From NCBI GenBank assembly GCA_007122505.1, contig SKTQ01000041.1, positions 1-33,873 on the forward strand: DNA of 33,873 nucleotides, written 5' to 3'. A model generated the notes under the pieces. The model was not told the DNA's origin. It did no database searches and saw nothing but the letters and a program-made list of their open reading frames with translations. The stretch's first letter is position 1. Each line of letters starts with the position of its first letter. This stretch comes from Bacteroidales bacterium (GTDB taxonomy: Bacteria > Bacteroidota > Bacteroidia > Bacteroidales > UBA7960). Below are positions 1-33,873 of the stretch, one piece after another. Made by a program: the position numbers and the translations under genes.

Positions 1-1179
1 ATTACCTTTGGTGGATTCATTAAAAGCGACTTCTTTTATGATTCCCGTCAGGCCGAATCCCTCCGGGAAGGGCATTTCCTTTTATGGCCTAAAAAACCTT
101 TATTTGATGAGGATAACAAAGATATTTACGATGCATCCAGTTTTAACTTCCTGTCGATCCAAACCCGCTTGAATTTTACGGTTACGGCACCTGAGTTTTT
201 TGGATTCAGAACTTACGGTCATGTGGAAGGAGCCTTTTTCGGGAATATTGAGTCAGATATAAACGGTTTTCGGTTGCGCCATGCTTTTGTAAGTTTTGAA
301 CGCAACAAAACAGAGCTTTTATTCGGACAGTTCTGGAACCCCATGCTTTTGCCGTTTTGCTTCCCTCATGTTGTTTCGTTTAATACGGGCAGCCCCTTTC
401 AGCCATTTTCAAGAAACCCACAGATACGCCTGACCCAAAAGGCAGGTGATTTCCGATTCATTGCTGCTGCTTTGTCGCAACGAGATTTTGCGAGTGTTGG
501 CCCCGACGGTCGCAGCTCCTCATACCTGCGCAACGCCGCCATGCCGGATATGCACATGCAGGTACACTACCATTACAACAAAGAACAATCGATGCCACAA
601 GTCATATTCGGGGGAGGCATTGCCTATAAAGAAATTGCTCCGTCACTCGTTACAACAAATAACTATATCACGGATGCTGCAGTAGCCGGTTTTTCATACA
701 TGGGATTTGCAAAGACAACTTTTGAGCATTTTACTGTAAATGTCCAATACCTGATGGGGCAAAACCTAACAGATTTGTTACAGATTGGAGGTTATGGGGT
801 CAGTAATATTGTTGATGAGGCCAAAGGTTTTGTGGAATATGCACCAATACGCACGCAAACATATTGGCTTGATATGTACACCAATGGACAAACCATACAA
901 GTTGGCCTTTTTATAGCCAGGTCAGAAAATATGGGCGCAACCAAAAACCTGGTTGAAGGAACAGCTGTAACCGGATTTGGAACAGATATCGGATCACTAT
1001 ATCGCATCTCACCGCGACTGATCATCAACTCCGGCAAAGCACGATTTGCGCTGGAATGTGAATATACAGCTGCAGCCTTTGGCACAGTAAACATTGCTGA
1101 AAACAGCAAAGGCATTCCGCTGAACACCGAAACGGTAAACAATCTTCGCTTATTACTTGGAGTGTATTTATTTCTTTAA
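1..1179 (+). CDS. Outer-membrane porin-like beta-barrel (DcaP-like), 5'-truncated by the window edge
   Basis: Frame 1 is open from base 1 (ITFGGFIKSDFFYDSRQ...). It has the FRLRHAF and LLFGQFW motifs typical of DcaP-type porins and an amphipathic C-terminal strand (LRLLLGVYLFL). Confidence 0.65.
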   Translation: MTFGGFIKSDFFYDSRQAESLREGHFLLWPKKPLFDEDNKDIYDASSFNFLSIQTRLNFTVTAPEFFGFRTYGHVEGAFFGNIESDINGFRLRHAFVSFERNKTELLFGQFWNPMLLPFCFPHVVSFNTGSPFQPFSRNPQIRLTQKAGDFRFIAAALSQRDFASVGPDGRSSSYLRNAAMPDMHMQVHYHYNKEQSMPQVIFGGGIAYKEIAPSLVTTNNYITDAAVAGFSYMGFAKTTFEHFTVNVQYLMGQNLTDLLQIGGYGVSNIVDEAKGFVEYAPIRTQTYWLDMYTNGQTIQVGLFIARSENMGATKNLVEGTAVTGFGTDIGSLYRISPRLIINSGKARFALECEYTAAAFGTVNIAENSKGIPLNTETVNNLRLLLGVYLFL

Positions 1180-1200
1180 TATTAGACAAGGAAGAAACAG

Positions 1201-1947
1201 ATGAAACTGGGGCTCATTTCAGATATCCATGAGGACATAGTCTCTTTGCAAAAAGGGCTTGACCTTCTGTATAAAGAGCATTGTGATCAGATCATTTGCC
1301 TCGGCGACATTATCGGTTTCAGCAACCCGTATTATCCATATGGTGATACAAAAGACGCAAATGCCTGCATTGACCTGGTAAGGAAACATTGCTCAATTGT
1401 CGTCCCGGGCAACCATGATCTTTTTTCCGTTGGCAGAATTCCTGAGTTTAATGCCGGTATTGAATATCCCGATGATTGGTTTAGTCTGGATATATCGGTC
1501 CGTTTGGATTTAATGAAAAATAAAATATGGCTCTATGAAAAAGAGATAATACCGGAATTGACCGAAGAAAACATGCAGTATTTACAATCTTTGGCCGAGC
1601 ACCGGGTGCTTCAGGTTGATGGTTTCAATGTCCTGTTTACACATTTCCTTTATCCTGACGTGTCAGGCTCTTTGCGCAAAAGAATTGATGATATCTATGA
1701 CTACAGAATGCATTTTTTGTTTATGCGGGAAAATAATTGTAAATTGTCATTTGCCGGTCACATGCATAAAGAAGGGTTTGAAGTGATCAATATGCAGGGC
1801 TACCGTGAGTATCGTTTCAAGAAAAAAAGGTTGCAAAAAACAGAGACATTTGTCGGTTTGCCTTCGCTGGCTTCCGGCAGAAATAGAAACGGAGTCGCAA
1901 TATTTGACACAGAAAGTTATGAACTCCATGCATTCAGAATAAAATAA
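1201..1947 (+). CDS. Calcineurin-like metallophosphoesterase
   Basis: All metal-binding motifs are present: SDIH, LGD, GNHD, FTH, GHMH. Confidence 0.9.
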   Translation: MKLGLISDIHEDIVSLQKGLDLLYKEHCDQIICLGDIIGFSNPYYPYGDTKDANACIDLVRKHCSIVVPGNHDLFSVGRIPEFNAGIEYPDDWFSLDISVRLDLMKNKIWLYEKEIIPELTEENMQYLQSLAEHRVLQVDGFNVLFTHFLYPDVSGSLRKRIDDIYDYRMHFLFMRENNCKLSFAGHMHKEGFEVINMQGYREYRFKKKRLQKTETFVGLPSLASGRNRNGVAIFDTESYELHAFRIK

Positions 1948-1958
1948 ATCTTCACCCC

Positions 1959-4418
1959 ATGAGAGATGTATTTTTTATAAAAATAATAGTGCCAGCAATC
2001 TTGATCATCGTGCTGTTTGTATTTTCATTCTACCTCATCTTTCTTCCCATGGTGGAAAGAGGTTTTATGGACAGAAAAAAGGAGATGATCATGGAGCTGA
2101 CCAATTCAGCGCTGAGCGTAATAGATGAATATTATCTCGAAATTGAAAGGGGGAATCTTACGGAAGAAGTTGCCAAAGAGATGGCCATCAACCGGATAAA
2201 GTATATTCGTTATGGAGATGAAGGAAAGGATTATTTCTGGATCACCAATATGGTACCTGAGATGATCATGCACCCTTTCAGAACAGACCTCAACGGAACA
2301 GACATCTCGGATTATACAGACCCGGAAGGCACCAGGCTTTTTTATGAAGCGGTGAGAAAAGTAAAAGACAACGGGGAAGGTTATATCGATTATTATTGGC
2401 AATGGAAGGATGATAGCACTCGAATTGTTCCGAAGCTCTCTTTTGTTAAAGGGTTTGAACCCTGGGGCTGGATTGTTGGGACGGGGATATATCTCGAGGA
2501 CGTGAATGAGGAAATAAAAGCCATTGGAGGCAGGCTTGTTCGCATAACCCTGGTCATCATACTGCTGATCGCCATAATCGTTTTTTATATCACCAGGCAG
2601 AGCCTTATCATTGAAAATAAACGGATCGATGCGGAGAAAGAACTAATTCAATCACAGTTGAAATATAAGATGCTGGTAGAGGCATCTTCTGACAGCACCC
2701 TGATGTGGCTGGACGGAAAGCTGATCTATTACAATCAACCCATTCTGCGCCAGACAGGATATTCAGCCGGGGAGCTTTTGAAAAAGCAAATGGATGATCT
2801 TTTTACTATTCAGGATGAGTCTGTTAACGCCTTTTGTGATCGTGTAGATCAAAGCCGGAATACAGAAGCGATGCTTCGCACCAAAAGCGGAAAAGAAATT
2901 AGCGTTGTGATTACAATATCCAATATAGAGATCAGTGGGAAACGCGGTTTTATTTTTATCATTAAAGACGTAACCAGGCATTTGCTGCGTGACAGGTCTG
3001 AACAGATGCTGGAGGAAGAGTTAAGAACTGCTCTGACAATTATGAATGCTTCTGTGAATCTTTTTCTGCGTGAACCGGAAACTATTGACATGGATATGTC
3101 TGTTGAAGATGCCGGTATTCTGATGATAAGAAAACAAACAGACCTGCTTTTTGTGACGAAAAACGCAAAAGATATAGTAGGGGTAATTACCGGTGATGCA
3201 TTAATTGTGGAAGTATTGGGCACCAATACAGGTCTAAACCGAAAAGTTTTCAGCATCATGAGGTCTCCGGTGCATTTTGTTGATGAAAAGGCGTTGCTTT
3301 TTGAAGCTTTGCTGCTCATGGAGAAATGGCGCACCGAATATTTGACCGTTAAAAATGAAAAAAATCAGACGAGTGGTTATATTACAAAGCAGGATCTGTG
3401 TGAGGCCCAGCAAAATGTGTCCATGCTTTTGGTAAAAAGAATAGAAAAAGCTGAGTTGATTGGGCAACTTCAGGGTTTGTATGATAAACTGCCCGGAATA
3501 TTGTCATTGCTGCTTAGTTCTGACTCACAATCCAGAAATGTGGCACGCATATCAACGGTTATTTCGGATGCCATTGCGAGCCGCGTTATTGAACTCCTTA
3601 TTGAGAAAACTGGTCCTCCACCGGTAAAATTTGCATTTGTAGCCCTGGGAAGCGATGGGAGGGAGGAACAAACCCTGAAAACCGACCAGGATAATGCCAT
3701 CATATTCCAGGGTCAGCACAAAGAAGAAGTGCATACATATTTTCTTGATCTGGCCAAAAAAATAAACAAATGGCTGAATGAGATCGGTTATGAGTTTTGT
3801 AAAGGTAAAGTGATGGCCAGTAATCCTAAGTGGTGTCAGCCAATTTCACAATGGAAAGAATATTTCAGAGAATGGGTTGAAAACAGTGATCCGGAAAGCA
3901 TCCTGGATACTTCAATCTTTTTTGACATGCGCTTTGTGTATGGAGAGCCATCGCTTGTATCTGAGCTAAAAGACGAGATTAAGAAAACAACAGATGCAAA
4001 AGCTGTATTTTTCTCTCATCTGGCACAGTCAGTGCATCGTACGAAACCGGTTGCTTTTTCTGAAAAACTGGAATCAATTGACATTAAAAGAGCCATGCTG
4101 CCCATTGTCGGTTTTGCCCGTGTGTATGCTTTAAAAAACAAATTGAGTGAAACCAATACAGTATTCAGGCTAAGAGGTATAACAGCTTCCGAAAAGATAA
4201 ACCCCTCATTCATTCAGGAAATCATCAATGCTTATGAATACCTGATGTATTTGAGGTTCAGATTCCAAACAAAAAAGATTCAGAACAATGATGCCCCCGA
4301 CAATAATCTTTATTTGGCGTCATTAAGCAATATAGAAAAAGCTACATTGAAGGCCGCTCTGAATGAGATTACAGAGATATACGCACAACTTGGGTTTGAC
4401 TTTGAAGCCAATGTGTAA
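1959..4418 (+). CDS. Membrane sensor: TM-sCache_2-TM-PAS-CBS pair-DUF294 nucleotidyltransferase-DUF294_C
   Basis: Two TM helices flank a Cache domain (YFWI..MIMHP, GYIDYYW, KLSFV..FEPWGWIVGTGIY). A PAS-like segment and CBS repeats follow, then the NTase signature GSDGREEQTLKTDQDNA, G.VMASNPKW and IFFDMRFVYG. Confidence 0.85.
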   Translation: MRDVFFIKIIVPAILIIVLFVFSFYLIFLPMVERGFMDRKKEMIMELTNSALSVIDEYYLEIERGNLTEEVAKEMAINRIKYIRYGDEGKDYFWITNMVPEMIMHPFRTDLNGTDISDYTDPEGTRLFYEAVRKVKDNGEGYIDYYWQWKDDSTRIVPKLSFVKGFEPWGWIVGTGIYLEDVNEEIKAIGGRLVRITLVIILLIAIIVFYITRQSLIIENKRIDAEKELIQSQLKYKMLVEASSDSTLMWLDGKLIYYNQPILRQTGYSAGELLKKQMDDLFTIQDESVNAFCDRVDQSRNTEAMLRTKSGKEISVVITISNIEISGKRGFIFIIKDVTRHLLRDRSEQMLEEELRTALTIMNASVNLFLREPETIDMDMSVEDAGILMIRKQTDLLFVTKNAKDIVGVITGDALIVEVLGTNTGLNRKVFSIMRSPVHFVDEKALLFEALLLMEKWRTEYLTVKNEKNQTSGYITKQDLCEAQQNVSMLLVKRIEKAELIGQLQGLYDKLPGILSLLLSSDSQSRNVARISTVISDAIASRVIELLIEKTGPPPVKFAFVALGSDGREEQTLKTDQDNAIIFQGQHKEEVHTYFLDLAKKINKWLNEIGYEFCKGKVMASNPKWCQPISQWKEYFREWVENSDPESILDTSIFFDMRFVYGEPSLVSELKDEIKKTTDAKAVFFSHLAQSVHRTKPVAFSEKLESIDIKRAMLPIVGFARVYALKNKLSETNTVFRLRGITASEKINPSFIQEIINAYEYLMYLRFRFQTKKIQNNDAPDNNLYLASLSNIEKATLKAALNEITEIYAQLGFDFEANV

Positions 4419-4555
4419 ATTCTCAACTTCTTTGTCCGGTTGCAATGTTCGCAATCGCAAAGCCGATCGGTTATCCCCCCGGTTAGTTTGATTTACACCA
4501 TGAGGTTCATTGGTTGCGCACGGCAAAAAGGGCAGGATTGTTTCAATGAATGATC

Positions 4556-5608
4556 CTAGCGTTTCTGTGCCGGTTGGGTACCCTGGCTGGGGTCGTTGAC
4601 CAAACGCTCCGGCAAAAAGCCAGGAGGGTATTTTGTGACAAAATCATTTCCGAAAAGCCGGTTGTGGATCTGGGTGTTTTTGTAAATATCCCAGTCAAAC
4701 TTGCCATGTTTGCGAAAATACATAGTAATGCCCGAAGACGTCATCACAATAAAAGTGGAATAAAGGATGGCGAGCCACAGCATCTGGCTTTGTACCGGTT
4801 CGTTGAAGCTCAACAGGATGATGGCAAAAGAAACCGGTCCGTTCTGTATCCCGGTTTCCAGTGAAATAGCCCGCTGAAAAATGGGCTTCATCCCGATCAG
4901 TCGCGAAAACCAGTAACCGAAAAAGAAGCCGGCCATACCCAGGCCAATGGTTGCTATATATACCGTGACGGGTGTTTGCAGAAAAAGGCCGCCGTGCCTT
5001 ACAAATGCAGTCAGAATGAGATACAGGATCACAATCACAGCCAAAAACCCGGCCGTGTCTTCCATTGTTTTGGCCCAGCCCGGCGATTTCTTCCTCAGGA
5101 TCATACCCATGATCACCGGCACCAGTACCAGCACAAGCGAGCTGATAATGTTCCCGGTCGGAATAACAAATTCAGTCTCCGCACCAGCGGCACGCATGTC
5201 GGCAGTCAGCTGACTGGTAAAGCCAACTGTGTAGAGACTCAAAATGATGGGCATCATGAACAAAGCCATTACCGTTGAGGCGGTTGTCATGGAAATACTT
5301 AGTGCTACCGATCCTCTTGAAAAATAAGTAAACATATTGGAGGTAGTCCCCCCCGGCAAGCATCCGATCAGTATCAGTGAAATGGCAAAAGCAGGGTGCA
5401 ATTTCAGGATAATGGAGAGACCAAGTGCGATAAGTGGCATCAGGCCAAATTGGGACAGAAAACCGGTTAAAACCCCTTTCGGACTCCGGGCCACCGCCCT
5501 GAAATCATCCACCGTAAGGCTTGCTCCCATCCCAAGCATAATGATAAAAATCATCAATGCCAGCAATATCTGGTCCTGTGCATACAACAATTGTGATGGA
5601 AATTCCAT
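4556..5608 (-). CDS. Bile acid:sodium symporter (BASS/SBF) family transporter
   Basis: Motifs MLGMGASL, QFGLMPL, CLPGGTTSN and SLETGIQN; multi-TM profile. Confidence 0.9.
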   Translation of the reverse strand: MEFPSQLLYAQDQILLALMIFIIMLGMGASLTVDDFRAVARSPKGVLTGFLSQFGLMPLIALGLSIILKLHPAFAISLILIGCLPGGTTSNMFTYFSRGSVALSISMTTASTVMALFMMPIILSLYTVGFTSQLTADMRAAGAETEFVIPTGNIISSLVLVLVPVIMGMILRKKSPGWAKTMEDTAGFLAVIVILYLILTAFVRHGGLFLQTPVTVYIATIGLGMAGFFFGYWFSRLIGMKPIFQRAISLETGIQNGPVSFAIILLSFNEPVQSQMLWLAILYSTFIVMTSSGITMYFRKHGKFDWDIYKNTQIHNRLFGNDFVTKYPPGFLPERLVNDPSQGTQPAQKR

Positions 5609-5614
5609 GTTTGC

Positions 5615-7555
5615 TTATTTTTTTGGTGAGTGGTTGCTGTATATATCGTTAATTAAGTCTCCGTATTTTTCAGAAACGATATGGCGCTTAATTTTGAAGA
5701 GATTGGTGAGCTCCTTTCCTACTTCAAATTTTTCCGGTAGCAGCCGGAAATCACCAATTCGCTCATAGTTTTTAAACCCCGAAGCGGGGGAAATCAATCG
5801 CCGGATCTCTTTTTTCATGAGCTCTTTCGCTTCCGGAATTTGAACCAGCTCTTGAAGAGATCTGTGTTTTATACCGTTTTTGACAAATTCACAACCATTT
5901 AGCACTACCAGAAGCCCCAGAAACTTTTTGTCCTGTCCTACCACCATGCATTGGTCAATGTACTTGCTTTGCTGCAGATGCATCTCCATGGGCTCGGGTT
6001 CCACATTTTCGCCGCTGGAAAGGACAATGGTGGCTTTCGAGCGCCCCAGTATTTTTAGGCAGTCGTTATAGGTAATCATGCCGAGATCGCCGGTGTGGAA
6101 CCAGCCGTCCCGGATCGCAATTTCAGTGAGGTTTTTTTCTTTGTAATACCCCTTCATAACCTGTGGGCCACGAACCAGTATTTCCCCGCGTTTGCCCCGT
6201 CCTCCAAACTCACATGCTGGATCAGGAAAAAGGGTTTCCCCCGTTTCCGGATCAACAATGCGCAGCTCGGTCTCTTTAATGGGCGGGCCAACCGTGCCGA
6301 CAACAAGGTTAAGCTTGGGACGTACCGATATTACCGGCGATGTCTCTGTCAAACCATAACCTTCAAGAACCGGAATGCCCACATAATTAAAAAACTTGTC
6401 GATATGGATGGGGAGTGCCCCTCCACCCGAGATGGTAGCTGCCAGGGAACCTCCGGCACCCAGGCGGATGCGCTCCAGCACGGCAGCATTAAAAAAGCCG
6501 TACCACGGCAGCACCACTATCCATCGCAAAACGTGAAAGGGCATCAATAGCGATCGCTTCCAGGCAGGCTGCCTTTTAAGTTTCAAGTCTTTATTTGTGA
6601 TGAAGTATTCTGAATTTTTGTATTGTTTTGCCAGGAAGTAGGCAATTTTGAATAGCAATCGCCTGACCGGATGCGACTTTTTGATGTTGGCCAAAATCTT
6701 TTCATGTATCTTTTCCCATAGCCTTGGTGCCGAAGCCATAAACGTGGGCTCCACATTCTGCATATCTTCGCTGAGGGTAATGATTCCCGAATAGTAGGTG
6801 CACCCGCCAAAACTGATGGTGTACATCTCTATGATCCGTTCAAAAACATGCCAGATAGGCAAGACAGACAGGGTGCGGTCTGTGCAGTTGTGGTGTCCCG
6901 GCAGGTTACGGATCTGCGACATCATGTTGTCATGGGTGAGCATCACCCCTTTCGGTGTTCCTGTGGTGCCTGATGTATAAATCAGTGTAAACAGGTCGTC
7001 GGGCCTGATCCCCGCAATCCTTTCTTCCGCCTTTCGATCACCCCGGTTTCGCAGTTCCTCGCCTTTATGGCAAATGTCTTGCATACGCAACACACCTTCC
7101 GGGGGCTCTGCAGCAGGATCCAGCATCACGATATGCCGGAGCGCGGGCAGTTCCTCCTGCAGCTTAAGCAAACGAATGGCAAGCTGCTTAGTTTCGGCAA
7201 AACAGAATGTGATACCTGCATGATCGACGATGTATTTCAACTCCGCATCCGATACATCCCTGCCGCGGGGAACATCAGCAGCACCACAAAGCTGCACGCC
7301 ATAGTCGGCAAGTATCCATTCGTAGCGGTTGTCGCCGAAAAGACCCACATGATCACGCGCTTTCACACCATAAGCGATAAGTCCTGTGGCCAGGTTCAGC
7401 CCCTGCCGGTAAAGCTCTTTATAGGTTACGGGTTGCCACTCTTGTGCAGACTTCCTTGTGGCAAAGGCCGGCATATCATCAAAGCGCTTCGCCGCTTCGC
7501 CGTAGAGCAGCGCAAGATTGTCTGCTTCTGTGCGTTCAAATCTGGCATATTCCAT
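5615..7555 (-). CDS. fadD: Long-chain fatty acid--CoA ligase (AMP-binding)
   Basis: Motifs YTSGTTGTPKG, EGYGLTE, GWFHTGDLG and GENVEP. It ends 6 bp before the BASS gene, consistent with an operon. Confidence 0.85.
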   Translation of the reverse strand: MEYARFERTEADNLALLYGEAAKRFDDMPAFATRKSAQEWQPVTYKELYRQGLNLATGLIAYGVKARDHVGLFGDNRYEWILADYGVQLCGAADVPRGRDVSDAELKYIVDHAGITFCFAETKQLAIRLLKLQEELPALRHIVMLDPAAEPPEGVLRMQDICHKGEELRNRGDRKAEERIAGIRPDDLFTLIYTSGTTGTPKGVMLTHDNMMSQIRNLPGHHNCTDRTLSVLPIWHVFERIIEMYTISFGGCTYYSGIITLSEDMQNVEPTFMASAPRLWEKIHEKILANIKKSHPVRRLLFKIAYFLAKQYKNSEYFITNKDLKLKRQPAWKRSLLMPFHVLRWIVVLPWYGFFNAAVLERIRLGAGGSLAATISGGGALPIHIDKFFNYVGIPVLEGYGLTETSPVISVRPKLNLVVGTVGPPIKETELRIVDPETGETLFPDPACEFGGRGKRGEILVRGPQVMKGYYKEKNLTEIAIRDGWFHTGDLGMITYNDCLKILGRSKATIVLSSGENVEPEPMEMHLQQSKYIDQCMVVGQDKKFLGLLVVLNGCEFVKNGIKHRSLQELVQIPEAKELMKKEIRRLISPASGFKNYERIGDFRLLPEKFEVGKELTNLFKIKRHIVSEKYGDLINDIYSNHSPKK

Positions 7556-7594
7556 AGAGGTATGTGTATATGTAAGTACCAGTTAATCAGGTCG

Positions 7595-7602
7595 CAAATA
7601 TA
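7595..7602 (-). promoter_or_regulatory. Bacteroidota -7 promoter box (TATATTTG) for the fadD-BASS operon
   Basis: Matches TAnnTTTG about 40 bp upstream of the ATG. Confidence 0.55.
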
Positions 7603-7858
7603 CAACTATTTTAAATAAACATTCAAGAATTGTTAAATTTTTTTTAAGATTTTTTTTAAAAATCATTCTTAAAAATAAAATGAAAATATTTGCCGGTCAG
7701 ATTCGGATGCAATGTATCCTAAATGCATCGTTCAACTGCTTTTGAAACGGGCCAATACATTCAACGGGCGAGTAAGGGAAAGCGGCGTTCGGTCGCATTC
7801 ACCGTTACAAAAATTGAGGCGGGGAAGAAACCAGCAAAACCACTGAAAGCCTTATTGG

Positions 7859-8161
7859 TTATACTACTTGCTGTGGTGCTTTTATTTTTATCTTTGTCAA
7901 TATATCTTGCTTGTCTTTTTTCTCTTCTTCAATATCATAATCATCCTGAAGGCCAAGCCAAAACTTTGCAGTAGTTCCAAAATATGACGAAAATCTCAGG
8001 GCTGTATCAGCAGTTATTCTCCTTTTACCTTTAATAATCTGTGAAACACGAGTCTGTGGTATTTCGGTATCCTTTGATAATCTGTACGCAGTTATTGAAA
8101 GAGGACGTAAAAACTCCTCAAGTAAAATCTCTCCGGGATGTATATTTGCTAATCTGTTCAT
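7859..8161 (-). CDS. higA: HigA family antitoxin (Xre HTH)
   Basis: IHPGEILLEEFL...KRRITADTALRF...FWLGLQDDYD. Confidence 0.95.
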   Translation of the reverse strand: MNRLANIHPGEILLEEFLRPLSITAYRLSKDTEIPQTRVSQIIKGKRRITADTALRFSSYFGTTAKFWLGLQDDYDIEEEKKDKQDILTKIKIKAPQQVV

Positions 8162-8179
8162 TATTAATCCTCCAATTAT

Positions 8180-8455
8180 TTAATGATAATCTGTTATCTC
8201 AACATCGTGTGCATTATTATCAATCCAACGAAATACAATTCTCCATTGGTCATTGACCCTGATGCTATAAAACTCGGAACCTCTTAATTTCTCAAGCCTG
8301 TTGGATGGTGGAATTTTCAAATCAGTCCAATTTTGAGAATTGTTGATCATCCTTAATTTTCTTCTTCCAATCTGCTGTATCTCAAACGGTATCTTTTTTA
8401 CTCGTTCTCCATTCCAAATTTTCCCGGTATCCCTTGAACCAAATGATACAATCAT
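8180..8455 (-). CDS. higB: HigB/RelE-ParE family toxin
   Basis: MIVSF...PPSNRLEKLRG...YSIRVNDQWRIVFRW...VEITDYH; toxin-before-antitoxin gene order. Confidence 0.95.
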   Translation of the reverse strand: MIVSFGSRDTGKIWNGERVKKIPFEIQQIGRRKLRMINNSQNWTDLKIPPSNRLEKLRGSEFYSIRVNDQWRIVFRWIDNNAHDVEITDYH

Positions 8456-8479
8456 ATTCTCGTTTTATGATACTAACGT

Positions 8480-8487
8480 CAAAGATA
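8480..8487 (-). promoter_or_regulatory. -7 promoter box (TATCTTTG) for higBA
   Basis: TAnnTTTG about 25 bp upstream of the higB ATG. Confidence 0.5.
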
Positions 8488-8597
8488 AGCATTTTGTAGC
8501 GAATTATCAAATAATTCTCAGGATGTTAAATTTTTTAATCTCCATTAGATAATGTACCTACCTGTAAGGACTCACAATTATTTTGAAATCTCAGAAA

Positions 8598-8622
8598 TAG
8601 TATATACTTTTGTGATATACTA
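8598..8622 (+). promoter_or_regulatory. Probable autoregulatory operator overlapping the -7 box of the antitoxin-mazF operon
   Basis: Inverted repeat TAGTATAT-N9-ATATACTA overlaps TACTTTTG (8605-8612), 12 bp before the ATG at 8635. Confidence 0.6.
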
Positions 8623-8634
8623 ATTATAAATATT

Positions 8635-8868
8635 ATGAAAACACTCTCTCTTAAGCTAGACGAAGTTGTGTACAAAGAAACCGAGCAGCTTTTAGAAAAA
8701 ATCAAAAAGCCTAGAAATCGTTATATCAACGAGGCTCTTAGCTATTATAATCGTCTTCAGAAAAGAAAACTGATCGCTAACCAATTAGCGGCAGAGTCAA
8801 AAGTTGTGAGTGTGGATTCAATGGCCATTCTCTCTGAATTCGAAAAACTTGAAGGTCATGAAAGCTAA
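8635..8868 (+). CDS. Putative antitoxin (RHH-like N-terminus) of the MazF/PemK toxin
   Basis: 77 aa with an RHH-like pattern (MKTLSLKLDE...PRNRYINEAL) and an acidic C-terminus. It overlaps the toxin start. Confidence 0.75.
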   Translation: MKTLSLKLDEVVYKETEQLLEKIKKPRNRYINEALSYYNRLQKRKLIANQLAAESKVVSVDSMAILSEFEKLEGHES

Positions 8869-9205
8869 GCAGTTTGAAGTTTGGCTGGCAAACCTTGATC
8901 CAAGTTTTGGCACCGAAGCTGGGAAAACAAGGCCGGTTCTGGTTGTACAAACGGATTTATTGAATAAGATTCACCCATCCACCTTAATTTGTCCAATTAC
9001 AACGAATGTTTATCCGGAAAGCCGGATACTGAGGGTCAATATAAAAAAGGGTGTTGCGCATGTAAAAGAAGATTGTGCTATAATGATCGACCAATTGCGG
9101 GCAATTGACAACAAAAGATTATTTAAAAAAATTGGCAAGGTGCCTGGTGGTATATCAGATAAGGTAAAAGAGAACCTGAAGATAATCCTTGAGTTGGATG
9201 AATAA
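8858..9205 (+). CDS. mazF: MazF/PemK family endoribonuclease toxin
   Basis: VWLANLDPSFGTEAGKTRPVLVVQ...CPITT...DQLRAIDNKRL. Start placed at ATG 8858, coupled to the antitoxin. Confidence 0.92.
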   Translation: MKAKQFEVWLANLDPSFGTEAGKTRPVLVVQTDLLNKIHPSTLICPITTNVYPESRILRVNIKKGVAHVKEDCAIMIDQLRAIDNKRLFKKIGKVPGGISDKVKENLKIILELDE

Positions 9206-9384
9206 GTCGCGAGACGCTGATAAAGTGGCTTAACCAAGAGGGTTTCACTGTTATTCAAAGCGATGTAAACCGTATAAACAATTGCAGATGTTGAAAAGAT
9301 GTTGTCCAAAGGGATCAGACCATTACCCTTTTCATCTGTTTATAATTTTGTAACTATTAGTTTTTTAGACTTTTGTGATTTATT

Positions 9385-9466
9385 TTCAGGGCGCTGGTGT
9401 GGTGTTGCCAACATTTACCCAGGGCGTTGCCCTTGGGCTGAATTAATTTGCCCTTCAGGGCGTTCC
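9385..9466. repeat. REP-like GC hairpin cluster
   Basis: TTCAGGGCG (9385), hairpin CCCAGGGC-GTT-GCCCTTGGG (9418-9437), hairpin GCCCT-TC-AGGGC (9450-9461). CCCTTCAGGGCGTTCC recurs at about 24222. Confidence 0.6.
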
Positions 9467-9543
9467 AATTACCGGCGCGAATCCTCCTATCTCCCATCTC
9501 TCAGTTCTCAGATCCCAGCTCCCAGCTCCCATAATCATCTCTC

Positions 9544-9649
9544 CTTTGCGTTTTTTGCGTAATTTAACCTTTGCGGCCTTTGCGAGGAATAAAGAGCAAC
9601 AGCGGATTGCGGTTGATTTTTTCACCGCAAAGACGCAGAGCACGCAAAG
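9544..9649. repeat. CTTTGCG/CGCAAAG palindromic dispersed repeat, copy 1
   Basis: Iterated (C)TTTGCG on the left and CGCAAAG on the right. It has 7 mismatches in 106 bp against 24291-24396. Confidence 0.9.
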
Positions 9650-9651
9650 AA

Positions 9652-9691
9652 AATGTGCAAATTTATCAATGTATCAATGTGCAAATGTACA
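9652..9691. repeat. 8-bp tandem array (AATKTRYM)x5
   Basis: aatgtgca aatttatc aatgtatc aatgtgca aatgtaca. Confidence 0.85.
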
Positions 9692-9701
9692 AATGACGGT
9701 C

Positions 9702-9793
9702 CTTTGCGTTTTTTGCGTAATTTAACCTTTGCGGCCTTTGCGTGGAATAAAATGTTTCACGCAAAGCTCGCAATGAAAGAAAAGCCCGCAAAG
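9702..9793. repeat. CTTTGCG/CGCAAAG palindromic repeat, copy 2
   Basis: The first ~50 bp are nearly identical to 9543-9593 (one mismatch). It ends in CGCAAAG. Confidence 0.85.
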
Positions 9794-9808
9794 CTACTGC
9801 TTACTTAG

Positions 9809-10096
9809 CTACTTCTTACTTCTTACTCTTCTCTTAAGTCCCTTAAGTCCCTTAAGTCTCTTAAGTCTCTAAAGTCTCAGCTCCCAGCTCCCAGCTCCCA
9901 GCTCTCAGCTCCCAGCTCTACCTACTTCTTACTTCTTACTCTTCTCTTAAGTCCCTTAAGTCTCTTAAGTCTCTAAAGTCTCAGCTCCCAGCTCTCAGCT
10001 CTCAGCTCCCAGCTCCCAGCTCCCAGCTCCCAGCTCCCAGCTCCCAGCTTCCAGCTCCCAGCTCCCAGCTCCCAGCTCCCAGCTCCCAGCTCCCAT
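9809..10096. repeat. Duplicated compound microsatellite: (TACTTCT)n-(CTTAAGTCY)n-(CTCCCAG)n, twice
   Basis: Block 1 starts at 9809 and block 2 at 9922. The second block has 15 CTCCCAG-type units at 9985-10089. Confidence 0.95.
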
Positions 10097-10187
10097 AATC
10101 ATCCCCCTGTGTGTCAAAAAATCCTGTCATGGGCGTTTCATGTTATTTGTTACTATTTTGTTTGTGAAAAATTCATTTTTTAAACAT

Positions 10188-10221
10188 AAAAGCCTGTCTA
10201 TAAATATATAGACAGGCTTTT
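10188..10221 (-). terminator. Intrinsic terminator downstream of tRNA-Met, possibly bidirectional
   Basis: Perfect 15-bp inverted repeat AAAAGCCTGTCTATA-aata-TATAGACAGGCTTTT, 3 bp beyond the tRNA CCA. Confidence 0.8.
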
Positions 10222-10224
10222 CTA

Positions 10225-10301
10225 TGGTAGCGGGGACGGGAGTTGAACCCGTGACCTTCGGGTTATGAATCCGACGCTCTAACCACCTGAGCTACCCCGC
10301 C
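10225..10301 (-). tRNA. tRNA-Met (CAT), elongator type
   Basis: Reverse complement GGCGGGGTAGCTCAGGTGGTTAGAGCGTCGGATTCATAACCCGAAGGTCACGGGTTCAACTCCCGTCCCCGCTACCA. It folds as a cloverleaf with encoded CCA and a paired (G-U) 1:72 position. A -7 box TAATTTTG lies at 10315-10322. Confidence 0.95.
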
Positions 10302-10337
10302 GGTTAAGGTGGTGCAAAATTATAAAACAATTTTAAA

Positions 10338-11297
10338 CTACAAACGCTTTTCTGTTTTTTTACCAAAATCAGCTTCCCGGCTAAGCAAGGCATCCTTTCT
10401 TCGCTTGCGCAGTTTTGTCAACTGGGTCAGAAATAAACCACCAATCACGATCAGCATCCCGATGATACGGCTCAAATCAATCACCTCCTTCAAAAACAGG
10501 AAGGATGTTATGGCCGTGACAACCGGAATGAGGTTCGCAAAAATGGCTGTCCGGGCTATTCCAATCACACGAACACCTGATGTATAGAACATAAAAGCAA
10601 GGGTTGATCCGAATACCGCAAGGGCAAACAGGGAGGCAACAGCCTGCCAGGACGGCCGGATGTGTATAAATTCACTTAGGTCCATCACCAAAAAAACAGG
10701 CAAAAAGAAGAGTGCCCCCAGGAAATTCTGCACCAGAATAATGGTGAATGAAGAATATTTGGCAGCCAGCCTCTTCAAAAATATAATATTCACCAACGCA
10801 GAAAAAACGGCAAAAAACAGCCAGAAAACGCCCACCGGTGAAGCTGTAAACTGCAGGTCGGCATCCAGAACCATGATCAGAACCCCGGTAAATGAAAGAA
10901 TAAAACCCATCACATTGAGGTAAGTAACTTTTTCACGGAAGGCCACATACCCCAGTATGGGAGAGAAGACCGGGATGGTGGCGATAACCACTGCCGCCAC
11001 CGTTGGCGAAACATGATACACACCGAAATTCTCCCCGATAAAGTAAAAAAACGGCGAAAAAAGGGACAGTATCAGGAAAGCCTTGTAGTCAGAGCGATCA
11101 ACCCGTTCCGTGTAACGCCTTACCTTAAAAATGATGAACATCAGGATGGATGAAATCGTAAGCCGGATCAGCATTACCGTGATGGGCTGGTAATAAGTAA
11201 AGGCCGTTTTTGTCCAAACATAGGATACCCCCCAGAAAATCACCGCAAGGCTTATAAGGGTGTATATATACCATATGTTTTGTTGCCGTTGAATCAT
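10338..11297 (-). CDS. EamA/DMT family transporter
   Basis: About 10 TM helices in two EamA halves (AVIFWGVSY, ATIPVF, NLIPV..AI...FLKE). A -7 box TACTTTTG lies at 11399-11406. Confidence 0.9.
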   Translation of the reverse strand: MIQRQQNIWYIYTLISLAVIFWGVSYVWTKTAFTYYQPITVMLIRLTISSILMFIIFKVRRYTERVDRSDYKAFLILSLFSPFFYFIGENFGVYHVSPTVAAVVIATIPVFSPILGYVAFREKVTYLNVMGFILSFTGVLIMVLDADLQFTASPVGVFWLFFAVFSALVNIIFLKRLAAKYSSFTIILVQNFLGALFFLPVFLVMDLSEFIHIRPSWQAVASLFALAVFGSTLAFMFYTSGVRVIGIARTAIFANLIPVVTAITSFLFLKEVIDLSRIIGMLIVIGGLFLTQLTKLRKRRKDALLSREADFGKKTEKRL

Positions 11298-11617
11298 CCC
11301 GGACGATGCTTTTTAGTTGAAATCTTAATTGTATTCGAAAAAAAGATGTTTATAACTCCTGATCAATCCTGCATGGCGACGCCATCCGTTTTCGCCCGCA
11401 AAAGTAATCAATTTGCCCCTTTCAAATGTTAAAGTCTGGATAAGCTGATTTTTAAAGTCACCACATACTTCCCAAATTATTCGGAAGCAATATAAATTAT
11501 AGTTTTGTTTGATGATTGTTTTTTGGATGGTTATTTTTGTATGACAATAGGACTTATATCAATCAAAGATATTTTAGAACACGACAACTGCATCAAACCC
11601 GCCCAAAAATCATCAAT

Positions 11618-13642
11618 ATGAAAATCATCTTGTTTATTAGTCTGTTTGTTTTTTTTATTTCAGAGTTAACCGCCAGCACACCGCCCTTTGATTTTGGCAG
11701 CGTTTCACAGGAGGAACTCGATCTGGAATATTTTAGAAATAAATTTCCCGACGAGCCGGCTGTGATTATTGGCGATATCGCCGATTGTAAATTTAATTTT
11801 AACAACGACTCACGCCGTTTTCAGTTTGTGTTCGAACGACACACCCGCTTTATGATACTAAGAGAAGAGGGCTTGAGTTATGGGGATTACAGTATTCCGT
11901 TTTATGTATCCGACATAGGACAAGAGAATATTCGAAGGTTCAGGGCTTATGTTCACAATCTTGACGGCGACAGGGTAAGAACAACAAGGATAAGACCGAG
12001 GGAAGGCTTTGAAAATGATTTGGGAAACAACTGGAAAGAGCTGGTCTTTGCTTTTCCCAACGTTAGGGTAGGAAGCATTATCGAAGTAAGATATGAGCTT
12101 AACTCGGATTTTCTTTTTCATTTGAGAAACTGGAGATTTCAGCACCGAATACCCATCATGCACAGCGAATACAATCTCAATATTCCGTCATTTTTCAATT
12201 ACCTCGCCAGGTTCAAAGGCTTTTTCGATCTTGATGTGAACGAACGGCGAAGTTCGCTGCAAACTTTCCGCTATGAACGGCAGGTCTCCATCGGTTATGG
12301 GTCGCAAACCGGAACGGGTGGACAAACTTATAATATTTCGGCTTACAGCACCCAGTTCAGATGGGCCGTCAGGAACCTTGAAGGCCTGAGAGTAGAACCC
12401 TACACCGATAACATCAATAATTACCTGGGTACGATGTTTTTTGAAATGGTAAGTGAAGAGTTCCCTGACCAGCCAACTGTTCATTACACAACCACCTGGG
12501 AAGACGCCGCAAACTACATGCTGAACCACAGGAATTTTGGCGGATACCTGGAAGATGCCGTTGCGGTGACGAGGTCTTTGGTTTCGGGAAATGACAGTGA
12601 TGATAAGAGAGAGAAAGTGGAATGGGCTTTAAAAACCATTCATGAAAGAATCCGATGGAACCGGAACGCTTCTTTTTTTGCCGGAAATTCACCTGATATG
12701 GTATTGGCTGACGGTTCAGGTAATAGCGCAGAAATTAATCTGCTGCTTGTGAGCCTGCTGAGAAGTTTGGGGCTGGAAGCTTATCCTGTTGCCGCAAGTA
12801 CTGTTAGGAACGGTAGGTTGTTTTCTGAAGAACCCACAATAAACCAATGGAATTATGTAGTGGCGCAGGTAAGATTACCCGGGGAAGAACCATTGCTGCT
12901 GGATGCAACAACTGCCTTTCCTTATGCGGGCTACCTGCCGCAAAGGCTAATAAACGGCAGAGGCAGAGTTTTTGACAGGCAGGTCAACGAATGGGTAAAC
13001 CTTGAAAACAATATTTCCTTTGATTTCCATAAAGCCTATGAGATGGAAATTGATTCTAAAGGAAACCTGGATGGTACATTGATTTATACATGGAAAGATT
13101 TTGGTGCATATTCCATACTTCAGGAGCTGTCCACTGCTGACAACGACCGTATTTTGGAAGAATTTACCAAAGAAACAGGTGCCCGGATCACGGATATCAA
13201 ATTGGGTCAACCCACCCATGAAAACGATACCCTGCAATTAAGCCTGACAGCAACTTTCCATATACCGTCTTACGCACAGGTGTTGGGTGACGAGATTATT
13301 ATACCAGGCTTCCTTTTTGAAGCCCGCAGGGAAAACCCTTTTACCAGGGAAGAAAGATTGTACCCGGTGGTTTTTCCTTATAATGCCAGCTACACATACG
13401 ACTTTTTGCTGAAACTTCCCGAAAATGCAAACATTGACCACCTTCCGAGGCCAAGATCAGGACGATGGGGTAGTTTTTCACACAGGTTTAATTTCAGTGA
13501 AGAGGCGGGTGCAATCTTAATCAATGGGTTTGTAGAAAACCGCACCAGGGTCGTCAATGAACCCCAGTACAGGAATTTCCGGAATTATATGATCCGATTG
13601 GTTGAAAATAATTCAGATCACATTGTAATCAGTCTAAAGTGA
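11618..13642 (+). CDS. DUF3857 plus transglutaminase-like domain protein, secreted
   Basis: Signal peptide from ATG 11618 (MKIILFISLF). Motifs FAFPNVRVGSIIEVRY, WRFQHRIP, GSGNSAEINLLL and LLLDAT. A -7 box at 11532-11539 lies inside the longer ORF, which supports the later start. Confidence 0.8.
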   Translation: MKIILFISLFVFFISELTASTPPFDFGSVSQEELDLEYFRNKFPDEPAVIIGDIADCKFNFNNDSRRFQFVFERHTRFMILREEGLSYGDYSIPFYVSDIGQENIRRFRAYVHNLDGDRVRTTRIRPREGFENDLGNNWKELVFAFPNVRVGSIIEVRYELNSDFLFHLRNWRFQHRIPIMHSEYNLNIPSFFNYLARFKGFFDLDVNERRSSLQTFRYERQVSIGYGSQTGTGGQTYNISAYSTQFRWAVRNLEGLRVEPYTDNINNYLGTMFFEMVSEEFPDQPTVHYTTTWEDAANYMLNHRNFGGYLEDAVAVTRSLVSGNDSDDKREKVEWALKTIHERIRWNRNASFFAGNSPDMVLADGSGNSAEINLLLVSLLRSLGLEAYPVAASTVRNGRLFSEEPTINQWNYVVAQVRLPGEEPLLLDATTAFPYAGYLPQRLINGRGRVFDRQVNEWVNLENNISFDFHKAYEMEIDSKGNLDGTLIYTWKDFGAYSILQELSTADNDRILEEFTKETGARITDIKLGQPTHENDTLQLSLTATFHIPSYAQVLGDEIIIPGFLFEARRENPFTREERLYPVVFPYNASYTYDFLLKLPENANIDHLPRPRSGRWGSFSHRFNFSEEAGAILINGFVENRTRVVNEPQYRNFRNYMIRLVENNSDHIVISLK

Positions 13643-13833
13643 TTGCTTTGGCAAAATAAGTCTGCCGCGCTGTCCGGCTTTTCAGATTAGCCAGATGGAA
13701 CTGAGCGTTTGATCCTGTCAAAATTTGTCCGCTGAACATAATTCCGCTTATTTTAGGGCGGGTTGTTCATTACTTGTTTATTTTCCGGGAAGGCTATTGC
13801 TTTTTTTTGCATTTTTGCATAAAACTTTAAGGA

Positions 13834-15345
13834 ATGACCCGGCTGGAAAATTATTTTAAACCCTTCAGGAAAAACATTGTAGGCATTGACCAGCGCTACA
13901 AAACGCCTTACGGGAAACAGAAGATCATATATGCCGATTGGATTGCCGGCGGACGGATGTACCATCCCATTGAGCGGATACTGACAGAACGCTTCGGTCC
14001 CTTTGTTGCAAATACTCATACAGAAGCCAGCGAAACCGGCACGCTGATGACCAACGCCTATCATCATGCCCATCAATTGATCAAAAAGCATGTCAATGCC
14101 GGCCCAAACGATGTCATTATCACCGCCGGGAGCGGAATGACCACAGTCATCAATAAGTTTCAGCGTATGCTCGGACTTCGTGTGTGCGGGGAGCTGGCCC
14201 ACAAAGTTTGTTTGAAGACATCAGAGCGGCCTGTGGTTTTTATTACACACATGGAGCACCATAGTAACCACACTTCGTGGTTTGAAACCATGGCAGATGT
14301 GGTGCAGCTCAAACCAGGCGCTGATCTGTTGGTCGATCCGGGTGAGTTGCGTCACGAGCTTGAAAAATACAAAGACAGGAAACTGAAAATCGGATCTTTC
14401 ACGGCTTGCAGCAATGTAACGGGTATAGAAACGCCTATCCACGAACTGGCACGTATCATGCACAGCTACGGAGGTGTTTGTGTTGCCGATTATGCCGCCT
14501 CCGCACCTTATGTAAATATCAACATGCATCCCGGTGACCCGATGGAAAAGCTGGATGCCGTTATGTTTTCACCGCACAAGTTTTTGGGTGGGCCAGGAAG
14601 CTCCGGCGTACTTATCTTCGATTCCTCTTTCTATACCAGCAAAGTGCCGGACAACCCCGGAGGAGGTACCGTTGACTGGACAAACGCCTGGGGAGAGTAC
14701 AAGTATATTGACGACATTGAAGCCCGCGAAGATGGTGGCACGCCCGGATTTATACAGGCTATACGAACAGCCTTGTGCATTGAACTAAAGAAGCAGATGG
14801 GCACAGTCAATATCCGAAACCGGGAAGATGAAATGCTGGAAATCCTTTTCGACGGTATCCGAAAAATTCCCCATACCCATATACTGGCCGACAGTGTTGA
14901 ACATCGGCTTGGTGTCATTTCCTTTTACTTCGATCACATACATTACAATCTGGTGGTAAAGTTACTCAGCGACAGGTTTGGTATACAGGCAAGAGGTGGT
15001 TGTGCCTGTGCGGGAACGTACGGACATTTTCTTCTCAACGTGGATTATGAAAAATCCAAACAGATCACGGAAAAGATCAATACCGGCGACTTGTCCGAAA
15101 AACCTGGGTGGGTCAGGCTTTCCATACATCCCACCATGACAAACAAAGAATTATTTGCCATATTAAATGCCCTTGAAAAAATCCAAAAACATCACGAAAG
15201 CTGGCAGAAAGACTATGATTATCAGCCCCGTAGAAATGAATTTGTGCATAAGCAGGCTCCTGCCGATAACGTGGATAGAATAAGAGAATGGTTTACACTG
15301 CCCGACGCCGCCAAAAAACTCCCCGGCAATTTAGTTGTTAAATAA
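13834..15345 (+). CDS. Class V PLP-dependent aminotransferase (cysteine desulfurase/selenocysteine lyase-like)
   Basis: Motifs EHHSNH, CSNVTG, DYAAS, SPHKFLGG (PLP lysine), GGTPG and RGGCACAG. Confidence 0.88.
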   Translation: MTRLENYFKPFRKNIVGIDQRYKTPYGKQKIIYADWIAGGRMYHPIERILTERFGPFVANTHTEASETGTLMTNAYHHAHQLIKKHVNAGPNDVIITAGSGMTTVINKFQRMLGLRVCGELAHKVCLKTSERPVVFITHMEHHSNHTSWFETMADVVQLKPGADLLVDPGELRHELEKYKDRKLKIGSFTACSNVTGIETPIHELARIMHSYGGVCVADYAASAPYVNINMHPGDPMEKLDAVMFSPHKFLGGPGSSGVLIFDSSFYTSKVPDNPGGGTVDWTNAWGEYKYIDDIEAREDGGTPGFIQAIRTALCIELKKQMGTVNIRNREDEMLEILFDGIRKIPHTHILADSVEHRLGVISFYFDHIHYNLVVKLLSDRFGIQARGGCACAGTYGHFLLNVDYEKSKQITEKINTGDLSEKPGWVRLSIHPTMTNKELFAILNALEKIQKHHESWQKDYDYQPRRNEFVHKQAPADNVDRIREWFTLPDAAKKLPGNLVVK

Positions 15346-15717
15346 CCGTTGCAGCTTTTTTACCTGTGCGTCCCAGATCCGCTGGCTGAAATCAAGATCG
15401 ACATCCTCCGAATGGTCTGTGATAATGAGCGCTACTTCTGAAGATACCGGTTCATTTTGGATGTGCATTTCTATAAAACGCTCACCACCAATATCATCCA
15501 ACCATGTAAACTGAACAAATTCGTTTTCCTTAAACCGGGTCAATCTGGCCTTTTGCTCCGAATCCTCCCATTTAAAAACGAATATATCCTCCTCTTCGGT
15601 CATGACCATGTCTGCAAACCAACGTGAAAGCCCCTCCGGCGTGGATATTGCCGTATATAATAACCGGGGAGTGGTTTTGAACCCATATTCCAGGGTGAAT
15701 TTCTTATAGGCGCCCAT
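15331..15717 (-). CDS. START-like/SRPBCC domain protein
   Basis: KFTLEY...LYTAISTPEGLSRWFAD...F.W...W..QV..L.R. Likely start is ATG 15717; its 3' end overlaps the convergent gene by 15 bp. Confidence 0.8.
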   Translation of the reverse strand: MGAYKKFTLEYGFKTTPRLLYTAISTPEGLSRWFADMVMTEEEDIFVFKWEDSEQKARLTRFKENEFVQFTWLDDIGGERFIEMHIQNEPVSSEVALIITDHSEDVDLDFSQRIWDAQVKKLQRLFNN

Positions 15718-16175
15718 GACAATCTTGTTTTTATCTACATCTTGCAATATACAAAAAAATAATATCTATTCACAGTTTTTTATCGCTTAAGACAAAGTTT
15801 TATTAACCATTTGCTTCCCGCGTTTAGCATTGAAAGGCTTTGGGCGGCACTTCATCCGTCTTCTTTTCTCCGGGCCTGCATTTATGGTTTGATTTTTAGT
15901 ACTTTTGATGAGCAAGAGAACAAAGTATTTATCCGGTTGTTTCTATTGTAATGAAAGATTTTTGTTTGGAACAGTTTTTGCTTTTTTAGAAGCAGGCAAA
16001 TATTTGCCGATGGTGTATCTTTTGCAGCCTCTTAAACTCTAACAGAAAGATCTGCTGGTTGCGATTTGTAAGTTATGCAAGACAAAAAAACATCCATCCT
16101 TTCAATGGGCTGTGAGTTGCCAGATACCGGAAGTAATGGCAGTTTACCTATTCTCTAATTTAAGTAGAGCAAATT

Positions 16176-19100
16176 ATGAAAGCTATGGGATTGACTCGAT
16201 ATTTTAGGTTGTTGATATCATTTATGATAATCATTGTACTGGCACCCATTGAAAGTTCAGGTCAGTATTTTGGTCGTAACCGGCCAAGTTATCAGCGTTT
16301 TGATTTTCACATGCATCAAACGCCCCACTTTGATATCTACCACTATTTTGAAGATGACTCAGTGGTTACGGCTATTGCCAATACCTACGAGAAATGGTAC
16401 ATCAGGCTCCAGAAGGTTTTCAAAGATACCTTTGAAACGAGGAACCCCATTATTGTATATGCAAATCATCCCGATTTTCAGCAAACCACAGCCATAGGCG
16501 GCATGATTGGTATTGGCACATTGGGTGTTACGGAGGCACTCAGGAACAGGGTTGTTTCTCCAATCCTTGAAACAAATGCCGGTACTGACCACGTTATGGG
16601 TCACGAGCTTGTTCACGTCTTCCAGTTTCGGTCCATGTTTCTCAACGACTCACTCTCCCTGAACTCTTTGCGCAACTTGCCCTTGTGGCTTGTTGAAGGA
16701 ATGGCCGAATACTTTTCCATTGGCAGTGTCGATCCCCATACCGCCATGATCATGAGGGATGCCATCCATCAGGACAAGTTTCCGGATCTCCGTGACATGA
16801 CCCGCAGTTATGAGTATAATCCTTATCGCTTCGGGCATGCCTTTGTGGCGTTTTTTGGACGTACGTGGGGTGACTCCCTGATTGTTCCTTTGTTTTCGGA
16901 AACAGCCAAGTTTGGATATGAACGTGCAATGGAAAGGGTGGTTGGCTTGAGTGCCCGCACCGTGTCAACACTCTGGAAAACTGCCACAGAGAATCATTTT
17001 GCACCATTACTGGAAGATACCACTCGCCATGTGGCTGTTGGTCAGCGAATTCTTTCGAGAGACAATTCGGGAGCCATGAACCTGAGTCCTTCGGTAAGCC
17101 CCGACGGTACTATGGTAGCTTTCTTTTCAGAAAGAGACCTCATTTCCATAGACCTGTTCCTGGCCAATGCTCAAACCGGAGAAATCAAGCGCAAACTAGC
17201 CAGTGCAACCCGCTCCGGTGATATCGACGGCTACAACTTTTTTGAATCCATGGGAACCTGGTCGCCCGATGGCAGCAAGTTTATCCATGTTGCAGTTAAA
17301 CGGGGACGCAACTACCTAATAAAGGTAGATGTTAACAGGCCCCGGCGTACCAGGGAGATCCGCGTACCCGGAGTCCCTTCGCTCAATAATCCAAGCTGGT
17401 CTCCTGATGGAAGCTATTTGGTTTTCAACGGCCTGGTGGAAGGCCGTAACAATTTATTTAAGTTTAACCTGGAAACCAGGGAAGTTACCCAACTGACCAA
17501 CGACCGATATTCATATATCCACGCTTCTTTCTCACCGGATGGACGATGGTTGACCTTTGCCACCGACAGGCCCCAGTCAACACAAGCCGAAGATAAGCTA
17601 AACCTGAAGATGAACCTGGCCGTAATGGACCTCTCAGATCCCGACAGGCCCATTACAGTGCTGGATGTCTTCCCCGGAGCTGAAAACATTAACCCCGTCT
17701 TTACTCCCCAACAGGATGCCATTTATTTCTTGTCAAACAGTGACGGATTTCGTAATTTGTTTCTCTATGAAATGGAAACAGGGGATGTTTACCGGCTGAC
17801 TGATCTATATACTGGTATCAGCGGTATTACACATATGACCCCATCCATCAGTGTAGCAAGGGAAACCGGTGAAGTATTATACAGTCATTTTCAGAAAGGG
17901 GGATATTCCGTATACCGTGCACATCCCGATGAGTTTGACAGGGTACAGGTAGACCCTATGCAGCTGGATATGCATGCTGCAACCCTCCCACCCTATGAAC
18001 GCCTTGTGCCGGCCATCGTGGATGCCAGTCTTGCCATAGAGCCTATGGAACCCATCCTTCCCCCGGATGTTTTTGAGGAAAAACCATTTGACGGCCGCTT
18101 TGGACTGACATTTATCGGCAGTTCGGGTGTCGGTGTAGCGACCAACCGTTTTGGTACCGGTATGGCAGGAGGTGTAAGCATGATGTTCAGCGACATTATC
18201 GGAGACAACCAGTTGTTTACCACGCTGGCGGTGAACGGCGAGATATATGATTTTGGTGGAATGGTTGGCTATCTCAATCAGAAGAGCCGTATCAACTGGG
18301 GTGCTTCGGTTTCCCACATTCCCTACACATTTAATACATTGAGATTTATACGGGATACCCTTATGACAGAACAGGGGCCCGTGGGCGTGGATAACCTGCA
18401 GCTGCTGACGCAACGAACGTTTGAAGACCAGCTGGGATTATTTGCCTCTTTCCCCATCAGCACCACCCGCCGTATCGAAGCAGGCGCCAGCGTTGCCTGG
18501 TATTACTTCCGGATTGATGCCATCAACAATTATTATTTTCAGGGCTTCCGTGTTGGTGAAGAAAGGGAGCGCCTTGATGCCCCCGACGGGTTTAACCTTC
18601 AGCGTGTGAACCTTGCATACGTTGGCGATAACTCCTTTTTCGGGATGGCATCTCCCATGGCAGGCTTCCGCTATCGGCTCAGCGGTGAACGGATGTTTGG
18701 AGAAATAAACATGTACAACGTGGTGGCCGATTACCGGCATTATCTCCGCAGACATCCCTTTACTTTTGCCTTCAGGGGTATACACTATGGACGCTATGGC
18801 AAAAATGCCGACAACAGCCTTTTTTATCCGTTGTATCTGGGTTATCCGGGATTTGTCAGGGGGTATGATTATACCACACTCCGCCAGATCGAGAAAACCT
18901 TTGATGATGCATTTACATTTGAACAGCTTCTTGGCAGCAGGGTGATGCTTGGCGGGCTGGAAATTCGTGTGCCATTTACCGGCCCGGAACAACTTGCACT
19001 TATCTCCAGCGGATTCTTCTTTACGGAGCTTGCATGGTTCCTGGACGCGGGGGTAGCGTGGACAGGCGATACACGCATTACGCTTGACCCATCAAAAGGT

Positions 19101-19259
19101 ATGGACCCCGGCCGTCGTTTCCCTGTGTTCAGTACCGGTCCATCTCTTCGTATCAACCTCTTTGGAGCACTCATTCTTGAACCCTACCTGGCATTTCCGT
19201 TCCACACAAGAGGCATCAGAGAAGGCGTGTGGGGGCTGAACTTCTTGCCAGGTTGGTAA
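16176..19259 (+). CDS. Secreted/OM protein: zincin peptidase-like domain, TolB/PD40 propeller and Omp85(BamA)-like barrel
   Basis: Signal peptide; HELVH...WLVEGMAE; repeated SPDG motifs; C-terminal barrel with VRGY; terminal W. Confidence 0.75.
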   Translation: MKAMGLTRYFRLLISFMIIIVLAPIESSGQYFGRNRPSYQRFDFHMHQTPHFDIYHYFEDDSVVTAIANTYEKWYIRLQKVFKDTFETRNPIIVYANHPDFQQTTAIGGMIGIGTLGVTEALRNRVVSPILETNAGTDHVMGHELVHVFQFRSMFLNDSLSLNSLRNLPLWLVEGMAEYFSIGSVDPHTAMIMRDAIHQDKFPDLRDMTRSYEYNPYRFGHAFVAFFGRTWGDSLIVPLFSETAKFGYERAMERVVGLSARTVSTLWKTATENHFAPLLEDTTRHVAVGQRILSRDNSGAMNLSPSVSPDGTMVAFFSERDLISIDLFLANAQTGEIKRKLASATRSGDIDGYNFFESMGTWSPDGSKFIHVAVKRGRNYLIKVDVNRPRRTREIRVPGVPSLNNPSWSPDGSYLVFNGLVEGRNNLFKFNLETREVTQLTNDRYSYIHASFSPDGRWLTFATDRPQSTQAEDKLNLKMNLAVMDLSDPDRPITVLDVFPGAENINPVFTPQQDAIYFLSNSDGFRNLFLYEMETGDVYRLTDLYTGISGITHMTPSISVARETGEVLYSHFQKGGYSVYRAHPDEFDRVQVDPMQLDMHAATLPPYERLVPAIVDASLAIEPMEPILPPDVFEEKPFDGRFGLTFIGSSGVGVATNRFGTGMAGGVSMMFSDIIGDNQLFTTLAVNGEIYDFGGMVGYLNQKSRINWGASVSHIPYTFNTLRFIRDTLMTEQGPVGVDNLQLLTQRTFEDQLGLFASFPISTTRRIEAGASVAWYYFRIDAINNYYFQGFRVGEERERLDAPDGFNLQRVNLAYVGDNSFFGMASPMAGFRYRLSGERMFGEINMYNVVADYRHYLRRHPFTFAFRGIHYGRYGKNADNSLFYPLYLGYPGFVRGYDYTTLRQIEKTFDDAFTFEQLLGSRVMLGGLEIRVPFTGPEQLALISSGFFFTELAWFLDAGVAWTGDTRITLDPSKGMDPGRRFPVFSTGPSLRINLFGALILEPYLAFPFHTRGIREGVWGLNFLPGW

Positions 19260-19264
19260 AGGTA

Positions 19265-19344
19265 AATGTGTAAATTAGCTGATGTGCAAATGTGCAAATT
19301 AGCTGATGTGCAAATATGTAAATTAGCTGATGTGCAAATGTGCT
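19265..19344. repeat. 8-bp tandem array, left arm (10 units; AATGTGCA/AATTAGCT/GATGTGCA with a 24-bp super-period)
   Basis: Read directly; it starts 5 bp after the stop codon at 19259. Confidence 0.9.
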
Positions 19345-19360
19345 GATTTTATGGAGGGGT

Positions 19361-19714
19361 TTATTTGGGGATTCGTTTTTTTGTTGTGGAGATTATTTTT
19401 CCAAGAATCTTTTTAATACCAGCTATTTCACTAAGCAAGCCTCCGGGATTCGGATAGTTCTCAGATGATTCACATAATAACAACCAATATTCGGTTTCTT
19501 CGGCTTCTTTGCCCGCGATTTTTATTTTGTGACAAAAGTCAGCAACGCTCTCAGCGTTTTGTGCTTCACGGATTGATGCACCAACAGATGTTCCTGCTTT
19601 CATTAATTGATTTGCAATGACAAACTTCCTTTGCTGTTCAAGCAATTCACAGTATTTGATTATATTCAAAGCAAAAGAAAAACTTATTTCTAAAACCGCA
19701 TTCTTTTGAGCCAT
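19361..19714 (-). CDS. Four helix bundle protein (23S rRNA IVP / TIGR02436 / Avd-like fold)
   Basis: NQLMKAGTSVGASIREAQNAESVADFCHKIKIAGKEAEETEYWLLL. Likely start is ATG 19714. Confidence 0.92.
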   Translation of the reverse strand: MAQKNAVLEISFSFALNIIKYCELLEQQRKFVIANQLMKAGTSVGASIREAQNAESVADFCHKIKIAGKEAEETEYWLLLCESSENYPNPGGLLSEIAGIKKILGKIISTTKKRIPK

Positions 19715-19752
19715 TATTTGATGAATATGAGTGTTGTCATACAAATATTCAT

Positions 19753-19760
19753 CAAAGATA
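19753..19760 (-). promoter_or_regulatory. -7 promoter box (TATCTTTG) for the four helix bundle gene
   Basis: TAnnTTTG about 40 bp upstream of ATG 19714, in an AT-rich spacer. Confidence 0.5.
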
Positions 19761-19877
19761 ATTAAAAAATATTTGATATTAAAAAAACATATTTTTATTG
19801 CAAAAAACTGTTATATTTAAACCACTAACAAACCACCGACTAATTATCATACCCCCTCACTAAACCACCTCTCCATG

Positions 19878-20020
19878 CGTACATTTACACATTTGCACAT
19901 TGGTAGATTTGCTCATTGATACATTGGTACAATAGCTAATTGGTAAATTTACCCATTGATAGATTGGCACCTTGCACATTTGCAAATTGATACATTGGTA
20001 CGTTTACAAATTTGCACATT
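19878..20020. repeat. 8-bp tandem array, right arm (~18 units TGCACATT/GATACATT/AGCTAATT), inverted relative to the left arm
   Basis: Units are reverse complements of the 19265-19344 unit family. The array reaches the stop codon of the SSS gene. Confidence 0.88.
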
Positions 20021-21537
20021 TACTCATCGGTTTTCACTTCCTCCATCGCCTTGGCCAGCGACGTTTCTTTTGTGTAAAAGCGTCCCCATTTGGTCGACGG
20101 ATCGGGTTTCGTGGCCAGTGAAACGATGATCAGAGCGAGGATGGAAGCGCTGGCTGCGGGCAGGATGATGTATTGCTCGCTTAACAGTTGTGTGCCGTAC
20201 AAGTTTGACATGATGGAGTTGGTAATAGTGATGAAAAGGGTGACGCCCATACCGGTAGCGATTGAAGCCACGCCACCGGATACGGTCACCCGTTTCCACA
20301 GGAATGCCGCCAGAAGGGCAGGAGTAAGGCCTGCCCCAACCATGGTATAAGCGGTTAGTGCCATAGCCAGAATGGTTTCGAACTGCGTGAGGATCAAATA
20401 AGCCAGTAAGCCCAGCAAAACCACCATCACACGCTGAAACACCACGATCATTTTGGGATCTGCAGTTTTATTGATAAACCGTTGGTAAACATCCCTGGTG
20501 AGGTTGGTAGATGGTGTCAGCAGGAAACTGTTGCCTGTCGAGGTGATGATGGCTACAGATGCTGCCAGCAAAAGCAACCCTCCCCATACCGGCAACCCCA
20601 CTTCAGTGCTGTATCGCGCTGTATGCAGGATAATCCTCTCCGCATTTTCTGCAGCCAGGAAAAGTTCAGTTGAGCTTAATCGTTCCATCACATTAAAATG
20701 GCTGAAAGCGAATATTGCCAGTGAAGCCAGGGCTGTTTCCACCACAATGGTTCCTGAAACCCAAAAAACAACGGCTTTTTTTGCTGATTTTTCGTTTCGT
20801 GCAGAAAAGAACTTTTGGTACATATTGGACTCGCCGAGCAGGAGAAAGAAGGTAGGTAAAAATATCCCCATTGCCCAGAAAAAGTTTTTGTCGCCAAAAA
20901 TCTTGAAGTGCGACGGATCCAGTGTTGCTGTGAGGTGTTCGGCGCCACCGATATTGATGAACACGATGGGCGCTGCCACAAGCATTGCCACCGTAATCAC
21001 GGCTCCGTTGATGACGTCCACTGAGACAATTGATAACATCCCCGCAAAGGCGGTGAAGGTAATGATAAATGCCGCGGTTAGCAACACACCCTGCCACTCA
21101 GGAATGCCGGCAACCAGGTCCAGGACAAATCCGCCGGCACGGAACTGATATCCCACGATGGTTGTATAAGCGATCACGATCACGATGGTGCCGAGGATTC
21201 GTGCGTATTTGTTGTATCTCAGCTCCAGAATGTCCGGCACGGTGTATTCAGCGATACGGCGCACACGGGCAGCCAGGAAGAAAACAATGATGATGCCTAT
21301 CCATGCACCTGCTGCCATCCAAAGTTCGGAGAACCCCACTTTTACAGCCAGTCCGGCGCCGGCCAGCAAACTGCCTGACCCCATCCAGGTACAAAGCAGT
21401 GTGCCTACCAGACGGGCGGTTGACACCGAGCGCCCGGCAACCATAAAATCTTCCTGGTTTTTAACCCTGAAACTCTTGTAAATGGAAATGCTCATCAGCA
21501 AAACCAGGTATCCGATAACAACCCACAGGAATATCAT
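20020..21537 (-). CDS. Sodium:solute symporter (SSS) family protein
   Basis: Motifs DFMVAGR, TVPDILELRY, YQKFFSAR, ST.NS.L and AAFLWKR; about 13 TM helices. A -7 box TACCTTTG lies at 21578-21585. Confidence 0.92.
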   Translation of the reverse strand: MIFLWVVIGYLVLLMSISIYKSFRVKNQEDFMVAGRSVSTARLVGTLLCTWMGSGSLLAGAGLAVKVGFSELWMAAGAWIGIIIVFFLAARVRRIAEYTVPDILELRYNKYARILGTIVIVIAYTTIVGYQFRAGGFVLDLVAGIPEWQGVLLTAAFIITFTAFAGMLSIVSVDVINGAVITVAMLVAAPIVFINIGGAEHLTATLDPSHFKIFGDKNFFWAMGIFLPTFFLLLGESNMYQKFFSARNEKSAKKAVVFWVSGTIVVETALASLAIFAFSHFNVMERLSSTELFLAAENAERIILHTARYSTEVGLPVWGGLLLLAASVAIITSTGNSFLLTPSTNLTRDVYQRFINKTADPKMIVVFQRVMVVLLGLLAYLILTQFETILAMALTAYTMVGAGLTPALLAAFLWKRVTVSGGVASIATGMGVTLFITITNSIMSNLYGTQLLSEQYIILPAASASILALIIVSLATKPDPSTKWGRFYTKETSLAKAMEEVKTDE

Positions 21538-21715
21538 AATCAGTAGTTTTAGTTTGGTTCGTTTTTTACACTGCGGACAAAGGTAAAAATTTTTGTTTTT
21601 AAAATCCTGTTCTGCATTTTTTTCAAGCTCCCAGGTTACCTGTTTAATGCCTTAACAAATGGACTGCTTGCTTCTATTTACCTTTTGCTTGTCGGCCTTA
21701 AATCAAATTGATCCT

Positions 21716-21800
21716 CTTTGCGCTTTGCGTGAATTATTTTGCGGCCTTAGCGAGGAAGAAAAATTCCGCGCAAAGATCGCTGAGATAAAGACACGCAAAG
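21716..21800. repeat. CTTTGCG/CGCAAAG palindromic repeat, copy 3 (diverged)
   Basis: ctttgcgctttgcgtgaattattttgcggccttagcgagg...cgcaaag...cacgcaaag, followed by the 8-mer array. Confidence 0.8.
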
Positions 21801-21824
21801 AAAATGTACCAATTTATCAATGAT

Positions 21825-22040
21825 AAAATGTATCAATGATTCGATTATCAATGATCAATGAAAAATTTTTGTTATGATTGACTGATCAAGCCCGGCCTAT
21901 AGAGGTGGTGGCAAATCAGTTCCCGTTTTCCTGCCTGCTTCATACTTTTTATCCTGTGCCAACATTTTACTGCATACTGCCTACTGCTTACTAACTACTT
22001 TTTACTTTCACCCCCTCGCCCCTCTCTCTTTCGCCCCCTC
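21825..22040. repeat. ~216-bp direct repeat, copy A
   Basis: Matches 24461-24675 with 4 substitutions and a 1-bp indel by manual alignment. Confidence 0.95.
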
Positions 22041-22074
22041 CCTCATTCTCCACCTCACATCGACTTACCTTAAC

Positions 22075-24162
22075 CTAAAACCGCAACCGAATTTGTGCTT
22101 TAACTTCCGTGCGGGTGTTTTCGTCAATGGTCTCCAGTCCGGAACCTGACGAATTTCGGTTGGTATAGGTAGTGTTTGCCAATCGCATGTATATATCCAC
22201 TTGTCTGTGAACGCGGTATCTGATCAGTAAATACGTGCGAAACCCTTTGTCTGAGTAGAAGGGAAATGAGAAGGCATACAACACATCATGCTCATAGGCA
22301 TATATACGTGAATCAAACCCGTCTGTGTCAAAAAGTGCATATCTGATGGTTATGGCAAAAGGACTGGAAAGGTTGCGGTAGAGGATGTCCTGGTAAACCA
22401 TATATCCCTTTTGTATTTCGTCGCCGTAGCGGTGATGGATCATTTCCAGCCTGTTTCTTATGGAAACAGTTTGACTTACCGCATATGAAAGGTGAAGCCG
22501 GAATTGTGTCCGGACCACATCTTCCAGGTGCCTGATCATGACCGGATCCCTGGTATTGAGTGGTTTGGTTTTTTGCCGGAAGCGCGCGATCAGTTCGGTG
22601 TTGCGAGCCGGCCGGTAGTGGAGGCTGACAAGGTAATCGCTGCCCATAGATGGCATGTATGTTCTGAACTTCATCCAGGGAAATCTAAAATGATCGGCAA
22701 ATGCATGTATTCGGATGGTTGGAGTCAGCCTGACGGATGTTCCGACATATACCCCGGATTCATTGGCTGCCCGTGTGTTTTCGCCGAATGAAGCAGTCAT
22801 GGGGTTCTGGTATGCTCGGTCGTAGTGCCGCCATGCTAACGAAAAGGAAACCCTTCTGTGCAGACTGATCATGAGTCCATTTAGAAAAGCAACCCTGCCA
22901 TTGTTTCCCATGGACACTTCGCCGAACAGATTGATATTGTGTGCGAGGTACTGATAATCGAAACCCATTGCCTGAAAATAATGATGGCTGAAATCGAACT
23001 GGTTATAAAATGAAAGATTTCGCTGGTATTGGGCTGCCAGTTGCATGTGGTAAGCGGTGACTCCAAGACTTAACCGGTTTTTTTGAAATCCAAGATTGCC
23101 TCCCCAAATGGTTTCCAGCACTGCATTTTTTCCTTCAAGCTCACGGGGTGTCCTATGGAGTCCGGATTGCTGCAGGCTACTGATGACCATGGGATTCCCT
23201 TCATCATCGGCGGGAGCAATAACGTTGGCATCACGATGTTTGGAGGAAAAGAAGCCGGTCAGCCGGAACGGTCCCCACCGAGTTGTTGCACCAACTCCGC
23301 GCATAAAGTTGTTTTCATCCACAGAGGTGTATTGACGAAGGCCGGGCCCGTTCTTTTTCACAGCAATGGCTTCAGCGCTTTTCCCGAAAGCCATGCCAGA
23401 CCACAATGTAAGCCCCTGCCCGAATTGTGCCTGGTAGTCGCCAACTGACAAGGCACTTATCCGCCCAAAATCACGCAGATGCAGGTGTGCCGAATAAAAG
23501 TCAAAACCCCTGGGTTGGGACCCCCTGAAAAACTCTTCCCCCGGATCTTTTTCTGCGGTAATTCCGAAACTGATATTCTGATACCATGTAAATCGGTATC
23601 GGCTGTACAGCCGATAGGGACTGCCTAAGTATCTGGCGTTTGGATTAGCATGAAGCTCTTCCGGGTCAATAGGCGCATAGCCTCTTTGTTCTTCAAACAG
23701 CTGCTGGTAGCGAAGAAAAAAAACATGGCTGCCATCGCGGAGCATGCTGTCGAACCTGAAATGCCGGCGCGGATGATCATCCGACAAGGTTACAAAAGGC
23801 AACATCGTTTCAATGGTTTGCATGTCGAAACCATCAATGGTTTGCAATTCATATATACTGATGAGTTGTCCGTGTTCCTTTATATGAAGCAAAAGATTGC
23901 TGATCTGGATGTCGTTTAGCATATAAAGCTGTCTTAACTCCTCCGTATGGGTGTTGTTGAGATTTATCGGCCTCGACAGCAGCCATTCCAGTTCCTCTGC
24001 CAGGGCTGCGAATTCTGCACCGTCAGCCTCCGACATTTCAACAAGACTTTCTACATGCTGCATCAGTTGTTCCTGTGCATTCTCCTGCCCCTCCTGGGCA
24101 TGAAGGATTTGGTGAAATGAACAAATTCCGGTTAGTATCAGGATGATCAATGAGTTTTTCAT
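22075..24162 (-). CDS. ComEA-like helix-hairpin-helix domain fused to a predicted outer-membrane beta-barrel
   Basis: Signal peptide from ATG 24162; HhH region INLN.T..EELRQL...ELQTIDGF; EKDPGE and FGQGL motifs; C-terminal KAQIRLRF. Confidence 0.8.
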   Translation of the reverse strand: MKNSLIILILTGICSFHQILHAQEGQENAQEQLMQHVESLVEMSEADGAEFAALAEELEWLLSRPINLNNTHTEELRQLYMLNDIQISNLLLHIKEHGQLISIYELQTIDGFDMQTIETMLPFVTLSDDHPRRHFRFDSMLRDGSHVFFLRYQQLFEEQRGYAPIDPEELHANPNARYLGSPYRLYSRYRFTWYQNISFGITAEKDPGEEFFRGSQPRGFDFYSAHLHLRDFGRISALSVGDYQAQFGQGLTLWSGMAFGKSAEAIAVKKNGPGLRQYTSVDENNFMRGVGATTRWGPFRLTGFFSSKHRDANVIAPADDEGNPMVISSLQQSGLHRTPRELEGKNAVLETIWGGNLGFQKNRLSLGVTAYHMQLAAQYQRNLSFYNQFDFSHHYFQAMGFDYQYLAHNINLFGEVSMGNNGRVAFLNGLMISLHRRVSFSLAWRHYDRAYQNPMTASFGENTRAANESGVYVGTSVRLTPTIRIHAFADHFRFPWMKFRTYMPSMGSDYLVSLHYRPARNTELIARFRQKTKPLNTRDPVMIRHLEDVVRTQFRLHLSYAVSQTVSIRNRLEMIHHRYGDEIQKGYMVYQDILYRNLSSPFAITIRYALFDTDGFDSRIYAYEHDVLYAFSFPFYSDKGFRTYLLIRYRVHRQVDIYMRLANTTYTNRNSSGSGLETIDENTRTEVKAQIRLRF

Positions 24163-24290
24163 TTGTTTTTCATTTTGCAACTAACTGTGTTGCGGTCTTT
24201 TATAGATTATTTTTAAGCTGCCCCTTCAGGGCGTTCCGTTTAACACCGCAAATCCTCTCACAGTTGCTGCGAATGCATAATACAGCCTTT

Positions 24291-24478
24291 CTTTGCGCGT
24301 TTTGCGTGATTTAACTTTTGCGGCCTTTGCGAGGAAAAAAGAGCAATAGCGGATTTCGGTTGATTTTTTCACCGCAAAGACGCAGAGCACGCAAAGAAAA
24401 TGTACCAATTTATTAATGTGAAAATGTACCAATTTATTAATGTGAAAATGTACCAATGTGAAAATGTATCAATGATTC
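24291..24478. repeat. CTTTGCG/CGCAAAG repeat copy 4 (24291-24396) plus 8-mer array (24399-24478)
   Basis: Nearly identical to 9544-9649, followed by aatgtacc/aatttatt/aatgtgaa units. Confidence 0.9.
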
Positions 24479-24675
24479 GATTATGAATGATCAATGAAAA
24501 ATTTTTGTTATGATTGACTGATCAAGCCCTGCCTATAGAGGTGGTGGCAAATCAGTTCCCGTTTTCCTGCCTGCTGCATACTTTTTATCCTGTGCCAACA
24601 TTTTACTGCATACTGCCTACTGCTTACTAACTACTTTTACTTTCACCCCCTCGCCCCTCTATCTTTCGCCCCCTC
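24461..24675. repeat. ~215-bp direct repeat, copy B
   Basis: See copy A. It is followed by CTCCCAG-type heptamers and the motif CATAATCA, also seen at about 9530 and 10094. Confidence 0.95.
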
Positions 24676-24818
24676 TCTCCCTCTCTCCTTCGTCCTCCCA
24701 GCTCCCAGTTCCCAGTTCCCAGCTCTCATAATCAATCTCCCTTGTGCGTAAAACTCAAATACCCGGCTAATTTCATGCATACACACATTTTGAAGTGTTA
24801 AAAATGCTGTTTCCACCA

Positions 24819-25646
24819 TTATTTGAAAGTATATATCAAACCAGCCTGTGGTGAATAACCCAACACATAGTGGTAGGAGGATGCAAGGTCCAGTTGCCAT
24901 TGCCCGAGGGATATTCCGAATCCGAATGTGTTTTCCATGGGCATGGTGCTGATACCGGCCCGCAGGTAGATATGATGACCTAAACCGTATTCAACTCCGA
25001 ATTTTGGTTGGATGGGGTGGCGGATATCTTTTTCCGCTTCCACGCTCATGGTAAGGTTTTCTGAAAATTCCACCGACAGGCCTAAGCGGAAAATAGCCGG
25101 GTATCTTTCTTCCATATCCAGGTATTTATGTTTTGTGAGCATTGAGCGATTTGGATTAACCAGGTGGGCGCCTGCAAAAATGCGATCCCGGACTTCATAT
25201 ATCATGCCCATTTCTGCGACTACTGCCCCCGTTTTACCGTATCCCTCTCCGATGGAAATAAACAGGTAACTTATTTGCATGCCTGCAGAAAGCCTTTCCC
25301 CAAACGTACGTGAATAGGCAATGCCTGCTTTTCCTTCCCGGTAAAGGTCGAAGCCGAAGTGTTTGACAGAGAATCCCAGATTTCCGATGGATGCCGGCAT
25401 TACCACTGCCAGGGCCGTTAATGACATTTCAGGTAACAAAAAACGGTTTTCTGAGTACATAGCTGCCGTTGTGTGGCGGATACGTGCCATTCCTGCCTGG
25501 TTATGGCTGATGCCCCAGAAATCATAGATGGCAACGGATGCATTTGCCATGCCCGCCAACCTGGCTCCTGCAGGAAAGCTTCCTGCCATGGCGGCTGTAG
25601 CAAACAGGAAGAGTATAATGAACATTGATTTTGACAATACCTTCAT
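24819..25646 (-). CDS. Outer-membrane beta-barrel protein (PorV/PorQ/FadL-like fold, tentative)
   Basis: Signal peptide; GAR.AGMANA...NQAG N-terminal motif; alternating beta-strand pattern; ends in YTFK. Confidence 0.6.
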   Translation of the reverse strand: MKVLSKSMFIILFLFATAAMAGSFPAGARLAGMANASVAIYDFWGISHNQAGMARIRHTTAAMYSENRFLLPEMSLTALAVVMPASIGNLGFSVKHFGFDLYREGKAGIAYSRTFGERLSAGMQISYLFISIGEGYGKTGAVVAEMGMIYEVRDRIFAGAHLVNPNRSMLTKHKYLDMEERYPAIFRLGLSVEFSENLTMSVEAEKDIRHPIQPKFGVEYGLGHHIYLRAGISTMPMENTFGFGISLGQWQLDLASSYHYVLGYSPQAGLIYTFK

Positions 25647-25964
25647 GGCTGTGAATTTTTTGCCAAAATAATACATTTATCACAAAAAAAGCATAAAAAA
25701 AAGAAATAAAAACGTTATTGGAGTGAATTATGTATTAAGCGGATTTCTTGGGGAAAACAAAGGAATTCAGCAAAGGGGCGGTTTTCCCGGCCTGTTGCAA
25801 AATCCGATGCTGCATGCGCAAGTTGATCCGATAGCTCCAACCGCTAAGGCGATAATGACCTATATGTTTTGTTTGCGGGTGTTTTCTGAGAATTAGATGA
25901 TCAATGATTGAAAATGAGCGAATGACATTGTTGGACTAATTATGATTGTTGCATAAATTTCATG

Positions 25965-25972
25965 TATATTTG
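25965..25972 (+). promoter_or_regulatory. -7 promoter box (TATATTTG) for the BCCT operon
   Basis: TAnnTTTG about 55 bp upstream of the ATG. Confidence 0.5.
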
Positions 25973-26025
25973 TTTGCTCATAGTTTTTTCCGATTTGATT
26001 TATTCATATATAAGAAGATTTTTTA

Positions 26026-27660
26026 ATGATGAAAAAACCAAAAAAGGAAACATCTGAGCCGGATGATCCTCTTGTGAGCAAAAAGCGTTTCTTTGATGTT
26101 GACCACCGTGTTTTTTGGCCTTCCGCGGTTATCATTGTTTTTTTTATTGCTGTTACATTGATTGTGGGGGCACCCATGGATCGGGTTTTTGCTATGATCC
26201 AGGAAGGCATTTCGCATAATGCCGGATGGTTTTTTGTTTTGTCGGTCAATTTCTTCCTGGTATTTGTATTGGTGATGTCAATAACAAGGTACGGCAATAT
26301 TCGGCTTGGAGGACGAATGGCGAAGCCTGAGTTCAGCACAACGGCCTGGTTTGCCATGTTGTTCAGTGCCGGAATGGGGATTGGCATTCTGTTCTGGAGT
26401 GTGGGAGAGCCCATTTTGCATTATGTAACACCTCCCTTAGGAAGCGGAAGTACGGTTAGGTCGGCCGAGGTTGCCATGCAAACTACCTTTCTGCACTGGG
26501 GTTTGCATGCCTGGGGTATTTATGCCCTTGTTGGAATGTCACTGGCATTTTTTACCTTTAACAAAAAGCTGCCGCTGACAATCAGCTCTGTTTTTTTCCC
26601 TTTGATAGGGAAACGGGTGCATGGCGGATTGGGTAAATCGATCAATGTACTTGCTGTTGTTGCTACTTTGTTTGGCCTGGCTACTTCATTGGGACTTGGG
26701 GTTCAGCAGGTGAGTGCCGGGCTCGAGCATCTGCTCGGTTGGGAAGATAATGTAACTACCCAGGTGATTCTGATCGGTGTCATTACCCTGGCAGCTACTG
26801 CTTCTGTGGTTGCCGGGCTCAGTCATGGTGTAAAGCGCCTCAGTCAGCTAAATATCATCATTGGAAGCTTTTTTCTTCTTTTTATGCTGATTGTTGGACC
26901 ATCACTGTTTATTTTAGGTTCCTTTGTTCAGAACATTGGTGGTTACCTGGATAATTTCTTTGCTTTGAGTTTCTGGACGGAAACCTATCAGCAATCTGAC
27001 TGGCAGAAAGGATGGACGGTTTTTTACTGGGCATGGTGGATCAGCTGGTCTCCTTTTGTAGGGATGTTTATCGCCCGCATATCCAGGGGGCGGACATTGC
27101 GCGAATTTATCCTGGGGGTGTTGATTGTACCAACCATCATTACATTTTTATGGCTGTCGGCCTTTGGTGGTTCTGCCATTTATCTGGAGCTGAATGCAAT
27201 TGCCGACATTTCCGTAGCTGTTTCTGAAAACGTGGCGACTTCTCTCTATCGTCTGCTGGAGCAGTTTCCCCTGGGATATTTTACTTCCATTGTTGGTGTG
27301 GTTCTTGTAACCAGTTTTTTTATCACATCTTCCGACTCCGGCTCACTTGTAATTGACAGTCTGACTGCAGGAGGCAAACTTGATGCGCCTGTTGCACAGC
27401 GCGTTTTCTGGGCCGTAACAGAAGGTGCTGTGGCTGCCGTTTTGCTTATTGGCGGGGGGTTGGGTGCGTTGCAAACTGCATCTATCATTACCGGCTTGCC
27501 GTTTGCCTTGGTGTTGATCATTATGGCTTATAGCTTGCTGAAAGGACTTAGGGAGGAACATTTTAAGCTGATGCGGTATGAGATTGAAAAGGAAAGAAAG
27601 TCTTATCAGGAAATCATTTCCGATGTCATAAAAAAAAGAGAGAAAAAAAGCAAAAAATAA
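26026..27660 (+). CDS. BCCT family transporter, probably Na+-coupled glycine betaine type
   Basis: Motifs WFAMLFSAGMGIG, HWGLHAW, WTVFYWAWWISWSPFVGMFIARISRGRT and TSSDSGS. Confidence 0.95.
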   Translation: MMKKPKKETSEPDDPLVSKKRFFDVDHRVFWPSAVIIVFFIAVTLIVGAPMDRVFAMIQEGISHNAGWFFVLSVNFFLVFVLVMSITRYGNIRLGGRMAKPEFSTTAWFAMLFSAGMGIGILFWSVGEPILHYVTPPLGSGSTVRSAEVAMQTTFLHWGLHAWGIYALVGMSLAFFTFNKKLPLTISSVFFPLIGKRVHGGLGKSINVLAVVATLFGLATSLGLGVQQVSAGLEHLLGWEDNVTTQVILIGVITLAATASVVAGLSHGVKRLSQLNIIIGSFFLLFMLIVGPSLFILGSFVQNIGGYLDNFFALSFWTETYQQSDWQKGWTVFYWAWWISWSPFVGMFIARISRGRTLREFILGVLIVPTIITFLWLSAFGGSAIYLELNAIADISVAVSENVATSLYRLLEQFPLGYFTSIVGVVLVTSFFITSSDSGSLVIDSLTAGGKLDAPVAQRVFWAVTEGAVAAVLLIGGGLGALQTASIITGLPFALVLIIMAYSLLKGLREEHFKLMRYEIEKERKSYQEIISDVIKKREKKSKK

Positions 27661-27666
27661 ATCAAT

Positions 27667-28587
27667 ATGGCTTCATTTAAAAATATCATCATATGTCTTG
27701 ATCTCACCGAGATGGATGAAGTGCTGATCAAGTATGCCAACTTCCTCACCAGTACCTTTGAGTCAAAGAAACTCACCTTTATTCATGTTATGGAAACCAT
27801 TGATATTCCGGATGAGTTAGCCGAAGCTTTTCCGGATATGGATAAGCCGTTAAACGAAATCATCCGGGAAGAAATAGAGGAGCAGGTACACGGGTTGTTT
27901 GAGCACGCTGACAAGGTGGAAATAGATATCATTCTTGATAGTGGTATCCCGACAGAGCAAATTATTCAGCATGCCCGAAAGCGTCGTGTTGATCTGGCTT
28001 TGCTTGGAAAAAAAACAGGTTATGCAGGCGAAGGGGGTGTTGCAAAGCGAATTGTGGGGTTGATGCCCGCCACGGTGTTGATGGTAAGTGAAACATCACC
28101 TCATCATATAAATAATATTCTGGTGCGGATGGATTTTTCAAAAATGTCGGCTATGGCCCTGAAAACCGCTCAAACCATTGCCGGTCATACCCAGGCTAAG
28201 GTGGAGTGCCATCATGTGTATAAGCTTCCGCTTGACTTTATGCCGCAACAATCGCCATCTGCCTTACAGAAACTAAAGAAACAGATGGGCGGCTTTGTCA
28301 GCAAACAATTTGCCGGATTTCTAAAAAAGAACAAAATGGAAGCGGATGCAGTGTGTACATACTCCATTGATCATCATGGAGATGAAGCCCAGATCTTGTA
28401 CGGGTATGCTATCAAAACCGGGGCAGACCTTGTTCTGGCTGGTTCAAAAATTAAATCACCACTGGCCAATGTAATGCTCGACAGCACTTCTGAAAAACTG
28501 GCTTCTCCCAATAAAAGCATTCCGGTGATGGTTGTCAAAGACCAGAAACAATCCATCGGGTTTTTAAAAGCATTGTTCGATTTTTAA
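27667..28587 (+). CDS. Universal stress protein (tandem USP domains)
   Basis: FKNIIICLDL..FIHV..G.P...I....VDL.LLG, with a second copy NILVRMDFS...ADLVLAGS...IPVMVVK. Confidence 0.85.
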   Translation: MASFKNIIICLDLTEMDEVLIKYANFLTSTFESKKLTFIHVMETIDIPDELAEAFPDMDKPLNEIIREEIEEQVHGLFEHADKVEIDIILDSGIPTEQIIQHARKRRVDLALLGKKTGYAGEGGVAKRIVGLMPATVLMVSETSPHHINNILVRMDFSKMSAMALKTAQTIAGHTQAKVECHHVYKLPLDFMPQQSPSALQKLKKQMGGFVSKQFAGFLKKNKMEADAVCTYSIDHHGDEAQILYGYAIKTGADLVLAGSKIKSPLANVMLDSTSEKLASPNKSIPVMVVKDQKQSIGFLKALFDF

Positions 28588-28599
28588 AATCAAAGAGTT

Positions 28600-29478
28600 A
28601 TGAGAAATTTTGCTATATGGTATATACTGTTTTCTTTCGTTTTAATGGCAGGTTGTGCTGAGCCTGTTCCTGATGACAAGGCTGACAAGAAGGAAATATA
28701 CATTGTTTATACTGATTGGGCCGAATGTGTGGCATTGACTTGTCTTTCCCAATATTTACTTGAGGATTATCTTGGTTATGATGTAATTACGCGGATGACC
28801 GATATTGAGACTGTTTTTGCAGATATTGCTTCCGGTCGTGCTGATGTGTTTACAGATGTTTGGGTTCCGCACACCCATGCCAGTTTCCTGGAACAATACG
28901 CGGGTATGTTTGAAGATTTGGGGCCCAATTATTTGGAAGCACGAACCGGACTGGTAGTTCCAGGTTACATGCCGGTGGAAAGTATTCCTGGTTTGCGGGA
29001 ATTGTATACCGATCCCATTACCGGGATTGACACCAGTGCGGGTATCATGCGCAATACGATGGAGGCCATTCTTGCCTATGAGCTTGAAAACGAGCTTTTG
29101 GTACTTTCTGATCCTGAGATGACTCAAAAACTTAGGGATGCTATACTTCGAAGGGAGTCCATTGTGGTTACCGGATGGGAGCCTCACTGGATATTTCACA
29201 GGTATGACTTACGGTTTCTGGACGACCCTTTTGGTATTTATATGGAAAAAGAAGCTATCCATTCCATATCCAGAAATGGTTTTTCGGAGGATTTTCCCAG
29301 GGCGGCGCGTCTTTTTGAACGAATGGTCCTCAGTGAGCGGCAAATGAACAGCCTCCTTTATGAGGTTGAGCGCCGGCACGATTCAAGGGAAGGGGTTATT
29401 GAATGGGTAAAAAACAATGAATTTATTGTGAATCGGTGGGTGAGAGGGTTAATGCCTGAAAGAGAAAAAATCATGTAA
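28600..29478 (+). CDS. Glycine betaine-binding lipoprotein (OpuAC/ProX-like)
   Basis: Lipobox LMAGC; motifs DW.E, WVP.TH, GLVVP.Y, GID..AGIM and VVTGWEPHW. Confidence 0.88.
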   Translation: MRNFAIWYILFSFVLMAGCAEPVPDDKADKKEIYIVYTDWAECVALTCLSQYLLEDYLGYDVITRMTDIETVFADIASGRADVFTDVWVPHTHASFLEQYAGMFEDLGPNYLEARTGLVVPGYMPVESIPGLRELYTDPITGIDTSAGIMRNTMEAILAYELENELLVLSDPEMTQKLRDAILRRESIVVTGWEPHWIFHRYDLRFLDDPFGIYMEKEAIHSISRNGFSEDFPRAARLFERMVLSERQMNSLLYEVERRHDSREGVIEWVKNNEFIVNRWVRGLMPEREKIM

Positions 29479-29564
29479 GCAGATGCATTCGTCTTTCAGG
29501 ATGCATATTTTTTCAAATGATATCCACAAAAATCAATTATTTTTACGGTTTCAAACAGACTTTT

Positions 29565-30632
29565 ATGAAAAAGAAACCCTTGCTCACAGTTTTTTTCGCT
29601 GCATTGGCCCTTATGGCTGTGGCGATGTTGTTTTTCCAATGTTCAGATTCGGAGCATAAGGAGCTGACTGAACTTCAGGAACGGGCTTTAATATTTGCGG
29701 CACCTTTACCTGAACATGCTTTTAAAGATGGGATGGCGCGTTCGGAAGAATTGATCGAACTGGGGAAAATGCTGTTTTTTGAACCGCGATTATCAAAAAG
29801 CGGGCTCATCAGTTGCAACACTTGTCATAATATGGCCACTTTTGGTGTGGACCAGCTGCCTGTTTCCATTGGGCATATGTGGCAGAAGGGGCCGCGCAAT
29901 GCTCCCACCGTGCTCAACGCAGCTTTGCACCGCACGCAGTTTTGGGATGGCCGTGAACCTGATGTGGAATCCCAGGCTCTGATGCCTATCCTGGATCAGC
30001 TGGAAATGGCAGCTACCCGGGAGCATGTACTTGCTGTACTTTCCTCAATGCCTGAATATGTAGAGCAATTCGGAAAAGCATTTCCCGGAGAGGATGAGCC
30101 GCTGGTTTATGAAAATGTGGGTGTAGCCATAGGTGCATTTGAGCGTATCCTCATCACACCAACCCGGTTTTGTGCTTTTTTGGAAGGTGATGCCGGTGCA
30201 CTTACAGAAAGGGAGCAAATGGGACTGGCTGTTTTCATGCGTGTTGGATGCCAGGCCTGTCACAGCGGTCCGGCCCTGGGTGGCAACGCTTTTGCTGTTT
30301 TTGAAACCCCTGCCGAGCGAAAGTCCGGGCAAAGCGATTCGGGAAGGTTTGATGTAACGCAAAACCCGTTGGATAAAAACGCTTTTAAGATCCCCTCTCT
30401 GATCAATATTGCCAAGACCTATCCCTACCTTCACGACGGAAGCGAATGGTCGCTCAGTGAAACCGTGAATGTTGTTGCCCGCGATATGCTGGTCAGGGAA
30501 CTCAGCAATGAAGAAAATGAATTGATTCTTGCATTTCTGGATGCCCTCACCGGTGAAATTCCCGCTTATGCATTAGAGCTTCCCATATTGCCGCCATCAA
30601 CCCCGCAAACGCCCCGCCCGGAATTTGATTAA
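29565..30632 (+). CDS. Di-heme cytochrome c peroxidase (CCP/MauG family)
   Basis: Two CXXCH motifs (CNTCH, CQACH), plus LGKMLFFEPRLS, RNAPTV.N, QFWDGR, FKIPSL and PYLHDG. Confidence 0.9.
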   Translation: MKKKPLLTVFFAALALMAVAMLFFQCSDSEHKELTELQERALIFAAPLPEHAFKDGMARSEELIELGKMLFFEPRLSKSGLISCNTCHNMATFGVDQLPVSIGHMWQKGPRNAPTVLNAALHRTQFWDGREPDVESQALMPILDQLEMAATREHVLAVLSSMPEYVEQFGKAFPGEDEPLVYENVGVAIGAFERILITPTRFCAFLEGDAGALTEREQMGLAVFMRVGCQACHSGPALGGNAFAVFETPAERKSGQSDSGRFDVTQNPLDKNAFKIPSLINIAKTYPYLHDGSEWSLSETVNVVARDMLVRELSNEENELILAFLDALTGEIPAYALELPILPPSTPQTPRPEFD

Positions 30633-30782
30633 GGCTCTGTTGTGACCAATATTGGCTGTAATTGATTTAAAAAAACGGTGTACTGCTGGTTTTAATATTC
30701 CTTTTTTACGACAGTTCCAGGTTGATAATGAAATGCGATACCAGCTGATTGATCATGGATCCACTTGTTTATTTTTTTATGA

Positions 30783-31547
30783 ATGAAGAACCTTCATGAT
30801 TCCACAGGCAACATGAAAAAAGACGGAGAAAAGGAAAGACAGGTGCGTCCTTTGCAGAAAATGTTTACAGCCGTGCCCCCATCGTATGATTTGATCAACC
30901 GGCTGATCACTTTCCGTTTTGATGAGCGTTGGCGAAAGAAAGCGGCAGCTGTTATGCTTGCGGATGAACCCGGACAGGTGTTGGATCTTTGTACCGGTTC
31001 GGGCGATCTTGCCATGCATTTGCACAAGAGAGCCGCACCCGGTACGGTCATTTCTGCGCTTGACTACAGCGGGCCGATGCTTGAAGTGGCACGAAAGAAG
31101 GCCATAAAGCGCAATGCACAAAGGATCAACTTCCTTTTGGGAGATGCCGCGAACATGCCTTTTGAAAATCATTGTTTTGATGTGATTGGTATCGCATTCG
31201 CTTTTCGCAATCTTACTTTCAGGAATCCTGACAAAAATCTTTTTCTGGATGAAATATTTAGGATATTGAAACCGGGTGGTAAATTTGTGGTTGTGGAAAC
31301 CAGCCAGCCTTCGAATCCGTTCCTGAAGAACTTGTTTCACTTCTACATGCGTCGAATCACTGTTCCTTTGGGCGGCATGTTGTCGGGGCAACGCCACGCT
31401 TACCATTACCTGGCCCATTCGGCGATTCACTTTTACTCACCTGCAGAACTCATTGATATGATGAAACATGCCGGTTTTGACCTGGTGCTTCACCGGCCAT
31501 ATTTTGGCGGTATTTCTGCCATTTGGGCATTCAGAAAGCCGGGATAG
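30783..31547 (+). CDS. menG: UbiE/MenG demethylmenaquinone methyltransferase
   Basis: MF...YDLINRLITF..D..WR, VLDLCTGSGD, GDA.NMPF, FAFRN, RILKPGG and AY.YL..S. Confidence 0.85.
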   Translation: MKNLHDSTGNMKKDGEKERQVRPLQKMFTAVPPSYDLINRLITFRFDERWRKKAAAVMLADEPGQVLDLCTGSGDLAMHLHKRAAPGTVISALDYSGPMLEVARKKAIKRNAQRINFLLGDAANMPFENHCFDVIGIAFAFRNLTFRNPDKNLFLDEIFRILKPGGKFVVVETSQPSNPFLKNLFHFYMRRITVPLGGMLSGQRHAYHYLAHSAIHFYSPAELIDMMKHAGFDLVLHRPYFGGISAIWAFRKPG

Positions 31548-31600
31548 TTGCTCATGAAACAACCATGGCAGGATTTTGGCGCACATGCGGTTGATTATTC

Positions 31601-31698
31601 GAACGCGGATGCCGCGGATCGCATTCTGCGAACGCGGATTTTCACTGATTTAATCCGCGGTCATCCGCGTTGCGAAGCATCAGCGTTTATCCGCGTTC
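31601..31698. repeat. ~98-bp imperfect palindrome of iterated CGCGGAT/ATCCGCG
   Basis: Perfect 10-bp terminal inverted repeat GAACGCGGAT...ATCCGCGTTC, with three CGCGGAT on the left and three ATCCGCG on the right. It lies between convergent genes. Confidence 0.85.
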
Positions 31699-31797
31699 AA
31701 AAAAAGAAAAAAAATATCACTGAACAAACAAATATAAACACATGAAACCCTATGCCTTGATTTGAGAATCCGGTTTTGCCAGGTTCTATATTGCAGA

Positions 31798-32787
31798 TTA
31801 TTCATCAAAAATAACCGCCAGCACGGTTTCGCCAACTGCTTTCAGGGTATATTTGTCAATAACATCCATGTTGTCGCCCATGGTGTGCCATTCAGGGAAA
31901 AATCCATGACTTGTGCGGTCGTCCTGATGAATGATGTTTATGGTAGGAATATTTCGAATGGTATTCACATAATAATGATCATCGATAATCAGCCCTCCGT
32001 CCCTGTTAAGGAACATGTGGCCGTGGCCTAACCGGTGGGCGGTTTCCCATACTCTCCTAACGATTCCCGGAGCAAACATCATGGAATACCCTTCACGCTT
32101 GAAGGTGGCGTTGTAAGCGCCAACCATATCCAGCAGGATGCCAAAACGTGCATCATAATTGATGATATGGGGATTTCTTGCCCAATGCTGAGCTCCAAGC
32201 GCCCAGCTGTCACGATCCGGGAGGTCGGACATGCGGTGCCGGCCATAATCTTCAGCATCAAAAAAGATAATATCTATACCCACATTTGGTTTGACAGTGC
32301 TGATCTGGCGTGCAATTTCCATCAGCACACCCACACCGCTTGCCCCGTCATTGGCCCCGTCGATTGGTCGATAATGGTTTACCGGGTCAGGGTCGTAATC
32401 GGCATAAGGCCGGCTGTCCCAATGTGCACAAAGCAATATCCTGCGCCGCTTTTCGGGTTGAAAGACCCCGATGATGTTTTTGATATTCAGAATGGTGCCG
32501 TCGTAGGCCCTTACCCTGGTTTCTTGCAGGTAGAGGGTGTCAGCAAACCTTTGCATGTTGTTTGCCAGCCATTTGCCTGCCTCCCTGTGCGATTCCGTAT
32601 TTGGCACCCTGGGGCCAAACCCTACCTGGCGTTCCACAAAGTAATAAGCCGAATCAGCATCAAAAGTGGGTGGCTCAATACGATGATTTTCAGGTTCCTG
32701 CACACGTTCTTGCGTACTGTTTCCAACGCGGCCCTGGCACGCAAAAACGAAAAAGAGAGAAAAAATGACAATACTGAAGCGTTGCAT
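31798..32787 (-). CDS. M28 family lipoprotein, Bacteroidota glutaminyl cyclase-like
   Basis: Lipobox VFAC; motifs FGPRVPN, AHWDSRP, GANDGASG, DAEDYG, LLDMVG, DDH and WHT. A -7 box at 32804-32811 supports the start at 32787. Confidence 0.85.
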   Translation of the reverse strand: MQRFSIVIFSLFFVFACQGRVGNSTQERVQEPENHRIEPPTFDADSAYYFVERQVGFGPRVPNTESHREAGKWLANNMQRFADTLYLQETRVRAYDGTILNIKNIIGVFQPEKRRRILLCAHWDSRPYADYDPDPVNHYRPIDGANDGASGVGVLMEIARQISTVKPNVGIDIIFFDAEDYGRHRMSDLPDRDSWALGAQHWARNPHIINYDARFGILLDMVGAYNATFKREGYSMMFAPGIVRRVWETAHRLGHGHMFLNRDGGLIIDDHYYVNTIRNIPTINIIHQDDRTSHGFFPEWHTMGDNMDVIDKYTLKAVGETVLAVIFDE

Positions 32788-32945
32788 GTGTGGTGTTTTT
32801 TTGCAAATATACAAATTAGTTGTGCCACATCGGCTACCGGCATTGCGGGTAATAACTAAAATGGGTGTCTGGTTTGCAAAAACAAGGGATTCTGTTTAAA
32901 AAAAGCTATCTTTGTCAAGAAAACCTCTCGAAAGGTAAATGGCAT

Positions 32946-33641
32946 ATGGCACACAGCGGCAAAGAACAATCAGAGAGTCGTCTTTTGCGTAAATACCTTG
33001 AACTGCAAAATGAATTTGGTATTTATGAAAAGATCATCAACCGTTTGGATGCCATAATCCTTATTCTGGACTTCAATAATTCGAAGATCGTTTATGCCAA
33101 TAGTCAGTATGAAAAAGTTACCGGCTACCCTGCTGCCATGCAAGCTGAATTTGATATAGACGAACTCAGGTCCCGATATCATCCGGAAGATCGATGCTAT
33201 CCCGACGAAGCAGTAGAGTATTTGCTGGGTAATCCTGATGGCAGCTTCACAGCTTTTTACAGATTTCTTCATGCCGGGGGCCATTATTTGTGGTTGTTCT
33301 CGTCGAGCCAGGTCTTTCGCTTGTTACCGGAGGAGGATATTTTTGAGATCATCACCGTTAGTCTTGACTTTACGGGGCCTGTTAAGTATGAGAAGAGCAT
33401 GAAAAGCTTTGTTAAGGATCAATTAAGGGGGTTAAACAACACGGAAGTATCAAAGATCAGTAAAAGAGAGCTGGAAGTCTTGAAGTTGTATGCTGCCGGG
33501 TTCAATACCAGGGAAGTGGCAGCTAAATTGAACATCAGCCATCATACCGTAAATAATCACAGAAAGAATATGTTAAAAAAACTTGGGTTAAAAAATCTGG
33601 CAGCCCTGGTGAATTTTGCGGTTGAAATTGGAATAGATTGA
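32946..33641 (+). CDS. PAS domain plus LuxR HTH transcriptional regulator
   Basis: PAS motifs (YAN..YEKVTGY, HPED, YRF...G.Y.W) and a C-terminal LuxR HTH (ISKRELEVL...ISHHTVNNHRKNMLKKL). A -7 box lies at 32907-32914. Confidence 0.9.
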   Translation: MAHSGKEQSESRLLRKYLELQNEFGIYEKIINRLDAIILILDFNNSKIVYANSQYEKVTGYPAAMQAEFDIDELRSRYHPEDRCYPDEAVEYLLGNPDGSFTAFYRFLHAGGHYLWLFSSSQVFRLLPEEDIFEIITVSLDFTGPVKYEKSMKSFVKDQLRGLNNTEVSKISKRELEVLKLYAAGFNTREVAAKLNISHHTVNNHRKNMLKKLGLKNLAALVNFAVEIGID

Positions 33642-33714
33642 TTTACAGTGGTTTTTTTGTATATATATTTATTTTTTGCCTTTTCTATAACCGTTTACGA
33701 ATCAAAAAAAACCG

Positions 33715-33722
33715 TATATTTG
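33715..33722 (+). promoter_or_regulatory. -7 promoter box (TATATTTG) upstream of the M-box leader
   Basis: TAnnTTTG about 40 bp before the riboswitch. Confidence 0.55.
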
Positions 33723-33759
33723 CAATTGAATTTTCAGCATTGTTTCACAACAGTGGTGT

Positions 33760-33873
33760 TGCCTGTTAGGTGAGGCTACTGGATGAACACAGGCTACTGC
33801 CCAAAAATGTCTACAGACGCCAATGGGTAGAACAGGCTTTGTCGGATTAAGGCACTGCTTAAGGTAGCTTCCC
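33760..33873 (+). ncRNA. M-box (ykoK) Mg2+-sensing riboswitch, 3'-truncated by the window edge
   Basis: Conserved blocks GTTAGGTGAGGCT, CTGCCCAAAAATGTC..AGACGCCAATGGGT.AACAG and TAAGG..TTAA..AGCT follow the order of the Bacillus subtilis mgtE leader. Confidence 0.9.

Follow-up and report, generated by a model that had tools for sequence, protein, structure and literature searches.

Organization of the locus

Positions 19260-20022 of the DNA stretch analysed here (33,873 nt, hereafter the window) carry a TIGR02436/PF05635 gene between mutually inverted octamer arrays, which confirms the layout described for this site in the earlier note. The features of the cassette and its surroundings are the following:

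16176..19259, plus strand: left neighbour, 1027 aa, with PD40 repeats and a peptidase-MA-like region (ORF and Pfam/NCBIfam matches)
19264..19344, plus strand: left arm, 10 octamers (AATGTGCA, AATTAGCT, GATGTGCA); Tandem Repeats Finder (TRF) score 139, 91% matches
19361..19714, minus strand: four-helix-bundle gene, 117 aa from the ATG at 19714
19715..19877, minus strand: AT-rich leader, spanning right arm to start codon and holding TATCTTTG
19878..20020, minus strand: right arm, about 18 degenerate octamers of the left-arm family in reverse complement (TRF and sequence)
20020..21537, minus strand: right neighbour, a sodium:solute symporter of 505 aa (PF00474 at 3e-35, TIGR00813)

Judging by ORF orientations, both neighbours converge on the cassette, which fits exactly between their coding ends. 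The stop codon of the left neighbour (19257-19259) stands 5 nt ahead of the left array, and that of the symporter (complement at 20020-22) overlaps the last right-arm unit at 20013-20020, in keeping with the earlier observation that the arms abut the stop codons of the neighbouring genes. The label "Omp85" previously given to the left neighbour is not borne out by its Pfam matches, which comprise PD40, peptidase-MA and DPPIV_N only.

Both arms were recovered at the size first reported. On the left, TRF returns a period of 8 with 10.0 copies (19264-19343), although the array is best described as 3.3 copies of a 24-bp superunit, AAATGTGC + AAATTAGC + TGATGTGC, with 91% matches; on the right, about 18 reverse-complement octamers can be counted on the minus strand over 19878-20020, where units are of the AATGTGCA, AATTTGTA or AATGTATC types, and TRF finds degenerate period-8 arrays with 61% matches at 19881-20020. 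The minority unit said to be common to both arms is present three times on the left as AATTAGCT and once on the right as its complement AGCTAATT (19934-19941). The left arm is the G-type strand and reads inward, with G minus C equal to +15. The arms are approximately 76% complementary (66 of 87 columns) and unequal in length, 80 versus 143 nt. In an alignment-based flank test, where arms are considered significant at z of at least 5 for inverted similarity, the locus reaches a z_inv of 11.8 against 1.5 for the direct orientation.

Contigs of three public sequencing runs contain a 47-nt length variant of the right arm (joint 19928 to 19976), and no joint removing or flipping the cassette was seen in contigs of four runs, which as contigs drop rare variants. 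A single contig from an RNA library spans both arms together with the gene, with DNA carry-over as a possible source.

The gene and its protein

The 117-aa protein matches TIGR02436 with 79.7 bits (cut-off 24, 1.7e-22) and PF05635 with 68.2 bits (cut-off 33.8, 8.5e-19). The open frame reaches a TTG at 19744, but the start is likely the ATG at 19714. The family was first found inside 23S rRNA intervening sequences (IVSs), and we know of no function assigned to PF05635/TIGR02436, although the proteins are common in bacteria and structures have been solved.

PDB entry 2RLD is matched at E 8e-21, and the AlphaFold model (pLDDT 96.7) contains four helices. Foldseek places this model at TM 0.88 to 2RLD, 0.85-0.87 to 2GSC and 0.69 to 4DWL, the accessory protein Avd of diversity-generating retroelements (DGRs), and also matches the DGR ribonucleoprotein entries 8UB7 and 8UB8; the fold common with Avd, which the earlier note had mentioned, is thus recovered by the model. 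The protein is only mildly basic (pI 8.8, net charge +3). The closest solved relative, 2RLD, comprises five chains, PMC6182149 describes Avd as a pentamer forming a positively charged barrel, and by analogy with these homologues the cassette protein is probably pentameric as well. Comparison of coding sequences reveals purifying selection on the protein, with a dN/dS of 0.09 at a dS of 1.24 between the cassette gene in G000 and its G011 orthologue, and NRATGTGC-type arms are retained in both genomes.

A TAnnTTTG motif (TATCTTTG) lies at 19753-19760 on the minus strand, 46 nt upstream of the ATG, as expected from the proposal that the gene has its own -7 box. The motif itself is present, but because the window contains 0.6 TAnnTTTG matches per kb and strand, it constitutes weak evidence for a promoter belonging to the cassette; a promoter assigned from one such match, no more than chance allows, was rejected.

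Recurrence of the gene with inverted arms

All four TIGR02436 genes of this genome are bracketed by inverted arrays, each built from a different unit (AATGTGCA, GAGTTTA, TGAGAGC and AGTAAGC). The whole 2.6-Mb genome contains 54 pairs of arrays spaced 150-1500 bp apart, only five of which are mutually inverted at a 6-mer similarity of at least 0.25, and four of these five enclose the four TIGR02436 genes.

The same layout extends to relatives. RNA duplexfold gave long, loose duplexes at 27 loci, and the alignment-based flank test was used instead. Within the order, 59 instances in 21 genomes could be tested, and 38 of them had significant inverted arms, in comparison with 1 of 300 random control positions; a raw flank score of at least 18 was reached by 41 of the 59 loci and by none of the 300 controls. 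Of these 59 instances, 19 lacked significant arms and direct repeats prevailed in 10. Two wider samples gave significant inverted arms in 48 of 79 relatives across Bacteroidota and in 61 of 71 second-subfamily relatives from metagenome contigs, although, being searched with single proteins, they comprise relatives at 55-71% identity only, and both are rich in orthologous, non-independent sites of Flavobacterium or gut Bacteroidales. Cultivable carriers include a Flavobacterium with a compact locus of 36-nt arms and Bacteroides thetaiotaomicron with its BT_0352-type locus. Tabulating repeat unit and orientation around TIGR02436 genes, as had been suggested, therefore puts inverted arms far above the control, and the view of gene and arms as one unit is borne out both within the genome and among its relatives.

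The layout of gene plus inverted arms is general for this gene family and recurs across a phylum. It can be delimited as a class of repeat-armed cassettes, in which a PF05635 gene stands between inverted tandem arrays of a single 7-10-nt unit, and the locus described here belongs to it; our search found no paper describing repeat-armed four-helix-bundle cassettes as a class.

Repeat unit, protein subfamily and strand polarity

Fifty-one loci encode a protein sharing at least 50% identity with that of the cassette; in 99 of their 102 arms the period is 8, and the consensus over 503 units, with A/G at position 1, T/G at 4, T/A at 5 and G (0.80) at 6, can be written as RATKWGNW. In the second subfamily the period is 7 in 58 of 58 arms. 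Protein identity correlates with 5-mer similarity of the arms (Spearman 0.65, a value reached by 0 of 999 Mantel permutations). Cassette copies in the same genome belong to different, old families (28-45% protein identity), and such paralogues have next to no arm sequence in common (40 pairs, mean cosine 0.06). For two of the four paralogues, the nearest sampled relatives, at about 50% protein identity, already have unrelated units. At the level of sequence comparison, repeat period and motif go with the protein subfamily across orders and habitats, although co-inheritance of neighbouring DNA would also produce a correlation between unit and protein, and the relatives are non-independent.

Strand polarity is close to invariant. 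The inward-reading strand has more G than C in 129 of 133 inverted-dominant loci, and on the plus strand the left arm is richer in G than in C in 28/30, 45/45 and 56/58 loci of the three samples, in either orientation of the gene. The complementary part of the arms has a median length of 5.0 units (interquartile range 4.5-6.75, n = 86), a number in line with the five chains of 2RLD. Stop codons that would close all three frames to incoming ribosomes in the G-type arm were rejected as the main cause of the polarity, the trend being weak, with all frames closed in 29 of 60 "entering" and 22 of 60 "leaving" arms. A role of C-rich outgoing arms as Rho loading sites is likewise unsupported: by eye, the C-type strand of the octamer family (TGCACATT, AGCTAATT) is free of YC dinucleotides.

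Empty, flipped and gene-less sites

The orthologous junction could be compared in 12 syntenic relatives. In nine of them it is array-free, with 23-272 bp devoid of octamers between the coding ends, and in the remaining three it contains, respectively, a flipped gene, arms without a gene and a single array; this last junction, in G018, holds its array in one orientation only. A second cassette of the genome, located between cysD and cysN on another contig and carrying perfectly complementary arms (34/34), is missing in all five relatives with a readable junction. Empty sites, which the earlier note proposed to look for at the present junction, are thus found at both, and the arms belong to the cassette.

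In G006, 66 nt of a gene-less element match a full cassette at another place in that genome with 92% identity, and the matching segment takes in about 36 nt of non-repeat inner border, which points to derivation of the gene-less element from cassettes. Junctions with arrays are scattered over a symporter tree of 18 rows, 7 of whose 15 inner forks are unresolved, and the pattern may reflect either repeated gain or repeated clean loss. Filled and empty sites, both here and at cysD-cysN, are too diverged for alignment of the borders, where a target-site duplication would have to be sought. No mobility enzyme was identified at the cassette, whose sole ORF is that of the 117-aa helical protein.

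Discussion

Taken together, these patterns suggest that the cassette is self-contained and that its protein, as an oligomer, recognises the repeat arms flanking it, a reading derived from comparative sequence data to which we give roughly even credence. The locus would then be one copy of a widespread compact cassette, consisting of an array arm, a PF05635/TIGR02436 gene and a reverse-complement arm, that may be gained and lost as a single unit. Each protein subfamily brings its own repeat, RATKWGNW octamers here and heptamers in another subfamily, and the arms would represent putative recognition-site arrays for the small basic protein of the cassette, placed at its two ends in opposite orientation and with constant strand polarity. 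Their inversion would also let them pair as a long imperfect stem in read-through RNA, a property that we rank as secondary. What the data show directly is the layout and its recurrence, the empty sites devoid of arrays, a unit specific to the subfamily, purifying selection on the protein and its fold; protein binding to the repeats, the oligomeric state, any RNA processing and the route to new sites are inferences.

The strongest competitor gives that stem the leading role. It holds that the arms pair in the transcript and that RNase III cuts the stem, freeing the mRNA and sparing the neighbours, with the sequence of the repeats being irrelevant. Such a mechanism would resemble the one known for the same gene family inside stem-bounded rRNA IVSs, which are cut by RNase III (PMC4990558), and would suit cassettes that occur within operons, where polarity would need to be avoided. 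In the predicted fold of 19260-20022 (minus strand) the 5' and 3' arms indeed pair with each other, at a minimum free energy of -189.8 kcal/mol versus -161.7 ± 7.7 for 20 shuffles (z = -3.67), so that the long-range stem anticipated in the earlier note is predicted; tandem units allow many pairing registers, and the cysD-cysN arms are perfectly complementary. The arms at the present locus, however, are only about three-quarters complementary and unequal in length, and such inequality is frequent (15.6 versus 4.7 units, 14 versus 5.7, and 10 versus about 18 here).

A strand test on G·U-compatible differences between arms shows no signal at the RNA level. Among 42 protein clusters, G·U-compatible differences prevail on the sense strand in 19, on the antisense strand in 17 and are equal in 6, the sums being 70 and 78, respectively, with no strand bias; transversions (351) exceed transitions (294). 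In the heptamer subfamily, upstream and downstream arms differ by G versus T at a fixed position of the unit in 10 of the 16 loci inspected, and this recurrent difference would place a repeated mismatch in the stem. Finally, pairing alone explains neither the conservation of a 6-of-8 motif across orders at dS above 1 nor the fixed G-type/C-type polarity. The previously proposed mRNA-level intervening sequence accordingly keeps its predicted stem but gains no G·U excess, the arms here being unequal and imperfectly complementary, and as the main function of the cassette it seems to us possible, though doubtful.

It may also be supposed that the arrays are independent, genome-wide intergenic short tandem repeats among which the gene happens to land or to be kept. 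The genome contains 240 arrays of period 6-10 against four TIGR02436 genes, and the same unit families form gene-free mosaics within the window (9491-10095, 21803-22056 and 24396-24725). Arrays of the octamer or CTCCCAG type are present in 7 of 15 same-genus genomes in which no TIGR02436 gene was found, including G009 (92% completeness) and G007, versus 8 of 10 with the gene, although many of these genomes are 64-87% complete, assemblies tend to break at repeats and the relatives are non-independent. The single array in one orientation at the G018 junction is of the kind that independent repeats would leave, and PMC4679880 reports heptamer arrays next to start codons with, in its accessible text, no link to the four-helix-bundle family. 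Nevertheless, orthologous empty junctions are array-free (9/12 here, 5/5 at cysD-cysN), four of the five inverted array pairs of the genome enclose the gene, and the gene-less element of G006 shares its inner border with a full cassette. Moreover, the dependence of unit period and motif on the protein subfamily, which holds across orders and habitats, is not what insertion into pre-existing host arrays would yield. Overall, we regard independence of arrays and gene as improbable.

That the inverted arrays arose by chance or by mis-joining of repeat-rich contigs in a fragmented metagenome-assembled genome is scarcely credible, for although the genome is in 345 contigs and arrays often lie at contig ends, contigs of four public runs (dated 2012 and 2019, from at least two sources, one an RNA library) hold the stretch with just 2-3 base differences, one record covering 18600-20700 and others running from the left neighbour to 20214 or 20313, and the layout recurs at hundreds of independent loci.

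A cassette whose protein recognises its own arms would combine traits of several known systems. It resembles the ORF-bearing 23S rRNA IVSs (S23p of Coxiella burnetii, Leptospira) in that a PF05635-family ORF is looped between complementary termini, represented here by the predicted stem and the 66 complementary columns out of 87. The Coxiella IVS, of comparable size at 428 nt, has a 28-bp stem and three to four tandem heptamers before the ORF, their number varying between strains (PMC4990558); its stem is near-perfect, in contrast to the imperfectly complementary tandem arrays of 80 and 143 nt described here. Furthermore, 23S rRNA IVSs reside in helix 9, 25 or 45, whereas the cassette lies between two converging protein genes, and Rfam detected no rRNA in the window. 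With Avd the cassette protein shares the four-helix bundle at about 15% sequence identity. Avd acts on nucleic acid along with a reverse transcriptase (PMC6182149), and it is here that the cassette departs from DGRs, as no reverse transcriptase domain was found among the 19 window ORFs scanned against Pfam.

As to the arms, cyanobacterial STRRs are intergenic arrays of short tandem heptamers. TAACTGA heptamer arrays of Beggiatoaceae, Cyanobacteria and Bacteroidetes are strictly intergenic, patchily distributed among relatives and often end only a few bases from a start or stop codon (PMC4679880). The cassette arrays are similar to both in having 7-8-nt tandem units, an intergenic position abutting coding ends and many copies per genome. 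Unlike the TAACTGA arrays, they form inverted pairs around a gene, with a unit dependent on the protein subfamily, and the accessible text of PMC4679880 draws no connection with four-helix-bundle genes or inverted pairs. In turn, inverted ends of fixed polarity and presence or absence at orthologous sites are reminiscent of TIR transposons and MITEs; so are the gene-less copy, which keeps these ends and the inner border, and the internal segment found in both orientations. Yet the cassette differs from TIR transposons in being devoid of a transposase or other catalytic gene and in having tandem arrays of varying length as its ends.

It is tempting to extend the idea of a repeat-recognising cassette protein to the whole family. 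Four-helix-bundle proteins may bind tandem repeats in a sequence-specific manner, with about five 7-8-nt units read by each ring; cassettes would be the autonomous elements, and the hundreds of solo short arrays in the intergenic DNA of these genomes their gene-less derivatives or footprints. This remains speculative and, in our estimate, rather unlikely. Similarly long odds attach to the thought that STRRs and the heptamer arrays of cyanobacteria and sulfur bacteria are derivatives or footprints of the same kind.

In practical terms, gene callers and operon predictions should expect such cassettes between genes and within operons. The locus and its relatives connect PF05635/TIGR02436 proteins with short intergenic tandem arrays. 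To our knowledge, the rRNA intervening sequences carrying the family have gone unexplained since the 1990s, and the short heptamer and octamer arrays of bacterial intergenic DNA likewise. As the unit depends on the protein subfamily and polarity is near invariant, function becomes testable by comparing binding to cognate and non-cognate repeats, and a pentamer would be expected to take up five units if the protein reads the arms. The extension to the whole family, if true, would tie an uncharacterised family, comprising rRNA IVS proteins and sharing the Avd fold, to long-unexplained bacterial repeats, and would reveal a new protein-repeat partnership with a readable code, the octamer RATKWGNW here and heptamers elsewhere.

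Organization of the cassette locus

The 762-bp gap between two converging genes holds a left array, a small gene and a right array.

16176-19259, plus strand: left neighbour, 1027 aa, PD40/peptidase-MA-like, converging on the gap
19264-19344: left array of ten octamers, better described as a 24-bp superunit repeated 3.3 times (91% matches)
19714 (probable start ATG), minus strand: four-helix-bundle gene, 117 aa from this start
19878-20020: right array, about 18 degenerate octamers that belong to the left array's family and run in reverse-complement orientation
20020-21537, minus strand: right neighbour, a sodium:solute symporter, converging on the gap

The left arm starts 5 nt past the left neighbour's stop codon, the right arm overlaps the symporter stop codon, and the minority unit AATTAGCT is present in both. 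The earlier note's description of the locus, with its gene, inverted octamer arms, shared minority unit and adjoining stop codons, is accurate by sequence; the label "Omp85" given there to the left neighbour found no support in a Pfam search. In public data the cassette occurs in contigs from four runs (2012 and 2019; one RNA library) with 2-3 base differences; one record spans the whole compared stretch, and other records reach back into the left neighbour and end at 20214 or 20313. The locus is stable in these contigs, the sole rearrangement being a 47-nt length variant of the right arm. Elsewhere in the window, an M-box (magnesium) riboswitch aptamer (33755-33873, 100 bits) is truncated by the window end.

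The cassette protein scores 79.7 bits against the TIGR02436 profile (cut-off 24) and 68.2 bits against PF05635 (cut-off 33.8), and matches PDB entry 2RLD (five chains) at E 8e-21. Its predicted structure, modelled with an input alignment of 21 relatives, has four helices (pLDDT 96.7), and Foldseek relates it to 2RLD (TM 0.88), to 2GSC (0.85-0.87) and, at TM 0.69, to the accessory protein Avd (4DWL) of diversity-generating retroelements (DGRs) and to DGR ribonucleoprotein entries. Avd is described as a highly positively charged pentameric barrel (PMC6182149); the cassette protein is mildly basic (pI 8.8). The lines of a DGR survey that touch on PF05635 mention its resemblance to Avd and nothing further (PMC10053308). 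Comparison with the orthologue of the same-genus relative G011 gives a dN/dS of 0.09 at a dS of 1.24, so the protein is under strong purifying selection.

Inverted arms around related genes

The genome holding the window (2.6 Mb, 345 contigs) has four TIGR02436 genes, each bracketed by short tandem arrays in mutually inverted orientation and each with a different repeat unit.

Window cassette: unit AATGTGCA
Second cassette: GAGTTTA x 15.6 versus ACTCTTA x 4.7
Third cassette: TGAGAGC x 14 versus TCCCAGA x 5.7
Fourth cassette: AGTAAGC x 4.3 versus CTTACTA x 3.9

Genome-wide there are 240 tandem arrays of period 6-10 and 54 array pairs 150-1500 bp apart; five of the 54 are inverted, and four of these five enclose the TIGR02436 genes. 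The sole inverted octamer pair in this genome without a four-helix-bundle gene (contig C104, 2405-3272) surrounds 793 bp that contain further dispersed repeats and an ORF of 67 aa without a Pfam match, and may be a decayed cassette or a cassette with different cargo.

The association was extended to relatives by local alignment of the 450-nt left flank with the reverse-complemented 450-nt right flank, with shuffles and the direct orientation as controls; inverted similarity at z of at least 5 was taken as significant.

Inverted flank similarity around TIGR02436 genes. Counts in the two wider samples overstate independent events, many of their loci being orthologous sites in close relatives.
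Sample; testable; significant; inverted-dominant; direct-dominant
Same order, 64 instances in 21 genomes; 59; 38; 30; 10
Closest relatives across Bacteroidota, 55-67% identity; 79/80; 48; 45; 9
Metagenome-contig relatives of the paralogue on contig C83; 71/80; 61; 58; 9

Random 320-bp pseudo-genes of the window's genome were significant in 1/300; a raw flank score of at least 18 was reached by 0/300 of these controls versus 41/59 same-order loci, and 19 of these 59 show neither inverted nor direct similarity. The Bacteroidota-wide sample includes Flavobacterium, Lutibacter, Sphingobacterium, Saprospiraceae, Chitinophagales, Cyclobacteriaceae and Bacteroidales.

Regardless of gene direction, G exceeds C in the left arm and C exceeds G in the right arm when both are read on the plus strand (28/30, 45/45 and 56/58; 129/133 in total), and therefore both ends, read 5'-3' from outside, open with a G-containing, C-poor strand. 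The stretch over which the two arms are complementary is 5.0 units long at the median (n=86; interquartile range 4.5-6.75), and compact arm forms of about 35-36 nt occur in both the octamer and heptamer subfamilies. In compact Flavobacterium loci the first unit contains the upstream gene's stop codon, the last unit contains the cassette ATG, and the downstream gene's ATG lies 3 nt past the right arm. The extent of possible arm expansion is shown by locus L024 (same-genus relative G018, contig C101, 791-1208), whose right arm has 52 octamers (418 bp) and whose left arm, a compound repeat of 40 bp, enters the contig end.

Repeat unit and protein subfamily

Among loci encoding a protein with 50% or more identity to that of the window (n=51), 99/102 arms have period 8. 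With the phase set by positions 2-3, the consensus of 503 octamers is A/G (0.74/0.20), A, T, T/G (0.67/0.25), T/A (0.69/0.22), G (0.80), N, A/T, and the window units AATGTGCA, AATTAGCT and GATGTGCA fit it exactly. In the second subfamily, founded on the contig C83 paralogue, the period is 7 in 58/58 inverted-dominant loci, with units such as AGTGAAA, AATGAAG and GAGTTAA.

Over 86 loci protein identity correlates with arm 5-mer similarity (Spearman 0.65; 0/999 Mantel permutations as high), a correlation to which shared descent of neighbouring DNA adds. Mean arm cosine rises from 0.05 below 25% identity to 0.37 at 50-70% and 0.82 above 70%; same-genome paralogue pairs (n=40) have almost nothing in common (0.06). 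The unit sequence is read as constrained, because the octamer motif persists across orders and dS has already reached 1.24 between the window's genome and G011, and we read this constraint as one that pairing alone does not demand. Such patterns lend indirect support to the possibility that the cassette protein recognises its own repeats.

Recognition sites or an RNA stem

The predicted RNA fold of 19260-20022 pairs the arms, with an MFE of -189.8 kcal/mol versus -161.7 +/- 7.7 for 20 shuffles (z = -3.67), and a precedent in the 23S rRNA intervening sequence of Coxiella, for which a 28-bp stem cut by RNase III and 3-4 tandem heptamers ahead of the ORF are described (PMC4990558), keeps a stem for RNase III plausible. 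However, the window arms match in only 66/87 aligned columns, arm lengths are often very unequal, transversions (351) exceed transitions among arm differences, and G·U-compatible differences are no commoner on the sense than on the antisense strand (by cluster 19 versus 17, 6 equal; sums 70 versus 78). Moreover, in 10 of 16 heptamer loci inspected, including L181, L189, L194, L202 and L208, upstream-arm units have a G at a position that reads T in the reverse-complemented downstream arm (AGTGAAA/AATGAAG versus AGTTAAA/AATTAAG); a recurring mismatch would therefore lie in the stem, and the two arms tend to be distinct arrays, not exact complements. The mRNA-level intervening sequence proposed earlier is possible: its stem is predicted, but the strand test does not favour the mechanism. 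Because of the imperfect match, the lack of G·U strand bias, the heptamer mismatch and the unequal arms, we rank above the RNase III stem a reading in which the arms are inverted ends composed of arrayed recognition sites.

Occupied, empty and gene-less sites

The symporter orthologue was located in 17 same-genus genomes, with both neighbours on one contig in 12. Nine of these 12 junctions comprise 23-272 bp without octamers, several with a plain terminator-like hairpin, a result that supports the view of gene and arms as a self-contained cassette. G011 has a full cassette, its protein 77% identical to the window's and its gene reversed relative to the neighbours; G018 has only one array, of about 24 units in a single orientation; and relative G006 has a 170-bp spacer without a gene, enclosed by inverted arms. 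This gene-less element has 66 nt in common, at 92% identity, with a full cassette elsewhere in G006 whose flanking genes encode a tRNA and a transporter, and about 36 of these nt are non-repeat inner border. In the symporter tree array-bearing junctions are scattered among empty ones, at a resolution too poor to count gains and losses.

Arrays outnumber TIGR02436 genes many-fold and are present in some relatives without a detectable TIGR02436 gene. Solo arrays may be cassette derivatives or an independent repeat class: the gene-less copy of G006 favours the former, and relative G009 (92% complete), with arrays and no TIGR02436 gene, speaks against a strict link between array and gene. The window has gene-free mosaics of the same unit families at three places.

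9491-10095: 600-bp mosaic of CTCCCAG x 6, AAATGTAC x 5.6, TACTTCT, TCTCTTAAG x 5 and CAGCTCC x 16, interleaved with GCAAAG/CTTTGCG-rich module copies and adjoining a tRNA gene (10228-10301, minus strand)
21803-22056, 24396-24725: composite element in two copies (octamer array, 107-bp core, TACTGCN heptamers, CCCTC-rich tract)

The units of the first belong to the same families as the arms of this genome's other cassettes. The composite element has a cassette-like G-type-then-C-type polarity, no gene, and arms that are not complementary; its core is 98% identical between the copies and has seven blastn matches in the genome, three near full length (the query's place included). A dispersed repeat of about 125 bp, rich in inverted GCAAAG and CTTTGCG motifs (24270-24398, also 9530-9651 and 21715-21761) often lies directly beside octamer arrays and has about 90 blastn matches in the genome.

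Neighbour orientations differ among the four cassettes of the window's genome, and one cassette sits between same-strand cysD and cysN, which means that the arms are more than 3' tails of converging genes. The arms of the cysD-cysN cassette are 34 nt long and perfectly complementary; the same junction in 5/5 readable relatives has 15-90 bp and no arrays. The arms are part of the cassette, not of the site.

A full-text literature search found no paper on tandem-repeat-armed four-helix-bundle cassettes outside rRNA; intergenic TAACTGA heptamer arrays are reported from Beggiatoaceae, Cyanobacteria and Bacteroidetes in an account whose description of them leaves the four-helix-bundle family unmentioned (PMC4679880). 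New here are a repeat period and motif specific to each protein subfamily, the rule of arm polarity, the orthologue with a reversed gene and the derivative without a gene; the main new point is that the repeat unit goes with the protein.
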